IMG/VR virus record: IMGVR_UViG_3300011013_000008
Location: 1-64,000 of that record
From: a virus
Direction: 5' to 3' (one strand)
Length of the DNA stretch: 64,000 nt
Position numbers and translations under genes: made by a program. Below, piece by piece: positions 1 to 64,000 of this stretch (its first letter is position 1; the number at the start of each line of letters is the position of its first letter). The notes under the pieces were generated by a model. It saw only the letters and a program-made list of their open reading frames with translations, did not search any database and was not told the origin of the DNA.

Positions 1-94
1 GCGTATGCATTGAGCTGTGTGACAGGAATTGATCAGAAGGAATTTATGAAGCTATCTTTAAAAGCAGCAGTTAAATTAATGGGGGTATTTAGAG

Positions 95-412
95 GTGATG
101 CATGAAATTAATGCTTTGACTAATGCAGTAACTGTACTAGCAAAGCATAGTCAGACACTAGAGAAAATTGTAATGAAAATAGCAGAGGAGCTAGATAATA
201 GTAACTCTGCTATCAAAAAACTAACAGCAGAAAATGAAGTTACTAGAGAGAATTTAAAAAATACTATGCAAGTATTAGTATCTGCAACAAATACTCTAGC
301 CGACGAAATAGACAATACTAATGCTAGAGTCGAAAATCTAGAGGAGTTTAGTGATAGTCAATATAAACATGCAAAAGCTATTACTGAAATACTGTTAAAC
401 TCTAATGAGTAA
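95..412 (+). CDS. hypothetical coiled-coil protein
   Basis: 105 aa ORF with heptad-like amphipathic sequence. Confidence 0.6.
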   Translation: MMHEINALTNAVTVLAKHSQTLEKIVMKIAEELDNSNSAIKKLTAENEVTRENLKNTMQVLVSATNTLADEIDNTNARVENLEEFSDSQYKHAKAITEILLNSNE

Positions 413-415
413 TCG

Positions 416-444
416 GGCCAACGCCGGCGAAGCCGGTAATGGCC
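416..444. repeat. GGCCA...GC-GAA-GC...TGGCC palindrome, copy 1
   Basis: GGCCA acg CCGGC GAA GCCGG taa TGGCC. Confidence 0.75.
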
Positions 445-458
445 AAACTTTAAACAAT

Positions 459-498
459 AAGTTGGCCACATTGCAGCGAAGCTGATAGTGGCCAACTT
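459..498. repeat. GGCCA...GC-GAA-GC...TGGCC palindrome, copy 2
   Basis: AAGTTGGCCAC attg CAGC GAA GCTG ata GTGGCCAACTT, between convergent ORFs. Confidence 0.75.
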
Positions 499-505
499 CC
501 TCAAA

Positions 506-1249
506 TTACTCGTCCCACCAATTCTTAGGCTCTTCCTTTTTCGCTGCGACTACTGGCTCAGCCACAATGTCGTAGGGTTCAGGAACCTTATCCCAATCTT
601 CTACATCTAGAATCATAGCATGTGGAACTCTTATATCAGCACAAGCAATCCAAGTCTGGGTTAAAATCTTAGCATTTACTCTACTAGAGTAAAATGTATA
701 AACTCTATCATTAAATTCATAGTTATAAGTAGAAGAACCCCAACCACATGGACTTTTATCTTTTAAATAATTTGCACGAATTTCAGCAATATTATCTAGT
801 GTAACAATACTACTAGGAATAGATACAGGCACTAAAGCAGTTGCTAAAGATTTTCCAGTAGCCCAACGTAAATTAGAATCTTCTCTATCCCAATCATTAT
901 ACATAATACCATGTTTTCTCTTCATAGCTAGCATTAAAAGTGGTGTAAGTGCAGCATATTCTGCATTTGACGTAGATGTTTGACCCATACCCAATAATTT
1001 AGCTCTACTACCATAACCTGCTAATTGGACAGCAGCAATTAATTCAGGATCTTTAATAGTTTTTAGCGTTTCAGAAGTGGACACAAGGTTTGACTTAGTA
1101 AATTTAAGTTCAATCTCTTGCAAATCTTTTGTTAATTTAGATAAAAAAGAAGGTGGAATAGTTTTAAAAGGATTTATTGGTTTTAAAAAGTTATCTTTTT
1201 TAGCTTCATCAAATTCTTTAATTTGTTTTAATAATTTTGTATATTTCAT
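506..1249 (-). CDS. hypothetical phage protein
   Basis: 247 aa ORF with AAGAGA RBS-like sequence and its own sigma70 promoter. Confidence 0.75.
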   Translation of the reverse strand: MKYTKLLKQIKEFDEAKKDNFLKPINPFKTIPPSFLSKLTKDLQEIELKFTKSNLVSTSETLKTIKDPELIAAVQLAGYGSRAKLLGMGQTSTSNAEYAALTPLLMLAMKRKHGIMYNDWDREDSNLRWATGKSLATALVPVSIPSSIVTLDNIAEIRANYLKDKSPCGWGSSTYNYEFNDRVYTFYSSRVNAKILTQTWIACADIRVPHAMILDVEDWDKVPEPYDIVAEPVVAAKKEEPKNWWDE

Positions 1250-1488
1250 TTATGTTTCTCTTGTTAAGTTTAAAATGTGTAAAAAATAATAAATTTATGC
1301 CTTTATTTTACACGAATTTTAGGCACAGTTATAGCCGAGATGTCTTTATAATACGCCTCTTAAGTCTCTATAAAATCAAATTTCTTGAGTGAACGACAAA
1401 AAAAATCGAAGATTTTTTCCTATTCCCTCAGAACTTCGCTAAGAGAGGAGGCTATATAAATATCTCGTATTGAACAATTTATATAAAT

Positions 1489-1517
1489 ATTATATCACAA
1501 GTTTTGTAAAAAGTCAA
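1489..1517 (-). promoter_or_regulatory. sigma70 promoter
   Basis: minus strand TTGACT-17-TATAAT. Confidence 0.8.
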
Positions 1518-1677
1518 GCAATTTTTTACGAATTGTAAAAATAAATATTTAAAAATCGTTAAAAGAATTTTCTAGAATTTATTTATATTTTTATTTCTAG
1601 AATCTTATTATACTATAGTATCGGGGTAATGGTCAAGAAGTTCTAGTTTGGCACTTTTAGTGCTTAATAAAAAACAC

Positions 1678-1707
1678 TTGACAGATTGCCCCGGTATGTA
1701 GTATAAT
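1678..1707 (+). promoter_or_regulatory. sigma70 promoter upstream of the cassette array
   Basis: TTGACA-18-TATAAT. Confidence 0.8.
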
Positions 1708-1731
1708 ATATCTTTAAATGAGAGAAATTTA

Positions 1732-1854
1732 ATGAATTTTTATAATGGTGACTGTGAAATCTGTAGAGAATATTCTAGTGAAAGAGATTGTTACTATGTT
1801 GAACTTGGTAGAGAGCTTTATCTATGTCCTTCTTGTCTAGAAGAAATTTTATAA
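1732..1854 (+). CDS. small Cys-rich (CxxC..CxxC) protein
   Basis: 40 aa ORF MNFYNGDCEICRE...LCPSCLEEIL, directly after promoter and GAGAG. Confidence 0.55.
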   Translation: MNFYNGDCEICREYSSERDCYYVELGRELYLCPSCLEEIL

Positions 1855-1873
1855 TGTTGATTGATGCAAATAC

Positions 1874-1902
1874 GGCCAATATCGGCTTCGCCGCAAATGG
1901 CC
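1874..1902. repeat. GGCCA palindrome, copy 3 (inverted orientation)
   Basis: GGCCA atat CGGC TTC GCCG caaa TGGCC. Confidence 0.75.
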
Positions 1903-2020
1903 AAAATGAGGAATAATTTATACAAATTAAAGAAGCTCTTACTGACCTGGAATGTTTGTCAACAAAAAGGGCGAGATAGTATGGACAAAATGCCGTTGCG
2001 GGCACGTCGATTATGTGGGT

Positions 2021-2057
2021 AACTAACGATATAGATAACCGGCGTGGCTTGTTATAA
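2021..2057 (-). repeat. attC-like site 1 (internally deleted)
   Basis: AACTAAC gatatagataaccggcgtggctt GTTATAA; only 37 bp. Confidence 0.55.
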
Positions 2058-2067
2058 CCGAATTTAG

Positions 2068-2283
2068 TTGGAGAGTGAAATGCTTTTAGATGAGAAAGAA
2101 AAATTACGATTTATTGAATACTTAGAAATAACTGCTGAAAACTGCAAAGGTATAGCAGAACAAATGAGCAAAGCTGGTGGTACTGTGATGGAACAACTTG
2201 AAAAAAGAGAGAGAACAAAAGCAGCAGCTTGCTTATTGATAGCTAATGATTTAAGAAATTCAGAGCCTACAACCATTGGTTAA
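2068..2283 (+). CDS. cassette ORF, hypothetical (probable start ATG 2080)
   Basis: ORF between attC1 and attC2; GGAG upstream of ATG 2080. Confidence 0.7.
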   Translation: MESEMLLDEKEKLRFIEYLEITAENCKGIAEQMSKAGGTVMEQLEKRERTKAAACLLIANDLRNSEPTTIG

Positions 2284-2290
2284 AGATTCG

Positions 2291-2354
2291 TTATAACGAT
2301 AAAGCATCACCGGCGGCGGTTTTTTTGCCGTCCGAGTGAATGCGATTGTTATGT
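2291..2354 (-). repeat. attC site 2
   Basis: minus strand ACATAAC-AATCG-CATTCACTCGGACGGC...GCCGCCGGTGATG-CTTTATC-GTTATAA, with extrahelical bases in the first arm. Confidence 0.85.
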
Positions 2355-2381
2355 TTTTAATTACGGGAGGTTAATAGGAAA

Positions 2382-2561
2382 ATGAGAATACCTGCGCATC
2401 ACACAGCAGACGCGATAAAACACATGAATTGTTATGCAGAGATTGATGGCAAATGGTGGCTAGCAAGACCAGAGCCTTACTATAATTGGAAAGAACGATG
2501 GAAGCTTTCGTGGATGGGTTTAATAGGAAAAGCAGATGCAGTCACTTGGATCGGACAATAA
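2382..2561 (+). CDS. cassette ORF, 59 aa Trp-rich small phage protein (not in ORF track)
   Basis: MRIPAHHTAD...WWLARPEP...WKLSWMGLIGKADAVTWIGQ; GGAGG/AGGA upstream. Confidence 0.7.
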   Translation: MRIPAHHTADAIKHMNCYAEIDGKWWLARPEPYYNWKERWKLSWMGLIGKADAVTWIGQ

Positions 2562-2647
2562 ATATAATGATAGAGGTAACTGACGTATGACTAAACAAAA
2601 TAAAATAGCACCGGACGCTTCGCGTCCGCTTGAATGGCTTGTTATGA
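2562..2647 (-). repeat. attC-like site 3 (degenerate)
   Basis: ATATAAT (ACATAAC expected)...cggacgc ttc gcgtccg...tggctt GTTATGA. Confidence 0.6.
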
Positions 2648-2668
2648 GCCGATTATTGGAGATAGAAG

Positions 2669-2860
2669 ATGAGTGATTATAAATCGAGATTGATTATTGA
2701 AAGCAAAGAGTTGATGAAAAAATTAACAAAGCTGAGGGCGTTTAATTCCAGCGATGCTGTGAAGCAATTGGATGAGCGAGAGCAAAGGCTGCTTGCAGCT
2801 CAGCAGCAGGCACTGACCCGTTATTATGACATTCTTGAAACGAGACTGGCAGGTTTATAA
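2669..2860 (+). CDS. cassette ORF, crAss001_48-like small helical phage protein
   Basis: Y..RL..E..EL..KL.KL.AF ... EQ.LL..Q...L..Y..IL..RL pattern; stop codon lies inside the TAAC box. Confidence 0.65.
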   Translation: MSDYKSRLIIESKELMKKLTKLRAFNSSDAVKQLDEREQRLLAAQQQALTRYYDILETRLAGL

Positions 2861-2912
2861 CGCCTGCATAACTTGAGAGCGGAGCGAATCAAAGTTAATG
2901 CACTTGTTATAT
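2855..2912 (-). repeat. attC site 4
   Basis: minus strand ATATAAC-AAGTG-CATTAACT-TTGA..TCA-AGTTATG-CAGGC-GTTATAA (R''-L''-L'-R' layout), 58 bp. Confidence 0.88.
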
Positions 2913-2926
2913 TACGGGGGTAAAGG

Positions 2927-3145
2927 ATGAGTATTATTACTATCGGCGAACATCAGCACTTGAAAAATGAATATGTGTGCAGTTTTTGCGGTGATAAAAA
3001 CAAAATAGTTGTTGGTAGAGCATATAGCCTAGAGAGATACGACTACCCAAAAAAGCACTATATGTTTTCATACTGTGGGGATTGCGCTTTAAGGCAGGCA
3101 GAGAAGATGGTGAAAGTTGCCCATCCGAAGCACAAAGTAATATAA
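2927..3145 (+). CDS. cassette ORF, CxxC...CxxC zinc-binding protein
   Basis: CSFCG and CGDC motifs; bounded by the perfect inverted pair GTTATATTAC / GTAATATAAC. Confidence 0.75.
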   Translation: MSIITIGEHQHLKNEYVCSFCGDKNKIVVGRAYSLERYDYPKKHYMFSYCGDCALRQAEKMVKVAHPKHKVI

Positions 3146-3192
3146 CGTCGCAAATCCCCGGCTGAGGTACGCGTGAATTTGCTTTGTTATGT
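3140..3192 (-). repeat. attC site 5
   Basis: ATATAAC gtc GCAAATC...GAATTTGC ttt GTTATGT, 53 bp. Confidence 0.75.
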
Positions 3193-3221
3193 GTGACTTT
3201 AATATTAGTGAGGAAGGTAAA

Positions 3222-3473
3222 ATGAAAACAGTTTTTGATTGTGAGGGGGAATGTTTGGGAGATGAATGGGTTGATTTGTCTGGACTACAAGAAACCACTA
3301 GACATGCAATTTTGCAAATGATTTATCTCGATGAAACCGTGGATGCTTTGAACAGTAAACAGAATGAAAATGAGCTAAGAACAGTTGAGATAGTTGATAG
3401 CTGTTTTCATGCTTATGCTTCATCTTTTCGGTATGACGCAAAAGAAATGGCAATGGGTTTATTAAATACATAA
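3222..3473 (+). CDS. cassette ORF, hypothetical acidic protein
   Basis: ATG 3222 after GAGGAAGG; stop TAA inside ACATAAC box. Confidence 0.7.
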   Translation: MKTVFDCEGECLGDEWVDLSGLQETTRHAILQMIYLDETVDALNSKQNENELRTVEIVDSCFHAYASSFRYDAKEMAMGLLNT

Positions 3474-3525
3474 CGCCGAGCTCACCGGTGAGCGTAGCGA
3501 GTCCGAGTGATTGCGATTGTTAGGC
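3468..3525 (-). repeat. attC site 6
   Basis: ACATAAC gccga GCTCACCGG tgagcgtagcgagt CCGAGTGATTGC gatt GTTAGGC, 58 bp. Confidence 0.85.
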
Positions 3526-3550
3526 AAATTTTATTTAACTGGAGATTATA

Positions 3551-3739
3551 ATGAATAAAAAAACGCAACAAACTTATTCTATTAATATTGGCAACAATGC
3601 TCATACTGGAAAATTAGAGTATACAGGTACTACAGAAAGTATAGATGCTTTAAAGGGCTTAGGTAAGCGTATTCAAGTTTCTTTTAAAATTGATATAGAT
3701 GGTCATCCTTACAATGTAAAAACAAAGGTATTATTTTGA
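3551..3739 (+). CDS. hypothetical protein
   Basis: GGAG RBS, 62 aa. Confidence 0.6.
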   Translation: MNKKTQQTYSINIGNNAHTGKLEYTGTTESIDALKGLGKRIQVSFKIDIDGHPYNVKTKVLF

Positions 3740-4449
3740 AAATTAAACTAATAAGTGATTTACACTTAGAATTTGGCAGCTCTTTTGCTTTTAAACCTCA
3801 ACTAGATACTGTACTAGTTCTAGCAGGAGATATTCATACTAATATAGAAATGATTGATAAATTCATTTCTAGAACTGTACCAAAGTTTAAAGCTGTAATA
3901 ATGGTAGCAGGTAATCATGAGTTCTACCATATAGAATACTATAAAATGCTTGATCTGTTAAGTAAGATTAAATATGACAACTTTCACTTTTTACAGAGAC
4001 AAACTGTAACTATTGAGGATGTAACTTTTATTGGTTGTATTAGTTGGCCTAAACCAAGTATAAATACTTGGCTACAAATATCAGATAGTAGATTAATTAC
4101 AATTGGTAATACACGAGCCACTGCTCAGGATATTGCTAGACTTAGTGATACTAATAAAGCATGGCTTAAATCAAAAATATTAGCTACTAGAGATAAGAAA
4201 GTTGTGATAACTCACTTTGGCCCAGATGAATCATTATGTTCTGGTGAGTTTAAGGGTAATAGTATTAATGATTACTTCTGGAACAAAGATTATCAAGCTT
4301 ATTTCAAATATGTTGATGCTTGGCTATTTGGACATACTCATTCTAGTGTTGATACTTATATAGATGGTTGTCATTGTGTTTGTAACCCTTATGGATACTA
4401 CAATAAACTTGTAAACAAAAACTTTAATTCAGGAGAAATAAATGTGTAA
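3736..4449 (+). CDS. calcineurin-like metallophosphoesterase
   Basis: SDLH, AGD, GNHE, THF, GHTH motifs. Confidence 0.9.
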   Translation: MKIKLISDLHLEFGSSFAFKPQLDTVLVLAGDIHTNIEMIDKFISRTVPKFKAVIMVAGNHEFYHIEYYKMLDLLSKIKYDNFHFLQRQTVTIEDVTFIGCISWPKPSINTWLQISDSRLITIGNTRATAQDIARLSDTNKAWLKSKILATRDKKVVITHFGPDESLCSGEFKGNSINDYFWNKDYQAYFKYVDAWLFGHTHSSVDTYIDGCHCVCNPYGYYNKLVNKNFNSGEINV

Positions 4450-4588
4450 AGTAGTAGGTTATTTATCTCTAGCTTCATTTCTACTATTAATTTTAGTATA
4501 TAAAGTTAATATAGATATAGATACTGAAAAAAATACTATAGATATTAAGCTACAAAGACCTGATAATTTTAAAATGCATTATTAGTCA

Positions 4589-4619
4589 GGGCCAATATCT
4601 GCTTCGCAGCAAATGGCCC
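4589..4619. repeat. GGCCA palindrome, copy 4
   Basis: GGGCCA atat CTGC TTC GCAG caaa TGGCCC; compensatory change versus copy 3. Confidence 0.75.
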
Positions 4620-4634
4620 GGATAGCGTAAATTT

Positions 4635-4817
4635 ATGATAGAGAAGAGAAAAATGTTAATTAGTAAAGTAGTAAATGATGAAGCAATTTGTGTAACTGTT
4701 GAGGATGGTTTAATTACTATCTTAACTGGAGAAGATAAAAAATTTATATTCTTTGATAAAATGTCAGCTAATGAATGGTTGCTAAAAACTTATAATGGGG
4801 AGTTATTAATAGAATAA
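4635..4817 (+). CDS. hypothetical protein
   Basis: ORF track. Confidence 0.5.
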   Translation: MIEKRKMLISKVVNDEAICVTVEDGLITILTGEDKKFIFFDKMSANEWLLKTYNGELLIE

Positions 4818-5029
4818 TGTATTGGACTATATTAGTAATAGTAATCTTAGCCATACTAGTAGTTAATTGTATAATTAAGGAAAGGTGGGAATGAGAGTAT
4901 TAATATTAGTTGTAGAATTACTTTTATTATCAATCATTAGTAAAATTCTATCACTTATATTTTTAGCTGGGATTATATGGTTTTACTGGGAAGATATAAT
5001 GATATTTATTGATGGAGAATAAAAAACAT

Positions 5030-5059
5030 TTGACAAATTGCTCTTAATTCTAGTATAAT
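5030..5059 (+). promoter_or_regulatory. sigma70 promoter
   Basis: TTGACA-18-TATAAT. Confidence 0.8.
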
Positions 5060-5236
5060 ATATCTTTAATTGAAAATATATAGGAAAAATAGAAATGAAA
5101 ACTAAAGAAGATAAGCTATATGAGCTTAAAAAACAAAGAAACAAGATACTTTTAAAGTTAGCTAGTAAACCTTATGATGAGGACTTAGACCTAGCATTAG
5201 ATGATATTGATTGGCAAATTCAGGAGTTAGAGCAAA

Positions 5237-5422
5237 GTGCATCTACCTATTAAAATTGGACTTAACACAAGTCAAATATATGTGCAAGTGGATATTAATG
5301 GTGGCTGTAAACTATATGTACCAGCTGCAAATAAAGGACAAGCACTAGCACTTAAAGATAAATTAAAAAATTTCGCAGCTAATCAAAGTTGGGATTTAGA
5401 TCATGGAGGTAATGTAGCATGA
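5237..5422 (+). CDS. hypothetical protein
   Basis: AGGAG RBS, overlaps the next start codon. Confidence 0.55.
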   Translation: MHLPIKIGLNTSQIYVQVDINGGCKLYVPAANKGQALALKDKLKNFAANQSWDLDHGGNVA

Positions 5423-5775
5423 GTACATTTGATAAATATAAAACCATACAGAATATGAAAACTAAACCAGAATTTACAGAAGTAATTAAAACTATGAATG
5501 ATTATAGTGCTGAAGGGTTTTTAACAAAAGCAAAACACTTATTAGCACAGCGAGGCCAAGATTATGACTCAGAAGGTGGAGAGCGTTCTGCTGGACGAGT
5601 TGCTGCAGCTTTTAATGGAATTAAGGGCAAAGAAGTAGTGTCTGCTTCAGATATATGGATGATCCTAGTTCTATTAAAGATGGTTAGACAAGAAACAAGC
5701 CCTGATTATCATCCTGATAGTGCTGAAGACCAAGTAACTTATTCAGCTTTAATGGCAGAGGAGTTAGCTAAGTGA
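5419..5775 (+). CDS. DUF6378-like / nucleotide-modification-associated protein
   Basis: RGQDYD...ERS...LLKMVR...HPDS.ED...Y.AL pattern. Confidence 0.65.
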   Translation: MSTFDKYKTIQNMKTKPEFTEVIKTMNDYSAEGFLTKAKHLLAQRGQDYDSEGGERSAGRVAAAFNGIKGKEVVSASDIWMILVLLKMVRQETSPDYHPDSAEDQVTYSALMAEELAK

Positions 5776-5854
5776 CATTAATAGTTTATCTAGTATTCAT
5801 AATTATACTAGCACTAATATTCCTTAATAACTATTTTAATGATGGAGGAAAATA

Positions 5855-6718
5855 TTGAAACAGTATAAAGATTTACTACAAAGAATCCTAGATGAAGGAG
5901 AATCATCTGGTGATAGAACAGGAACAGGAACTACTAGGATATTCTCTCACTCAATGCATTTTGATCTAGCACAAGGATTTCCTCTAGTAACGACTAAATT
6001 TACAAGTTTTAGATTGATTGCTAGAGAACTATTATGGTTTATCAGTGGACGTACTAATATTAACTATCTAGTAAACAATGGTGTACATATTTGGGATGAA
6101 TGGGCTGATAGAAGTAATAACCTAGGCCCAGTATATGGTGCACAATGGCGAAATGCTAATGGTACTTACAGAAAGAAAATGCGCGACGAGTGGGTTCAAG
6201 ATGGAGTTGACCAACTGGGCAACGCTATAGAATTAATTAAACATAATCCTAGTAGTAGGAGAATTATAGTTGATTCTTGGCAAGTTAAAGATTTACCAGA
6301 CGAACAAATATCTCCGCAGGAGAATGTTGGTTTAGGCTTAATGGCTTTAGCTCCATGCCATATGATGTTTCAGTTCTTCGTATCAGAAGATAATAAATTA
6401 AGTCTACAAATCTATCAGCGTTCAGTAGATGTATTCTTAGGACTACCGTTCAACATTGCCAGCTACGCTGCATTGTTGCATATGGTCAGTCATGTAACAA
6501 ATAAAGAAGTTGGAACATTGCATTGGGTTGGCGGGGATATACATTTGTATAATAACCATAAAGACCAAGTTAATGAACTTCTATCACGAGAGCCTATGTA
6601 CTTACCAGATTTAAAAATATCTGGTAGTCATAATAGTATAGATGATATAGAATTTAATGATTTTATGTTAAATAATTACAACTATCATCCAGCAATTAGA
6701 GCTCCAATTAGTGTATGA
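5855..6718 (+). CDS. thyA: thymidylate synthase
   Basis: DRTGTGT, ELLWFI, LGPVYGAQWR, LAPCH, QRSVDVFLGLPFNIASY. Confidence 0.97.
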   Translation: MKQYKDLLQRILDEGESSGDRTGTGTTRIFSHSMHFDLAQGFPLVTTKFTSFRLIARELLWFISGRTNINYLVNNGVHIWDEWADRSNNLGPVYGAQWRNANGTYRKKMRDEWVQDGVDQLGNAIELIKHNPSSRRIIVDSWQVKDLPDEQISPQENVGLGLMALAPCHMMFQFFVSEDNKLSLQIYQRSVDVFLGLPFNIASYAALLHMVSHVTNKEVGTLHWVGGDIHLYNNHKDQVNELLSREPMYLPDLKISGSHNSIDDIEFNDFMLNNYNYHPAIRAPISV

Positions 6719-7236
6719 TAAAAATTATAGTAGGAATTTCCCTTAATAATGTTATAGGGGAGAAAGGGTCAAAAAAGCTACTTTGGAGTTCTGAAGTAGA
6801 TATGTTATTTTTTAAGAATACTACTGAAGGTGGTGTAGTGGTAATGGGTAATGATACCTATAAAACACTAGGTAAACCCTTACCTGATAGAGTAAATGTA
6901 GTATTAAGTAGGAAAGAAGAACCTGGTAAAAGAAATGGAATTATTTATTATAATGACTATAGAGAAATTCTAAAAGATTATCCTGCTTTCTGGGTAATTG
7001 GTGGAGAATCAATTTATAATATATTCTTACCCGTTACAGATGAAATTTATATTACAACTGTAAGTATAGATTTTAGAGGTAATAAAAATTATGCGATCTT
7101 TCCAGAAAGATATGTATCTAAAAACTTTAGAATGATACATGAAAGTGCAGTAATGAAGGATATTGATCGATTAAATAAACGTAATATTAACTTAATCTTT
7201 TCTAGATGGGTTAGAAGAAGAGGAGCATTGAATTAA
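6715..7236 (+). CDS. folA: dihydrofolate reductase
   Basis: NNVIG, D..FFK..T, VVMG..TY, KPLPDRVNVVLS, VIGGESIY. Confidence 0.95.
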   Translation: MIKIIVGISLNNVIGEKGSKKLLWSSEVDMLFFKNTTEGGVVVMGNDTYKTLGKPLPDRVNVVLSRKEEPGKRNGIIYYNDYREILKDYPAFWVIGGESIYNIFLPVTDEIYITTVSIDFRGNKNYAIFPERYVSKNFRMIHESAVMKDIDRLNKRNINLIFSRWVRRRGALN

Positions 7237-7237
7237 A

Positions 7238-7435
7238 GTGTGGAATAAGGTAAAAAAAGCAGAAATGAAAAAACAAGAAGAAATTTTACAAAATGCAGCA
7301 GTAACAAGCGATCCATTATTTGTAGCAGCAAAAGATATTTATACTGCATACTTAATTAAAGGTGAGAGTGCAAACGCTAAAACTGCATTAAGATTAGCAA
7401 AACAATTTCTAGAGGAATATAATAATGTTGTATAG
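7238..7435 (+). CDS. hypothetical protein
   Basis: ORF in operon. Confidence 0.55.
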   Translation: MWNKVKKAEMKKQEEILQNAAVTSDPLFVAAKDIYTAYLIKGESANAKTALRLAKQFLEEYNNVV

Positions 7436-7934
7436 AGAACAAGACATCCTAGATTGGGCTAGGGATAGAGGTCTATTAGAGGTTAAAAATAGAACTAAAC
7501 AAGCTCTTAAAACAGCTACAGAAGTAGCTGAATTAATTGAGCATAGTATTAATGGTACAGATATTACAGATGATATTGGTGATATCTATGTTACCATTGT
7601 AATCCAAGCATATCTTAATGCTAGAACTATGCAGCGTTGTTTAACGGAACAATTCGAAATTCCTGAAGACTATTTTAAAGGAGGAGATAGCACTGAACTA
7701 TTAGTTGAATTACATTTAGCAACTTCTCTAATGGCATCAGAAACTTTAGATTCTGCTTATGATGAATATTCTAGTATATCAGAGCATATTAGAAGTATTT
7801 ATATGATTATTAATGAAATTTGTGACCAGAAAGACTTATCATTTAAAGCTTGCGTTGACTTAGCTTATAATGAAATTAAAGGTAGAACTGGTAAACTAGT
7901 AAATGGAGTATTTGTAAAAGATGAAAAACACTAA
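7425..7934 (+). CDS. MazG-like nucleotide pyrophosphohydrolase
   Basis: WARDRGL, Q.LK..EV.EL, DDIGD.YVT, AYNEIKGRTGKLVNGVFVK. Confidence 0.85.
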   Translation: MLYREQDILDWARDRGLLEVKNRTKQALKTATEVAELIEHSINGTDITDDIGDIYVTIVIQAYLNARTMQRCLTEQFEIPEDYFKGGDSTELLVELHLATSLMASETLDSAYDEYSSISEHIRSIYMIINEICDQKDLSFKACVDLAYNEIKGRTGKLVNGVFVKDEKH

Positions 7935-8256
7935 AGATGTATTAGACACCTACAGCTATATATTTGGTAGTATCTATGGAGTACCTGAGGGTTCAAAAGA
8001 CCCTGAATTTGTACTAGCAGAAACTTTTAATATTAAAGATGTAACTTTTGAAAAACCAAACTACGATCTTGACAAAGCAGAAGAAGTATTTATGCGTCTA
8101 GTAGAAGAGATTGAAGGTGTGCAAGCAAATATTAAATATGCTAGAGAAGTAATAGGTGCTATTCCTAGTAAGATAGTAAAGTTATTTGATAAGAAAATTG
8201 AAAAATTAACTAGTGATATTATGTTACTTGCTACAAATACAGTAATTGAGGATTAA
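7921..8256 (+). CDS. hypothetical protein
   Basis: ORF in operon. Confidence 0.6.
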   Translation: MKNTKDVLDTYSYIFGSIYGVPEGSKDPEFVLAETFNIKDVTFEKPNYDLDKAEEVFMRLVEEIEGVQANIKYAREVIGAIPSKIVKLFDKKIEKLTSDIMLLATNTVIED

Positions 8257-8467
8257 AATGGAAAAAACAGGAATAATAATTACATTTATTATAGCTTCAT
8301 GTATTACAGCTAATATAGGTATATCCTTACTTTATTGGAATGCTACAAATCAAAAGATTGTAGATATGGTAAAAGATGGAGTTGATCCAGTTGCAGCTAT
8401 TTGCGCAATACAGGATGATTATGGTAAGATGCCTGTATGTATTGCTTTAGCAGCTAAGGACAAGTAA
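8246..8467 (+). CDS. hypothetical membrane protein
   Basis: N-terminal hydrophobic helix. Confidence 0.6.
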   Translation: MRIKMEKTGIIITFIIASCITANIGISLLYWNATNQKIVDMVKDGVDPVAAICAIQDDYGKMPVCIALAAKDK

Positions 8468-8469
8468 GA

Positions 8470-8751
8470 ATGAATGCAGAGGAAGCTAGAAAATTAACTA
8501 AACATATTTTAGAAATAAATATGTCTATGTATATTGATATTATAGATAATAGAATAAAAGATGCAGCTAAAAAAGGTAAGTATGAAATAATAAATCCTCA
8601 TATTTATGTTAAGAGTACTTTATCTCTTAATAGTAAAGAACAGGATTTAGTACGCCTTTACTATGAAAATCAAGGTTTTAAGTGGACTAAGCATGAAAAT
8701 ACTGATCCACGTAATCCCTCAAGTTCGGAATATATAACACTCAGGTGGTAA
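8470..8751 (+). CDS. hypothetical phage protein
   Basis: MNAEEARKLT...I...IK.AA..G pattern common in small phage proteins. Confidence 0.65.
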   Translation: MNAEEARKLTKHILEINMSMYIDIIDNRIKDAAKKGKYEIINPHIYVKSTLSLNSKEQDLVRLYYENQGFKWTKHENTDPRNPSSSEYITLRW

Positions 8752-8928
8752 ACTAGAATGAATTGGCAGGATTTATAAATGGCAACTTGGTATAATAATG
8801 GATACCCTACTACACATGATATTCTGTAGCACATACTTTACCTCTAGCAGACGCAATAAGAGCGTATGAGGGCATTGGATACCACTGTGTTAAGTTAAAA
8901 CTAGAGGTAATACCTTAAAAATTCTATG

Positions 8929-8957
8929 TTGACAATGTCAGCTTAATTTGGTATAAT
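8929..8957 (+). promoter_or_regulatory. sigma70 promoter
   Basis: TTGACA-17-TATAAT followed by conserved ATTTATATTGAA. Confidence 0.85.
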
Positions 8958-9102
8958 ATTTATATTGAAATTTATTAAGAAAAAATGTTTTATTTAGTTT
9001 TACACTGTTCACTGTGCTAGCAATAATTTACTTTATTTTTAGTGCTGCACAATTATTCAAGAGTTAATTTAAAAATAACTTAGCTACCTTGAAAAATTTA
9101 TC

Positions 9103-9131
9103 TTGACATTGTTGTCTGATTTTGATATAAT
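9103..9131 (+). promoter_or_regulatory. sigma70 promoter
   Basis: TTGACA-17-TATAAT + ATTTATATTGAA. Confidence 0.85.
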
Positions 9132-9363
9132 ATTTATATTGAATTTAGAAAATAAAAATTAGACAAAATTCAATCGTTTTAAACTTTTCCCCGTTAATAT
9201 AAAGTTGCGATAATTTGCTGAGTTTGTTCGCTCTCCCTACTTCCTTTAAAGTGACAGAGATTAACATAAACCAGCACTATTTCGAGTAACTAGAGGCCAT
9301 CTTTAGGTATGGATAGAGTTTTAATGTTCTGGGAAACGTCTCAGCAGAACACTCAACTAATTA

Positions 9364-9438
9364 CTTACGGTAGAATAATGGTTAGTTCACCAGACTTTCA
9401 ATCTGGATATCGGAGTTCGACTCTCCGTCGTAAGACCA
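9364..9438 (+). tRNA. tRNA-Glu(TTC)
   Basis: cloverleaf, CCAGA-CTTTCAA-TCTGG, encoded CCA. Confidence 0.9.
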
Positions 9439-9446
9439 AGTAATAT

Positions 9447-9536
9447 ACTCATATGGCGGATATTGGAATACGCGCAGAGTAAGATCCTCTGTATACCTTA
9501 AGGTATAAGCAAGTTCGAATCTTGTTATGAGTACCA
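9447..9536 (+). tRNA. type II (Leu-like) tRNA with aberrant anticodon loop TAAGATC
   Basis: ACTCATA/TATGAGT-A-CCA, Leu-like D arm, long variable arm. Confidence 0.65.
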
Positions 9537-9624
9537 AATAATATACTAAGTCACGTATTAACGAACAGTTATAGCCAACTTACGATCTGGTTAGAGAGTC
9601 AGATTATATTTAATAAGGAGTCAT

Positions 9625-9891
9625 ATGACAGAAGCAGAGATAAGGAAGTCAATACGTGCATTACATACTGCGTATGACGAAGCAACAGATAAGTATAAGG
9701 ATGACTTACAAGTAGTACAAGGGATGTGTAGCCATAGTAAAGTATCTAAGTGGGAATACCGCTTAGATACTTATGGCGAAATTGCCTCTAACGAGGATGG
9801 TATATGTTATGTATATCAAGAATGTTATAATTGTGGAAAAGTAGAACGTAAACTAAGAGATAATTATTATGATAGTGAAATACCTTTTTAA
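9625..9891 (+). CDS. hypothetical protein (CxH...CxxC)
   Basis: AAGGAG RBS. Confidence 0.7.
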   Translation: MTEAEIRKSIRALHTAYDEATDKYKDDLQVVQGMCSHSKVSKWEYRLDTYGEIASNEDGICYVYQECYNCGKVERKLRDNYYDSEIPF

Positions 9892-9899
9892 TAACTCAT

Positions 9900-9929
9900 T
9901 TGCATTAATGCTTGTTAAACTGATATAAT
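9900..9929 (+). promoter_or_regulatory. sigma70-like promoter
   Basis: TTGCAT-18-TATAAT + ATTTATATTGAA. Confidence 0.65.
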
Positions 9930-10010
9930 ATTTATATTGAATAATTTAGTGAAAACGAGACGATAAAACATATTTATTTTTGACTCCAATAGTAGCTAAA
10001 TTATTCTCAT

Positions 10011-10040
10011 TTGATTTCATCTTAGTTAAAGTGATATAAT
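10011..10040 (+). promoter_or_regulatory. sigma70-like promoter ahead of the non-coding block
   Basis: TTGATT-18-TATAAT + ATTTATATTGAA. Confidence 0.7.
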
Positions 10041-10259
10041 ATTTATATTGAAATTAGAAACAAAAAGAAAGATAGTATTTGGCAGCCAGCCCCAATAGTA
10101 CCTACTAAGTGGAGAACAAGGCTGAAAAACCATTATGCTATTTTTCTCTTGGTTTCTTGCTTATTACAGAAATTATAAGAAAAATGTACCCGGAAAGGTA
10201 GTTTAAGCAAGAAACCTTCCAAATTCCCACTAGCCCTAATGAATTTAGGGGAAGTAACG

Positions 10260-11120
10260 CAAGGATGGAACTTGCAAGAATAAATGAATTTAACTAGAGA
10301 TAGTTAATAGGTCGTTCAGGATCTTTATAATAATACATAGCAATATGTGAAAGGGTTTACATTATCGAAACCCGCCGATTTTATCTTCGGATAGAATGGT
10401 TTATCTGAAAAAGCCAAGTCGTTAAAGCCCAATTCTTGGTTGGGACTTTATTGTGACAAGTAGTAGAGCTAGTAATAATCAAAAGCTAGAAGGTCAGTAA
10501 AATGATTCTTTAACTCTGCGTAAAACAATAGCAATAAACGATAAAGAGTAAATTAATAGTTCAAGTGGTCACACAAGAGCATTAGTTAGATTTAATGGTG
10601 GTAAAACATCGTGAAAGTCAGTTAGTAGTTGGAATATACGAAAACAGCAAGGTTGAAGAGTATTTTGTTCCTCAAAAGGGAATGAAGCTAAAGACCCTTC
10701 CTCAACCTAAATGATAATATTGCAAAATAGTCTAAAGGTAGGACGACATTATATCAGAATGTAGTTATGGGTTCAATTCCCGTTTTTGAAACTTAAAAAT
10801 GCAAAGCGAAGGGTCAGGTATAGCTGAAAATCTTTTATTCCAGATTAGCTGGAGACTCAAACCTCGCAAGGGTACGAGTTCTGTTACTAGATATTCATAT
10901 TCTCTTAGCGGAGGAGAATGGCTCGCAAGGTCAGTGGATGTAAGGTAGCTGAGTAGGTTATATGTATAGGTCAAACGCTAGACCTGTAAACAAAATAGCA
11001 AAGTTGGTAATATACTAAAGTACCGTTACAAGGACTTTAGTGGAAAAGGTAGCAACCATTCTGTGAGAGGAACTGGGTAATCTACTAAAAGTATTACTGT
11101 TATAACTTATATTCTCAGAG
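10260..11120 (+). ncRNA. GOLLD-like giant non-coding RNA (boundaries approximate)
   Basis: ~860 nt with no plus-strand ORF, many GNRA/UUCG hairpins, long-range helix GACCCTTC(10693)/GAAGGGTC(10808) enclosing a tRNA-like insert, located in a phage tRNA cluster. Confidence 0.6.
10721..10791 (+). pseudogene. tRNA-like element embedded in the large ncRNA
   Basis: D arm, ACATT-ATATCAG-AATGT, ATGGG-TTCAATT-CCCGT; weak acceptor stem, no CCA. Confidence 0.55.
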
Positions 11121-11250
11121 TTATCTTTACTAAAGAAATCTTAATCTCGTTTGTAGCTAATGCAGTCCCCAGGCAATTGTAGTTAGAGATAGTATGCTAG
11201 ACCATTTCTGGGTAGACGGTTGCGTATTTTAGATTTCTTTATTAAAGAAT

Positions 11251-11415
11251 CCCTATTTAGCTACACAGTAAAGTTAGCTGGTGATCTAATTTCCGTGTTG
11301 TAGTACGTTAAACTACTAGTGGGGTAGGCACTATAACCTGCTGTGTAAATACACACCCTTATCATGTAATGATCTCGTAAAACATGTAAAACAAATAGAT
11401 CAGGTTTTTATAGGG
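11251..11415 (+). ncRNA. putative structured RNA with tandem H-type pseudoknots
   Basis: closing helices CCCTAT/ATAGGG and TGATCTA/TAGATCA; two adjacent pseudoknot-compatible motifs. Confidence 0.45.
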
Positions 11416-11532
11416 TGCTTAGTTTTGACCTTTGTGATAAAATAAAACTGAGGAATCAGCGTATGGTATCGCTTGCTTTTGCAAATATTACCAGTAACAC
11501 CAGCTTACTTTAGGGTTGAAATCCAAGCTGGT

Positions 11533-11739
11533 AATCTTTAATATAATTACTTTAGAAGATTGTGGAGAATGCCCACGATATGTGAACTAATATACTACTT
11601 TGAATTCGAATAACAAGTAGTTGCGGTGCAGATTAGTATAACTTGTGTTAGCTACACGAAGGAAAGCTAATTGATTAATATTGATAATATTAATCACGAT
11701 CTCCAAGCGGAGGAAAATTTAGTAATTATATTAAAGATT
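11533..11739 (+). ncRNA. putative RNA bracketed by a perfect 19 bp inverted repeat
   Basis: AATCTTTAATATAATTACT ... AGTAATTATATTAAAGATT. Confidence 0.45.
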
Positions 11740-11742
11740 TAA

Positions 11743-11818
11743 AGCAGAGTATATCAGTGGTCAGATTGCTAGGCTCATAACCTAGAGGACAGCGGTTCGA
11801 ATCCGCTCTCTGCAACCA
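11743..11818 (+). tRNA. tRNA-Met(CAT), probably initiator
   Basis: 1:72 mismatch, CTAGG-CTCATAA-CCTAG, CCA. Confidence 0.85.
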
Positions 11819-11830
11819 ATTAAAGGAATT

Positions 11831-11890
11831 GTCCTGTAGCTAAAAGGATTATCTTACATGTGATAAGTTGAGTACTTTACAGGACTACTA
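11831..11890 (+). pseudogene. decayed copy of tRNA-Val(TAC)
   Basis: shares GTCCTGTAGCTAAAAG, TTACATG.GATA and CAGGACTAC with tRNA-Val at 15459; T arm destroyed. Confidence 0.6.
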
Positions 11891-11961
11891 ATTTCAGTGC
11901 CTACAATGAAGCTGCTTTAAAATACCATAAAGAATTTGCAGTATTAAATAAGATTAAATAG

Positions 11962-12105
11962 ATGAACAAAGAATCAACTAAGAAATGCCCTAAATGTGCT
12001 AATGAAAAATTAGCATTAATTAGGACACATAATCTTAAATTCTGTTGCAAATGTAATCTATTTATACCTTGGTATCTAGAAAAGGGTCAGAAACCTTTAC
12101 ATTGA
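11962..12105 (+). CDS. 47 aa zinc-ribbon protein (not in ORF track)
   Basis: CPKC...CCKC...IPWYL. Confidence 0.55.
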   Translation: MNKESTKKCPKCANEKLALIRTHNLKFCCKCNLFIPWYLEKGQKPLH

Positions 12106-12112
12106 TATTATC

Positions 12113-12192
12113 GCTCTGGTATGGTCAAAGGTGAAACCAGCGGCACTGTTAATGCTAGCCCGTAGGCAGATTCGATTTCTGCTACCAGAGCA
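12113..12192 (+). tRNA. tRNA-Asn(GTT), atypical or pseudo
   Basis: CTGTTAA loop, GCTCTGG/CCAGAGC; extra bases at the T/acceptor junction, no CCA. Confidence 0.5.
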
Positions 12193-12242
12193 ATAATATG
12201 AATTTGAGTACACTTAAGGATGAGAGTACTTCAATCAGTTTT

Positions 12243-12360
12243 AGGAAGTCTACAGCAATATAAACATACTCTGATAAAGCCGTGGTCGTAGGTTCGAGTC
12301 CTACATACTTACTTAGTAAGTATTAGCTCAGTTGGTAGAGCACGTAGTTACGTACTTCCT
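12243..12360 (+). ncRNA. YrlA-like (Y RNA) tRNA mimic with permuted T-arm / closed acceptor / D-arm domain
   Basis: terminal helix AGGAAGT/ACTTCCT; inside GTAGG-TTCGAGT-CCTAC, then ATACTTAC-TTA-GTAAGTAT, then GCTC-AGTTGGTA-GAGC; next to a TROVE-like gene. Confidence 0.8.
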
Positions 12361-12374
12361 GTTCAAATAACTTT

Positions 12375-12423
12375 AGGTTCAGTTCAGCAAACAATATATT
12401 ATGTTAAATATAAAGATGAACCT
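12375..12423 (+). ncRNA. second short Y-like RNA (CAGCAA motif)
   Basis: AGGTTCA/TGAACCT helix, N3-CAGCAA, 3' CCTGTT: same layout as 12243-12360. Confidence 0.65.
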
Positions 12424-12442
12424 GTTAAACAAAGAGATAAAA

Positions 12443-13843
12443 ATGAATTTAGTAAATGCAATCCAAAATCAACCAGCATATACAGAAAATGGTATGCCTG
12501 CTCGTAAATCTACAGCTAATGCATGTGTAGATTTATTCTCTAGCATTGGTGCGTCAAGAGGAAAGAATATAATCCCTCAATTTATGGCAGCTTATGTAGA
12601 AAATAGAGAAATAGCTTTGCGTATTATGTTATGGGCTAGAGATATTCGTGGTGGAGCTGGTGAAAGACAACTATTTAAAGATGTTTTAATATCTAATCTA
12701 CCAACTTATGATTCGGCATTACTTGCTAGTAAAATTCCAGAATTAGGGCGTTGGGATGATTTATTAATATTCGTAGATACACCTTTAGAAGGTAGAGCAT
12801 TTGCAACTATCGGAGCAGCATTAAAAAGAGGTAATACTCTCTGTGCTAAGTGGATGCCGCGTAAAGGCCGCGTAGCGGCCAAACTGCGTAAGTATCTTAA
12901 ATTATCGCCAAAAGCATATCGAAAACTACTTGTTAGTTTAACTGACGTAGTAGAAACCCAAATGTGTAGTAACAATTGGGATGAAATTAATTATGAACAT
13001 GTGCCATCGCTGGCCTCCGCCAGATATAAGAAGGCATTTGAACGTCATGGGCATAGTTTTTCCGCTTATGTAGAAAAACTAGCAAAAGGAGAAGCTAAAG
13101 TTAACGCTGCAGCTGTATATCCTCATGACGTTATAAAAACTATAGTTCCAAATCCCTGGGGTCTAAAAAGCCAAGCCTCAGAAACAGAACTAAATCACAT
13201 TATAGCACAATGGAAAGCTTTGCCAGATTATATGTCAGATGCAAAGATATTTCCTATGATAGATGTATCAAGTTCAATGGATATAGGTTCTTCTAATGTA
13301 AGACCTGTAGACGTGGCCATTGCACTAGGATTGTATGTAGCAGATAAGAATAAAGGTGTTTTAAAGGATGCGTATTTAACCTTCTCTAGAGTACCTAAAA
13401 TTAAAGTAGCTAAAGGTAATATTGTACAAAAAGTACAACAACTTGATCGTAGATTTGCTGAAAATACAGACCTAGAAGCAGCGTTAAAACTGTTGCTAGT
13501 AACTGCTATTAACGGTAATGTATCTCAAGATGATATGCCTAGTACTTTAGTTATATTCTCTGATATGCAATTTGATTACTGTATGGGTAAACCATCAGAT
13601 ACTGCAATACAAGCTATCAGACGTAATTATGAGGCTGCAGGATATCAAGCTCCAAATATTGTATTTTGGAACTTGCGAGCTACTGATAATGTTCCAGTTC
13701 ATTTTAATGAACAGGGAGTAGCATTAGTAAGTGGATTTTCTCCAGCTATAATGAAATCAGTGCTGCAAGCAGACCCTGGAAACTTTACTCCTTATGGAAT
13801 GATGTTATCCACTGTTATGAGTGATAGATATAGTTTAGATTGA
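12443..13843 (+). CDS. DUF2828 family / Ro60-TROVE-like protein with C-terminal vWA domain
   Basis: RDIRGGAGER, GRWDDL, AKWMPR, VETQMC, YPHD, MIDAS-like DVSSS, SDMQFD, IVFWNL, VSGFSP; start moved to ATG 12443. Confidence 0.85.
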   Translation: MNLVNAIQNQPAYTENGMPARKSTANACVDLFSSIGASRGKNIIPQFMAAYVENREIALRIMLWARDIRGGAGERQLFKDVLISNLPTYDSALLASKIPELGRWDDLLIFVDTPLEGRAFATIGAALKRGNTLCAKWMPRKGRVAAKLRKYLKLSPKAYRKLLVSLTDVVETQMCSNNWDEINYEHVPSLASARYKKAFERHGHSFSAYVEKLAKGEAKVNAAAVYPHDVIKTIVPNPWGLKSQASETELNHIIAQWKALPDYMSDAKIFPMIDVSSSMDIGSSNVRPVDVAIALGLYVADKNKGVLKDAYLTFSRVPKIKVAKGNIVQKVQQLDRRFAENTDLEAALKLLLVTAINGNVSQDDMPSTLVIFSDMQFDYCMGKPSDTAIQAIRRNYEAAGYQAPNIVFWNLRATDNVPVHFNEQGVALVSGFSPAIMKSVLQADPGNFTPYGMMLSTVMSDRYSLD

Positions 13844-13845
13844 TT

Positions 13846-13881
13846 AAAAGGCTTATATGGGAAACTGTATAAGCCTTTTTT
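13846..13881 (+). terminator. rho-independent terminator
   Basis: AAAAGGCTTATATGG-GAAA-CTGTATAAGCC-TTTTTT. Confidence 0.8.
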
Positions 13882-13884
13882 ATT

Positions 13885-13958
13885 GCTTGCGATGCCGAAC
13901 GATTAGTCTGCTGTCTGAAAAACAGTAATTAGTGGGTTTGACTCCTATCGTAAGCTCC
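13885..13958 (+). tRNA. tRNA-Phe(GAA), degenerate D arm
   Basis: GCTGT-CTGAAAA-ACAGT; GCTTGCG/CGTAAGC. Confidence 0.6.
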
Positions 13959-14049
13959 GGAAGGTTAACTAGACAGGGTTCTAGGCTCGCTTGGAAAGCG
14001 AAGCGTTTCACGCGAGTGGGATTGATTTCGATTATCAAGCCTTCCTCCA
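13959..14049 (+). tRNA. tRNA-Ser(GGA)
   Basis: long variable arm, TTGGAAA loop, CCA. Confidence 0.85.
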
Positions 14050-14058
14050 ATAAATTAT

Positions 14059-14148
14059 GGTAGGTACCGTCCACCGGAGGACAATCGGCCTTGAAAGCCG
14101 TTGGGATCGTTAAGAGCGTTCGGAGTTCGAGTCTTCTACCTACTTCCA
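14059..14148 (+). tRNA. tRNA-Ser(TGA)
   Basis: CTTGAAA loop, long variable arm, CCA. Confidence 0.85.
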
Positions 14149-14168
14149 CACAACAAAAAGGTAATAAA

Positions 14169-14408
14169 ATGTTAAAATGTGATAAAGATGGAGTACCATA
14201 TATTGTTCAACACTTAGTCTTTACTGACGCTTTTACAGTAAGAGTAGTTTATTTCGATGAATCAGCTCTAATATTTGATGAGGGTAAATTAATAAATACA
14301 CCTAGTATATGTAATTATAAACAAGAAAAGTACTTAGATGCAGTTGCAGCAGCAGAGAAATGGTGGCATATTAATAAGGAGAAGGAAAATGAAATGGAAA
14401 ACTATTAA
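14169..14408 (+). CDS. hypothetical protein
   Basis: start at MLKCDK after AAGG; upstream part of the ORF-track call overlaps a tRNA. Confidence 0.6.
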   Translation: MLKCDKDGVPYIVQHLVFTDAFTVRVVYFDESALIFDEGKLINTPSICNYKQEKYLDAVAAAEKWWHINKEKENEMENY

Positions 14409-14856
14409 TAAAATACCAGTAGATATTTATGTAGAACTACAAAAATACTTACATAAAGAAGATATTATCTTTCATATTGGTACTGATGCACAAACTGCTG
14501 GTAAAAATATGGCTGACTTCGCTACTGTTATTGTAGTTCATACAGTAGGAAGAGGTGCAAGAGTATTCTACTGGAAAGAGAAGAAAGTTAGAGTAAATTC
14601 ACTGTGGGAAAAACTTTATGGTGAAACTGAACGCTCTTTAAGAATAGCTATTGACCTGACTAAAGTATTTGGACAGGATATTACTGAAGATATTCTAGTA
14701 CACGTAGATGCAAATACAGATACTAAATATGCTTCTAGTAATCATGTAAAAGCTCTAGCGGGAATGGTTATTGGTTACGGATTTAAGCATGTTTTAAAAC
14801 CGTATGCGTGGGCAAGTTCACACTGTGCCGATCATATTGTCAAGAATAAAAATTAG
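14389..14856 (+). CDS. RNase H-like protein, YkuK/DUF458 family
   Basis: IGTDAQ, FATVIVVH, E...S..IA, VHVDAN, KPYAWASS.CAD. Confidence 0.8.
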   Translation: MKWKTINKIPVDIYVELQKYLHKEDIIFHIGTDAQTAGKNMADFATVIVVHTVGRGARVFYWKEKKVRVNSLWEKLYGETERSLRIAIDLTKVFGQDITEDILVHVDANTDTKYASSNHVKALAGMVIGYGFKHVLKPYAWASSHCADHIVKNKN

Positions 14857-14881
14857 TAGTTATAAGCATAGAAATTTACAG

Positions 14882-14911
14882 TTGATAATTAGTTTCTTTA
14901 TTTGATATAAT
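14882..14911 (+). promoter_or_regulatory. sigma70-like promoter
   Basis: TTGATA-18-TATAAT + ATTTATATTGAA. Confidence 0.7.
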
Positions 14912-14938
14912 ATTTATATTGAATCGGAGAAATTATAA

Positions 14939-15448
14939 ATGAATGAACAACAATTAAAACTTTTAGGTAATAAGTATATGCAAGAGCATGGCCTAATTGA
15001 TTTAGGTTGGACTTTTGAAACTATGCTTAGTTCATCTTTTTATGGTGATTGTGATGATAATAGAAAGCGTATTCGTGTTTCTTCTTTTATAGCTAAATAT
15101 GAGCCTTATGATAAGATTGTAGATACTATTTTACATGAAATTGCTCATGCTCTAGTTGGTTGTTGGCAAGGTCATAACAAAATCTGGAAAGCTAAAGCTA
15201 GAGAAATTGGTGCTAAGCCAAAATCATGCCATGAATACTGTAAGGCTACTACTCAAGCTATTCTAGCCGAAAAAACAAAATATGTTATGTGTTATGGTGA
15301 TAAAGTAGTTAAAGCTTATTCTAGAAAGCCGAATAAGAAAACAATAGCTAATATTGCTAATTATTGGGCTACTGGTAAGAAAAAAGAAACTTACGGTAAA
15401 CTAGCAATTGAAGAATTCGATGCTTCTAGGCATAAGGAGTATATTTAA
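14939..15448 (+). CDS. SprT-like zinc metalloprotease
   Basis: TILHEIAHALVG...GHNKIWK. Confidence 0.85.
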   Translation: MNEQQLKLLGNKYMQEHGLIDLGWTFETMLSSSFYGDCDDNRKRIRVSSFIAKYEPYDKIVDTILHEIAHALVGCWQGHNKIWKAKAREIGAKPKSCHEYCKATTQAILAEKTKYVMCYGDKVVKAYSRKPNKKTIANIANYWATGKKKETYGKLAIEEFDASRHKEYI

Positions 15449-15458
15449 ATAGAACAAT

Positions 15459-15531
15459 AGTCCTGTAGCTAAAAGTATAGCGATCGCGTTACATGCGATA
15501 GGATGAAGGATCGAACCTTCCAGGACTACCA
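15459..15531 (+). tRNA. tRNA-Val(TAC)
   Basis: ATCGC-GTTACAT-GCGAT, CCA. Confidence 0.8.
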
Positions 15532-15537
15532 AATAAT

Positions 15538-15610
15538 GCGTTGTTAGTATAATTGGTAATACATCGTACTTTTAATACGAAAGATGGGAGTTCAACTCTC
15601 CTGCGACGCA
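15538..15610 (+). tRNA. tRNA-Lys(TTT)
   Basis: TCGTA-CTTTTAA-TACGA. Confidence 0.85.
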
Positions 15611-15800
15611 CAGAACTATCAGTGTAGTGAGCTTTAAATCACTCTTTAGGTGACTGGATGCAGCCAAGGTTAAAGTAAATGACCAAATATGCAGCGTGTC
15701 GATTGCGTTACCCGTCGGGCTATGGTAGTATCCGAGTTTCTACCAACTTTTAATATGAACTATTAGTAATTCATATCAAAGGTTAATAAAAAAATTAATA

Positions 15801-15829
15801 TTGACATTTACTTTGAAATTTGATATAAT
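15801..15829 (+). promoter_or_regulatory. sigma70 promoter
   Basis: TTGACA-17-TATAAT. Confidence 0.85.
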
Positions 15830-15851
15830 AGTTTTTTAAATTAAAATATTT

Positions 15852-15933
15852 GGTTGTGTAGACGCGTATGGATCGCGAGCAGATTGTAAACCTGTTCCTA
15901 ACGGCAGTGTAGGTTCAATTCCTACCACAACCA
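15852..15933 (+). tRNA. tRNA-Tyr(GTA)
   Basis: TTGTAAA loop, variable arm, GGTTGTG/CACAACC. Confidence 0.8.
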
Positions 15934-15960
15934 AACAACCAAACAACAAAAGGTAATAAA

Positions 15961-16683
15961 ATGGTAAACATTGTAGGACTAAAGTCAGACTTAAATAGCT
16001 TAGATGAATATATAAATAATGAAGATATTCCTATAAACGAAGAATATCTTATCTATACAGGCAATAATAATAAGTCTAAATACATATTCTATGTAGTAAG
16101 TATAGATAGTAATAGTATTACTGTAAAAAATGCTACACGTAGTGATAATAGAGATAGTAATTGGGTTAACAAAATAGATCCAGTAAATAAAGTACCTTTT
16201 ATTCCTGTAATTGATCTAACTAAAAAGGAATTAAAAGAAATATTAATTCCTGCAGCGTATGATAAATTAAAGCAATCTGATACATTTAAACTATGTAAAA
16301 GTAATAAACAACAAGTTAAACAACAAGAGAAACCTAAAATGAAAATTGAAAATAAAATTATGCAAAATAACACTAAAGCGGCGAAGGCTGCTGCGCAGCT
16401 AGCGGCCGGTAATGTACTTAATAAAACTATTGCAGCAAAGGTAAAACCTCAACTGCCTATGTTTGTTAAAGGTTATGCAGATCATCCTCTAGCTAATGTA
16501 GTTATTGCTAACATTGCAGCTTTTGCAGTACAGAACTTTGCAGCAGATAATGCTAAAGCTGTATGGGCGTCTAACTCGATGATGATTGCCGCTATGGCAG
16601 AGTTTATGCAATCCTTTAATCTGGAAAAAATTGTAGATGAAGTATTGTCTAGCGTTACTATTCCTGATGAAGTAGGAGAATAA
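15961..16683 (+). CDS. hypothetical protein with Ala-rich C-terminal domain
   Basis: 240 aa ORF, AAGG RBS. Confidence 0.7.
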   Translation: MVNIVGLKSDLNSLDEYINNEDIPINEEYLIYTGNNNKSKYIFYVVSIDSNSITVKNATRSDNRDSNWVNKIDPVNKVPFIPVIDLTKKELKEILIPAAYDKLKQSDTFKLCKSNKQQVKQQEKPKMKIENKIMQNNTKAAKAAAQLAAGNVLNKTIAAKVKPQLPMFVKGYADHPLANVVIANIAAFAVQNFAADNAKAVWASNSMMIAAMAEFMQSFNLEKIVDEVLSSVTIPDEVGE

Positions 16684-16687
16684 ATAA

Positions 16688-17141
16688 ATATCATTGTATG
16701 AAGTAGACAATAAGTGGGGGACACGGCGGTTCGATTCCGCCCTACTCCAGCAATAAGTATATTGGCCACTTAACAGAAATATATGTAGAGACAGATAGAG
16801 TTCACTATGAAAAACCATTCTAGACAGCGTTAAGTACCAGACTATCTCTCCTTCTACGGGTTTTTAAAATATACTTATTACTGGGGTAGAACAGGCTTCG
16901 ATCTTCTAAAGACGATATATGGACAATGCGGATTAGTACACGTTATAGTATAAAATAAATATAAAAGCAAACGATGTTACTTTTAATATTGCATTAGCAG
17001 CTTAGGCCAATAATGCGGGGTTGCTAGGAACCTGTCAACAGAATCCTAGCACGATTACCGCATCCTCTGCTAGAGGCGCTAATTGGGCGTACACACCAAT
17101 CGAGCAGGTTAAGCACAATGCAACGTCAGAACTTGTGCTTA
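16688..17141 (+). ncRNA. ssrA: circularly permuted (two-piece) tmRNA; outer ends approximate
   Basis: T arm + CTACTCC-A (16742-16749) lies upstream of the 5' end GGGGTAG-AACAGGCTTCGA (16883); G3.U70; tag GCA-AAC-GAT...=ANDVTFNIALAA* at 16967-17005. Confidence 0.9.
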
Positions 17142-17244
17142 AGATATAGTTATATATCTTAAAAGTTTGGTAAGCTAAATAGCTAGAAAGAATAATAAGG
17201 TAGTTCAAAGTATAGTCGCTCTATAGGGAGAAATGCCTTACTTT

Positions 17245-17403
17245 CTATATTAAAACTAACTTAATTTCGCCAATATGGAAGTAATATTACTATTAGTGTT
17301 TGGCGACCTAATAGTAGCGAGTAATTTTATAGATTATCTCGCCTTAGCTGCTTTTGTCAGCTAATGTTATTGCGGAAGTATAATTAAGTTAGTTTTAATA
17401 TAG
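17245..17403 (+). ncRNA. putative RNA bracketed by a perfect 22 bp inverted repeat
   Basis: CTATATTAAAACTAACTTAATT / AATTAAGTTAGTTTTAATATAG enclosing several helices. Confidence 0.5.
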
Positions 17404-17491
17404 GAAGGTTAACTAGACAGGGTTCTAGGCTTGCCTGCTAAGCAAAGCGTTCCTTAATTGGGATTGATTTCGAGTATCAAGCCTTCCTCCA
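17403..17491 (+). tRNA. tRNA-Ser(GCT)
   Basis: CTGCTAA loop; body nearly identical to tRNA-Ser(GGA). Confidence 0.85.
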
Positions 17492-17511
17492 AATATAAAC
17501 AAGAGAATAAC

Positions 17512-17751
17512 ATGAAAATAACTAATTTTAACCTAGTAACTACTTATACTGATGTTAATGACATGAAAGTTTTTACAGCTACTATAGATGTTGAGACAGG
17601 TATGTTGTGGTGGAAAAATAAACGCACTGTACCCGTGCAAAAAATCGGAAAGGGTTTCTGGTTTTCTACTGAAAATGGTGAATTTACTCCTGGGGGAAAA
17701 GTTGAAGCTCTAGCGCGAGCTTGGACAGCTAAAACTGGTGAGGAAACCTAG
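17512..17751 (+). CDS. hypothetical protein
   Basis: start MKITNF after AAGAG; upstream ORF-track extension overlaps a tRNA. Confidence 0.65.
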   Translation: MKITNFNLVTTYTDVNDMKVFTATIDVETGMLWWKNKRTVPVQKIGKGFWFSTENGEFTPGGKVEALARAWTAKTGEET

Positions 17752-17765
17752 AATAAAAATTAATG

Positions 17766-17794
17766 TTGACATTTGCTTTGAATTTTGATATAAT
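17766..17794 (+). promoter_or_regulatory. sigma70 promoter
   Basis: TTGACA-17-TATAAT. Confidence 0.85.
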
Positions 17795-17867
17795 AGTTTT
17801 TTAATTGAGAGAAATTTAATGAAAAAATTAGACGCATTTTTAAAGTTACAAGCAGAGATGCAGAATT

Positions 17868-18293
17868 TTGTTAGGGCATGTGAATGGGATTGGTAAAATG
17901 AAAATAGATTATATGAATAGACTGGGCAATGTTAAAAACCCATATCAAGACGTTAATGTAAAAAAAGTATTAACTGTCTGCAGCGCTGGGCTTCTTCGAA
18001 GCCCGACAACTGCGAAAGTATTAGCAGAAAATTATGGTTTTAATACTAGATCCGCAGGTATTACTAAAGAATATGCTTTAATCATAGTAGATGAAGTATT
18101 AGTATATTGGGCTGATGAAATTGTATTTATGCAGAACGAGCATCTTGAAATGTTTAAGTATATGTTTAAAGATAGCAAGATAGCACAAACTATGCTAGAA
18201 GAAGGCAAATATCAAGTATTAAATATTCCAGACGCTTATGCGTGGAATGATGCTGAATTAGTAAAATTAATTTTAGAAAAATATGAGAAATAA
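17868..18293 (+). CDS. low-molecular-weight protein-tyrosine-phosphatase-like protein
   Basis: VCSAGLLRSPT (CX5RS), RSAG, WADEIVFM, LNIPD. Confidence 0.8.
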   Translation: MLGHVNGIGKMKIDYMNRLGNVKNPYQDVNVKKVLTVCSAGLLRSPTTAKVLAENYGFNTRSAGITKEYALIIVDEVLVYWADEIVFMQNEHLEMFKYMFKDSKIAQTMLEEGKYQVLNIPDAYAWNDAELVKLILEKYEK

Positions 18294-18549
18294 AACGATA
18301 GTAACTTGGGGTGAATTATTGCTAGAAAATCTAGCAGAAACTGGTGATAAATTAGTATATTGTACATTATCTACAGAAGAATTAAATAAAGAATTTGATT
18401 GTGGATTTGGTGGTAGTAGTGGTAAGGAATTTACCGCATGGGGAGAAAGATATGTTTATTTTCCTGTTGTATATGATGGTGCTGAATGGATAGGAAAAAC
18501 TCCACGTAATCCTTGTGATGAAACTACACCACATATGGGTGGAGAATAA
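18283..18549 (+). CDS. hypothetical phage protein
   Basis: FDCGFG...FTAWGE.YVYFP..YDGAEW...PRNP. Confidence 0.7.
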   Translation: MRNKTIVTWGELLLENLAETGDKLVYCTLSTEELNKEFDCGFGGSSGKEFTAWGERYVYFPVVYDGAEWIGKTPRNPCDETTPHMGGE

Positions 18550-18557
18550 AAAATAAA

Positions 18558-18629
18558 GGGGTTGGTCACTGGGCTGTGCGCTGGACGACTTGCAATCGAC
18601 TGGACTGAGTTCAATTCTCAGCTACTCCA
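18558..18629 (+). tRNA. tRNA-Ala(TGC)
   Basis: GGGG start with G3.U70, CTTGCAA loop; irregular D arm. Confidence 0.7.
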
Positions 18630-18637
18630 AAGACTAT

Positions 18638-18714
18638 CGCGTTGTAGCTTAACTGGTCAGAGCACTTCCCTGTCAAGGAAGAAGATGCCGATTCAACTTC
18701 GGTCAACGCGGCCA
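18638..18714 (+). tRNA. tRNA-Asp(GTC)
   Basis: CTGTCAA loop, G73, CCA. Confidence 0.9.
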
Positions 18715-18721
18715 AATTAAT

Positions 18722-18797
18722 AGTCCTCTCATGTCTAATGGTAAGACTACGGACTTTGAATCCGTCGATATAGGTTCGACTCCTATGAGGACTTCCA
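18722..18797 (+). tRNA. tRNA-Gln(TTG)
   Basis: ACGGA-CTTTGAA-TCCGT, CCA. Confidence 0.88.
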
Positions 18798-18899
18798 ATT
18801 ATAAATTTTGTACTGCTAAGTAAGTTAGCACTATAAGGGTTAGTAAAAGTACAACGGGTTAGGGGATTACCGTACTTACAATAATCACCCACAAATTAC

Positions 18900-18974
18900 G
18901 CGGAGTTGGTATAACGATATTATTCTGGCCTTCCAAGCCATGAGATTAGGGTTTGAATCCCTAACTCCGCACCA
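18900..18974 (+). tRNA. tRNA-Gly(TCC)
   Basis: CTTCCAA loop, CCA. Confidence 0.85.
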
Positions 18975-18988
18975 CCAACAATGAGAAA

Positions 18989-19942
18989 ATGAAAATGTTT
19001 CAAAAATATCCATCAATAGAGCAATTCAGAACAGTAGTAAAATATGTAACTAAGTATGCTCCTGAACTAACTAATATAGAATACGAAGGTACAGTAAAGT
19101 TACATGGAAGTAATGCTGCTGTATTAGTTACTCCAGAAGGGGGAGTATTTGCTCAATCTCGTAATAGAATTATTGATATAGAAAATGATAATGCAGGTTT
19201 TGCCAAATTTATCTCAGATAATAAAGACTACTTTTTATCTAATTATTCTTCAACACATACAGTAGTAATATATGGAGAATGGTGTGGTGAAGGTATTCAG
19301 CGCGGAGTAGCTATTAATAAACTTGATAGGATGTTTGTAGTTTTCTCCGTTAGAGAAGTTGATAAAGAAGGAAATAAAGGTGCAGAACTTCTACCAAGTA
19401 TGCACAGTTTTGACCATGAAAAAATATTTAGTATTAGAGACTTTGATAAGTGGAATATTACTATAGATTTTAGTAAACCAGATAAAATTGTAGATACTTT
19501 AACACAATTAACACAACAAGTAGAAAATCAATGTCCCGTTGCTAGATTTTTTGGCGTAGAAGGAGTTGGTGAGGGAATTGTATGGAAACCTATTAGCGTA
19601 CCAAAAAATCTAAGCTATAGTTCAATGATCTTTAAAGTAAAAGGGGAAAAACATAGTACTAGTAAAGTAAAAGTACTTGTGCCTCTAACAGAAGAAGAAC
19701 TAAGTAAAAAGAATAAGTTAGCAGAGTTTATTGATATTGTAGTTACTGAAAATAGAGTAAAACAGGCCATTCACGAAACTAATGCTGTAGATAAAAAAGA
19801 TACAGGATCTGTAATTCGCTGGGTATTTAATGATATTATAAAGGAGGAGACTCCACTAATGTTAAAAAATGATATTTCTAGTAAAGAGATTAGGGCATTA
19901 GTTGCTAAATCGGCTAAAACTATCTATTTTGCATTAATTTAA
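18989..19942 (+). CDS. RNA ligase (Rnl2-like nucleotidyltransferase)
   Basis: motif I KLHGSNA, QSRN, YGEWCG.GIQ, F.VF, GEGIVW, FKVK. Confidence 0.85.
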   Translation: MKMFQKYPSIEQFRTVVKYVTKYAPELTNIEYEGTVKLHGSNAAVLVTPEGGVFAQSRNRIIDIENDNAGFAKFISDNKDYFLSNYSSTHTVVIYGEWCGEGIQRGVAINKLDRMFVVFSVREVDKEGNKGAELLPSMHSFDHEKIFSIRDFDKWNITIDFSKPDKIVDTLTQLTQQVENQCPVARFFGVEGVGEGIVWKPISVPKNLSYSSMIFKVKGEKHSTSKVKVLVPLTEEELSKKNKLAEFIDIVVTENRVKQAIHETNAVDKKDTGSVIRWVFNDIIKEETPLMLKNDISSKEIRALVAKSAKTIYFALI

Positions 19943-19946
19943 TGGT

Positions 19947-19998
19947 ATTAGGGTTGGAATCCCTAACTCCGCACCACCACCACCAACAATGAGAAAAT
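19947..19998 (+). repeat. direct repeat of tRNA-Gly 3' end plus downstream RBS (other copy 18945-18990)
   Basis: ATTAGGGTT(T/G)GAATCCCTAACTCCGCACC(ACC)nAACAATGAGAAAAT. Confidence 0.9.
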
Positions 19999-20001
19999 AA
20001 A

Positions 20002-20361
20002 ATGGGAATTAGTTTAGATGCCTATCTATTCGTAGGTGTACGAATAGCAGAAGATAATAGTCATATAGTGGAAGGTCATCCTTCTTACAATGACGATGGT
20101 CTAATAGAAGAACTATATAATCGTACAGATAATAATAAACTATTAGATGTACAATCAGTAAGCTATTGTGAAGAAGAAATATATTACATCAGCTACGGTA
20201 GTGTACTATCTAGGGGAGTTATTTCTAGTGGAGAATTACAAGGTGTATCTTCTAATATTGAAGACAAACTCGCAGAAATATATAAATTACTAGATAGTAT
20301 GGATGTACACTATGAAAAAGAAAATTCAGGATTAATTTTAGATTATTATTTCTGTCATTAA
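20002..20361 (+). CDS. hypothetical acidic protein
   Basis: ORF track. Confidence 0.65.
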   Translation: MGISLDAYLFVGVRIAEDNSHIVEGHPSYNDDGLIEELYNRTDNNKLLDVQSVSYCEEEIYYISYGSVLSRGVISSGELQGVSSNIEDKLAEIYKLLDSMDVHYEKENSGLILDYYFCH

Positions 20362-20368
20362 GAATTAT

Positions 20369-20451
20369 GCGCAACTGGTTAATGTAAATTGGCACAGCTA
20401 CTAGGCTTAGAACCTAGACCTTTCCCGGTTCGAGTCCGGGGTTGCGTACCA
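20369..20451 (+). tRNA. tRNA-Leu(TAG)
   Basis: CTAGG-CTTAGAA-CCTAG, CCA; enlarged D region, short variable loop. Confidence 0.8.
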
Positions 20452-20464
20452 AATAAAGAAATAC

Positions 20465-20493
20465 TTGACTTTTAGTCATATTTCTGATATAAT
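20465..20493 (+). promoter_or_regulatory. sigma70 promoter
   Basis: TTGACT-17-TATAAT. Confidence 0.8.
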
Positions 20494-20523
20494 ATTTATT
20501 CAAACTAAAAAAGAGAAAATAAA

Positions 20524-20733
20524 ATGCCTAAAAATAATCGCTTAGTAAAGCTAGATGGACTTATTAAAAAATTTAAAGTAGCTTCCAAACTACGAGTTGG
20601 TACTCGTAGAAGTGGTAAATCTGCTAATTTAATGTCTAATGATAAACTATTAGATGTAGTTACTTCTAGTAATCACAAAAAAGATATTAAAAATGCGAAA
20701 ACAGTATTAACTAACCGAGGAGTTACAGTTTAA
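20524..20733 (+). CDS. small basic protein
   Basis: ORF after promoter. Confidence 0.65.
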   Translation: MPKNNRLVKLDGLIKKFKVASKLRVGTRRSGKSANLMSNDKLLDVVTSSNHKKDIKNAKTVLTNRGVTV

Positions 20734-21029
20734 TGAACGGTAAGAAAGCGCGTAAGCTACGTGGATTAGCTAAACGATTAGAACTTCCAACTAAGACTAC
20801 TTATATTGAGCAAGGTAGGCAAGGAAGTTGGGCAGATTTGCCACTTATTAAAGGTAGCCTACAAGTAGATAAGAAAATGCTACATAAGTTGATGTTAAAG
20901 ACTGATAACCCAAAGTTTAAGAAATTCGGACAAAAAACTTATATGCGGTATGCTAAAGGTATTTCTAGACTTATGGATACGTGTGTTAGGTCTGTTTATA
21001 AAGATATCCGTAAGTCTAAAATATTATAG
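20733..21029 (+). CDS. small basic protein
   Basis: MNGKKARKLR N-terminus, TAATG overlap. Confidence 0.65.
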   Translation: MNGKKARKLRGLAKRLELPTKTTYIEQGRQGSWADLPLIKGSLQVDKKMLHKLMLKTDNPKFKKFGQKTYMRYAKGISRLMDTCVRSVYKDIRKSKIL

Positions 21030-21158
21030 TTAGTTTTTCAAGCACTTATCTAGTATAAGTGCTTTATAAAATTAAATTATAGGAAAACAAAAAATGAGAA
21101 CATTAATTGCTTTAATCTTACTATTAGTAGTAACTTTTATTTCAGCAAAATATTTAGT

Positions 21159-21233
21159 GTGGATGTTAGTGTAACGGTAGCATTATTGACTGTGACTCAG
21201 TAGGAGCGAGTTCAATTCTCGTACATCCAACCA
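21159..21233 (+). tRNA. tRNA-His(GTG)
   Basis: CTGTGAC loop, G at -1, CCA. Confidence 0.85.
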
Positions 21234-21337
21234 ACCAATTTCAGCTAACGGTTCAACTACGTAATAGTGCGCTAGCGCGTTAAGCTCTATACCTATCTGT
21301 ACAGTAGGTGCTCGGTAGCGGCTAATATTTAATTAAA

Positions 21338-21419
21338 GCTCTAGTACGCAATTTGGTATCGCGACCAAACTTAAAATTTGGTGTTTTGTTTGCTGGTTCG
21401 ACTCCAGCCTAGAGTACCA
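21338..21419 (+). tRNA. tRNA-Leu(TAA)
   Basis: CCAAA-CTTAAAA-TTTGG, CCA. Confidence 0.85.
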
Positions 21420-21425
21420 ATCAAT

Positions 21426-21493
21426 ACCGAGTCTGCTGGACAGCATAAACTCTACGAAAGTTTAATGGGTGAGTTCGACTCTTACACTCGGTG
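21426..21493 (+). tRNA. tRNA-Arg(ACG) with truncated D arm
   Basis: AAACT-CTACGAA-AGTTT; D arm only GCT-GGAC-AGC. Confidence 0.65.
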
Positions 21494-21654
21494 CATAAGA
21501 TATGAAGAAATATGTGCTACCCACGACCTTCAGTACGTAAGACAAGGGAAGGTTATTTCTTCTTTAACAAGAGGATGATTACCGCAAACAAAAATTATAA
21601 CTTTTTATTTAGAAAATAAATATCATCCTGTATAATTAAAAAAGAGTATAAAAA

Positions 21655-21891
21655 ATGAAAGAACAAATTATAAGTACAGCAATAATTACTAGAATACATA
21701 GTTTCAGATTTAAATCTAGTTTGTTTGGTAAACAAGTTTTACAAGTAGGTAGCTTAGTTAGAGACTGGGATGCCTCTACTGGTAAAGATATGGGTGAACC
21801 TTATGTCAAGTGGAAAAATGCTACTAAAAATCAAGCTGATATTTTGTTCAAACCTGAGGGTATAACAACAGGAAAAATTTACTCAATTTAA
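21655..21891 (+). CDS. hypothetical protein
   Basis: ORF track. Confidence 0.6.
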   Translation: MKEQIISTAIITRIHSFRFKSSLFGKQVLQVGSLVRDWDASTGKDMGEPYVKWKNATKNQADILFKPEGITTGKIYSI

Positions 21892-21904
21892 TAGTTAAGC
21901 CAGT

Positions 21905-21977
21905 CTTGATGTAACGAAAGTGGTAATCGTCTCGGTTTGGAGCCGAGTATTCGCTGGTTCGATCCCAGCCATCAAGA
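21905..21977 (+). tRNA. tRNA-Pro(TGG)
   Basis: CTCGG-TTTGGAG-CCGAG; acceptor extended by a flanking inverted repeat; no encoded CCA. Confidence 0.8.
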
Positions 21978-21990
21978 CTGGCTTAATTAT

Positions 21991-22065
21991 GCTGATGAAA
22001 CTTTGATGATGAAGCCCTCCCTTGTAAGGAGGCGGAACGCGGTTTGAATCCGTGCATCAGCTCCA
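21991..22065 (+). tRNA. tRNA-Thr(TGT)
   Basis: CCTCC-CTTGTAA-GGAGG, CCA. Confidence 0.8.
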
Positions 22066-22135
22066 CATTATATTAGCATTTAACTGAAAGCGCTTGTATG
22101 CTAGGAGAGGTTAAAGTCCTCAACAAGCCAACATT

Positions 22136-22211
22136 GCATGTATAGCTCAGCTGGGAGAGCAATTCCTTGGTACGGGATAGGTCGCGTGTTTGATTCACGC
22201 TACATGCTCCA
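22136..22211 (+). tRNA. tRNA-Thr(GGT)
   Basis: TTGGTAC loop, canonical D arm, CCA. Confidence 0.85.
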
Positions 22212-22396
22212 GATTTTAATACTTAGGAGATAAAATGGAAACAACACTAGAAAGATACAAAGATCAACTTATCAATGAAACTAAAGAGTATAAAGAAATA
22301 ACTGGTAATATAACAGCACTAGAAGGTTATAGAGAAGGATATATTCAAGGTTTTGCAGATGCTTTTAACCTATTCATTGAGAATGAAGAGGATTAA

Positions 22397-22594
22397 ATGA
22401 CAGCAATTCTAGTACCAGCTTTTAATAAAACTTATAAGAATAAAACTGAAGTAATAGATGACTGGACAAGTGGAAAATCTTTCAGGATATCTGGCTCAAA
22501 TAAATATGTATCTATTTTGAATAAGAAAATGCTAATAGAAAGTTATGATAGAGTTTATATTATTTCGGGTAATATAAAATTAGAAGTTATATAA
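22397..22594 (+). CDS. hypothetical protein
   Basis: GAGG RBS. Confidence 0.6.
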   Translation: MTAILVPAFNKTYKNKTEVIDDWTSGKSFRISGSNKYVSILNKKMLIESYDRVYIISGNIKLEVI

Positions 22595-22595
22595 G

Positions 22596-22670
22596 TGCTT
22601 CCTAGCTGAGATGGATTAGCGAAAAACTGAAAATTTTTAGAGAGTGGTTCGATACCACTGGAAGCAACCA
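22596..22670 (+). tRNA. tRNA-Phe(GAA)
   Basis: AAAAA-CTGAAAA-TTTTT, CCA. Confidence 0.8.
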
Positions 22671-22672
22671 AT

Positions 22673-22749
22673 AGGCCAGAGGCATAAGGGGTATACGCAA
22701 CCGACTCATAATCGGTAGATAGTTGGTTCGAATCCAACTTGGCCTACCA
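22673..22749 (+). tRNA. tRNA(CAT): elongator Met or Ile2
   Basis: ACCGA-CTCATAA-TCGGT, CCA. Confidence 0.85.
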
Positions 22750-22766
22750 CATTTAATAACAATTAA

Positions 22767-22840
22767 AGCCCTATAGTTCAATGGTAGAACGCTAAACTGA
22801 TAATTTAGTAACTGTGGTTCGAATCCACATAGGGCTACCA
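22767..22840 (+). tRNA. tRNA-Ile(GAT)
   Basis: CTAAA-CTGATAA-TTTAG, CCA. Confidence 0.9.
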
Positions 22841-22918
22841 AATTATAACCGTAGCTAGTGCGTAAAGTTCACCATCTGTGTAACTAGAATAAGGTCAGAT
22901 CAACCTTTTGCAGATAAC

Positions 22919-22992
22919 CGAAATATCCTCTAATTGGCTAAGACTCTCTCATATCGCGAGAGGGAATGTAAGTTCGACTCTTACTATTTTGG
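22919..22992 (+). pseudogene. tRNA-like element, loop ATATCGC
   Basis: CGAAATA/TATTTTG, CTCTC/GAGAG, GTAAG-TTCGACT-CTTAC; no CCA. Confidence 0.55.
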
Positions 22993-23190
22993 GAACACTA
23001 ATTTAAAAGGAGAATTAACTATTGCATTATTTACTTATAATAATTCTAGTTACTAGCAATGGTAATCTAGTCAATGATACAATAGTAACCAATTCTCTAT
23101 TTGAGTGTGTAGCTAAAGAGAAAAAAATCCTAGCTAGAGATAACATTCAAGAATATACCTTATGTGTTGCACAAGGTATTAAGTAATTGA

Positions 23191-23264
23191 GTACCATACA
23201 GTCATGGCGACGCGCAGCACTCCAAACGCTTGTGGAAGAGGTTTGATTCCTTTACGGGATGCCA
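23191..23264 (+). tRNA. tRNA-Trp(CCA), degenerate
   Basis: CTCCAAA loop, T arm, G-CCA end; mismatched stems. Confidence 0.5.
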
Positions 23265-23332
23265 AATACGTGAAGTATTGAGTTTTATATTAAAAGTTTA
23301 ATTTCACTCACAAGTACCAAATTAAATTTATA

Positions 23333-23361
23333 TTGACATTTAGTCTAAATTCTGATATAAT
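23333..23361 (+). promoter_or_regulatory. sigma70 promoter
   Basis: TTGACA-17-TATAAT. Confidence 0.85.
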
Positions 23362-23586
23362 AGTTTTTTAAATGAGAGAAAATTAATGAAGAAAGATTTA
23401 CCTTATGATTTTGACTTATATTTTGACTTGAAGACCAAAGGTGAAGTCAAGAGGTATATTAAGTATCTGAAAGAACAAATAAAACAAATTCCAGAGGATT
23501 TACAATTTCTACTAGCTCTAGTAGAGAAACACAATATAAAGCTATAGAAAGACTGTAGTTAATCAAATTCATTAGAGGAGTTCTAT

Positions 23587-24615
23587 ATGAGTCAAACAAA
23601 ATTCGATATAGCTGTCGTTATAGGCAGATTTCAAGTTCCACATCTGGGGCATCATAAACTAATACAAGAAGCAGCAAGAATAGCAGATAAAGTAGTAATT
23701 ATAATTGGTTCTGTAGGGCAACCGAGAACCCCTAAAAATCCTTTTACGTTTAAAGAACGTAAGGATATGCTAGAAAAAACAATCTCTAATTATATCAATT
23801 ATGAAATTTTATCTGTTAGAGATCAAAGATACAATCTACAACATTGGTTAGTAGATGTAGCTTATAAAGTTAATTCAACTACTAAATCATGGACAGATTA
23901 CCCACCTTCGGTGGCTATAGTCGGTCATATTAAAGACGATAGTTCATTTTATCTAAAGATGTTTCCTCAGTGGACTTTTCATGAAATTGAAAATCATAAG
24001 GAGGTTAACTCTACAGATATCAGGGATCAATTATTTGAGGGCAGTAGTCCTTATGATATAGATCATATTGATTCTAAAGTATGTAACTATTTAGCCGGTT
24101 GGCAAATGACTGATACTTATCATAATCTTAAAGAAGAGTATGAATTTATTAAAAAGTATAAGTCAGCTTATAAAGATTTGCCTTATCCGCCAATCTTTAG
24201 TACAGTTGATGCAGTAGTAACACAAAGTGGACATATTCTTCTAGTAAAGAGAAAAGCAGCTCCTGGAAAGGGCTTGTGGGCACTACCTGGGGGTTTTATT
24301 GGGCAAAGTGAAACTATTGAAGATGCTATGCTTAGGGAGCTAGTAGAAGAAACAAAAATTAAATTGCAAAAGATTATTCTGCAACGATCTATAACTAAGC
24401 AAAAAGTTTATGATGATCCTGATCGATCATTAAGAGGTAGAACAATTACACATGCTTTTGCTATAGAACTAAGTGGAGATACTTTACCTAGAGTTAAGGG
24501 AAGTGATGATGCTGAAAAAGCTAAATGGTTTCCACTTAACGAAGTGTTCTCAATGGGCGAAAACATCTACGAGGATCATTTAAGTATAATATTGAATATT
24601 ACTGGTGATCTCTAA
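23587..24615 (+). CDS. bifunctional NMN adenylyltransferase / ADP-ribose Nudix hydrolase (NadM-Nudix, NatV-like)
   Basis: GRFQVPHLGH, KNPFT..ER, GH.KDDSSFYL, NST.IR; Nudix box GGF.....E......RELVEET. Confidence 0.92.
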   Translation: MSQTKFDIAVVIGRFQVPHLGHHKLIQEAARIADKVVIIIGSVGQPRTPKNPFTFKERKDMLEKTISNYINYEILSVRDQRYNLQHWLVDVAYKVNSTTKSWTDYPPSVAIVGHIKDDSSFYLKMFPQWTFHEIENHKEVNSTDIRDQLFEGSSPYDIDHIDSKVCNYLAGWQMTDTYHNLKEEYEFIKKYKSAYKDLPYPPIFSTVDAVVTQSGHILLVKRKAAPGKGLWALPGGFIGQSETIEDAMLRELVEETKIKLQKIILQRSITKQKVYDDPDRSLRGRTITHAFAIELSGDTLPRVKGSDDAEKAKWFPLNEVFSMGENIYEDHLSIILNITGDL

Positions 24616-24662
24616 TATAAAGGATAGACCTTTATAGACTAATTTAATATAGGAGTTTACTT

Positions 24663-24884
24663 TTGAAGAAGTTAGACAAAACTCAAATAGCTAGATATAG
24701 TTTTGCAGAACCATTAGGTGAGGGTAATGAGCCAGTTGTTATAACTGTTTCCGATAAATGGATAGAACTTATGTACTATCCAGCTTGGAAAGAACGAATG
24801 ATTAATGTTGGCAGAGGTCACTTAATTAGTTTAGAAAAATGTATAGAGGATTTTGTGACAGTAAACTGGGCACAAAAACTCTAA
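24663..24884 (+). CDS. hypothetical protein
   Basis: AGGAG RBS, TTG start. Confidence 0.6.
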   Translation: MKKLDKTQIARYSFAEPLGEGNEPVVITVSDKWIELMYYPAWKERMINVGRGHLISLEKCIEDFVTVNWAQKL

Positions 24885-24895
24885 AAATGAATAAT

Positions 24896-24972
24896 GCCCT
24901 GTTGGTCTAAATGGATAAGGCAATAGACTTCTAATCTATACGATGCAGGTTCGAATCCTGTGCAGGGTGCCA
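24896..24972 (+). tRNA. tRNA-Arg(TCT)
   Basis: ATAGA-CTTCTAA-TCTAT, CCA. Confidence 0.9.
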
Positions 24973-25129
24973 ATTAAAAGAGAAAATATAATATAATGAA
25001 GTATAAAGCAGAAGCCGGTATGGCATTAGTATTTATAGCTACCATAGGACTTCAGGGTATCTGGAATGCCTTACTATTATTAGGTTTTATGTTAATAATG
25101 TGGGCTATACTTACAGCATAGAGGAAATT

Positions 25130-25324
25130 ATGAGTAGAACTTATCGTACAAAAAGACCACAGTTTAAGTTAGGTAGACATCTAGCTTTTAAATGGTGTAA
25201 GAATGGTAAGGTTAGAGATGGTACTCCTACTCACTACGCTTCAGGCTGTGAAAGGCATGGAGACTGCCCTTACTGCTATAATAATAGAATGTTTTCCACA
25301 GAAAGGAGGAAACCGATAGAATGA
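25130..25324 (+). CDS. small basic Cys/His protein
   Basis: MSRTYR...C.RHGDCPYC.NNR, GAGG RBS. Confidence 0.65.
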   Translation: MSRTYRTKRPQFKLGRHLAFKWCKNGKVRDGTPTHYASGCERHGDCPYCYNNRMFSTERRKPIE

Positions 25325-25539
25325 GTTTATCAAACTTTCCTAAAGATACAAAAGTTGTTATATATGATAAGAAGAGCAACAATGACATATGGTATAAAGG
25401 AATTATAAAATATATACCAAATTCAAATACAGAGAAATACTTTGATGTAGTGCTACAGATTGATGCGCAGCCAATAATTAATACTAGAGGACATTATATT
25501 AATGAAGTATTTCAAATTCCAATAGTGATTAGACCATGA
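25321..25539 (+). CDS. hypothetical protein
   Basis: ATGA overlaps at both ends. Confidence 0.6.
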   Translation: MSLSNFPKDTKVVIYDKKSNNDIWYKGIIKYIPNSNTEKYFDVVLQIDAQPIINTRGHYINEVFQIPIVIRP

Positions 25540-26093
25540 TTTATTTTACATCAGATATACACTTTTTTCATGAAAATATTCTAAAGTATCAAGAGTCTAC
25601 TAGACCTTTTGATACAGTAGAGGAAATGAATGATTTTATTATTAGAAAGTGGAACAGAACAGTTACTAATAAGGATGAAATTTATGTTCTAGGCGATTTT
25701 GCTATGGGACATAAAGAAAAAGCTATTAAATTGATAAAAAAGCTAAATGGACATATTCACCTTATTCGTGGCAATCACGATCACTTTAGTAAAGAACAGG
25801 AAGCTGAAATTTTTAGTTCTGCACAAGATTATAAAGTGCTAAGATATAATAAGGAAAGATTTGTACTATTTCACTACCCTATCCAAGAATGGGATAGGTG
25901 TTATTATGGAGATATGCATCTACATGGCCATTCACATGGTAATCTAAAAGATATTAAGCCTAATAGGTTTGATATGGGTTGGGATATTCATAAAAGATTA
26001 GTTTCTATTGAAGAAGTTAAAACATGGAGAGTTAATGAACACGTACCACAGCATGGTAATACTAGATCAAGAGATGGAACTTTACCCACATGA
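25536..26093 (+). CDS. calcineurin-like metallophosphoesterase
   Basis: SDIHFFH, LGDF, GNHD, FHYP, HGHSHG. Confidence 0.9.
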   Translation: MIYFTSDIHFFHENILKYQESTRPFDTVEEMNDFIIRKWNRTVTNKDEIYVLGDFAMGHKEKAIKLIKKLNGHIHLIRGNHDHFSKEQEAEIFSSAQDYKVLRYNKERFVLFHYPIQEWDRCYYGDMHLHGHSHGNLKDIKPNRFDMGWDIHKRLVSIEEVKTWRVNEHVPQHGNTRSRDGTLPT

Positions 26094-26114
26094 TAATTTT
26101 AGAGGAATTAAAAA

Positions 26115-26531
26115 ATGAAAATAGCATTTGATGTACATGGTGTTTTAGATACTTATGTACATTTTAGAAATACAGCAAAAAGCGTACTTAGTAGAAGAGA
26201 TTCTTTATATATTATATCTGGTCAATTATATGATAAAAATATGCAAGAAACATTAGATTGGGCTGGTTTAAAAGATTATAGGTATTTTTCCATTACTCAA
26301 GAGTTACTAGACAAAGATCCTAATTTAATAACTTGGATTGACGGTAAACCTTGGGCAGATGACGATGTATGGAATAGAGTAAAAGCTGATATATGTCATC
26401 GTGAAGGTATAGATGTTATTTACGATGATTCTCCTATTTATGGAGAATATTTTAGGGATATAAAAACCCTATATGTAGAAGTACAAAATGGTCACTGGAG
26501 TGATTCAGGTAGAGAACAACGAAATAAATAA
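26115..26531 (+). CDS. HAD-superfamily-like protein
   Basis: IAFDVHGVL, ISG, K...C, YDD. Confidence 0.65.
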   Translation: MKIAFDVHGVLDTYVHFRNTAKSVLSRRDSLYIISGQLYDKNMQETLDWAGLKDYRYFSITQELLDKDPNLITWIDGKPWADDDVWNRVKADICHREGIDVIYDDSPIYGEYFRDIKTLYVEVQNGHWSDSGREQRNK

Positions 26532-26535
26532 ATAC

Positions 26536-26565
26536 TTGACTACTTGGTAGTATTCTTGATATAAT
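26536..26565 (+). promoter_or_regulatory. sigma70 promoter
   Basis: TTGACT-18-TATAAT. Confidence 0.75.
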
Positions 26566-26630
26566 ATATTCTCAAGTGAGAAATTAAACAATAAAATGTA
26601 CCCTTGAGGTATAGAAAGAGGAAAAAATTC

Positions 26631-27014
26631 ATGGCAAGTGAATGGACAGATGAACTAAGACAGAAAGCAGTAGAATTATATGAGGAAGGTAATCCTACAG
26701 AGGAAAATACTTTAGAAGTATTAAAATCTGTAGCTGATACTATTGGTAAGACAGTAAATGGAACTCGTATGATTCTTATCGCTGGAGGAGTATATATTGC
26801 TAAGTCAAAAACTACAGCTACTACAACTACGACCAGTGATGGTAAGAAAGTTGTTAAAAAATCAAAGAAAGAAAGCCTAGATGATCTGAAAGGTATATTA
26901 GAAGATAATGGTGCAGAAGTTGACGCATCTATTGTTGATAAACTTACAGGTAAGGCAGCAGAATATTTTCATTCTGCTATTAAGACAATTATAACCCAAA
27001 CTACTGAGGAGTAG
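26631..27014 (+). CDS. T5 D3-like DNA-binding protein
   Basis: WTDE...NPT.EN..E....A...GKTVNG.RMIL..GVY; position before the ligase. Confidence 0.7.
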   Translation: MASEWTDELRQKAVELYEEGNPTEENTLEVLKSVADTIGKTVNGTRMILIAGGVYIAKSKTTATTTTTSDGKKVVKKSKKESLDDLKGILEDNGAEVDASIVDKLTGKAAEYFHSAIKTIITQTTEE

Positions 27015-27019
27015 AATAA

Positions 27020-27652
27020 ATGAGTAAGAGTGAAGAGCGTTTAGATAAACTAAGCATGCAAAAGGTAATATCATTATTAGAGCAGGAAAAGCCAATTACT
27101 AAAAAGGCTGCTTGTGAAATGCTTAATATCTCTTATAATACTACTAGACTAAAAAAGTTAATAGAAGAGTTCAAACGTAAGGAAGAAAATTCTAAGAAAA
27201 GGCGTACTAAGTTAAGGGGCAAACCTATTACAACCGATGAACTATCTATTATAGCTTCAGAATATCTTAGTGGTACAGCTATTTCTGTTATATCTGATTT
27301 TATTTATAGACCAGCTACCTTAATTAAGGAGAGTATTAAAGATCTTAATATTCCAATAAGGCATGCAGAAGCATCTTATCATAATCCTTATTTAATAGAA
27401 GATGGTGCAGTATCAGAAGAATACGAAAAAGATGATTTAGTATACGCAGCTAGATATCAATGTGCTGCTCTAGTAGAAAAGAAATACAGTAATGAAGATG
27501 GTAATTACTATAAAATATATTTGCTGGGTAATGAACAGCAATATGCCATGCAACCATATTGGGAATTAGCAGACCTTACCAGAGTTCATAAAGAACTTAA
27601 AGTGGTTATTAAACCACAAGAAGGTCTAGCTCCCGCAATTAATCCACGCTAA
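27020..27652 (+). CDS. conserved T5-like protein, possible HTH regulator
   Basis: ITKKAACEMLNISYNTTRL. Confidence 0.65.
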   Translation: MSKSEERLDKLSMQKVISLLEQEKPITKKAACEMLNISYNTTRLKKLIEEFKRKEENSKKRRTKLRGKPITTDELSIIASEYLSGTAISVISDFIYRPATLIKESIKDLNIPIRHAEASYHNPYLIEDGAVSEEYEKDDLVYAARYQCAALVEKKYSNEDGNYYKIYLLGNEQQYAMQPYWELADLTRVHKELKVVIKPQEGLAPAINPR

Positions 27653-27667
27653 CAAGAGATAACAAAA

Positions 27668-27973
27668 ATGAATAAAGGTAGAGTTATTGGTCTCCTAAAA
27701 CAACATGGAGATGCTATTTTATCATATAAAGAACCTAAAGGAACAAAAACAGTTAAGAAAGGTACAGTAACCCACCGGTTATGTACTTTAGACTTCAAAA
27801 ATCCCTATATTAAGTCTAGGACACGGGGTAATAAACCTTGGCCTAAGAATAAAACTGATATAGTTGTTTTTAGTTGGACAGATAATAGATATTGGATTCA
27901 TAATCCAGAACATATATTTAAAGTTCAACCACTTTCAGAGATACTAAATAATGTCCGTCCAAAACTATCTTGA
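27668..27973 (+). CDS. conserved T5-like hypothetical protein
   Basis: CTLDF.NPYI...FSW.D; synteny. Confidence 0.65.
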   Translation: MNKGRVIGLLKQHGDAILSYKEPKGTKTVKKGTVTHRLCTLDFKNPYIKSRTRGNKPWPKNKTDIVVFSWTDNRYWIHNPEHIFKVQPLSEILNNVRPKLS

Positions 27974-28916
27974 TAAGGCCGCTAGCGCTTATTATGAGGG
28001 CAATCCCTTCCTGTCAGATGCAGAATTTGATTATTTAGCCCGCATTTATAATTATAATCAACTCGGGGCAAAGCCGCTTAAAAGCGGTACACTGCCCCAT
28101 ATCAACCGATTATATTCCCTACAAAAATTTTATACAGGTGATAAGTTACCAGAATTAGACAATCCAGTAGAATCTCCAAAACTAGATGGCTCATGTATTA
28201 GTATAACTTATATTAATAATATGTTAGATTCAGTAGTTACTAGAGGAGATGGTATTATAGGCCAGGATGTTACTAAGAATTTTATAGGTTGGAATGGAAT
28301 ACCACAAGCTATTACATTCGGCTCTAATAATGTTATCCAAGTAGTAGGAGAGCTTATAGCTCCACTAACTATTGACAATGCTAGAAACTACGCAGCAGGA
28401 GCAGCTAATCTCAAAGATAAAGAAGAATTTCTAAAACGAGATTTAACTTTTATAGCTTATGCAGTATTTATTGGTAGTGAATTATTACAGTCTACTTATA
28501 GAGAGGCTATGTCTACATTAAGTAATTGGGGGTTCTCCACTGTACTAGACAAAGGTTTAGTAGATATCTACCCAACAGATGGAATTGTATATAGAGAAAA
28601 TGATAATACTATTTATAATCTTGCAGGGTTTACTGATAAATATCCTAAAGGAGCATTTGCATTAAAAACTACAGAGGATTTTGAAACAGTAATTACTACG
28701 CTATTAGACGTAGTGTGGGAAACTGGAAAATCTGGTAAAGTAACTCCAGTAGCTGTTCTAGAACCTATTGTAGTAGAAGATGCTTTAGTTAGTAGAGCTA
28801 CACTTAATAATGTAGGTTTTATAGATTCTATGGGAATGAAAATAGGTGATGAGTTATTACTTACTCGTAGTGGAGGTATTATACCAAAGATACTAGGAGT
28901 AGCTAATGAAACTTAA
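27951..28916 (+). CDS. ligA: NAD-dependent DNA ligase subunit A (adenylation + OB domains)
   Basis: YYEG.P.LSDAEFD, PKLDG, TRGDG..G.DVT, RN.AAG, TDGIV, TGKSGKVTPVA, RATLNN, RSGGIIP. Confidence 0.93.
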   Translation: MSVQNYLDKAASAYYEGNPFLSDAEFDYLARIYNYNQLGAKPLKSGTLPHINRLYSLQKFYTGDKLPELDNPVESPKLDGSCISITYINNMLDSVVTRGDGIIGQDVTKNFIGWNGIPQAITFGSNNVIQVVGELIAPLTIDNARNYAAGAANLKDKEEFLKRDLTFIAYAVFIGSELLQSTYREAMSTLSNWGFSTVLDKGLVDIYPTDGIVYRENDNTIYNLAGFTDKYPKGAFALKTTEDFETVITTLLDVVWETGKSGKVTPVAVLEPIVVEDALVSRATLNNVGFIDSMGMKIGDELLLTRSGGIIPKILGVANET

Positions 28917-29148
28917 AGATGTACTTATTAAAATTCTAGCTGATAAGAGACAAGCTTCAGATACATTAGCAGATGTTGTATTATACGCAGAATTAAATAT
29001 AAGTCAATGGTATAGAGGTGCAGATATATCTAATGAATTATTATGTTTACGCAAAGATGTAGATTGTATGCTAAAGTCGGATAATGGAACAATTAGAAAT
29101 ATGCGGGAAGTTCCCTTTAGGGAAGTAGTTAACAGCTATGATATGTAA
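28906..29148 (+). CDS. hypothetical protein between the ligase subunits
   Basis: AGGAG RBS. Confidence 0.6.
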   Translation: MKLKDVLIKILADKRQASDTLADVVLYAELNISQWYRGADISNELLCLRKDVDCMLKSDNGTIRNMREVPFREVVNSYDM

Positions 29149-29230
29149 AATTATCCCCCGCGCCGACCAACCAACATTTTATACATTAATTTATTCCGCG
29201 CATGTGCTAACTAACCATAAAAAATAACTC

Positions 29231-29259
29231 TTGACATTTGCTGGGTAAACTGATATAAT
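29231..29259 (+). promoter_or_regulatory. sigma70 promoter
   Basis: TTGACA-17-TATAAT. Confidence 0.85.
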
Positions 29260-29270
29260 ATATACACAAA

Positions 29271-30029
29271 ATGAAAAAAGAAATAAATATACCAACCAAT
29301 TGTCCATCTTGTAATTCTATACTTACTAGAGTTAATGACCAATTATTCTGCTATAACTCTAATTGTGGAGTTAAGAATACTAAGAAGATCTTACACTTTA
29401 TTAAGGTTATGAAAATAAAAGGACTTGGAGAAAAAACTGTTGAAAAATTAGGTATAAATAGCATACAAGATATTTATACCTTAAATAAAACACAAGTAGA
29501 AGAATTAGTAGGTGAAAAGATTAGTAATAAACTTTTTGCTGAAATAGAATTATCTAAGTTAGCATCATTTGATAAATATCTTGCAGCCTTTAGTATTCCA
29601 TTAATTGGTAATACTGCTGGAAAGAAATTATCTGCTATTATTAATAGTGTAGATGAAATAACAGTAGATAACTGTAAAAAAGCTGGATTAGGAGATAAAG
29701 CCACCCAATCATTAATGAATTGGGTAACTAACGAATATCCAGAGTTTAAAACCCTACCAATAAAAATTACACCTGTTGCTAAACAACAAGAAGTAAAAGA
29801 AATTAATCTAAAAGTCTGTATAACAGGCAAACTTAATGATTTTTCTTCTAGAAGTTTAGCATCTGAGTTCTTACAAGGTAAGGGAATAACTGTAGTATCT
29901 GGAGTAAGTAAAACTCTAGACTATTTAATCGTAGAAGATAATAAACCTTCTAGTAAATTATCTAAAGCAAATAGTTATGGTATTCCACTAATAACTATAA
30001 AAAATCTAATTGAGGAAATTAATAAATGA
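29271..30029 (+). CDS. ligB: NAD-dependent DNA ligase subunit B (Zn finger, HhH, BRCT)
   Basis: PTNCPSC...LFC.N.NC, IKGLGEK, VCITGKL, SVSK.LDYL, SSKL.KA. Confidence 0.92.
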   Translation: MKKEINIPTNCPSCNSILTRVNDQLFCYNSNCGVKNTKKILHFIKVMKIKGLGEKTVEKLGINSIQDIYTLNKTQVEELVGEKISNKLFAEIELSKLASFDKYLAAFSIPLIGNTAGKKLSAIINSVDEITVDNCKKAGLGDKATQSLMNWVTNEYPEFKTLPIKITPVAKQQEVKEINLKVCITGKLNDFSSRSLASEFLQGKGITVVSGVSKTLDYLIVEDNKPSSKLSKANSYGIPLITIKNLIEEINK

Positions 30030-30781
30030 GTAATAACAAACAAACATGGACAGAAGATCGAGTAGCAACATTAGTTGGATTAGTTGGAGCAGACACTTCT
30101 GTTGAAGTATCCGCAGACCTTCAAAATACAGCAGCAGAGCAACTTGATGTATCTGTACGTTCAATCGCATCTAAACTTCGTAATCTTGAGTACTCCGTAG
30201 CTTCTACAGCTACTAAAAAAGTAGCTGCTTATAGTGCTACTGAAGAAGAAGAACTGCGTGCTTTTGTAGAAAGTAATGCTGGTATGTTTACATACGCTGA
30301 AATCGCAGAGCAAGTACTTAATGGTTCTAGAACTGCTAAGCAAATTCAAGGTAAACTATTATCTATGGAGCTATTTGAAAGCGTTAAACCTACCCCTAAA
30401 GTAGAAGCTGCTAAGCAATATTCTGATGAGGAAGAAGTTAAATTTATTGAACTTATGAAAAGCGGAGCATATTTAGAAGATATTGCTGCTGCTATGGGTC
30501 GTGAACTTAACTCTGTTCGTGGTAAAGCATTATCTCTTACCCGTGCTGATGACAGTTTAACTGTGCCTAAGCAGAAAGAGTCTCATGCTACAGCTAAAGC
30601 TGATATTCTGGCAGATATTGAAGATGTTTCTGTAATGACTGTTGCTGAAATTGCTGCTGCAATTGATAAAACAGAACGTGGTGTTAAAACTATGCTTACT
30701 CGTCGTGCTCTTGTTGCAAAAGATTATGATGGTGCTAAGAAAGCTGCTAAAAATGCTAAAGCAGCCGAAGAAGCTGCTTAA
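30026..30781 (+). CDS. T5 D5-like DNA-binding protein
   Basis: repeated HTH-like units (RSIASKLR, KQIQGKLLS, NSVRGKALS, RGVKTMLTRR); synteny. Confidence 0.85.
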   Translation: MSNNKQTWTEDRVATLVGLVGADTSVEVSADLQNTAAEQLDVSVRSIASKLRNLEYSVASTATKKVAAYSATEEEELRAFVESNAGMFTYAEIAEQVLNGSRTAKQIQGKLLSMELFESVKPTPKVEAAKQYSDEEEVKFIELMKSGAYLEDIAAAMGRELNSVRGKALSLTRADDSLTVPKQKESHATAKADILADIEDVSVMTVAEIAAAIDKTERGVKTMLTRRALVAKDYDGAKKAAKNAKAAEEAA

Positions 30782-30807
30782 TCACTAGTAGTTAAGAAAA
30801 AAAAAGC

Positions 30808-30836
30808 AAAGCGGAGACACTCGTCTCCGCTTTTTT
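30808..30836 (+). terminator. rho-independent terminator
   Basis: GCGGAGAC-ACTC-GTCTCCGC-TTTTTT. Confidence 0.85.
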
Positions 30837-30850
30837 ATGTGTGAGGCAAA

Positions 30851-31159
30851 ATGACTAAAAAAGTAACAGTAATATTTGAAGACGGTGAATCTTTAACTAA
30901 TGGTGAAATTATTGCTAACCTACACGCAGTCTATGGTAAAAATGCAGAAGTACAAGTTGACCCTGTTAATAAAACCCCTCAATCTTATATCCAATTTGCT
31001 ATCGAGCAACTAATCACGGAAGAACAAGCTCTAATATTTTTTGACCAGCCAGAGCAATATCAAATTAAACTAAAAGAATTAAGACACCAAGTGCACAAAA
31101 CCCTTCAATTTATATTAAACGATGTAATTATGGAGAATGAAGAAAAGTTTTCTAGTTAG
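30851..31159 (+). CDS. hypothetical protein
   Basis: GAGG RBS. Confidence 0.65.
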   Translation: MTKKVTVIFEDGESLTNGEIIANLHAVYGKNAEVQVDPVNKTPQSYIQFAIEQLITEEQALIFFDQPEQYQIKLKELRHQVHKTLQFILNDVIMENEEKFSS

Positions 31160-31168
31160 GGAGAATTT

Positions 31169-32530
31169 ATGGCAGATATTCGTGGAATAGTATTATATAA
31201 AATACTAAGCAAAGAAGATGGATTTCTAGAGGTATGGTCTAAACTAAAACTAGGTTACTTCGGACAAGAATATAGTTCTATCTATAAGATGTTAGCTAAG
31301 TTTTACCTAACACATAGTGACTTACCTTCATTTTCTGAATTAGAAATATTTAATAGAAACTCAATTAATGCTCTAGCAATAGAAGCATTAAAAAGTATTG
31401 AAGTTCCAGACGTAGAATTAGATTTAGCTCTAGAAGCTCTTATTAATGATTTTACTCAGGAAGAAACCTTAGCTGAGTTAGATAAATTTGTAGATCATAT
31501 AACTATTCTTAGCGCAGAAGAAATTAAGGAAGAATTAGGAAATATACTATTAAATGTAGAAGAGAAAACATTATCCTCAGAAGATATTGTTAGAATGGAT
31601 GAAATAGAACTTACTACTGAACCTGAATTATTAGGATTAATGCCATTAGGCATTAATAATACATTTGATGCAGAAATTGGTGGTATGGCTCCTACAGAAG
31701 TCTTAGCTCTAGGAGGTATGAGAGGTAGTGGTAAATCTATATTAAGTGAAAACTTATGGATTAACCAATATGAATATGGAAAAAGTTCTCTTTACTTTAC
31801 TATTGAAATGCGAGCCAGAGAAATATTTAATAGAGCATTAGCAATGCTTAGTGGTGTTCCTCTTACTAATATTATAAAAGCAGATTTAACTGATATTCAG
31901 CTAGATAAGATTGCTAAAGTTAGAGCGCATATGTTCGAAGGTGGAGAAGAAGTTTATCATAACTATATAGAACATAATGATTATACAAAGTTTAAAAATG
32001 AGTTAATATATACAAAGAAGCTAAAAGAAAATAATCAATTAGTAATAGTTGATAATCCTAGTTTAACATTAGCTAGTATAGACTTAAATATACAGAAGTT
32101 TAAAGCTCAGTTTGGGGATAGTTTAAACTTAGTAGTAGTAGATTATCTTAATGTAATAAACGTAGAAGATAAGTATGATTGGAAAGTACAAGTAGCTACA
32201 TCAGCTAAACTAAAGGAGATTGCTAGAAAGCATGATATAATTTTAGCTGCTCCATATCAAATAGATAAAACAGGTGAAGCAAGGTTCTCAAAAGGTATTT
32301 TAGATAGTGTTGATATTGCTATGACTCTGAATAAATCAGAGGGTAGAATAGATTTTGAATCTACTAAAACTAGAAATATGAAGCCTTTTACAATGGCTTC
32401 TCCTATTGATGATAGAACAATGCGTATTGATCCAAACGATGCAAATTTACCACCTAAAGAGGAAGCAGAACCAGAAGAAAAGAAAGAAAGTAAAAACGAA
32501 GAGAAATCACAAGATTTACCTTGGCACTAA
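31169..32530 (+). CDS. replicative DnaB-like helicase (T5 D6-like)
   Basis: GGMRGSGKS, FTIEM, VVVDY, PYQ, ARFSKGILD. Confidence 0.92.
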   Translation: MADIRGIVLYKILSKEDGFLEVWSKLKLGYFGQEYSSIYKMLAKFYLTHSDLPSFSELEIFNRNSINALAIEALKSIEVPDVELDLALEALINDFTQEETLAELDKFVDHITILSAEEIKEELGNILLNVEEKTLSSEDIVRMDEIELTTEPELLGLMPLGINNTFDAEIGGMAPTEVLALGGMRGSGKSILSENLWINQYEYGKSSLYFTIEMRAREIFNRALAMLSGVPLTNIIKADLTDIQLDKIAKVRAHMFEGGEEVYHNYIEHNDYTKFKNELIYTKKLKENNQLVIVDNPSLTLASIDLNIQKFKAQFGDSLNLVVVDYLNVINVEDKYDWKVQVATSAKLKEIARKHDIILAAPYQIDKTGEARFSKGILDSVDIAMTLNKSEGRIDFESTKTRNMKPFTMASPIDDRTMRIDPNDANLPPKEEAEPEEKKESKNEEKSQDLPWH

Positions 32531-32539
32531 GGAGTTGAA

Positions 32540-33412
32540 ATGAATGTAGTAGAGTTACTAGAGAAAGAAGGAATAAGATATACTAGCGCAGGAAAAGATG
32601 TACTAATACATTGTTTAAATCCTAACCATGAAGATAATAACCCTTCTATGCGTATTGATAGAATAACTGGTATGATGGGTTGTTTTTCTTGTGGCTTTGG
32701 TGGCAATCTATTCACCCATTTTAACAAATCAGTTGACACCACATCGATAAAAGTGATACAATTAAAAAAGAAAATTAGAGATATAACAAAAAATGAATTA
32801 TTATTACCACCAGGCAAAAGCGATTTTAAACAAAACTATCGGGGAATATCTAAAGACACGTATAAGCAATTCGAAGCTTTTACTCATGATAATTATGAGG
32901 GAAGAATTGTATTTCCCATCAGCAATATTACTGGTAAACTTATTGCAGTTATAGGTAGATATGCTTTTAGTGAAGCAACACCTAAGTATTTGATTGACCC
33001 ATCTCATGTTAAATTACCAATTTATCCTCCTAAACCAGATATCTACAAAGATTCAATTATTTTAGTAGAGGGTATATTTGATGTATTAAACCTATATGAT
33101 AAAGGTTTAACTAATGTAGTATGTGGTTTTGGTAAATCAATGGGTGAGACCAAAAAACGAGATAAGAGAGTAGAAGTATTAAATAAATTTATACCTTTAA
33201 AAATACAAGGTGTTAAAAAGATTTTTATTTTATATGATACTGGAGCAGATTCTTCTGCTAAGAAATTAGCTTTTCTATTATCTGAGTTATTTATTACAGA
33301 AGTAGTACTAGACTTTCCACTATTTTCTAAAAATAAAGATGCTGGTGATCTAAATAAAGAGGAAGTTCAACAATTGAAAGAGTATATATATGAAACGAGT
33401 AGCACTGATTGA
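32540..33412 (+). CDS. DNA primase
   Basis: CLNPNHEDNNPS...CFSCG zinc finger; TOPRIM LVEGIFD. Confidence 0.93.
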   Translation: MNVVELLEKEGIRYTSAGKDVLIHCLNPNHEDNNPSMRIDRITGMMGCFSCGFGGNLFTHFNKSVDTTSIKVIQLKKKIRDITKNELLLPPGKSDFKQNYRGISKDTYKQFEAFTHDNYEGRIVFPISNITGKLIAVIGRYAFSEATPKYLIDPSHVKLPIYPPKPDIYKDSIILVEGIFDVLNLYDKGLTNVVCGFGKSMGETKKRDKRVEVLNKFIPLKIQGVKKIFILYDTGADSSAKKLAFLLSELFITEVVLDFPLFSKNKDAGDLNKEEVQQLKEYIYETSSTD

Positions 33413-35660
33413 TAAATATGATAAAGGAACTAACTATGCAAAGCTATTTCCTGAAGTTGAAATAGACTTATATCATTTATCATCACAAAACAAGAAAAAG
33501 CTATTAGTAGCTGATATGGATATAGAAATAGACACTGAAGATTATGACTTTATAATTTTAGTAGGGGCAGAACCAACTAAGAAATATTGTTCTGGTAATG
33601 TATCTACTCATCAAGGTTATCTAGTAGATGAAAAATATTTACCTTTAATTGATCCAGGGATGTTAATATTCAAACCAGATATGAAATCTGCATTTGATAG
33701 ATCAGTTAGTAATATACTAGAGTATATTTCAGGAGATAAAAAGCAGCCCATTTGGAGGGAATCAATCGGAGTAGAAGATGAGCAGGAAGCTCTGACTATA
33801 CTAAAAGAAATTCTAGATGCTCCAGTTGGGCCGGTTGCTCTGGATACTGAAACAACTGCTTTATATAGTAGAAAAGGTACAGTACTAGGAATTAGTATAG
33901 CAAATTCTATTACTAAAGGTTATTACATTTCTGCTGATGTTGTTGCAGAGGACTGCATAGAGATTATTCAAGCTATTATTAATAAACACATTATAGTATT
34001 CCATAATGCTAAATTTGATATACATATGTTAAATTATCATTTTGGGTTAGACTTTGACTTAGATAATATAACTAATCCAGATTCTTTCGAAGATACTTTA
34101 ATGTTACACTATATTCTAGATGAATCTACTGGGTCTCATGGACTAAAACAATTATGTATAAAATATACTGATCTAGGAGATTATGATAGGGATTTAGACC
34201 AATTTAAGAAAGATTACTGTAGGCTACATAAAGTAAAGCAGGCAGATTTTACTTATGATTTAATTCCATTTGATATTATGTATCCGTATGCAGCAAAAGA
34301 TGCGATGGGTACTCTAGAATTATATACAAAGTTTATTGATATAGTTAAGAATAGCAGAATAAACAAAGCGTATGAAATGCTGAAGAAAGGTGCTAAGTTT
34401 TTAATAAAGATTGAGGATAATGGAGTTCCTTTCTCAAAAGAAAAACTATTAGTTACTCAAACAGCGTTAGATGATGAAATATTCCAACTAGAACAATCTA
34501 TCTACAAATACCCAGAAATATCTAAACTAGAAGAAACTTTAGAGGTTAAGTTTAATCCTAATTCTGTTCAACATTTACGATATTTATTTTATAGTATGTT
34601 AAATCTTCCTGTACACGGTAAAAAGACTGCAACTGGAGCTAATAGTGTAGACGCTGAAGTATTAGATTATTTATCGGAATTACACCCTATAGTTGAACAT
34701 ATTAGTCAGATAAAGAAAGCTAAAAAGATTAAATCTACCTATATTGATAAAGTGCTAATGCATCTTGATTGGGATGGTAGATTAAGAACAAACTATAACC
34801 TAACTACTACTACTTCTGGTAGACTTAGTAGTTCTGGAACATTAAATATGCAACAATTACCTAGAGATGATAAACGGGTAAAAAGTTGTATTACTGCTCC
34901 AGAAGGATATAGTATAGTATCACAGGATCTTGGTACAGCAGAAATGTACATTGCTGCAGTTCTATCAAAAGATAAAAACTTAATGCAAGTATTCATTGAT
35001 AAACAAAAAGGGATTGGAGCAGATTTTCACTCCTCTATTGCACATATGGTATTTAGATTACCTTGTGATGCTAAAGAAGTTAAAGAATTATATCCAATAC
35101 AAAGACAAGCAGCAAAAGCTATTTCTTTTGGTATTCTATATGGCTCAGGGCCGGACAAGGTAGCAAATACTGTAAATAGTGAGGGTGGTAATTTTACAGT
35201 ACAAGATGCTAATGAAGCTATTGAACAATATTTTGCAGCTTTCCCTAAACTAAAGAAATGGTTATCTACAAATCAGCAGTTAATTAAGAAACAGGGATAT
35301 ATTTATTCAATCTTTAACAGAAAAAGAAGATTAGGAAATGTATTCTCTAAGGATAGACAGACTCAAGGACATGAGGTACGAAGTGGAATTAATTTTCTAG
35401 TACAGTCTGTAGCTTCTGATATTAACCTATTGGCTAGTATTGATATACAACAATACATCAATGATAGGAACTTAGATGTAGAGATTTTTGGCTTAGTACA
35501 TGACTCTATCTTAGCTATAGTAAATAATAACAATCTTGATGAGTATTTAAAAATTGCTCAAGAACTTACACAACAGGATTTTGGTTGTAGTATTCCAGGT
35601 TGTCCTATTGCTGTAGACCAAGAGATAGGAACAGACTATTCCTTTAAAAAAGATGAATAA
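33390..35660 (+). CDS. DNA polymerase, family A
   Basis: exonuclease DTETT, HNAKFD, YAAKD; polymerase TTSGRLSS, QD...AE, RQAAKAISFGILYG, VHDS. Confidence 0.97.
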   Translation: MKRVALIDKYDKGTNYAKLFPEVEIDLYHLSSQNKKKLLVADMDIEIDTEDYDFIILVGAEPTKKYCSGNVSTHQGYLVDEKYLPLIDPGMLIFKPDMKSAFDRSVSNILEYISGDKKQPIWRESIGVEDEQEALTILKEILDAPVGPVALDTETTALYSRKGTVLGISIANSITKGYYISADVVAEDCIEIIQAIINKHIIVFHNAKFDIHMLNYHFGLDFDLDNITNPDSFEDTLMLHYILDESTGSHGLKQLCIKYTDLGDYDRDLDQFKKDYCRLHKVKQADFTYDLIPFDIMYPYAAKDAMGTLELYTKFIDIVKNSRINKAYEMLKKGAKFLIKIEDNGVPFSKEKLLVTQTALDDEIFQLEQSIYKYPEISKLEETLEVKFNPNSVQHLRYLFYSMLNLPVHGKKTATGANSVDAEVLDYLSELHPIVEHISQIKKAKKIKSTYIDKVLMHLDWDGRLRTNYNLTTTTSGRLSSSGTLNMQQLPRDDKRVKSCITAPEGYSIVSQDLGTAEMYIAAVLSKDKNLMQVFIDKQKGIGADFHSSIAHMVFRLPCDAKEVKELYPIQRQAAKAISFGILYGSGPDKVANTVNSEGGNFTVQDANEAIEQYFAAFPKLKKWLSTNQQLIKKQGYIYSIFNRKRRLGNVFSKDRQTQGHEVRSGINFLVQSVASDINLLASIDIQQYINDRNLDVEIFGLVHDSILAIVNNNNLDEYLKIAQELTQQDFGCSIPGCPIAVDQEIGTDYSFKKDE

Positions 35661-36168
35661 AAAGCTAGTATGGCCACTATATCATATCCGTACTTACAGA
35701 AGTATAGAAGAAAAGGATGGTATTATATATCTAGAGGATAATAGAGGTACTTATATTATTGATAATAAAAATCTTAGTGGTGATACTCTAGGTAAAAGAA
35801 GAATACGATTAAAGCATTCTTATTTAGACGAGGGAATAAGAATATATAAACTAACTAAGATTTTTTATTATTGGGCAGACGTTATTAATAATACTCATCT
35901 GTCTAAGACGTATATAGATAGTAAAGGTACTTTATTCTTCTATAAGAAATCAAATAGACGGAAATTAATATATAAAAAGGTAAAAGATATTGTTATAACT
36001 AAAGATAGCAAACTATTAGTCTACTGTGAAGATATATTTAAACCAATTTTAATTAGTTTTATACCTGTAGTAATGCCTAAATACTTAGGCTTGCTACAGA
36101 TATATGATGACTATTTATTATATGAATTATCTAGTACAGATAAGAAGGAAACATGGAGATTAGTATGA
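35653..36168 (+). CDS. conserved T5-like hypothetical protein
   Basis: position between pol and D10; IDNKNL.GDTLGKRR. Confidence 0.7.
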   Translation: MNKKLVWPLYHIRTYRSIEEKDGIIYLEDNRGTYIIDNKNLSGDTLGKRRIRLKHSYLDEGIRIYKLTKIFYYWADVINNTHLSKTYIDSKGTLFFYKKSNRRKLIYKKVKDIVITKDSKLLVYCEDIFKPILISFIPVVMPKYLGLLQIYDDYLLYELSSTDKKETWRLV

Positions 36169-37493
36169 AAGCAGTTCTTAGTAATAGAATATATCTTAGT
36201 AGTACACCGGAATTATTTAAAAGATGCAGGGAAGCATTATACTATGTAATACCACCAAAAAATTCTAAATTTGGTCGGCCAGAAATTGTTAATGATATAG
36301 TAATGATAAGTCCTACAGTATTTTCTATACCTATTGGTAGACAGGAATTAATACCGGAAGACTATGAAATTATTGATAAAAGAACTAGTGTAGGAGCTAG
36401 CATACCTAAACCTTTGATAGAGTTAAGGGAAGATCAAGTTAGTATTTTTGATGCAGTTAATGATAATTGTTTGATAAATGCAAAACCTGGGTATGGAAAG
36501 ACTTTTACAGGATTACATATAGCTAAGAAATTAGGGTTAAAAACTTTAGTAGTAGTTCATAATACAGCACTAAGAGATCAGTGGGAAGAAGAAACTTATA
36601 AATTATTTGGCTTTAGGCCAGATATTATAGGTACTGGTAAACTAAATAGTAGTACTAGTATTGTTATTAGTAATACACAAACTCTAGTTAAGCATTTAGA
36701 TAAATTCTCTAAAGAGTTTGGTACTCTAATAGTTGATGAGGTTCATAGGACACCATCTACAATATTTAAAAAAATTGTAGATTCTTCTTATGCACGATAT
36801 AAGATTGGGCTAAGTGCTACTATTAAGCGCAAAGATAATAAACATGTATTTATTCCTGATTATTTTAGTAAGGATATATTTATACCGGATACGGATACCG
36901 CATTAATACCAACTATAACGATTATCAGAACAAAACTAAGGTTATCAGTCGGTAAGGTTTCAAAGGTAGGAAAACTCTCTAGGAAAACATCTGGTGGTTG
37001 GGCGTCTCAACTAACAGAATTATGTGATAATCCAGAATATATAGAGTTAGTATCAAACCTAGTAGATATTAAATCTAATGTAGAAGGGCACAAAGTATTG
37101 TGCATAGGAGATAGATTAAATTTCCTAGATGTATGTACTAAAAGAGTAGCTAACTCAGTCAAAGTAACTAGCGAAACCACTAATAGAAAGGAAATACATG
37201 AAGGGTTTTATGATATACCTACTAAATATAATAGTTTATTTGGTATCACTAGTATTTATAAAGAGGGTATTTCTGTTAATCCTCTTAGTTGTTTAGTACT
37301 AGGAGCACCAATAAATAATGAACCTTTACTAGAACAGGTTATAGGTCGAGTAACTAGACCACATAAAGGAAAAAAGAACCCAGAAATAGTTGATATAGGA
37401 TTAGATGATCCAGTTGGTAGACGTCAATTAGCTACTAGAGTTAATTACTATATTAATAGGGGTTATAAAATAAGGGAGATACGACTTGATTAG
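36165..37493 (+). CDS. SF2 helicase (T5 D10-like)
   Basis: PGYGKT, DEVH, LSAT, QVIGRV.R. Confidence 0.92.
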   Translation: MKAVLSNRIYLSSTPELFKRCREALYYVIPPKNSKFGRPEIVNDIVMISPTVFSIPIGRQELIPEDYEIIDKRTSVGASIPKPLIELREDQVSIFDAVNDNCLINAKPGYGKTFTGLHIAKKLGLKTLVVVHNTALRDQWEEETYKLFGFRPDIIGTGKLNSSTSIVISNTQTLVKHLDKFSKEFGTLIVDEVHRTPSTIFKKIVDSSYARYKIGLSATIKRKDNKHVFIPDYFSKDIFIPDTDTALIPTITIIRTKLRLSVGKVSKVGKLSRKTSGGWASQLTELCDNPEYIELVSNLVDIKSNVEGHKVLCIGDRLNFLDVCTKRVANSVKVTSETTNRKEIHEGFYDIPTKYNSLFGITSIYKEGISVNPLSCLVLGAPINNEPLLEQVIGRVTRPHKGKKNPEIVDIGLDDPVGRRQLATRVNYYINRGYKIREIRLD

Positions 37494-37866
37494 ATACGAT
37501 TGGAATGTATTATCTAAGCATCCTATTTATTATATATTTAACATTCTATATATACTAGATAATAAAATAGATTTTAAAACATTAACTAGAGAAGAATTAG
37601 GTGTAATAGCCTCTTTTAAAGATAAGTCAGGTTTTCTGCTTAACTTTAATGGGATATTATCTAATAAGAGTAAACACACAGATAGTGAGATTTACTTATA
37701 CTTAGATTTAGCTGCACAACGCAGTTATATCAATTACAAAGAAACAGGTGATCTTAGATTACCAACATACTACATTGAGCATAAATATGATCTTTCGAGA
37801 TTAAGATTAAATACTATGCTCACTGTGACTGATGAAGATATAATCTTCAAATATGAGGAAAAATAA
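37486..37866 (+). CDS. conserved T5-like hypothetical protein
   Basis: synteny; Y..LA..R.Y..Y. Confidence 0.65.
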   Translation: MIRYDWNVLSKHPIYYIFNILYILDNKIDFKTLTREELGVIASFKDKSGFLLNFNGILSNKSKHTDSEIYLYLDLAAQRSYINYKETGDLRLPTYYIEHKYDLSRLRLNTMLTVTDEDIIFKYEEK

Positions 37867-37868
37867 AG

Positions 37869-38519
37869 ATGGCAAAAGGTTTTTCAGAATCCAATGGATC
37901 AGCAAAAAAGGGTGGAACTTATTACAAATGGGTAGATGGAGATCAAACTCTAAGATTAGTAGGAGATATTGTTCCAAGATATTCTTACTGGAAAAGAACT
38001 CCAGACGGAAAAAACATTTCAATTGAGTGTTTAGCTTTCGATCGAGATCAAGAAAAATTTACTAATGTAGAAAAGGATTGGTTTAAAGAATTACTTGGTA
38101 CTGATGATAATGGAAAAGAAATTCATTGTTCTTGGTCTTATGTATGCAGAGCTATTGACCCTAAAGATGATACAAAAACTGTGTTAATCCCAATGAAGAA
38201 AAAATTATATCAACAAATTATGGATGTAGCAGCAGAGCTTGGTGATCCTACAGATGTTGATAAAGGATGGGATCTTCCAATAGAGCGTAAGAAAACTGGA
38301 ACTCAAGCGTTTAATGTTGAATATAACTTAAAGCAACTTAAATGTAAAAACACTGCATTAAATGATGTACAAAAAGAGACAGTAGCTAATATGCCGGATA
38401 TTGACACATTAGTACCACGTCCAACTGCAGATGAGCAACATAAGTTTATCTTAGCAACTTTCTTTGGTGGTGATGAAACCACAGAAGATGCAGAGGCTGT
38501 AAATGAGCTAGAAGGTTAA
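37869..38519 (+). CDS. single-stranded DNA-binding protein (T5 D11-like)
   Basis: RLVGD..PRY.YW, ECLAFDR, LGDPTD, acidic C-terminus. Confidence 0.85.
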   Translation: MAKGFSESNGSAKKGGTYYKWVDGDQTLRLVGDIVPRYSYWKRTPDGKNISIECLAFDRDQEKFTNVEKDWFKELLGTDDNGKEIHCSWSYVCRAIDPKDDTKTVLIPMKKKLYQQIMDVAAELGDPTDVDKGWDLPIERKKTGTQAFNVEYNLKQLKCKNTALNDVQKETVANMPDIDTLVPRPTADEQHKFILATFFGGDETTEDAEAVNELEG

Positions 38520-38528
38520 AAGACCTTT

Positions 38529-38555
38529 ATGTAGCCCAGTAAACCTGGGCTACAT
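38529..38555 (+). terminator. hairpin, probable terminator or processing stem
   Basis: ATGTAGCCCAG-TAAAC-CTGGGCTACAT. Confidence 0.6.
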
Positions 38556-38573
38556 ATTTATAATGAGGTACAA

Positions 38574-39506
38574 ATGAGTAAAGTTTTATTTAGTGCAGAC
38601 TTACACATTAAGCTAGGTCAACGCAATGTACCAAAAGATTGGCAAATAAATAGATTCAGACTATTATTCAAAGAGTTATTAGCTCTAGAGAAAAAAGTAG
38701 ATTACCATGTAATAGGTGGAGATATATATGATAGAGTTCCTACACTAGAGGAACAAGTTTTATTTGCTGAATATTTAGTACAAGTAAAAATACCAACTAT
38801 AATTTTTAGTGGTAATCATGAGGCTAGTAAGAAAGGTAGAACTTTCTTTGAGGTTTTAAAGCCTATGTATGAAAGACTAAATCCTAATATAACAGTAGTA
38901 ATAGGTACTGCTGAGCTCTTAGGTATGGATATAATACCATATGAAGATTTAAAAACATTTAAGCCTTCAGACTTTTCTAATGATATCCTACTAACACATG
39001 TTAGGGGTGCAATAGAACCACATGTTAAACCAGAAATTGATCTAACTAAGTTTGATAGATGGAAAGTAGTATTTGCTGGAGATTTACACTCTCATTCTAA
39101 TTGTCAAAGAAACATAGTTTATCCAGGATCTCCTATGACTACAACCTTTCATAGAGGTAGTACTAAAACAGGAGTTATAATCTTTGATAGCGAAACTGGT
39201 GAATATGAATGGATACATCTAAAACTCCCACAACTAATCAGAAAAACTGTAGAATCTGAAGATGATATGGTTCCCACCGAATTTGATCACACCATTTATG
39301 AACTAACAGGAGACTTATCAAACCTTGCTAAAGCTAATAAAGTTAATCCTTTATTAGATAAGAAAATAGTTAAGCGTAAAGTTGAAGCTACTTTAGATTT
39401 TTCTAATTTAGAGACTATAGAAGCAGAGTTAGTAGCATACCTAAAAAAGATAAAAGGAATAAAGAATACTGATAATATTAGTAGGAGATTTAATGATAAT
39501 ATTTAA
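38574..39506 (+). CDS. SbcD/Mre11-like nuclease (T5 D12-like)
   Basis: ADLH, GGD, GNHE, GDLH, YPGSP. Confidence 0.92.
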   Translation: MSKVLFSADLHIKLGQRNVPKDWQINRFRLLFKELLALEKKVDYHVIGGDIYDRVPTLEEQVLFAEYLVQVKIPTIIFSGNHEASKKGRTFFEVLKPMYERLNPNITVVIGTAELLGMDIIPYEDLKTFKPSDFSNDILLTHVRGAIEPHVKPEIDLTKFDRWKVVFAGDLHSHSNCQRNIVYPGSPMTTTFHRGSTKTGVIIFDSETGEYEWIHLKLPQLIRKTVESEDDMVPTEFDHTIYELTGDLSNLAKANKVNPLLDKKIVKRKVEATLDFSNLETIEAELVAYLKKIKGIKNTDNISRRFNDNI

Positions 39507-41298
39507 AAGAATGCAATGGAGTAATTTCTTTAGTTATGGCAAGGATAATAGTATTGATTTCAATAAAACTACTGTAACTCAGTTACTGGGTCAAAACGGA
39601 GTAGGCAAAACTTCTATACCAATAATTCTACAGGAAGTTCTTTATGGAAAGAATGTTAAGAAAATAGCTAAGGCTAAGTTATTCAATAGAAATATTGAAG
39701 CAAAGGAGATAAGTGCTAGTGTATGGTTTTCTGTTGATGAAGTAGAGTATAAATTATCCTATTCTAGAAACGGCTCTAAAGTAGTATTAGTACTATTTAA
39801 AGACGAGGAGGATATTTCTTCTCACACTGCGCCGGCTACTTTGAAATCTATCGAAAACATTTTACGCATGGACTTTGATACTTTCTCACAATTAATTTAT
39901 CAGAGCAGTAAATCTAGTTTAGAGTTTTTAACTTCTACGGATACACAAAGAAAGAAATTTCTAATTACTTTGTTCAATCTAGAAGCATATACTGAATTAC
40001 ACGAGGTATTTAAGAATAAATTAGGTAGTACTAATTTAGAGTTATCTAATGTGCAAGGTAAGTATGATATTATTAACGGATGGCTAGAAAAACATAGTAG
40101 TATTATTTTTAAGGAAATGGATTTAAAGGAAGTACCGGAAGCTCCAGATACAGAAATTGCTGTGGTACATGAGTTAGAAAGTAAGAAAAACGATGCTACT
40201 AATATTAATAAGAGAATTAATAAGAATAACACATACAAAAGACAACTTGAAACTTTAGATAAGTCTATGTTACATAGTTCTCTTAAGAATCCAAGGGGTA
40301 TAGCAACTGCTGAGGCCAATAAAATATCTTTGACAGCTATTAAAAATGAAAAACAAAAATTAATTAAAGTTCTAAGTGAAAAAAGCGATATATGTCCTAC
40401 TTGTAAGCAATCAATAGATATAAGCGAAAGTAAAGAATTAGAGCAAAAGTATCGAGCGGAAATGCAAGATATTGAAAAAAATCTGAGTGACACTATCACA
40501 AATCTTAAATTTTTACATGAAGAACTAGATCATGATAATAAGATTAAAAAAGTAACTAATGAATTTGAGACTATTACTAATTTAATTGATGATGAAGTAC
40601 CTGATACTCTTATAGATGTAGAAGATATTAATTCAAGTATTCAAGACTTACAAACTAAGATACTTAAAAGGCAGAAAGATATAAAAGAGATTCAAGAATA
40701 TAATGTTAGTGCTACTGTTAATAATACTAATAAACAAACTCATGAAAAACAATTAAAAGAATATTCAGATAGTCTTAAAGAGGAAATGAATAAGTTAGAA
40801 GAACTATTTACTGAAATAGAAGAGCTAGAAATTATTAAAGAGGCTCTGAGTACTAATGGTATAGTTTCCTATAAACTAGAATATTTAACTAAAGATTTAG
40901 AGATTGTTATAAATGAATACCTAGAGGAATTATCTAGAGGACAGTTTCAGTTAAGTTTTGCTTTAAAAGGAGATAAACTTAACATAGATGTTTATGACTA
41001 TGATAGTATAATTAGTATTAATGAATTATCTGAAGGTGAATTAGCAAAAATTAATGTATCTACTCTATTAGCAATAAGAAGACTAATGCAAAGTTTATCT
41101 AATACAAAACTTAATGTATTATTTCTAGATGAAATAATGGGTGTATTAGATGATATAGGTAGAGAAGATTTAATAACTGTATTACTTAGTGAGAGTAGCT
41201 TAAATACTTTTCTAGTAACACATTCTTATACACATCCTTTAGTACCAAAACTAACTATTACTAAAGAAGATAGAATTAGCAGGATAACTGATGAATAA
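39493..41298 (+). CDS. SbcC/Rad50-like ATPase (T5 D13-like)
   Basis: GQNGVGKTS, coiled coil with CPTC hook, LSEGE, FLDE. Confidence 0.93.
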   Translation: MIIFKRMQWSNFFSYGKDNSIDFNKTTVTQLLGQNGVGKTSIPIILQEVLYGKNVKKIAKAKLFNRNIEAKEISASVWFSVDEVEYKLSYSRNGSKVVLVLFKDEEDISSHTAPATLKSIENILRMDFDTFSQLIYQSSKSSLEFLTSTDTQRKKFLITLFNLEAYTELHEVFKNKLGSTNLELSNVQGKYDIINGWLEKHSSIIFKEMDLKEVPEAPDTEIAVVHELESKKNDATNINKRINKNNTYKRQLETLDKSMLHSSLKNPRGIATAEANKISLTAIKNEKQKLIKVLSEKSDICPTCKQSIDISESKELEQKYRAEMQDIEKNLSDTITNLKFLHEELDHDNKIKKVTNEFETITNLIDDEVPDTLIDVEDINSSIQDLQTKILKRQKDIKEIQEYNVSATVNNTNKQTHEKQLKEYSDSLKEEMNKLEELFTEIEELEIIKEALSTNGIVSYKLEYLTKDLEIVINEYLEELSRGQFQLSFALKGDKLNIDVYDYDSIISINELSEGELAKINVSTLLAIRRLMQSLSNTKLNVLFLDEIMGVLDDIGREDLITVLLSESSLNTFLVTHSYTHPLVPKLTITKEDRISRITDE

Positions 41299-41479
41299 CC
41301 AGTATGAAGATATTTTAGAAGTAATTAGCGAAGGCTGGGTAGAACATTTACCAGCAGAACAAGTAATGCAAAAGTGTGAAGTATTAGGCTATAGTAAACC
41401 AACCAGAGAGGAAGTAATACATCAATATGAGAAGCTAGATGACACATTGACAAATTTTATGCAGAGAGGAGGTATGTAA
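41291..41479 (+). CDS. hypothetical protein
   Basis: overlapping starts and stops. Confidence 0.55.
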   Translation: MNNQYEDILEVISEGWVEHLPAEQVMQKCEVLGYSKPTREEVIHQYEKLDDTLTNFMQRGGM

Positions 41480-41937
41480 TGGCAGTAGATTCTAGACAAA
41501 AAGGGGCTAGAGCAGAGGCTGCGTTAGTAAAGTTATTAATTGCAGATACAGGATTTACTTGGAAGCGCACTCCAGGATCTGGTGCATTGCATGCAGATCA
41601 TTTATTAAAAGGAGATTGTTATATTCCTGGTGAACATAATCTGTTTGTTATAGAAATAAAACATTATAAAGATTGTCATTTAACCTGTAACTTACTAACA
41701 GATAAGAATCCACAGTTATTAATTTGGTGGGAACAAGCAAAAAGACAAGGTGTACAGGTTAGTAAAAAACCTATTCTATTTTTTAAACATGATAGAAGTA
41801 AGTGGTTTGTAGCACTAAGAAAACAAGATGCTATACTACCTAAGAAGTATTTACACTATATGCCGGAAGATTTAGTGATTTGTACTTACGATCAATTTAA
41901 AACGTATATAATGCCAGAGGTAGAATTTATAAAATGA
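41479..41937 (+). CDS. Holliday-junction-resolvase-like nuclease (T5 D14-like)
   Basis: SRQKGARAE, RTPGSGA, KGD, IEIK, WW.Q. Confidence 0.88.
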   Translation: MAVDSRQKGARAEAALVKLLIADTGFTWKRTPGSGALHADHLLKGDCYIPGEHNLFVIEIKHYKDCHLTCNLLTDKNPQLLIWWEQAKRQGVQVSKKPILFFKHDRSKWFVALRKQDAILPKKYLHYMPEDLVICTYDQFKTYIMPEVEFIK

Positions 41938-42773
41938 GTAAAAGTTTTAGTAGTACAATGCCAGAAGAAGGTAATAATTTAATGATAGTAGATGGTTTCA
42001 ACTTAGCATTTAGATATAAACATGCTAAGAAAAGAAACTTTGCAGTAGAATATTTAAATACTATTGGTAGTTTTGCTAATAGTTATTCTGCATCTGATGT
42101 TATAATTCTTTCTGATGGTGGCTCTGAATATAGAAAACGTATCTATTCTGATTACAAAGGGGATAGAAAAAGAATGCGAGCTAATCAGAGTAAAGAAGAA
42201 GCTCAAGAATTTGAGGACTTTATGCAAGATTGGAAGTTAGCTTTTGATTTATGCTCTAGTAATTATAGTGGTATTCAATATATCGGCGTAGAAGCTGATG
42301 ACATTGCTGCCTATATTGCAACTAGAAAAGAAGTTCTAGATAAGTACGACCACATATGGTTGCTATCAACTGATAGAGACTGGGATTTACTTATAACTGA
42401 TAAAGTATCTAGATTTTCTTATAGAACTAGAAAGGAAACAACACTAGAGAACTGGAATGAACACTATGATTATTCCCCAGAAGAACATATTAGTGTTAAA
42501 GCTTTACAAGGAGATAAATCAGACTCTATTCCTGGCGTTGCCGGAATCGGAGAGAAAAGAGCAGCAGCTTTAGTAAAAGAATATGGTTCAGTATATGATA
42601 TTTATACTAGACTACCGATAAATGATAAAAGAGTATTTATGCAAAACTTAAATGCTTTCGGAGATCAACTATTATTAAATTGTAGACTAATGGATTTAGT
42701 TGAATATAGCGAAGAAGCTATAGGAGATAATATAGATGATCTTAATAATAAAATCGAGGATTTATGTCAATAA
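41934..42773 (+). CDS. flap endonuclease / 5' exonuclease (T5 D15-like)
   Basis: IVDG.NLAFR, YKG.R, GVEADD, STDRDWD, GDKSD.IPGV.GIGEKRA. Confidence 0.95.
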   Translation: MSKSFSSTMPEEGNNLMIVDGFNLAFRYKHAKKRNFAVEYLNTIGSFANSYSASDVIILSDGGSEYRKRIYSDYKGDRKRMRANQSKEEAQEFEDFMQDWKLAFDLCSSNYSGIQYIGVEADDIAAYIATRKEVLDKYDHIWLLSTDRDWDLLITDKVSRFSYRTRKETTLENWNEHYDYSPEEHISVKALQGDKSDSIPGVAGIGEKRAAALVKEYGSVYDIYTRLPINDKRVFMQNLNAFGDQLLLNCRLMDLVEYSEEAIGDNIDDLNNKIEDLCQ

Positions 42774-44578
42774 TAGATTATAGTAGAGATGAGAGATTAA
42801 CAGACTTTGCTAAAGCAACCCTAAAGGATAGATATTTATTAGATACAGAAACATCCCCACAAGAAGGGTTTCTAAGAGCCTGTAGAGCTTGGGCTAGTAA
42901 TGAAGCACATGCAGAAAGATTATATGATTATGTTAGTAAAGGATGGTTTTCTTTTTCTACACCAAAACTAAGTAATGCTCCAGTAAGACTAGCTTTCGCA
43001 GAGAAATGGGAAGATAACTGGGATGCAGAGTTATTTGAAGATACAAAAATAGGATTACCTATTAGTTGTTTTCTTAACTATGTTCCAGATTCTAGAGGAG
43101 GTCTAGGAGAACATTATACAGAGAATATTTGGTTAGCTTCTAATGGTGGAGGAATTGGTGGATATTGGGGTACAGTTCGATCAGACGGGACGTCAACGTC
43201 CCACGGATCAGAATCCACAGGTTCTATACCTTTCATGAAGATCGTTGACAGCCAAATGTTAGCCTTCTCCCAGGGCAAGACTCGCAGAGGGTCATATGCG
43301 GTCTATCAGGATATTAGTCACCCAGAGGTTCTAGAGTTTTTAGATATTAGAAAACCAACATCTGGAGATATTAATCGTAAGTGTTTAAACCTGCATCATG
43401 GAATTAATATAACTAATAAATTTATGCGTTTAGTGGATTTAGCTTCTAGCGAAGAAAATATTGATGATTCTTGGGATTTAATTGATCCACATACTAATAA
43501 AGTTGTTTCTACAATTAGTGCAAAAATATTATGGCAACGTATTCTAGAGAATAGAGTTAGTACTGGTGAACCCTATATAACATTTATTGATACAATAAAT
43601 GAAGCTTTACCTGCGAGCCAGAAGAAACTGGGTTTAACCGTTAAACAGTCCAATTTATGCACAGAGATTGTACTGGTTACTTCCCCAAAAAGAACTGCAG
43701 TATGTGCATTATCTAGTGTTAATACTTACTTTTTTGATGAGTGGAAAAATAATATAGACTTTATTCCTGATTTAGTAGAAATGATTGATAATGGCCTAGA
43801 ATATTTTATTCATAATGCTCCTGAAGAAATGTGGAGAGCGGTAAATTCTGCCAAAGCAGAAAGAAGTATAGGACTAGGACAATTAGGATTTCATAGTTTA
43901 CTTCAGAAGAAAGGTATTCCATTTGAAAGTGCTCTTGCAACTTCTTTAAATAGACAAATTGCGAAGCATATCTATGAAGAAGCGATAGCCTCCTCTTCCG
44001 TGTTAGCGGAAGAAAGAGGCGAGCCTTCGGATATGGAGGGCACAGGTCGTCGAAATGCTCACTTAATAGCAATCGCTCCAAATGCTAGCTCCGCTATTAT
44101 AGCCGGAGTATCTCCTAGTATTGAACTAATTGTTAGTAATATTTTTACACAAAAGACTTTAAGTGGTTCTTTTACTGTAAAGAACAAAGAATTAGAAAAA
44201 CTACTAGAAGAAAAGTATGATAAAAATACTAGAGAAATATGGAAGCAAATATTAGGTGATAATGGTTCTGTACGTAGTCTTGAGTTTTTAACAGATTATG
44301 AGAAGGATATATTTAAAACTGCACAGGAAGTAGACCAGAGATGGATTATAGATCATGCAGGAGATAGACAACCTTATATATGTCAAGCACAGTCAATAAA
44401 TATATTTGTACCAGCAAATGTAGATATTTTATATTTACACAAGATACATATGAGAGCATGGAAACATGGATTAAAATCATTATACTACTGTAGATCAAAT
44501 ACACTACAGAGAGCTGATATAATCAGTAAAATAGAGAGGGTTAAATTAGATGACGAAGAATGTCTTAGCTGCCAATAA
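42764..44578 (+). CDS. nrdA: ribonucleotide reductase class I alpha subunit (no ATP cone evident)
   Basis: PISCF, GGGIG, QGKTRRG, SNLCTEI, APNASS, SLYYCR, C-terminal CLSCQ. Confidence 0.95.
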   Translation: MSIIDYSRDERLTDFAKATLKDRYLLDTETSPQEGFLRACRAWASNEAHAERLYDYVSKGWFSFSTPKLSNAPVRLAFAEKWEDNWDAELFEDTKIGLPISCFLNYVPDSRGGLGEHYTENIWLASNGGGIGGYWGTVRSDGTSTSHGSESTGSIPFMKIVDSQMLAFSQGKTRRGSYAVYQDISHPEVLEFLDIRKPTSGDINRKCLNLHHGINITNKFMRLVDLASSEENIDDSWDLIDPHTNKVVSTISAKILWQRILENRVSTGEPYITFIDTINEALPASQKKLGLTVKQSNLCTEIVLVTSPKRTAVCALSSVNTYFFDEWKNNIDFIPDLVEMIDNGLEYFIHNAPEEMWRAVNSAKAERSIGLGQLGFHSLLQKKGIPFESALATSLNRQIAKHIYEEAIASSSVLAEERGEPSDMEGTGRRNAHLIAIAPNASSAIIAGVSPSIELIVSNIFTQKTLSGSFTVKNKELEKLLEEKYDKNTREIWKQILGDNGSVRSLEFLTDYEKDIFKTAQEVDQRWIIDHAGDRQPYICQAQSINIFVPANVDILYLHKIHMRAWKHGLKSLYYCRSNTLQRADIISKIERVKLDDEECLSCQ

Positions 44579-45536
44579 AGGAATATTAGGTACTAGAACA
44601 GAGTATAAGCCTTTTCAGTATGAATGGGCATTTGATTACTATCAGATGCAAAATAAGATACATTGGATTCCTGAAGAAGTATTATTGCATGAAGATATAA
44701 AAGATTGGAATTTGAGATTATCAGACGATGATAAAGCCTTATTACAAGACTTGTTTATGCTCTTTACACAGAGCGATGTTGATGTAGCAAAAGGTTATGT
44801 TGAGAATTACATGCCATGGTTCAAATTACCAGAACTAAGAATGATGATGCTATCTATAGGTAATACAGAAGCCATTCATCAGCATGCTTATGCTTATTTG
44901 ATTGATACTTTAGGTTTTGAAGAGTCAATTTATTCTGCTTTTAATGATTATAAAGTTATGGTAGATAAGCATGAATATGTAACGCAGTATAAAGTAACTG
45001 ATATACCATCATTAATGAAGTCGCTAGCAGTATATAGCGGATTTACTGAAGGATTGCATTTATTTTCTAGTTTTGCTATTTTACTTAATTTTTCTAGATT
45101 TAATAGAATGAAGGGAATGGGACAGATTGTCACTTGGTCTATCCGTGATGAAGAACTACATATTGAAGCTATGACTAAAGTATTCAGAACTCTAGTAAAA
45201 GAAAATATTCAATACTGGACAGATGATTTCAAAAAAGAAATCTATGATATTTGTAGAACTATGGTTAAGCTAGAAGATGCTTTTATTGATAATGCTTTTA
45301 AAGACTATAAGATTGAAGGTATTACAGCAGAGGAAGCTAAGTCTTATATTAGATTTATCGCGGATAGACGCTTATTGCAGTTAGGTCTAAAAACTAATTA
45401 TGATATGAGGGAAAGTCCTTTGGATTGGATGGAAGATATGTTAAGTGGTATTGAGCATACAAACTTTTTTGAGAATAGAGCTACAGAATACTCTAAGGGA
45501 GCTATGACTGGTAGTTGGCAGGATGTTTGGAAATGA
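44550..45536 (+). CDS. nrdB: ribonucleotide reductase class I beta subunit
   Basis: W.PEEV, FTQSD, EAIH..AY, EG..LFSSF, RDEELH, NFFE.R.TEY. Confidence 0.95.
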   Translation: MTKNVLAANKGILGTRTEYKPFQYEWAFDYYQMQNKIHWIPEEVLLHEDIKDWNLRLSDDDKALLQDLFMLFTQSDVDVAKGYVENYMPWFKLPELRMMMLSIGNTEAIHQHAYAYLIDTLGFEESIYSAFNDYKVMVDKHEYVTQYKVTDIPSLMKSLAVYSGFTEGLHLFSSFAILLNFSRFNRMKGMGQIVTWSIRDEELHIEAMTKVFRTLVKENIQYWTDDFKKEIYDICRTMVKLEDAFIDNAFKDYKIEGITAEEAKSYIRFIADRRLLQLGLKTNYDMRESPLDWMEDMLSGIEHTNFFENRATEYSKGAMTGSWQDVWK

Positions 45537-45572
45537 ATAAGTTGGATACAGGAACTGGCTAACTTAGTAGAG

Positions 45573-45603
45573 AAGGAAGAGTAGTAACTACTCTTCCTTT
45601 TTT
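45573..45603. terminator. terminator at the convergent early/late junction
   Basis: AAGGAAGAGTAG-TAA-CTACTCTTCC + T run. Confidence 0.75.
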
Positions 45604-45872
45604 ATTGCCTGTAATAAGTTAAGCAACTCTTTAATATAACCTTCTAGTGTTATTTTTGTAGCTACATAGGCTTTGCCTATAGTAGCATAGTCGGTTCTAT
45701 TTTGTTCTACTAATAAATCAGTAGGTAAGACAGGTTCGGGTGGTATATCAAATTTAGGTATTTGATATACAGGTACATCAACATACTTAGTTTTATATAC
45801 TATTTGTGGCTTTGGCTTAGGACAGCCAACGAGGAAACTACTAATTAGTAGTACTAATATTAATCGCTTCAT
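45588..45872 (-). CDS. o-spanin (lipoprotein)
   Basis: signal peptide with LVGC lipobox, Pro-rich, overlaps the i-spanin end. Confidence 0.8.
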   Translation of the reverse strand: MKRLILVLLISSFLVGCPKPKPQIVYKTKYVDVPVYQIPKFDIPPEPVLPTDLLVEQNRTDYATIGKAYVATKITLEGYIKELLNLLQAIKKEE

Positions 45873-46215
45873 CTAACATCCACTCCATTGTATCAGTACA
45901 ACCTTCTAGTTGTTTTTTATTAATTGAATTAAGTTGCTTGGACACATTACTCTTTAGTTTAACATTTTCAGTGCTAGCTTTACTTAATTTACTATTAGTA
46001 TCTTCTAACTTTCTATTAAAGTTATCTATAATAGAATTTTGATGAGTAATAGCTTGTTTTAAATTTTCAGCAGAAGCTTCACAGATAGTAAGTTGAGCTT
46101 TTGCCATTCCTAGTGCATTATCTTTATCACTAATTACACCATTAAGATAAAAGACATACCCTGACATAGTTAATAAAACTACGCCAAGGATAGCAGATAT
46201 ATATTTACTAATCAT
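45841..46215 (-). CDS. i-spanin
   Basis: N-terminal TM helix plus coiled coil, after the endolysin. Confidence 0.8.
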   Translation of the reverse strand: MISKYISAILGVVLLTMSGYVFYLNGVISDKDNALGMAKAQLTICEASAENLKQAITHQNSIIDNFNRKLEDTNSKLSKASTENVKLKSNVSKQLNSINKKQLEGCTDTMEWMLDEAINISTTN

Positions 46216-46239
46216 CTTTCTCAGTATCTATAAAAATAC

Positions 46240-46665
46240 TCATCTGCTTAATATCTCCCAATGTGGTAAGTCATCAAAGGATTGATCTGAAAAATCTCCA
46301 TCACCATCCCAATCTCCTCCCCATCTTACTTTTATTCCAAGTTGAACAGCAGTACATTTAACATAACCAGCAAAATGATAAAATCTAGCAATTGCTTTCT
46401 GTCTTTCTTTTTTAGTACCTGTATTACCCCAATTAATTGGATAAGGTGATACATCAACTGCTTCACTAAGATAAGAATTATGCTTAGAGTTAGGCCACTG
46501 TACTTTTGATCTTTTAGTAGAATAAGCGTATTGTTGGTCTATCTTACTTCTATGCCCTTGTAATATAGTACAATCATAATACTTAATTACAGTATTAAAT
46601 AAATCCTGTAATTCAGGAACACAAGTATCTAATCTATCCTTAGATGTTTTACTAAAGTTACTCAT
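46240..46665 (-). CDS. endolysin, peptidase M15 (L-Ala-D-Glu type)
   Basis: FS..S..RL, G.RS...Q, SKH....AVD, RWGGDW, DLPHWE. Confidence 0.92.
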   Translation of the reverse strand: MSNFSKTSKDRLDTCVPELQDLFNTVIKYYDCTILQGHRSKIDQQYAYSTKRSKVQWPNSKHNSYLSEAVDVSPYPINWGNTGTKKERQKAIARFYHFAGYVKCTAVQLGIKVRWGGDWDGDGDFSDQSFDDLPHWEILSR

Positions 46666-47000
46666 TTTTTACAATGTACCCCCCTGTAATCATGCCTATC
46701 TAGGTATCGGCATATTTCTACACCGAGCTTATTTCTAAGGCTACCTTTAGGCTCTTCGTATTTGTATCTAGTTACTCTATTTGTAACTAGATCCTTCCAA
46801 GACTTAGATGGCCCACCTATAAAAGGCATAAAGATAAAATACTTATCTAGCAGCCAGTCTAGGGCTACAAATACAACTTCTAGAGGATATAGTAAATACT
46901 CAAATTTAGTATCTTGTAACTTAGCCATTAAGCTCATTAAAATTGGAAAGGTTACTAGCAGAGTTACTGCTAGTAGAAGGAAGTATAAAAATATATTCAT
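46662..47000 (-). CDS. membrane protein, possible holin
   Basis: two hydrophobic segments, basic C-terminus, directly upstream of the endolysin. Confidence 0.45.
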   Translation of the reverse strand: MNIFLYFLLLAVTLLVTFPILMSLMAKLQDTKFEYLLYPLEVVFVALDWLLDKYFIFMPFIGGPSKSWKDLVTNRVTRYKYEEPKGSLRNKLGVEICRYLDRHDYRGVHCKK

Positions 47001-47012
47001 TAATTTCTCCTA

Positions 47013-47486
47013 TTATGGATTAAAGTTATCTGCAAGAGTTCCATTTATCTCCGCCTGATTACTTGCGTCCCTTATTGTTTTTATTTGAGACCAGATAGAC
47101 TTAATGACATCGGACTCCGCTTGCTCAGTGACGGTAAGTGCTGCGCCAGTGGCTATCTTGTTTGTTAGCTCCAGCTCTCTAGCAATCATGTTTCGCTGCT
47201 TAACTTCATCTGCTATTGCTAATATTGCAGATGAGGCTTTAGACTTAATTTTAGCTACTCTTAATTCTTCTATAGTATTTGCTTCTTCTATAGTATAGTC
47301 AAAAGAACTCATTAATGCATCTAGAGTTGCTTGATCTATACCTTGAACATCTAAATTGAAGACTGTAAGATCTGGTTCACCATTTACTTCAGGATGACTT
47401 GTATATAAATCTTCTGTACGAACACCTAAATAATTAGCTAATAACTGTAAGTTAATATTAACTGGAAAATTATTTATTATACTCAT
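47013..47486 (-). CDS. tail fibre assembly/chaperone-like protein
   Basis: follows the fibre gene; KQRN...W..I..IR.ASN pattern. Confidence 0.6.
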   Translation of the reverse strand: MSIINNFPVNINLQLLANYLGVRTEDLYTSHPEVNGEPDLTVFNLDVQGIDQATLDALMSSFDYTIEEANTIEELRVAKIKSKASSAILAIADEVKQRNMIARELELTNKIATGAALTVTEQAESDVIKSIWSQIKTIRDASNQAEINGTLADNFNP

Positions 47487-50400
47487 GCTTTATACCCCCA
47501 AGCTATATATCGTGCTGTATTAGCACTCATACTTATATCCCTATGCACTACAAAATTTGATGTAGTTATATAGTGCACATGTATTCCTACAGCGTCAGAT
47601 ATAGAGCTATCATTTGGAATAGCCATTGTTAAAAATGGAGTAGTAAAAGTTAATCCTGAGTGATAAGAAACCGTTTGATTGTTTACTGTATTTGAAGCAA
47701 ATGTACCCCAAATAATTAATAAACCATCATTAAAGTGTTTATACCCTTGTGTAGAAGAACCAATACTCTTTGCCCTAGTAACTGAAAATTCATTCCACCG
47801 TGAACTTAGATAAGCATGCATGGAATTACCATCAGAAGGAACCCACATAGATCCTTCATAAGCACCAGCAGGCTTATAGCTTGCAATAGATGGCTCTATA
47901 TACAATGGAACTCCCTCTGCAGTAGATGCAAATGCTGTTACTCCAATAGCTCCTTTTGAATTGCCATTAGTTCCTCCTTCAACCCCTCTAACATAGCCAT
48001 AACCAATTATAGCACTAGAATATCCTGATTTATAATTCTGCGCACGTATAGTATATGTAGGCCCATTACTTTCAGCATGAATAGCTTGATACTTTCCTGT
48101 AGTTGCTAAACTAGAGCCTAACTTTAGAACAGTATTATCTGTACCATATCCAAGATTAATACCAATAGTAGCTACTTTATAGTTATTACTATCATAAAAT
48201 TCAGCTTCATTAGTTGTTGAATTTAATACCATTCTCTGGCCAGTAGATTTTGTTTGTACTGTTCTAGCAGTTAATGTACCAGCAGTAATTTTGTCTGCGC
48301 TAAGTGATCCTATTTGGGCATCAGTGATTGTACCATTAGCTATTTGTGTATTATCTACTTGGTTTAATAAAGCTAATTTACCTTGTCCAGCTATACCAGC
48401 AGCTATATTACTAGCTGTTATATCAGCATTAGGGTTAGTCCTTGAAATTACCAAGCCTTGTACAAGTGGTTCACCAAAAGTGTTAAATGAATTAATCTGT
48501 AAAAATGGTGCGATTGATGTTGTTCCAGATGCAATTACCAACTCACCTGTTAAATATGTCCAATCATTACCAGCAGCTAAATTTACTGCATAAGGCCACA
48601 AATTCTGTGCTACCCCACCTATCCACTGTCTATACCCGAACTGCGTTAGTTGCGTTGTAGCCTGTGTATTAATCCAACACGCCCAGTACATTGTTTCACC
48701 CGGCGTTACTGGTATTCTATTGGTTTGGTCATAATTATCTCTCTGGGTTAGCTTTAGAGCGTGTGTATATCCGTCTAATGCTGACACACCTGCAACTGAT
48801 GAAATAGCCACGACACTTCCACTTGTCCAATCACCTTTAAATAAACTATCAGTGAACGTGCCTGTATTTAATAAATTTGCACCAGTTGCATTAGCCATCG
48901 CAATAGTTCTTGCGGTAGTTATATCCTGTTGCGTTTGAGCATCTGATTGGTTTTGTGTAGCATTTAAAGCGCCAGTGTATCCAATATCTGCGGGAGTAGT
49001 GTTAGCATTTAATAGCTGAGTATCACCTACAACAGTTCCACCATAGTTTTTAATATTTACCCCAGATTGAGCTCCTACTGTTGCTTGGGGTTCATAGTTA
49101 AAATTAGGCGTTAATAAAATTCCTACTGGAGAGTAAGTTGTGCCTAAACTATTGCCTACTGTTTGATTATCATTAATCCAAGCAGTCGACCCAGTACCTT
49201 TTCTCCATATACCCTCTAACCTTACAGATGTATAATTTGTTGTGTACGCATATATAGTCCATTTGTATGAATTTATAGGGTTTCCAATTGCTTCTCTGTA
49301 TACTTTGAATCTGGCATCAAATTGAGTTTGATTATCCACAGATACAGAAAACACACTTGAGCCAATTCCTAAGGGTGAACCACTAGTAACAACCCCACTA
49401 ATTGATACACGAGCTGAATTAGTATATCTACCTGTAGAAGAACCCAAGTTTGCAGTTCCGTTAAATGACCAACTTGTCCAATTATTAACTAATGTGAAAG
49501 ACGCAACTTTATACCAGCCATTAGCATTATGATTATTATCAACTTGACAACTAATGTAATATTCTCTATTGGCTGTCGCTAAATCATTACCATTGTATCG
49601 TTTTAGTATTTCACTGGAATTTATTACATCAGACCATTGCTGATTAGTATTTAATACAGTAGTATCAGAAGGTTGCCCAGATATATTACTATTCCAAGTT
49701 GAACCAGCTGTTGCACCAGCCTCTGAAGGAGCATTTATAGTCTGTAACACATCAATATCAGAATTAGAATAAATTTCTTTCTTTTTCCAAGCTGACCAAG
49801 TAGGATAACTAGTTGGGTTAACTTCACGAGTCCATTCTTCAGACTCATTAGCAGCACTGATTGCTGCTAGATAAAATACTTGAGTTGCTCTATTACTAGC
49901 ATACCAGTGTGTAACTACACCACCATAAGTATCAGGCCAAGTATTATTATTAACTACTTGAAACATTAAGAAAGGTGCTTTATCTAGTGTAGCATATACT
50001 GAAGCATTATCTGTACCAGCATAGGCATTATCAGCTAGTGTTTTTACAACATTATCTGTATACGCTTTAGCATTAGCCTCTGCAGTATTAGCGGATGCCT
50101 GCGCATCAACTAGATTCTGTGTACCAGATACACCAGTTATAGCATTAGGAGTTCTTACACTAACATTACCAGTAGTATCTTCAGCAATAGCCCAATAGTA
50201 CATAGTAGCATATTGGTTATCAACATCAGTTAAAGTAGTACCACTAGTAGTACCAATTACCTTTTTAGAAGCATCATTCCAATTATTAACATTAGCACTA
50301 TATATAGTAGTATGTTTAAAGTCTAAATCAGTAGGATTAGTCCAACTAATTTTTATCTGACCGTCTAAACCGGAGGTAACATTTAGTCCTGTTACTGGAT

Positions 50401-53035
50401 TAGGTGCTGCACTTTTCCCTACAACTGTACCACTAGCACTGACAGTAGTATATATATTAGAATTTTCTATATTAGGATCAGTATACTTTATAGTTGCTGC
50501 TACACTAACAAGATCTTGATCTTTAACATCTCTAATAAAATACTGTTCATCACTAGGATTTAAAGTTACTGTTCTAGTTTCGTTAGCACTAACACCAGAG
50601 GTAATATTTATAACTAACTCTAACAACGTTCTTGTTTCTTGAGTAGGAGCTGTCCAAGTAACTTTTGCCTGTGGTAATACTGTACCATCTCCAGTTTTAT
50701 ATAAAGTACTATTATCAGAAGTAATAGTTAAAGCTGAAACTGGACTTAAGTCAGGAGAACTAGAATAAGAAGTTGTTGGAGAATACTTTATAGGCTCTAA
50801 AGTAGTTTTATCCCAAACATAAGCACTGCTACCTTCTTGTCTTATTTTTAGAACTATTTTGCTATCCTGCAACGACCATGAAGTAACAGAAAATATATTA
50901 TTTCCATTAGTATCAGACCAACCAAGTCTATCTATATTTACTTTTATAAAAGACCCAACAGGTATTTCCATAACACTAAGATTACAGATTAAAGTTGCAC
51001 TAACTCCTAGTCTTGCTCTCTGTAAGCTAATTCTAGCTAAGCGTTGAGCATCAAAATTACTAGTAGTAAAAGGATACTTAACACTATGTAATAATTCATA
51101 ACCTCCATCTTCTAAAATATAATTAGAATGAGTTTGTTTTGGAAAATCACTCTCTTCCCATTTATTAGCAGGATTTTTAATCGTACCAGATACAGTATTT
51201 ATTAGATTTGCAGAACCTGCAGATCCATCAACAGTAACATCACCAGCTAAATTAGATTCATCTATAGTAAATGTAGGAGTATTATAAGCACCAGGTATAG
51301 CTAAAAATTTACCTTGAACATAAGGTAAAGTTCCAGCACCAGCAGCTAATAAGTTTTCTAAGTTACTAATAGGACTTTGAGCTGTATCAACAATACCATT
51401 AATAGTATATCTAGGACTCTGTATACGTATATTAGTTACTGTAAAGTCTTGCTCAACTTTAAAAGTAATTACAGTTCTAGTATTATTAGCCTCGTAATAA
51501 GAATCTTCTATATAATATCTAGCTTTACTAATAACTTCTTCAGTATTAGTATCTAATAAAGGAGTAGGCTCTCCATTAATAACAGTTTCACCAATTCTAG
51601 TATATACTAAATTAGTAGTAGAACCGCCAATAATAATTTCTTCATATTTAACATAGTAATCTGTTTGGTCACCAGTTACATATAAAGTTTTAACATTAGT
51701 ATTTGTAGAGTAAGGCCCATCAATAGCAGATAGAGTACTACCAGTTAGATTAACTATTTCATCAGCTACATTAGCTGCCTCAATAATATTAGAATTAGAT
51801 ATCTCAGAAGATTTCACTCCAATTCCATACAAGGAGTTATCAGAATTTCCAATTCTACCATAGTAGTTACCACTAGATAGATAATCTCTTAGACATAGTG
51901 CCCAGTTATCGGAATATTCCCAAGTACTAGAATCAGTTTCTGATTGTAGGGTAGCCCAATTTTGACCAAGAATTACATCACCAAGAAAAGCTTGTAAAAA
52001 AGATAAGAATATACCCGCAGTATGAGCTTTAATACATCTATATGTTTTTCCAGAAGCACTAGTTACTTTATCATCTACAGCATAAGCAGTATTACCAGAC
52101 CAATTACCTCTATCATTTAATGTAAAATTAGCTTCAGACTGTCTAGGATCAAATACACGTTTACCTCTAATTACACATCTAACTTTAGGTATACCAGAAT
52201 ATAATTCTGGGTCATATTTAAAGCGTAGATATACATATGCAGTATTGGTTAGTATATGGTCAGTAGACCATTGTCTACCCTCAACTGGTTCAGTTCTACC
52301 ACTACCACTATACGGTACAAAAGGTAAAGTATCACTATAACGTTCAGGATCGAATACAATTGATCCATCTATATTTACTACTCCACCACCCATTTTAAAT
52401 TTAGAATGGTTACTAAATACCTTAGTTTCATCTATAGTAATAGATGTAGGACTTATAGCAGTTACACCATATGGTTCATAGTATTTTAAATTAGAACTAT
52501 CAGATATAGATCCAGCATCATATTGTTTATCAACATTAGCTAGAATAAAATTATCTCCAGTAGTTTGATTACCTCTGTAACCAATAAATTCTATTTTATC
52601 TTTATATTTATTATCTACTAGTTTTAATAAGCCATTAACAACATCAAGTTTAAATACAAGGTCTTCACCAATATATACTTCTTCTATACCATCTATTTCA
52701 TGGGCAGCTATTGCAACTGCTAGATTTAAGTAACCACCTGACTCCTTTTGCTCTGTAATACGTCCACCAGATAAATCACTTTCATATTTTAAGTAATATC
52801 TATCTAATACATCTAGAAATACTGCAGTACCACCTACCATAGTACGTCCATAAACAATTTTATGTGATTCTGAAGCACTTCTTACTACTAAATTCTGTGA
52901 ACCTAAATCTTCATTAGAGCTGGGGGCTAAAATTGCTCCAAGTATATAAGCATCTATAATATTAGCTGCTAGTACAGAAAAAAATAGTGCTCCCCCTTGT
53001 AAGCCTAAAGTACCTACATAAGCCGCTGCTGGCAT
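47483..53035 (-). CDS. tail tip / central fibre (host-specificity J-like) protein
   Basis: IVYGRT.VGG, G..V.DPR, SDNWALCLRDYL, FN3-like units, LSADKITAGT, C-terminal GLLIIWG. Confidence 0.88.
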   Translation of the reverse strand: MPAAAYVGTLGLQGGALFFSVLAANIIDAYILGAILAPSSNEDLGSQNLVVRSASESHKIVYGRTMVGGTAVFLDVLDRYYLKYESDLSGGRITEQKESGGYLNLAVAIAAHEIDGIEEVYIGEDLVFKLDVVNGLLKLVDNKYKDKIEFIGYRGNQTTGDNFILANVDKQYDAGSISDSSNLKYYEPYGVTAISPTSITIDETKVFSNHSKFKMGGGVVNIDGSIVFDPERYSDTLPFVPYSGSGRTEPVEGRQWSTDHILTNTAYVYLRFKYDPELYSGIPKVRCVIRGKRVFDPRQSEANFTLNDRGNWSGNTAYAVDDKVTSASGKTYRCIKAHTAGIFLSFLQAFLGDVILGQNWATLQSETDSSTWEYSDNWALCLRDYLSSGNYYGRIGNSDNSLYGIGVKSSEISNSNIIEAANVADEIVNLTGSTLSAIDGPYSTNTNVKTLYVTGDQTDYYVKYEEIIIGGSTTNLVYTRIGETVINGEPTPLLDTNTEEVISKARYYIEDSYYEANNTRTVITFKVEQDFTVTNIRIQSPRYTINGIVDTAQSPISNLENLLAAGAGTLPYVQGKFLAIPGAYNTPTFTIDESNLAGDVTVDGSAGSANLINTVSGTIKNPANKWEESDFPKQTHSNYILEDGGYELLHSVKYPFTTSNFDAQRLARISLQRARLGVSATLICNLSVMEIPVGSFIKVNIDRLGWSDTNGNNIFSVTSWSLQDSKIVLKIRQEGSSAYVWDKTTLEPIKYSPTTSYSSSPDLSPVSALTITSDNSTLYKTGDGTVLPQAKVTWTAPTQETRTLLELVINITSGVSANETRTVTLNPSDEQYFIRDVKDQDLVSVAATIKYTDPNIENSNIYTTVSASGTVVGKSAAPNPVTGLNVTSGLDGQIKISWTNPTDLDFKHTTIYSANVNNWNDASKKVIGTTSGTTLTDVDNQYATMYYWAIAEDTTGNVSVRTPNAITGVSGTQNLVDAQASANTAEANAKAYTDNVVKTLADNAYAGTDNASVYATLDKAPFLMFQVVNNNTWPDTYGGVVTHWYASNRATQVFYLAAISAANESEEWTREVNPTSYPTWSAWKKKEIYSNSDIDVLQTINAPSEAGATAGSTWNSNISGQPSDTTVLNTNQQWSDVINSSEILKRYNGNDLATANREYYISCQVDNNHNANGWYKVASFTLVNNWTSWSFNGTANLGSSTGRYTNSARVSISGVVTSGSPLGIGSSVFSVSVDNQTQFDARFKVYREAIGNPINSYKWTIYAYTTNYTSVRLEGIWRKGTGSTAWINDNQTVGNSLGTTYSPVGILLTPNFNYEPQATVGAQSGVNIKNYGGTVVGDTQLLNANTTPADIGYTGALNATQNQSDAQTQQDITTARTIAMANATGANLLNTGTFTDSLFKGDWTSGSVVAISSVAGVSALDGYTHALKLTQRDNYDQTNRIPVTPGETMYWACWINTQATTQLTQFGYRQWIGGVAQNLWPYAVNLAAGNDWTYLTGELVIASGTTSIAPFLQINSFNTFGEPLVQGLVISRTNPNADITASNIAAGIAGQGKLALLNQVDNTQIANGTITDAQIGSLSADKITAGTLTARTVQTKSTGQRMVLNSTTNEAEFYDSNNYKVATIGINLGYGTDNTVLKLGSSLATTGKYQAIHAESNGPTYTIRAQNYKSGYSSAIIGYGYVRGVEGGTNGNSKGAIGVTAFASTAEGVPLYIEPSIASYKPAGAYEGSMWVPSDGNSMHAYLSSRWNEFSVTRAKSIGSSTQGYKHFNDGLLIIWGTFASNTVNNQTVSYHSGLTFTTPFLTMAIPNDSSISDAVGIHVHYITTSNFVVHRDISMSANTARYIAWGYKA

Positions 53036-53036
53036 A

Positions 53037-53438
53037 TTAAATCTCCCATCTATATATACAATCTTTTAAGTCTACGTAGCATATTCCAGATCCTTCTTTT
53101 AAGAATACTACTTTACTACCAATACAAATACCTAGTGATGCTTGTATTCCTTCATTACGTTGTATTAAATCTCCTCGCTTAGCATATGGTAAGCTAGAGT
53201 ATTTTTGTTTCAAAGCTCTAGAAACCTGGTCCTGCATAGGTTCTGACTTCTGAGCTCTTAAAGCTTCCCTTTTATTTGACCAAGTAGGTTTCCATTCAAA
53301 ATCACTAATCTTCTTTATTACACTAATTGACCATATAGTACAATCATTTTTACCATATTCAAATTTAAGTGTTTTAGCTTTTTCAATCTCTGAATATAAT
53401 ATTTGTTCCCAATTATCCTTTCTAGTCAGGCTCCCCAT
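53037..53438 (-). CDS. NlpC/P60-like tail tip protein (DUF6950-like)
   Basis: FEYGKNDC, AKRGD, LGICIG. Confidence 0.75.
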   Translation of the reverse strand: MGSLTRKDNWEQILYSEIEKAKTLKFEYGKNDCTIWSISVIKKISDFEWKPTWSNKREALRAQKSEPMQDQVSRALKQKYSSLPYAKRGDLIQRNEGIQASLGICIGSKVVFLKEGSGICYVDLKDCIYRWEI

Positions 53439-54043
53439 ACTACTTCCTTATTTACTAAATCTGCAACATTATCAAAGCCTCTATCAGTTCCTAATATTAG
53501 TTTCTGAGTACCAGAATTATATCTTTTAACTCTAGGACGTTCCCAGTCTGCTAAAATAGATTCTAACTCTAATGATACATCAGCTGCATTATCTTGTAAG
53601 TTTACCTTTAATATAGACATAAATCCTTTAAATAGTAATATAGGATCTTGTATAACAGTATGAGTATCCTTATTTAGTACTGCTAGAGCTAACATAGCAT
53701 CTCCACCATAGTAATCTTTTGCTAATGCTAGAGCTATGTATGAGGAATCAATACCATTTAACTTAACTGTTAGGTTATTAGACTTTAGTTCCAATGATTC
53801 TTCAGTGGAAGATATTGAAGCAATACCCCCTACACCTATATATGTTGCAGCAGGTAGGATATTACTATTAACTAACGTAATATCTGTTAATGAACCTGCA
53901 AAGTATTTTTGAAATCGTGTATCTGGGCCAGTACCATCTTTATCTGGGAAATCTAAATATAGTAGTGGTACAGCAACTAACTGATTACTAGTTAGTTGTG
54001 CATTGACATCTACATGTAAATTTCTATCTAAAGTTACTGCCAT
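53426..54043 (-). CDS. minor tail / hub protein
   Basis: Y.GVG...IS..EES, F.G.M, L.DWERPR..RY, D.GF..V..L..K...WG. Confidence 0.75.
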   Translation of the reverse strand: MAVTLDRNLHVDVNAQLTSNQLVAVPLLYLDFPDKDGTGPDTRFQKYFAGSLTDITLVNSNILPAATYIGVGGIASISSTEESLELKSNNLTVKLNGIDSSYIALALAKDYYGGDAMLALAVLNKDTHTVIQDPILLFKGFMSILKVNLQDNAADVSLELESILADWERPRVKRYNSGTQKLILGTDRGFDNVADLVNKEVVWGA

Positions 54044-54044
54044 T

Positions 54045-54653
54045 TTAAAATCCCTCTATACATTCTATACTTATATTTGATAGTAATGCTTCATTATTAC
54101 TAGTCCATCTTGATTCATTACTAGATAACATCATAGTAACACTATAATCTGTTAAAGTTATAGCAGCGGCATTACTTGGAGATATTCTTATTGGGGGTTC
54201 AAAAGTAATAGTAGCATTACCGCTAACATCAGAAGTCACATCTTTAGTAACCATTTTTAACTCACCATTACTAAATTGAAAATAATCTCCTTTTAATAAT
54301 AGTCCTGATTGGCTCGCTGTCCAACCTGAAGTAGTTACTGTATTCCCTACCTGATTTGCACCATTGACGGTCACCGCGCCAGGGGCGCTGATTGACCCGC
54401 GTGGTGCTGGGTGGGTGAAATCGGTAAGAAAAAACCTACCGCTAGAACCTCTCAATTGAGCCAAGAAGGCAGACATGAGTCTGCCTTCGTAAGGCTCTAG
54501 GTCACTAAAAGATAATGAACATACCCATCTAGCTCCGGGTATCTCAATAGTTTGAGTACTACCCGATAAGGTACTAGTGTTTATCTGTGTATTATATTTA
54601 ATACCGAAAGATGAAGAACTAGGTATAACATTTGGAAAGGGTATTGTTGCCAT
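54045..54653 (-). CDS. distal tail protein
   Basis: follows the tape measure; G.RW...L, FLA.LRG..GRF, GDYF, FEPP.R. Confidence 0.75.
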   Translation of the reverse strand: MATIPFPNVIPSSSSFGIKYNTQINTSTLSGSTQTIEIPGARWVCSLSFSDLEPYEGRLMSAFLAQLRGSSGRFFLTDFTHPAPRGSISAPGAVTVNGANQVGNTVTTSGWTASQSGLLLKGDYFQFSNGELKMVTKDVTSDVSGNATITFEPPIRISPSNAAAITLTDYSVTMMLSSNESRWTSNNEALLSNISIECIEGF

Positions 54654-57600
54654 TATCTACGTCTTCCTACAGTTTTAGCCATTGTGCCACCTCTATTTAT
54701 ATTATCAACTATTTCTCTAATAGTATCTTGTTTAATTTGATCTGCATACTGTCTCAATCTAGCTTCACTAGAAGGATCAGCTCCGCTAAAATCATAAGTA
54801 TTATTTATATTAATATTAGGCTGAGTATTACCTTCTAGTCTAACAGGAATTGATCTATTATCTGGTAATGGAACAACAGCTTCACTATTTTTACCTTCAC
54901 CAATTAAAGCATTAGTAGGTCTATGTACTATACCACCGGTAGCAAAGTGACTATTTGAACTATCAAATAAAGGTTTATAATTACCTACAGTACCTGGCTT
55001 ACCTGGAGTTCCACTACCATCACTAACCGTACCTAATACAGATGAAATAATTGAATCAGCGGAACCAACAGAACCACCTACTTGCGAAGCAGTATTTCTG
55101 TCAAGAGCACCAATTAATAAGTTAGTAGCAGCTATTTGATCTGCTACTGTAGCATCTCGTTTTACTTCAGAATCAAATAAGGTACTAGCAAACTTAACAA
55201 TAGCCTGTTTCATATTATCAGCTATTACACTACCAATAGATTTTCTTAGAGTATCTTTAAGACCTTCTCTAAGAGCAACAGCCATTGATCTTCCTTCCTT
55301 TTTACCATCCCATTTATTAGATATAATTGAAGATACTAGATTAGAGGTTACATTATCAATAGCATCTAAAGATACTTTGGCAATATTATCAACAGAGTTA
55401 CCTAATGTTTTACCCATGTCATCTGCTATTATAGCAAATTTAGTACCTACATTAGTCCAGAAATGATTATCACCTAGTAGGCCATTAAAACCGCCTACAT
55501 ATCCAGTATTACCTATATTACCTCTAGATGCATTATTAGCATCGAATATAGCTTTTTGAACATCAAGCTCTTCTTTAGCCTGCTTAAGTCTAATACCTTG
55601 CTGTTTAGCTGTTAATAAATCAATTTTTAATTGAGCTTCCTTCTTTATTACAAGGTTTCCAGTTAAATCTAGAATAGTATTATCAAGTTTCTCCTTGATT
55701 TTTGTATCCTCTAACTCTTTTACCTTCTTATCTGATATTGATTGTGATAGTCTACTCTGCTCCTGTAGTAAGGCAACAACTTTAGCGGAATCTTGAGATA
55801 AATTAGAAGCTAAGGCAATTTGACTCTTATTATTAGCAAGTGCTTGATTTTGTAAATTAAGCCTAGCTTTATCTATAGCCATAGATCTTCTCTGTGCTTC
55901 AACTGCTCCTAGTAAAGAGCCTACTGCAACAGTTCTTAAAGCAATTTTACGCTTTAAAGCCTCTTCCTGCGCTAGTATTAGTTGTAATATTAATTTATTG
56001 TGCGTAGAATCTTTAGCTATTAATTCTTTAAGCTTATCTGTTACACCATATTGAGCTTCTAAATGTGTTAGCTGTAATTTTAAATCCTTTGTTTGTAACC
56101 TATATTCCTCAGATATAGCACTAAGATCACCTTTTTGCTTATTTTCTTGTACTTTTTTAATTTTTTCGCCTAAGATACTTTTATTTACATCAAAATTACG
56201 TACTGTATTTATTTGTTTATCTAAACCTTTTAATTCCTTCTTTAATTTCTTTACTGCCAAAATAGGAGTATCTGTATCTTTCAACATACTTAAAAAAGCT
56301 TTTCTATACGCCTTAGGTACACTATCTAGGAATGGTTTTATACTATCTTTTGCTTCTTTTAATGAACTTTTTGAGAAAGAAGATAATTCTATTTGTAGTG
56401 TCTTTAAGTCATCCCTAAAACCTATAAGGGTATCAGTATTAAGAATCCTTCGGCTATCAGACTTATTATTTAAATCAGATAGTCTTTTATCATTACCTAT
56501 TATAAGTCCTTTTATAGTTTTTTCCGCACTTTTTAATCTATCTATAGGGTCTAGTAATGCTTTTGCTAACTCTGGATATTGTTTAGCAAGAGCCTTTAAT
56601 ACATTATTATCCCCTAATGCTTTCTCAATAGCATCTGTATTCATAAAAGAAGTAAAAGTTATAGTTCTTTCTGCACTATACTTTGGGTCTATAAGTTTTT
56701 TAATAAAGTATGCTTGTTTAGGATCTTTATAAATATAATGTATAGGTAGATTTACTGGTTTACCAGTAATACGATTCAACTCTCTCATAGCCTTTTTAAT
56801 ACCTTCTGCAGCTTTTTTAGGCTCCATAAAAGCATTTATAGGATGTCTAATATAGTCAAAGACACTTAACTTATTTAACTTATCAGATTCTTTTATAATT
56901 TTAGATATAGCATCGGCATATTGATGAGCTACTCCACTTATTTTTGTCCACTTAGTAGAGGCTTCTTCTAAACTTTTGGGTATAGCTTTTATATCCTTAT
57001 TTATTTCCTTATATCTATCTATAGCTTTATCTAATTCTTCTACAGTATCTTGTATAGCGGCAGAATTATTATTAAACTCCTTATTTAATAATCCTAAGGC
57101 TTCTATACCAGTACTAATAGTTTCAAATATAAATAATACTAAAGTCATTTTAGATATAGCACTAAAAGCAGATTCCATAGCTTTTGTTAAAAAAACGGTT
57201 ACTAAAGCTACTCTTTTAGTAACAGATTCTACGACTAAACTAGCCTTAGTGTAGAGACTGGCATCTATACCAGCTCTAACATAAGATTTTGCAACTAAGG
57301 ATAAAGAGGTTCTTAACTCCTTATATGCCCCTTTTAATGTAGTAGCATTAAGTATAGATACTCTACCTTGTGCAGCTATAGATCTAGCACTAAATGTTAG
57401 TTTTTCTTGTTCTGCTACTAATGCTTCTACAGATGCCTTTTTTATACCCATAGCAACAGTTTCTTTCTCAAGAGACTTTTTTTGCAATATAGAAGCTTCT
57501 ACTATTTCCCCCTTTAGTGTACTTATAGCTGCCTTTTTAGATAACTCACTTTTATCAAACTCACCAGAAGAGCCAACTTTATTAATTTCCTTTTTTAGAG

Positions 57601-58840
57601 CACTACTAAGCTTAAAAGCTATTTTTTGTTTTCTAAACTGTTTAGTAAGCTCTTCTCCAGTAATCCCTGAGGCCATCATTTTAGCTAAAGATTTAGATAT
57701 TTCACCATTTTTATTAAGTTTTGGCATTATATCTTTTTGTATTAACTCTCTTAAATCTATACCTGCCTGTTTACCTGTCATGCCAGGCTGACTAGGGCGT
57801 ATTCTTTCTAAGACTGCAAGCTCTTTCTTTCTTTTGGTTAGTATGTCCATTTTTTCAATAGCACGCATACTAGCAGCTTCTGCTTCCTCTGAAGTCCGTT
57901 TTAAAATCTGTTGGGCTTCTTCTCCCATAGTACCAAGTATTGGTATTGCCTTTTTACCAATGGAAGCAATTAATAAGCCAATACCTGCACTCATTAGTGC
58001 AGTATTTTTAGAGAAAATTTCTGCTATACCAGTAACTGGAATACTGACTACTTTTACTAAATTAATTGCAAGTTCACTTAGAGAAGCACTTAACCTTGCA
58101 TATGGGTTAACAGCCTTCTCTACATCTGCAAACTTCTGAGTACCTTGAGTTATTAACTGATTAATTATAGCTTGTTGCTTCTCAAATGTGGTTAGAGTAG
58201 TAGCAGTTTTCTTATGTGCATCTGCATAGTCCTGTGTAGCTTTAGTAACACGTAATATAATACCTAATTCATCAACAAGTTCAGGCTCACCTTTAGTAAC
58301 GGCCTGTATCATTCTACCAACAGATTCTGGTACTGAGCGTCCTAGAGTATTAGCTGCTTTATTTGCGATTTCAGTAATAGTTTCTAGCTGCTGTGCTGTA
58401 GCTCCACCACTTAAACCAAGGTTAGCTTGTCTCATTGCTTCTTGGAAGCTTATAGCACCACCTGTAATCTCTTTCATGCTATTAGCAACAGCGCTATAGG
58501 AAATACCTGTAGTAGTTGCTAAATCATTAGCAGCTTTTTCCATTATAGATAAATCAGAATTTTGTTTCAGTACTTCATAGGCTGCACTTAACGCAAATAC
58601 GTTAGCTGCAACTGTAGCATATACATGTACTAAACCACCCATACCTTGAGCCTGTTTGGCAAAGTTAGAGGTAGTATTCTTACTAATATTACCAGCACCT
58701 TTTAAATTCTTATCAAGATTAGCTGCTTCTACACCCGCAGCTTTAGTTTCATGATGTAGTTTGTTTAAGTCTTGAGTTACACTCTTAACTTGATTTTTTC
58801 CATCTATAACTATTTCTAGTGTTATCTTTTTATTTGACAT
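54653..58840 (-). CDS. tape measure protein (T5 pb2-like)
   Basis: NFAKQAQGMGGLVHVYATVAANVFAL, K.EPEL.DELGI, C-terminal FATGGIV..PT.ALIGEG..EAVVPL. Confidence 0.92.
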   Translation of the reverse strand: MSNKKITLEIVIDGKNQVKSVTQDLNKLHHETKAAGVEAANLDKNLKGAGNISKNTTSNFAKQAQGMGGLVHVYATVAANVFALSAAYEVLKQNSDLSIMEKAANDLATTTGISYSAVANSMKEITGGAISFQEAMRQANLGLSGGATAQQLETITEIANKAANTLGRSVPESVGRMIQAVTKGEPELVDELGIILRVTKATQDYADAHKKTATTLTTFEKQQAIINQLITQGTQKFADVEKAVNPYARLSASLSELAINLVKVVSIPVTGIAEIFSKNTALMSAGIGLLIASIGKKAIPILGTMGEEAQQILKRTSEEAEAASMRAIEKMDILTKRKKELAVLERIRPSQPGMTGKQAGIDLRELIQKDIMPKLNKNGEISKSLAKMMASGITGEELTKQFRKQKIAFKLSSALKKEINKVGSSGEFDKSELSKKAAISTLKGEIVEASILQKKSLEKETVAMGIKKASVEALVAEQEKLTFSARSIAAQGRVSILNATTLKGAYKELRTSLSLVAKSYVRAGIDASLYTKASLVVESVTKRVALVTVFLTKAMESAFSAISKMTLVLFIFETISTGIEALGLLNKEFNNNSAAIQDTVEELDKAIDRYKEINKDIKAIPKSLEEASTKWTKISGVAHQYADAISKIIKESDKLNKLSVFDYIRHPINAFMEPKKAAEGIKKAMRELNRITGKPVNLPIHYIYKDPKQAYFIKKLIDPKYSAERTITFTSFMNTDAIEKALGDNNVLKALAKQYPELAKALLDPIDRLKSAEKTIKGLIIGNDKRLSDLNNKSDSRRILNTDTLIGFRDDLKTLQIELSSFSKSSLKEAKDSIKPFLDSVPKAYRKAFLSMLKDTDTPILAVKKLKKELKGLDKQINTVRNFDVNKSILGEKIKKVQENKQKGDLSAISEEYRLQTKDLKLQLTHLEAQYGVTDKLKELIAKDSTHNKLILQLILAQEEALKRKIALRTVAVGSLLGAVEAQRRSMAIDKARLNLQNQALANNKSQIALASNLSQDSAKVVALLQEQSRLSQSISDKKVKELEDTKIKEKLDNTILDLTGNLVIKKEAQLKIDLLTAKQQGIRLKQAKEELDVQKAIFDANNASRGNIGNTGYVGGFNGLLGDNHFWTNVGTKFAIIADDMGKTLGNSVDNIAKVSLDAIDNVTSNLVSSIISNKWDGKKEGRSMAVALREGLKDTLRKSIGSVIADNMKQAIVKFASTLFDSEVKRDATVADQIAATNLLIGALDRNTASQVGGSVGSADSIISSVLGTVSDGSGTPGKPGTVGNYKPLFDSSNSHFATGGIVHRPTNALIGEGKNSEAVVPLPDNRSIPVRLEGNTQPNININNTYDFSGADPSSEARLRQYADQIKQDTIREIVDNINRGGTMAKTVGRRR

Positions 58841-59165
58841 TACTTACCTTCTTACGCATATTCTCATTAGTAATATTAGTACCCTCACTAATTATAGTTA
58901 ATATTAAATCTAACATATCTGGTTGGTTAGATACATTGTACATATCTAACAAGAATGGTAGCATACTTAAATCCTTACCCATAGAAGCTCCAGCCATACT
59001 ATCCCATTTATCTGGTAATATATTGACTATTTCCATAGCCAATTTAGTATCTGTTAGAAAATCATTATATTCTATAGGTATTTTATCTGGATCTACCTGT
59101 GAGTTAGTTACCTTACAAATCTCTAAGTATTTTTCTTTACTTATACCTAATGAGCTATTACGCAA
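58830..59165 (-). CDS. tail assembly chaperone, frameshift-extension part
   Basis: YL.IC......DP..IP, LPDKWD.M.G..MGKD; frame stays open upstream to the slippery site. Confidence 0.75.
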   Translation of the reverse strand: MRNSSLGISKEKYLEICKVTNSQVDPDKIPIEYNDFLTDTKLAMEIVNILPDKWDSMAGASMGKDLSMLPFLLDMYNVSNQPDMLDLILTIISEGTNITNENMRKKVSNVK

Positions 59166-59194
59166 GTAGTCTTTTATTCTAGTGCGCTCTTTCT

Positions 59195-59602
59195 CTAGGA
59201 GCCTTTGTTGAAAAGCGAGATATCAGACATAATACTGGTTAACCAACCATCGAATAATTTTGAGTTAGTTACTAAAGTGTAGGCATTTTCCTGTGTGTAT
59301 TCTAACTCTCCTTCTTCTGGAAGTTCACCATCAGCGATTAATAGAAAGTCTGTTAAATATTCATACTTAAGACCTTTCCATCCTGTTAGAGCTTTATTTA
59401 CATATAACTTAGTAAATAACTCATCGTCAAGACCTTCTATAGGTGCATGAGTTTTTTGGTCAAAAACAATAGTTTTTGCTTTATCTCCAATTTTTCTAAG
59501 ACTTTCTTTACTTAGATAAGTGATTTGTACTTCAAAGCCTTCCTTCTCTGGAAATGGTACTGTAATTTGTTTGGTTTCAGCTAGTAAACTGCTAAGTTGC
59601 AT
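59195..59602 (-). CDS. tail assembly chaperone
   Basis: GGAG RBS; GWKGLKY; position before the tape measure. Confidence 0.8.
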   Translation of the reverse strand: MQLSSLLAETKQITVPFPEKEGFEVQITYLSKESLRKIGDKAKTIVFDQKTHAPIEGLDDELFTKLYVNKALTGWKGLKYEYLTDFLLIADGELPEEGELEYTQENAYTLVTNSKLFDGWLTSIMSDISLFNKGS

Positions 59603-59614
59603 CTTGTATTTCTC

Positions 59615-60628
59615 CTATGTCTCATAAATTATATGAATTTCATCACCAGCTCCTGGAACTGATTCCTGGGGTGATACTCCTATATCCACTGTATTCATTT
59701 GTCCTACAGTTGGATTTTTTAAAGCTATTTTTCCTTGTGGTATAACTATAGATGCCTTAGTAGAACTACTAGAGCCACCTATACTAAATGTAATAGCACT
59801 ATTAGTATTAATAGTGTCTAATGTATTGTAGTTAAATAATGTTTTAAGTAAGTCTGAACTACCTAATGTTTTATCATCTAAGTAAAACTTTGCAGCTAGA
59901 CTAGTAGTTCTGCTTTTATTATAATGCCCGGAAACATCAGATAATTGTCCTAATCTAACTCGTCTTATAGGTATAACACTATTAGATATAGTGAAACTAG
60001 CCGATACAACAGCTAAGTTATAATCAGAACCACCTAAGTTTAAAGCTATCGTAGATAGTTTATTACGTATAAAGGTTCTATTATCAAATAAGTTAGGACT
60101 ACCAGTTAATGTAGTATTAGTAATATACTCTAAATTTAGAGCAAATACTTCCCAAGTAGCTTTTGCTATTGTACTTATAGATAAATCTATCTTTACACTA
60201 GCAATAACTCCCCTACTAATTTTATAATAAGTTCCATCATCAAAAATTAGATAAAAATATAATTCTCTTAACTTATTTGTATTACCATTAAAAAAAGATA
60301 TAGTTGAATCAACTACTGTGTCAGTAGTATCTGTAGCAGATAATGATTCCCATAATAATTTTTCTGCAGATATAACATTACCACTATCTATGATAGGTTT
60401 TAAATAAGTATCAAAACTAAAATTAACTCCTGAATACCCAGTATTAAATGCTAGAGGAACTTTTCTAGTAGAAGTACTAACTTGACTAGGTTTACTAGTA
60501 ATAGCTGTAGTATTTCTATTAAGACTTATTTCTTTTAGTATTGATATTTCATGTGAATTAGTATTAAAGTTAGTAGTATCTTGGGTTGAAACCACTAATC
60601 TAACCTTTGGTGATATAACTATGCTCAT
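59615..60628 (-). CDS. tail tube paralogue / baseplate tube protein (T5 p140-like)
   Basis: shares TY.KP, EK.LW.SL, FIRNKLST with the major tube protein. Confidence 0.75.
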   Translation of the reverse strand: MSIVISPKVRLVVSTQDTTNFNTNSHEISILKEISLNRNTTAITSKPSQVSTSTRKVPLAFNTGYSGVNFSFDTYLKPIIDSGNVISAEKLLWESLSATDTTDTVVDSTISFFNGNTNKLRELYFYLIFDDGTYYKISRGVIASVKIDLSISTIAKATWEVFALNLEYITNTTLTGSPNLFDNRTFIRNKLSTIALNLGGSDYNLAVVSASFTISNSVIPIRRVRLGQLSDVSGHYNKSRTTSLAAKFYLDDKTLGSSDLLKTLFNYNTLDTINTNSAITFSIGGSSSSTKASIVIPQGKIALKNPTVGQMNTVDIGVSPQESVPGAGDEIHIIYET

Positions 60629-60644
60629 AAATAATCTCTATAGT

Positions 60645-60673
60645 AAAAAGGGAGAGATAAAAATCTCTCCCTT
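60645..60673 (-). terminator. terminator after the major tail protein
   Basis: AAGGGAGAGAT/ATCTCTCCCTT hairpin with minus-strand T run. Confidence 0.8.
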
Positions 60674-60679
60674 AATATC

Positions 60680-62092
60680 TTAGTTAGTTTGATAAATTAC
60701 AGTTAGTTCATCTTGGTTTTCAATAGCATCAGCTGATCCTTGGCCAGAGAATGTTATTTCAGTTGCAATAACTGCTTCAATATTAATTGTAGGTACAGCT
60801 AATTGTGCTGTTCCTAGGGTAAGATCAACACGTTTAGCATTAGAACCCCCACCAATAGATAATACAAAGTTATAACTATTAGATACAGAATTAATATCTT
60901 CTAAAATATCATTAAGTAATGCTGCAGTACCATAAACACCAGTATCTAAATATGCAGTAATACTACCACTTACCTTCCTAGACCCCGCAAATCCTGATAG
61001 AGGTTGGTTAACTACACCTAATTCAGCAGGAGTTAGGAAATTCATATTATTTTCAATAGTTAAAGAACCACCAGTAATTGCTATAGTATAATTCTGTCCC
61101 GCTGCATCATTAGAAGCATAAACTGCCCAGCTATCACTACCACTAGGAGTAGTATCCCAATTTCCAACAATAGTAATAGTAGTTTCAGTGAAAGAATCAA
61201 TTACTCTTGTTTCACCTGTAGTACTATCTCGGATATAATCACCAATTGCTATAATACCATCAGTAACAAAGGTAGAACCTATTTCAGTAATTGAATTAAC
61301 AGTAGCAGAAGTTACAGTGCCTACAGCTAAAGTAGTAGTAGATATATTATTATTACTTAGAGTCATAGTAGACAGCTTATTACGTAAGAAGCTGTTAGCT
61401 GTTGTAGCGGGTGTTGGTGTATACGCTGTACCTGCAACCCAAGCTCCAATTGTAGTATGATCAGCAGAAGAAAGTTCAGTTACCTTTGTACCCTTACCAG
61501 ACCAAGCAATCTGAGCTATATCTTCAATAGCGAAACTAATTTCAGCGGTAGAAATATTAACGTTATCTACTCGATAAGTAGATTTTTCTAACTGGAACCA
61601 GAAAGTTAACTTAGCTAGCTCATTAGAATCTGATTCCTCGAAATCTATTAACATACCATCTGCTGTGGTTTGAGTACCTACATCCCTCTGCAAAATAGCA
61701 GAACCTGTTACAGCACTAGAGAAATTACCATTAGCATCTACGGCAGCACCACTAGCTAAACTACCCGCTAAAGAAGCCCATAAAATCTTTTCAGGTGCAT
61801 CTACTACACTATTAGTAAAATCATCATAAGGTCTTATATAGGTTGTTACAGAAACATCTACAGGGTCTTGAGCAGTATTATAAGTTTTTTGCCCACGAAT
61901 AGGGGTTGTACCCGCCTCATTAATAGATATATCTTCAGTTGAAGTCGCTTGGGAAAAGTTGTACCCATCTAGTACTTTAATTTCCCAAGTATTTGTGTTA
62001 TTTACGCTTCCTAATAGTGGTACACCATTACTATCTAGAACATCAGCGTTACTAACATAAAGTTTTGTATTGCGCGTTAAATTACGTGCCAT
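60680..62092 (-). CDS. major tail tube protein (T5 pb6-like)
   Basis: RNTKLYVS, NTWEI.VLDGY.FSQ, TYIRP, TIENN..LTP..LG.VN.P. Confidence 0.9.
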   Translation of the reverse strand: MARNLTRNTKLYVSNADVLDSNGVPLLGSVNNTNTWEIKVLDGYNFSQATSTEDISINEAGTTPIRGQKTYNTAQDPVDVSVTTYIRPYDDFTNSVVDAPEKILWASLAGSLASGAAVDANGNFSSAVTGSAILQRDVGTQTTADGMLIDFEESDSNELAKLTFWFQLEKSTYRVDNVNISTAEISFAIEDIAQIAWSGKGTKVTELSSADHTTIGAWVAGTAYTPTPATTANSFLRNKLSTMTLSNNNISTTTLAVGTVTSATVNSITEIGSTFVTDGIIAIGDYIRDSTTGETRVIDSFTETTITIVGNWDTTPSGSDSWAVYASNDAAGQNYTIAITGGSLTIENNMNFLTPAELGVVNQPLSGFAGSRKVSGSITAYLDTGVYGTAALLNDILEDINSVSNSYNFVLSIGGGSNAKRVDLTLGTAQLAVPTINIEAVIATEITFSGQGSADAIENQDELTVIYQTN

Positions 62093-62142
62093 ATTTAAAA
62101 TCTCCTAATTAGATAGTTGATTGAAGTATTTAGATTTTTATC

Positions 62143-62574
62143 TTAACCGTCAATTCCATATCTTACTTGTAATAAAATTTCTCCAATCCTTAGAGGTTCC
62201 ATTAGACCTTCATCAGTAGTTATACTAAGAACTCTAATATCTTCCGTAAACTTTCCAGTTGAATACTCTAATTCCTGATTAGAATCTACTATAAGCTCTA
62301 TATCTGTAAATACATCCTCAACATCTTGATCTGATGTTTCACTATTGATGTATATCCATATATGTATTTGTAGCAAACCCCAAGTTAATGCAGGTAAGTA
62401 TTCTCTCGTTTCTCTGCCTGCAGTAACACACACAAAAGGGAAATCAGTTACTTCGTTCCAGTATTTTAATTTACCTAGCACATTAGTATATAAATTGGAA
62501 ATATAAGGATTGTTACCCTGTATTTCTTTAAATTTGGATACCAAAGCATCTTTTATATCTACTCTTGAACTCAT
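62143..62574 (-). CDS. tail terminator (T5 p142-like)
   Basis: V.DFP.V.V.AG.ETREY, SITTDEGL..P...GE. Confidence 0.85.
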   Translation of the reverse strand: MSSRVDIKDALVSKFKEIQGNNPYISNLYTNVLGKLKYWNEVTDFPFVCVTAGRETREYLPALTWGLLQIHIWIYINSETSDQDVEDVFTDIELIVDSNQELEYSTGKFTEDIRVLSITTDEGLMEPLRIGEILLQVRYGIDG

Positions 62575-63677
62575 AATAGATGTAAACTCCTTATTCTCAT
62601 ATTAGCATATATTTCTTTCATAATATCTCTTATAGCACCACTAATAATATTCTCTGGATTTCTACCTGGCCCATGCACCCCTTTAGTAAATACTTCATAA
62701 GGGAATCTCATATAAGAATAAGTTATGTCAACCTTTCCATCATTTTCAATAGCTGAAGATACAGAAGCAGTTGTTGCAAACCTATAAGTTCTATTTCTCA
62801 AGTAATTTTTATTAGGGCTTAATATATCAGTTGGGGCGTGCATAACTGGATAGATAGAGTGTCTATTATTAGTAGCTAAATATTGTTGTAATAATATAGT
62901 CAAAGTTGTAGATAGATTAGTAACGGGTTTAGGAGCTTCATAATCTTCACCATCAAGGTTATAAGTATAGCTATCAACTCCTCTATGCTTTCTTATATTA
63001 CGAGTTGTTTGTTTCCTTATTCTTGTAATGGCTCTATTGTGAGCTTTCTCTTTACCTAGTTTTGCAATTTCAGCCATTAATTCTATTTTAGAATCAAGAA
63101 CGTCTAATACATCTGCGGACTTACCATAATCAATACCAGTTAGAATAGCTTCTTTAGCTTTCTTCTCTAGAGCTCTAAACTCATGTCCAGTAGGTGCAGT
63201 AAAACTTAATTTAATCTTAGATATTTTATCATTACTTTTTGTCTTTAGCTCTGATACTAAGTCAGGACTTGTAAATCTTTCTATATCCTTAAAATATTTA
63301 TCTATATTATCTTTTAATCTTGCGCCGGACTGCCTAGATTTCTTTAGTACTAATTCTCCGCGTGCCTCCTGACGTGTATTTAGTAGGTCTTCTTCTGAGA
63401 AGTCCTGAGTATATTTATTTATAATACGTTTTGCTTTCTTAAGTTTTTGAGTAGTAGATGCTAGCACAAAATCAGATTCAGTACCAATATAAGGGTGCCC
63501 TATGCTATCTACCAATTCAGCTTTAAGTTTTCTAGCTTTTGATTTATCTCCACCTAACATTTTAGAAAGAGTTCTAACACTCACATCTAGAGCAGTAGAG
63601 AAAGACTTAACTTCTTTGTCAAGAGTAGCAAATTGTCTATCTAATCCCGCTTTAGCTAATTCAACAACATCTTTCAT
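62571..63677 (-). CDS. tail completion protein (T5 p143-like)
   Basis: L.NRT.RFA, Y.YM..PY.VF, RNP..II..AIRDI. Confidence 0.7.
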   Translation of the reverse strand: MKDVVELAKAGLDRQFATLDKEVKSFSTALDVSVRTLSKMLGGDKSKARKLKAELVDSIGHPYIGTESDFVLASTTQKLKKAKRIINKYTQDFSEEDLLNTRQEARGELVLKKSRQSGARLKDNIDKYFKDIERFTSPDLVSELKTKSNDKISKIKLSFTAPTGHEFRALEKKAKEAILTGIDYGKSADVLDVLDSKIELMAEIAKLGKEKAHNRAITRIRKQTTRNIRKHRGVDSYTYNLDGEDYEAPKPVTNLSTTLTILLQQYLATNNRHSIYPVMHAPTDILSPNKNYLRNRTYRFATTASVSSAIENDGKVDITYSYMRFPYEVFTKGVHGPGRNPENIISGAIRDIMKEIYANMRIRSLHLL

Positions 63678-64000
63678 TATAGTACTCTATATAAATCTAA
63701 TACTCTTTTGATATGTGGAGGTAATTGACTTCCTGGAGAAATGCCAACAGGGTTATCCATATTAGCACTAGCCATAGATTTACTTGGTTGATGCTCTTCA
63801 GCTTTATAGTACTGAACTAAATCCATAGCAGCATTTTTTAAGTCTAAAGGAGTATTAATATAACCACCCTTATAAGTTAATTTACCACTTTTATGTCTTA
63901 TAGTACTAGATACAAATCCCTGTAATCCAGTATTAGCTATAATTCTATCATTTTCTTCATCTACGAAATAGTCAGTATTTTCAACTAGAGCAGTATATGT
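63677..64000 (-). CDS. head completion / head-tail adaptor protein, 3' part (runs off the window)
   Basis: minus-strand frame ends ...Y.GGY...P.DLK.A..DL...PPHIKRVLDLYRVL*. Confidence 0.75.
   Translation of the reverse strand, partial: TYTALVENTDYFVDEENDRIIANTGLQGFVSSTIRHKSGKLTYKGGYINTPLDLKNAAMDLVQYYKAEEHQPSKSMASANMDNPVGISPGSQLPPHIKRVLDLYRVL

Follow-up and report, generated by a model that had tools for sequence, protein, structure and literature searches.

A probable integron cassette array with reversed gene polarity in the early region of a virulent, distantly T5-like phage

Introduction

Arrays of integron cassettes have been described in virulent phages. Qi, Rajabal, Ghaly, Tetu and Gillings (2023, Front Microbiol 14:1091391, PMC9892861) describe 17 phage CALINs (clusters of attC sites lacking an integron integrase), for example in the virulent phages TJE1, PH101/H101 and P12002L, and report recombination with IntI1 for five of six attC sites of virulent phages. 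CALINs in virulent phages were thus already published in 2023; the array analyzed here adds a member, and its unusual point is the reversal of all five of its genes. Like those phage CALINs, it brings together a cluster of attC sites and one-gene cassettes in a phage that is virulent and lacks an integrase. It differs from them in its distantly T5-like lineage, in having five or six sites against a stated minimum of two per array, and in a cargo of small phage-type proteins rather than methyltransferases. With the covariance model used below (R2), the TJE1 sites have canonical polarity, unlike those described here, whereas the PH101 sites share the reversed polarity. The article calls the cassettes of both phages typical of bacterial arrays and, in the sections consulted, makes no mention of polarity.

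Bacterial integrons provide a further comparison. Sedentary chromosomal integrons, represented by the Methylobacter marinus A45 array, share with the phage array the attC anatomy and the sequence family of two of its sites (IG1 and IG5). In bacterial arrays, as here, stop codons run into the xTAAC box and the boxes on either side of a cassette complement each other, but the phage array has no intI, attI or Pc and would be expressed from a phage promoter. Every cassette gene of the Methylobacter array lies on the attC top strand, whereas the phage genes are assigned to the bottom strand. Bacterial integrons do contain reversed cassettes with their own promoter, such as toxin-antitoxin cassettes (Richard et al. 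2024, PMC13108822), in which, as in the phage, the gene is antisense to the canonical direction and independent of Pc. Those cassettes, however, are a minority class within canonical arrays, whereas all five are reversed here, and none of the five has a promoter-like site of its own or the look of a toxin-antitoxin cassette.

Results

The window, by which we mean the whole stretch of DNA analyzed, is 64 kb of an 86-kb record of a lytic (virulent), distantly T5-like phage from a subsurface metagenome. Between positions 2021 and 3525, five small plus-strand genes alternate with six imperfect palindromes (IG0 to IG5), and re-examination of the sequence reproduced all six palindrome positions given in an earlier note on this DNA. 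Upstream of the array, a sigma-70-type promoter at 1678..1707 on the plus strand (TTGACA, 18 nt, TATAAT) matches the consensus at 12 of 12 positions and is likely the source of an early transcript that reads the cassettes. Within 2021-3525, we found no comparable plus-strand promoter at a threshold of 9 of 12 and no plus-strand terminator-like site. The last AT-rich gene before the block is a plus-strand backbone gene at 1732..1854, which encodes 40 aa with a CxxC...CxxC arrangement (GC 0.29, GC3 0.12). It is followed at 1855..2020 (+) by a GC-rich stretch (0.42), left of the first hairpin, that contains an ORF at 1864-2022 with its stop within GGGTAAC. This stretch may be a degenerate sixth unit; on its left side there is no recognizable attC, and at 1985-2016 R2 gives no more than 5.1 bits.

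In composition, the block looks foreign to the phage. As the earlier note had suspected, it is more GC-rich than its flanks: its GC content is 0.399 against a mean of 0.330, which ranks first among 625 stretches of 1.5 kb. The foreign block ends on the right with IG5, and GC falls to 0.16 at 3526-3550. GC3 of the five genes ranges from 0.21 to 0.44, compared with 0.12 to 0.24 for the backbone, genes 1 and 5 being backbone-like in this respect. The IntI profile TIGR02249 gave no match at E<=1 in the whole 86-kb record, although the same profile picks up ordinary tyrosine recombinases in 14 of 14 control genomes, which extends to the record the earlier observation that the window holds no such enzyme. 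Since it lacks a tyrosine recombinase, the locus is not a complete integron (intI, attI and Pc). Four scoring and two decayed attC sites lie together within 1.5 kb, in a record without intI, so the array is a CALIN.

To identify the hairpins, we used the covariance model R2, for which 13 attC sites lying close to IntI genes of Methylobacter marinus and Kuenenia supplied the training set, with no phage input; the training sites of R2 and of another model, R1, adjoin IntI genes scoring 496 and 371 bits against TIGR02249. R2 was run unfiltered on both strands of the window (128 kb of strand), which is the check that the earlier note had proposed, made here with a surrogate for IntegronFinder's model. 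The E-values that R2 gives over the whole window are modest, at about 0.002, and their calibration is rough. The four best matches were IG3, IG1, IG5 and IG4, in that order and with the exact intergenic boundaries, and all five matches in the array were on the plus strand. The published phages TJE1 and PH101 served as positive controls. The scores obtained here (16.6 to 22.9 bits) are broadly in the range of those of the experimentally validated TJE1 attC sites (19.5 to 29.5 bits).

A link to bacterial attC sites is also visible in the primary sequence. The 20-mer CCGAGTGAWTGCGATTGTTA of IG1 and IG5 matches 31 bacterial contigs from many phyla, against about 2 expected by chance, and at least 22 of the 31 carry the whole hairpin yTAAC-GCyyC-GCATCACCGG...TCCGAGTGAATGC-GATT-GTTA. 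IG1 and IG5 thus have 20 to 24 nt and the entire L-box layout in common with at least 22 bacterial attC sites, several of which sit within arrays with additional R2 matches. Judged by this sequence identity, both are members of an attC family spread across many bacterial phyla. The exact 20-mer had no match in viral contigs, and the 46 viral matches to a gapped form of the family pattern were rejected as chance, having neither TAAC/GTTA ends nor R2 matches. An Rfam search of 1500-4200 returned nothing at E<=10; to our knowledge Rfam contains no attC family, so this result is uninformative. An energy-based scan of the window for TAAC...GTTA hairpins was unselective in such AT-rich DNA.

Full attC anatomy is present in four of the hairpins (IG1, IG3, IG4 and IG5), and the other two are decayed. 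IG1 (2291..2354, +) is intact, with the bottom strand of the site on the plus strand (22.7 bits, E 0.0017; below 3.8 bits on the minus strand). In its L boxes it agrees with the bacterial family GCATCACCGG...TCCGAGTGAATGC-GATT-GTTA, and by sequence and fold together its unpaired bases, numbered from the 3' end, are A16, A20 and T24. IG5 (3468..3525, +), of the same family and also intact (22.7 bits, E 0.0017), fits the attC hairpin layout in the model alignment, whereas IG0 and IG2 do not. The top match of the window, IG3 (2855..2912, +; 22.9 bits, E 0.0015, 4.5 bits on the minus strand), is an intact short site with an R box TATAAC/GTTATA, 3-nt unpaired spacers, an L box TGCATAAC/GTTAATGCA and a single bulged A in the 3' arm. 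IG4 (3140..3192, +; 16.6 bits, E 0.082, rank 4, 6.2 bits on the minus strand) is of a different short type, with an R box ATAAC/GTTAT, 3-nt spacers and an L box GCAAAT/ATTTGC. In their DNA folds, IG1, IG3 and IG4 each form an imperfect hairpin whose R and L boxes are separated by an unpaired central spacer and whose terminal structure is variable. The core sites (RYYYAAC/GTTRRRY) are TTATAAC/GTTATGT in IG1, TTATAAC/GTTATAT in IG3, ATATAAC/GTTATGT in IG4 and ACATAAC/GTTAGGC in IG5.

IG2 (2562..2647, +) scores 10.8 bits (E 3.1, rank 8). Its left box, ATATAAT, departs from RYYYAAC by a change of AAC to AAT, and its left arm pairs poorly, while its right arm is still family-like (GCGTCCGCTTGAATGGCTTGTTATG). 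In IG0 (2021..2057, +), a truncated attC, an IG1-type left arm is fused straight to a GTTATAA right box and the right arm is missing; 2024-2053 resembles 2294-2324 in IG1, the local R2 score is 6.8 bits and there is no stable fold. The array is partly fossil, yet four of its sites look usable.

The earlier note had also claimed that the boxes flanking each ORF are complementary. This is borne out for cassettes 1 (12/13, with one indel) and 4 (10/10), less fully for cassettes 3 and 5 (8/10 each), and not for cassette 2, whose flanks match poorly because the left box of IG2 reads AAT instead of AAC. The observed complementarity total was reached in only 3 of 120 box permutations. Stop codons do lie within the xTAAC box in three cassettes (ORF3, ORF4 and ORF5), as had been noted. 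We rejected the idea that the outermost boxes are the halves of a split resident site, since the left box of IG0 and the right box of IG5 share just GTTAG, which is too little.

The polarity of the sites was missing from the earlier reading of the locus as an attC cassette array, which is otherwise upheld by the covariance model, the bacterial attC family, the foreign composition and the lack of a recombinase. Each site scores about 10 to 18 bits higher with R2 on the plus strand than on the minus strand, and in the DNA folds the bulged bases lie on the plus strand in the 3' arm, opposite AAC. Extrahelical bases opposite the AAC triplet are the geometry of the bottom strand, which is the recombining strand (Nivina et al. 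2016, PMC5027507). Genes of the Methylobacter integron, and those associated with the bacterial attC family, lie on the strand opposite the attC bottom strand. By sequence and predicted fold, all five phage genes lie on the attC bottom strand, with each hairpin upstream of its gene, and none of the five has the canonical cassette order of a gene on the top strand followed by its own attC. With bottom-strand geometry on the plus strand, the cut by an integron integrase would fall at ..AA|C within the left boxes of the hairpins, at the predicted positions 2296|2297, 2860|2861, 3145|3146 and 3473|3474. The mobile unit would then run from C through hairpin, leader and gene to ..TAA, the reverse of bacterial cassettes. 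R2 assigns normal polarity to TJE1 and reversed polarity to PH101, and we found no discussion of reversed polarity in the integron literature that we searched.

The cargo genes look phage-type from their sequences, and their small products most likely act in host takeover or counter-defense. All lie on the plus strand. Gene 1 (2080..2283, 67 aa) encodes a two-helix hairpin protein of a small family without a Pfam entry, with 76 cluster representatives at E<=0.001; its predicted structure (pLDDT 93) has helices at 5-32 and 35-59, and a structure search of the PDB gave no informative match. Two large proteins matching gene 1, one NACHT/NLR and one with Ig/PKD domains, were tested and read as coiled-coil noise. 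Gene 2 (2382..2561, 59 aa, Trp-rich) matches phrog_21988 (E 1.1e-7) and has two relatives at 71-75% identity on short metagenome contigs. The crAss001_48-like cargo reported earlier proved genuine for gene 3 (2669..2860, 63 aa), which matches PF21825 (E 4.8e-16) and phrog_774 (E 7.6e-16). Gene 4 (2927..3145, 72 aa) has two CxxC pairs and one relative at 69% identity; it is likely a zinc ribbon, with only weak matches to zinc-ribbon profiles. Gene 5 (3222..3473, 83 aa) is predicted to form a beta-hairpin followed by a single long helix (pLDDT 76). NCBIfam and PADLOC searches with the five proteins gave nothing significant.

No close relative of the phage itself turned up in the collections searched. 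There was no DNA match in the phage genome collection to the block or to the 16 kb beside it, no relative by phosphoesterase in the collections searched, and the nearest IMG/VR relative by DNA polymerase, at 51% identity, lies on a 10.7-kb contig. Four Logan contigs of one run, which is probably the source sample, span the block and its flanks at an even depth of 10.9 to 13.8. They break at 2045-2074, 2854-2883 and 3493-3522, each time inside a hairpin, with 30 nt of overlap between the contigs. A relative at low depth diverges after 3538.

Discussion

We consider it quite likely that 2021-3525, perhaps extending from 1855, is a CALIN of five one-gene cassettes that this virulent, distantly T5-like phage carries in its early region. 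The cassettes would have been inserted singly by a host integron integrase working on phage DNA in folded, single-stranded form, and all of them would be read as one early transcript from the promoter at 1678-1707. Several observations fit this explanation poorly: IG0 and IG2 are decayed and the flanks of cassette 2 do not match, the block has no attC at its left end (1855), a misfit with simple serial insertion at a resident site, and reversal of five genes out of five is unexpected under canonical integron biology. Reversed cassettes may be the only ones that can be expressed when the array lies this way round, which would account for the reversal of all five. A broader and distinctly tentative proposal is that phages keep their own pool of reversed cassettes (hairpin, then gene) carrying small early or counter-defense genes, which host integrases exchange during infection, and that this array is one example. 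With the recombining strand also the coding strand, it would be exposed as the non-template strand, or as the lagging-strand template if early genes follow the fork, and with such exposure phage arrays would recombine more readily than those of bacteria.

A serious competitor, to which we nevertheless give somewhat less than an even chance, is that illegitimate or homologous recombination once brought in a ready-made piece of array, either bacterial or from another phage, which is no longer recombined, the hairpins now being at most RNA or DNA structures between early genes. The truncation of IG0, the loss of the AAC triplet and most L-box pairing in IG2, the attC-free left end, the missing integrase and the even Logan depth across the block (10.9-13.8) are all consistent with such a fossil, and Qi et al. 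(PMC9892861) propose off-target or illegitimate recombination as the route into phages. Against it, no attC feature has been lost from four of the sites, cassettes 1 and 4 keep flanks that match over 10 to 12 nt, and the spread of GC3 among cassettes (0.21-0.44) suggests separate origins. A bacterial array piece should also have brought bacterial-type genes in canonical polarity, whereas all five here are reversed and phage-like, and the breaks of the source-run contigs at three attC sites hint at alternative neighbors.

Those same contig ends, all within hairpins, would be expected if shared attC words had led the assembly to join bacterial integron DNA to a phage contig, and this attC family is common in environmental bacteria. 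Such an assembly artefact is nonetheless very improbable given the equal depth over the four pieces and flanks (10.9-13.8), the co-orientation of the five genes with phage genes, their membership of phage families (PF21825, PHROG) or relatives in phage contexts, and the backbone-like GC3 of genes 1 and 5. It is likewise very improbable that the palindromes belong among the usual intergenic elements of phages, whether terminators, RNase sites or a repeat peculiar to phages, and resemble attC by chance. The window is AT-rich, with 324 copies of TAAC and 397 of GTTA, shuffled sequence folds as well as two of the six palindromes, and Rfam has no match; but in 128 kb of strand the top four matches of an independent attC model are hairpins of the array, and at least 22 bacterial attC sites have 20 to 24 nt and the whole L-box layout in common with IG1 and IG5. 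Moreover, the stems are not followed by T tracts, no plus-strand terminator was called, and the composition of the block is foreign.

If host integrases act on these sites, a lytic phage would gain a ready-made means of swapping small early genes, and cassettes could travel between bacteria inside virulent phages, as proposed by Qi et al. 2023 (PMC9892861). The reversed polarity bears on the origin of cassettes and on whether phages and bacteria draw on one shared or two separate cassette pools. The five short proteins, conserved in a few metagenomes and putatively early, are reasonable candidates for counter-defense screens. Gene 5 has relatives at 68-83% identity; its distant relatives lie in phage-like metagenome contigs with no attC by R2, which indicates that the genes here are not obligatory cassette cargo.

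Setting and composition of the cassette block

The source record, an IMG/VR contig of 86 kb, has direct terminal repeats. Its DNA polymerase shares 46% identity with the enzymes of T5-like Serratia and Proteus phages, in agreement with an earlier note that had placed the phage in this group. That note also described positions 2021 to 3525 as an integron gene-cassette array. In this interval, five small + strand ORFs, each preceded by a Shine-Dalgarno sequence (gene 1, 2080 to 2283; gene 2, 2382 to 2561; gene 3, 2669 to 2860; gene 4, 2927 to 3145; gene 5, 3222 to 3473), are set apart by six imperfect palindromes (here referred to as IG0 to IG5; at 2021, 2291, 2562, 2855, 3140, and 3468), each with an xTAAC box at its left end and a GTTAx box at its right end. 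The block had appeared more GC-rich than its flanks, and its GC content of 0.399 is indeed the highest of 625 windows of 1.5 kb (window mean, 0.330; standard deviation, 0.023); GC3 is 0.21 to 0.44 in the cassette genes versus 0.12 to 0.24 in the adjacent backbone genes. The composition shifts at ~1855 (left edge) and 3525 (right edge). The segment from 1855 to 2020 (GC, 0.42), which separates IG0 from the last AT-rich backbone gene, holds a basic 52-amino-acid (aa) ORF with its stop codon within GGGTAAC, and the backbone gene to its left terminates in TTATAAT, which is also the degenerate left box of IG2. The insertion may in fact begin here, with this segment as the remnant of a sixth, decayed cassette.

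Upstream of the array, positions 1678 to 1707 match the sigma-70 promoter consensus perfectly, the array interior contains no + strand promoter-like or terminator-like site, and the genes downstream include a phosphoesterase gene and two ORFs (5855 to 6718 and 6715 to 7236) that, judged from sequence, resemble genes for thymidylate synthase and dihydrofolate reductase. From these features, we infer that the cassettes belong to an early operon. The absence of any tyrosine recombinase, reported earlier for the window, extends to the entire 86-kb record. ARAGORN predicted 19 tRNA genes and a tmRNA-like gene between 9364 and 24972, the latter at 16660 to 17096 with the tag ANDVTFNIALAA.

Evidence that the palindromes are attC sites

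A search of the palindrome region against Rfam gave no match. To our knowledge, Rfam contains no family for attC, the integron recombination hairpin, and we therefore built our own attC test. Methylobacter marinus A45 carries an integron integrase (IntI) gene (TIGR02249, 496 bits) with ~20 adjoining attC sites; five of these were used for a covariance model, R1, while a second model, R2, was built from 13 sites of this array and a Kuenenia array. Phage sequence was absent from the training sites of both. In an unfiltered R2 search of the 64-kb window, covering both strands, the first four ranks were IG3 (E = 0.0015), IG1 (0.0017), IG5 (0.0017), and IG4 (0.082), and IG2 ranked eighth; all five matches were on the + strand, with boundaries identical to those first proposed for these palindromes. 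A filtered search of the whole record returned IG5 alone and nothing outside the array, missing IG1, IG3, and IG4 as well. As positive controls, R2 recovered three attC sites each in Tetrasphaera phage TJE1 (19.5 to 29.5 bits) and Pseudoalteromonas phage H101 (also PH101; 39 to 41 bits), both of which are among the phages of Qi et al. 2023 (PMC9892861). In that study, IntI1 recombined five of six attC sites from phages.

A 20-nt word in the right arm of both IG1 and IG5 matched 31 bacterial contigs from many phyla, against ~2 expected by chance, and the whole hairpin, yTAAC-GCyyC-GCATCACCGG...TCCGAGTGAATGC-GATT-GTTA, is present in at least 22 of them. In many of these contigs, the opposite strand carries a conserved gene of 107 aa whose stop codon abuts the GTTA end, which is the canonical order of gene and then attC. 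This gene (MPQYVIVYLGGDQPSSPEEGKQH...) and the 87-nt attC of the GCATCACCGG...CCGAGTGAATGC family that follows it form one recurring, near-identical cassette, found in contigs L005, L009, L010, L015, L018, L025, L030, L031, and others across many bacterial phyla. Its genomic context differs in every contig, and the cassette looks unusually mobile.

AAC and GTT cores, an L box, bulged bases, and an unpaired spacer of 3 to 7 nt are all retained in IG1, IG3, IG4, and IG5. Of these, IG1 and IG5 belong to the bacterial attC family, and IG3 and IG4 represent two further short types. In IG2, AAT replaces AAC and the left arm pairs badly, and IG0 combines an IG1-type left arm with a right box. Compared cassette by cassette, the boxes flanking a gene on the left and right are complementary, as had been claimed, in cassettes 1 (12/13, with one indel), 4 (10/10), 3 (8/10), and 5 (8/10), but complementarity is poor in cassette 2; the observed total was reached by just 3 of 120 box permutations. 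This signature is expected under either cassette polarity. The right box of IG1 (GTTATGTTTTTAA, 2348 to 2360) is also complementary, at 12 of 13 positions, to the left box of IG5 (TTAAATACATAAC, 3462 to 3474), exceeding most cognate pairs. The match may reflect a former cassette boundary or chance in AT-rich sequence.

In assembled contigs from one run, probably of the source sample, depth is even across the block (10.9 to 13.8), which counts against an assembly chimera. Breaks between these contigs, with overlaps of 30 nt, fall in IG0, IG3, and IG5 and not in the genes between. One low-depth contig of 372 nt carries the IG5 right arm (3493 onward) and 13 nt past it with 5 mismatches, and then diverges after ...ATTTAAC (3538, an RYYYAAC-like motif) into a different leader and ORF start. 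Together, the breaks and this contig hint that the hairpins have other neighbors in the sample.

Cargo and relation to known arrays

Gene 3 belongs to PF21825 (crAss001_48 related; E = 4.8e-16), as anticipated for the cargo, and gene 2 belongs to phrog_21988. The product of gene 1 is a hairpin of two helices whose family comprises 76 clusters, and gene 4 has two CxxC pairs. Close relatives of gene 5 are on short metagenome contigs, and distant ones are on tightly packed, phage-like contigs without attC. Searches for the function of the cargo proteins gave no assignment; their size, position, and family suggest a possible role in host takeover or counterdefense.

The array is a CALIN, an attC cluster lacking an integron integrase, in a virulent phage. 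CALINs in virulent phages were published in 2023 (Qi et al., PMC9892861); relative to that paper, the new elements are the T5-like lineage of the phage, the phage-type cargo, and a uniformly reversed polarity, the last also present in the published H101 array.

Reversed cassette polarity

The bottom strand of attC, which recombines, has the AAC triplet in R' and its extrahelical bases on the arm facing that triplet (Nivina et al. 2016, PMC5027507). The phage + strand has AAC in the 5' box and bulged bases on the 3' arm (for IG1, A, A, and T at 16, 20, and 24 from the 3' end). R2, which models the bottom strand, scored each site 10 to 18 bits higher on the + than on the - strand. Because of this arrangement and these scores, the coding strand of the array is the attC bottom strand. 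Integrase would be expected to cut at 2296|2297, 2860|2861, 3145|3146, and 3473|3474, and the mobile unit would then read C, hairpin, leader, gene, ..TAA, which places each gene downstream of its own hairpin.

This polarity is opposite to that of the bacterial attC family with the 107-aa gene, of the M. marinus array, where every cassette gene is on the strand opposite to the modeled attC strand, and of TJE1 (NC_019930, 77 to 1519), which R2 showed to be canonical. In contrast, H101 (NC_029094, 76228 to 78355) shares the polarity of the phage array, as R2 scores the strand that carries gp133 to gp136 as the bottom strand of its three attC sites. Reversed polarity is not mentioned in the sections of Qi et al. 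2023 (PMC9892861) consulted, and the integron literature searched did not turn up any account of reversed cassettes in phages. In the M. marinus array, a 437-aa ORF (contig L041, 2703 to 4016, +) lies on the attC bottom strand and, by its position and start sequence, resembles a group IIC-attC intron reverse transcriptase.
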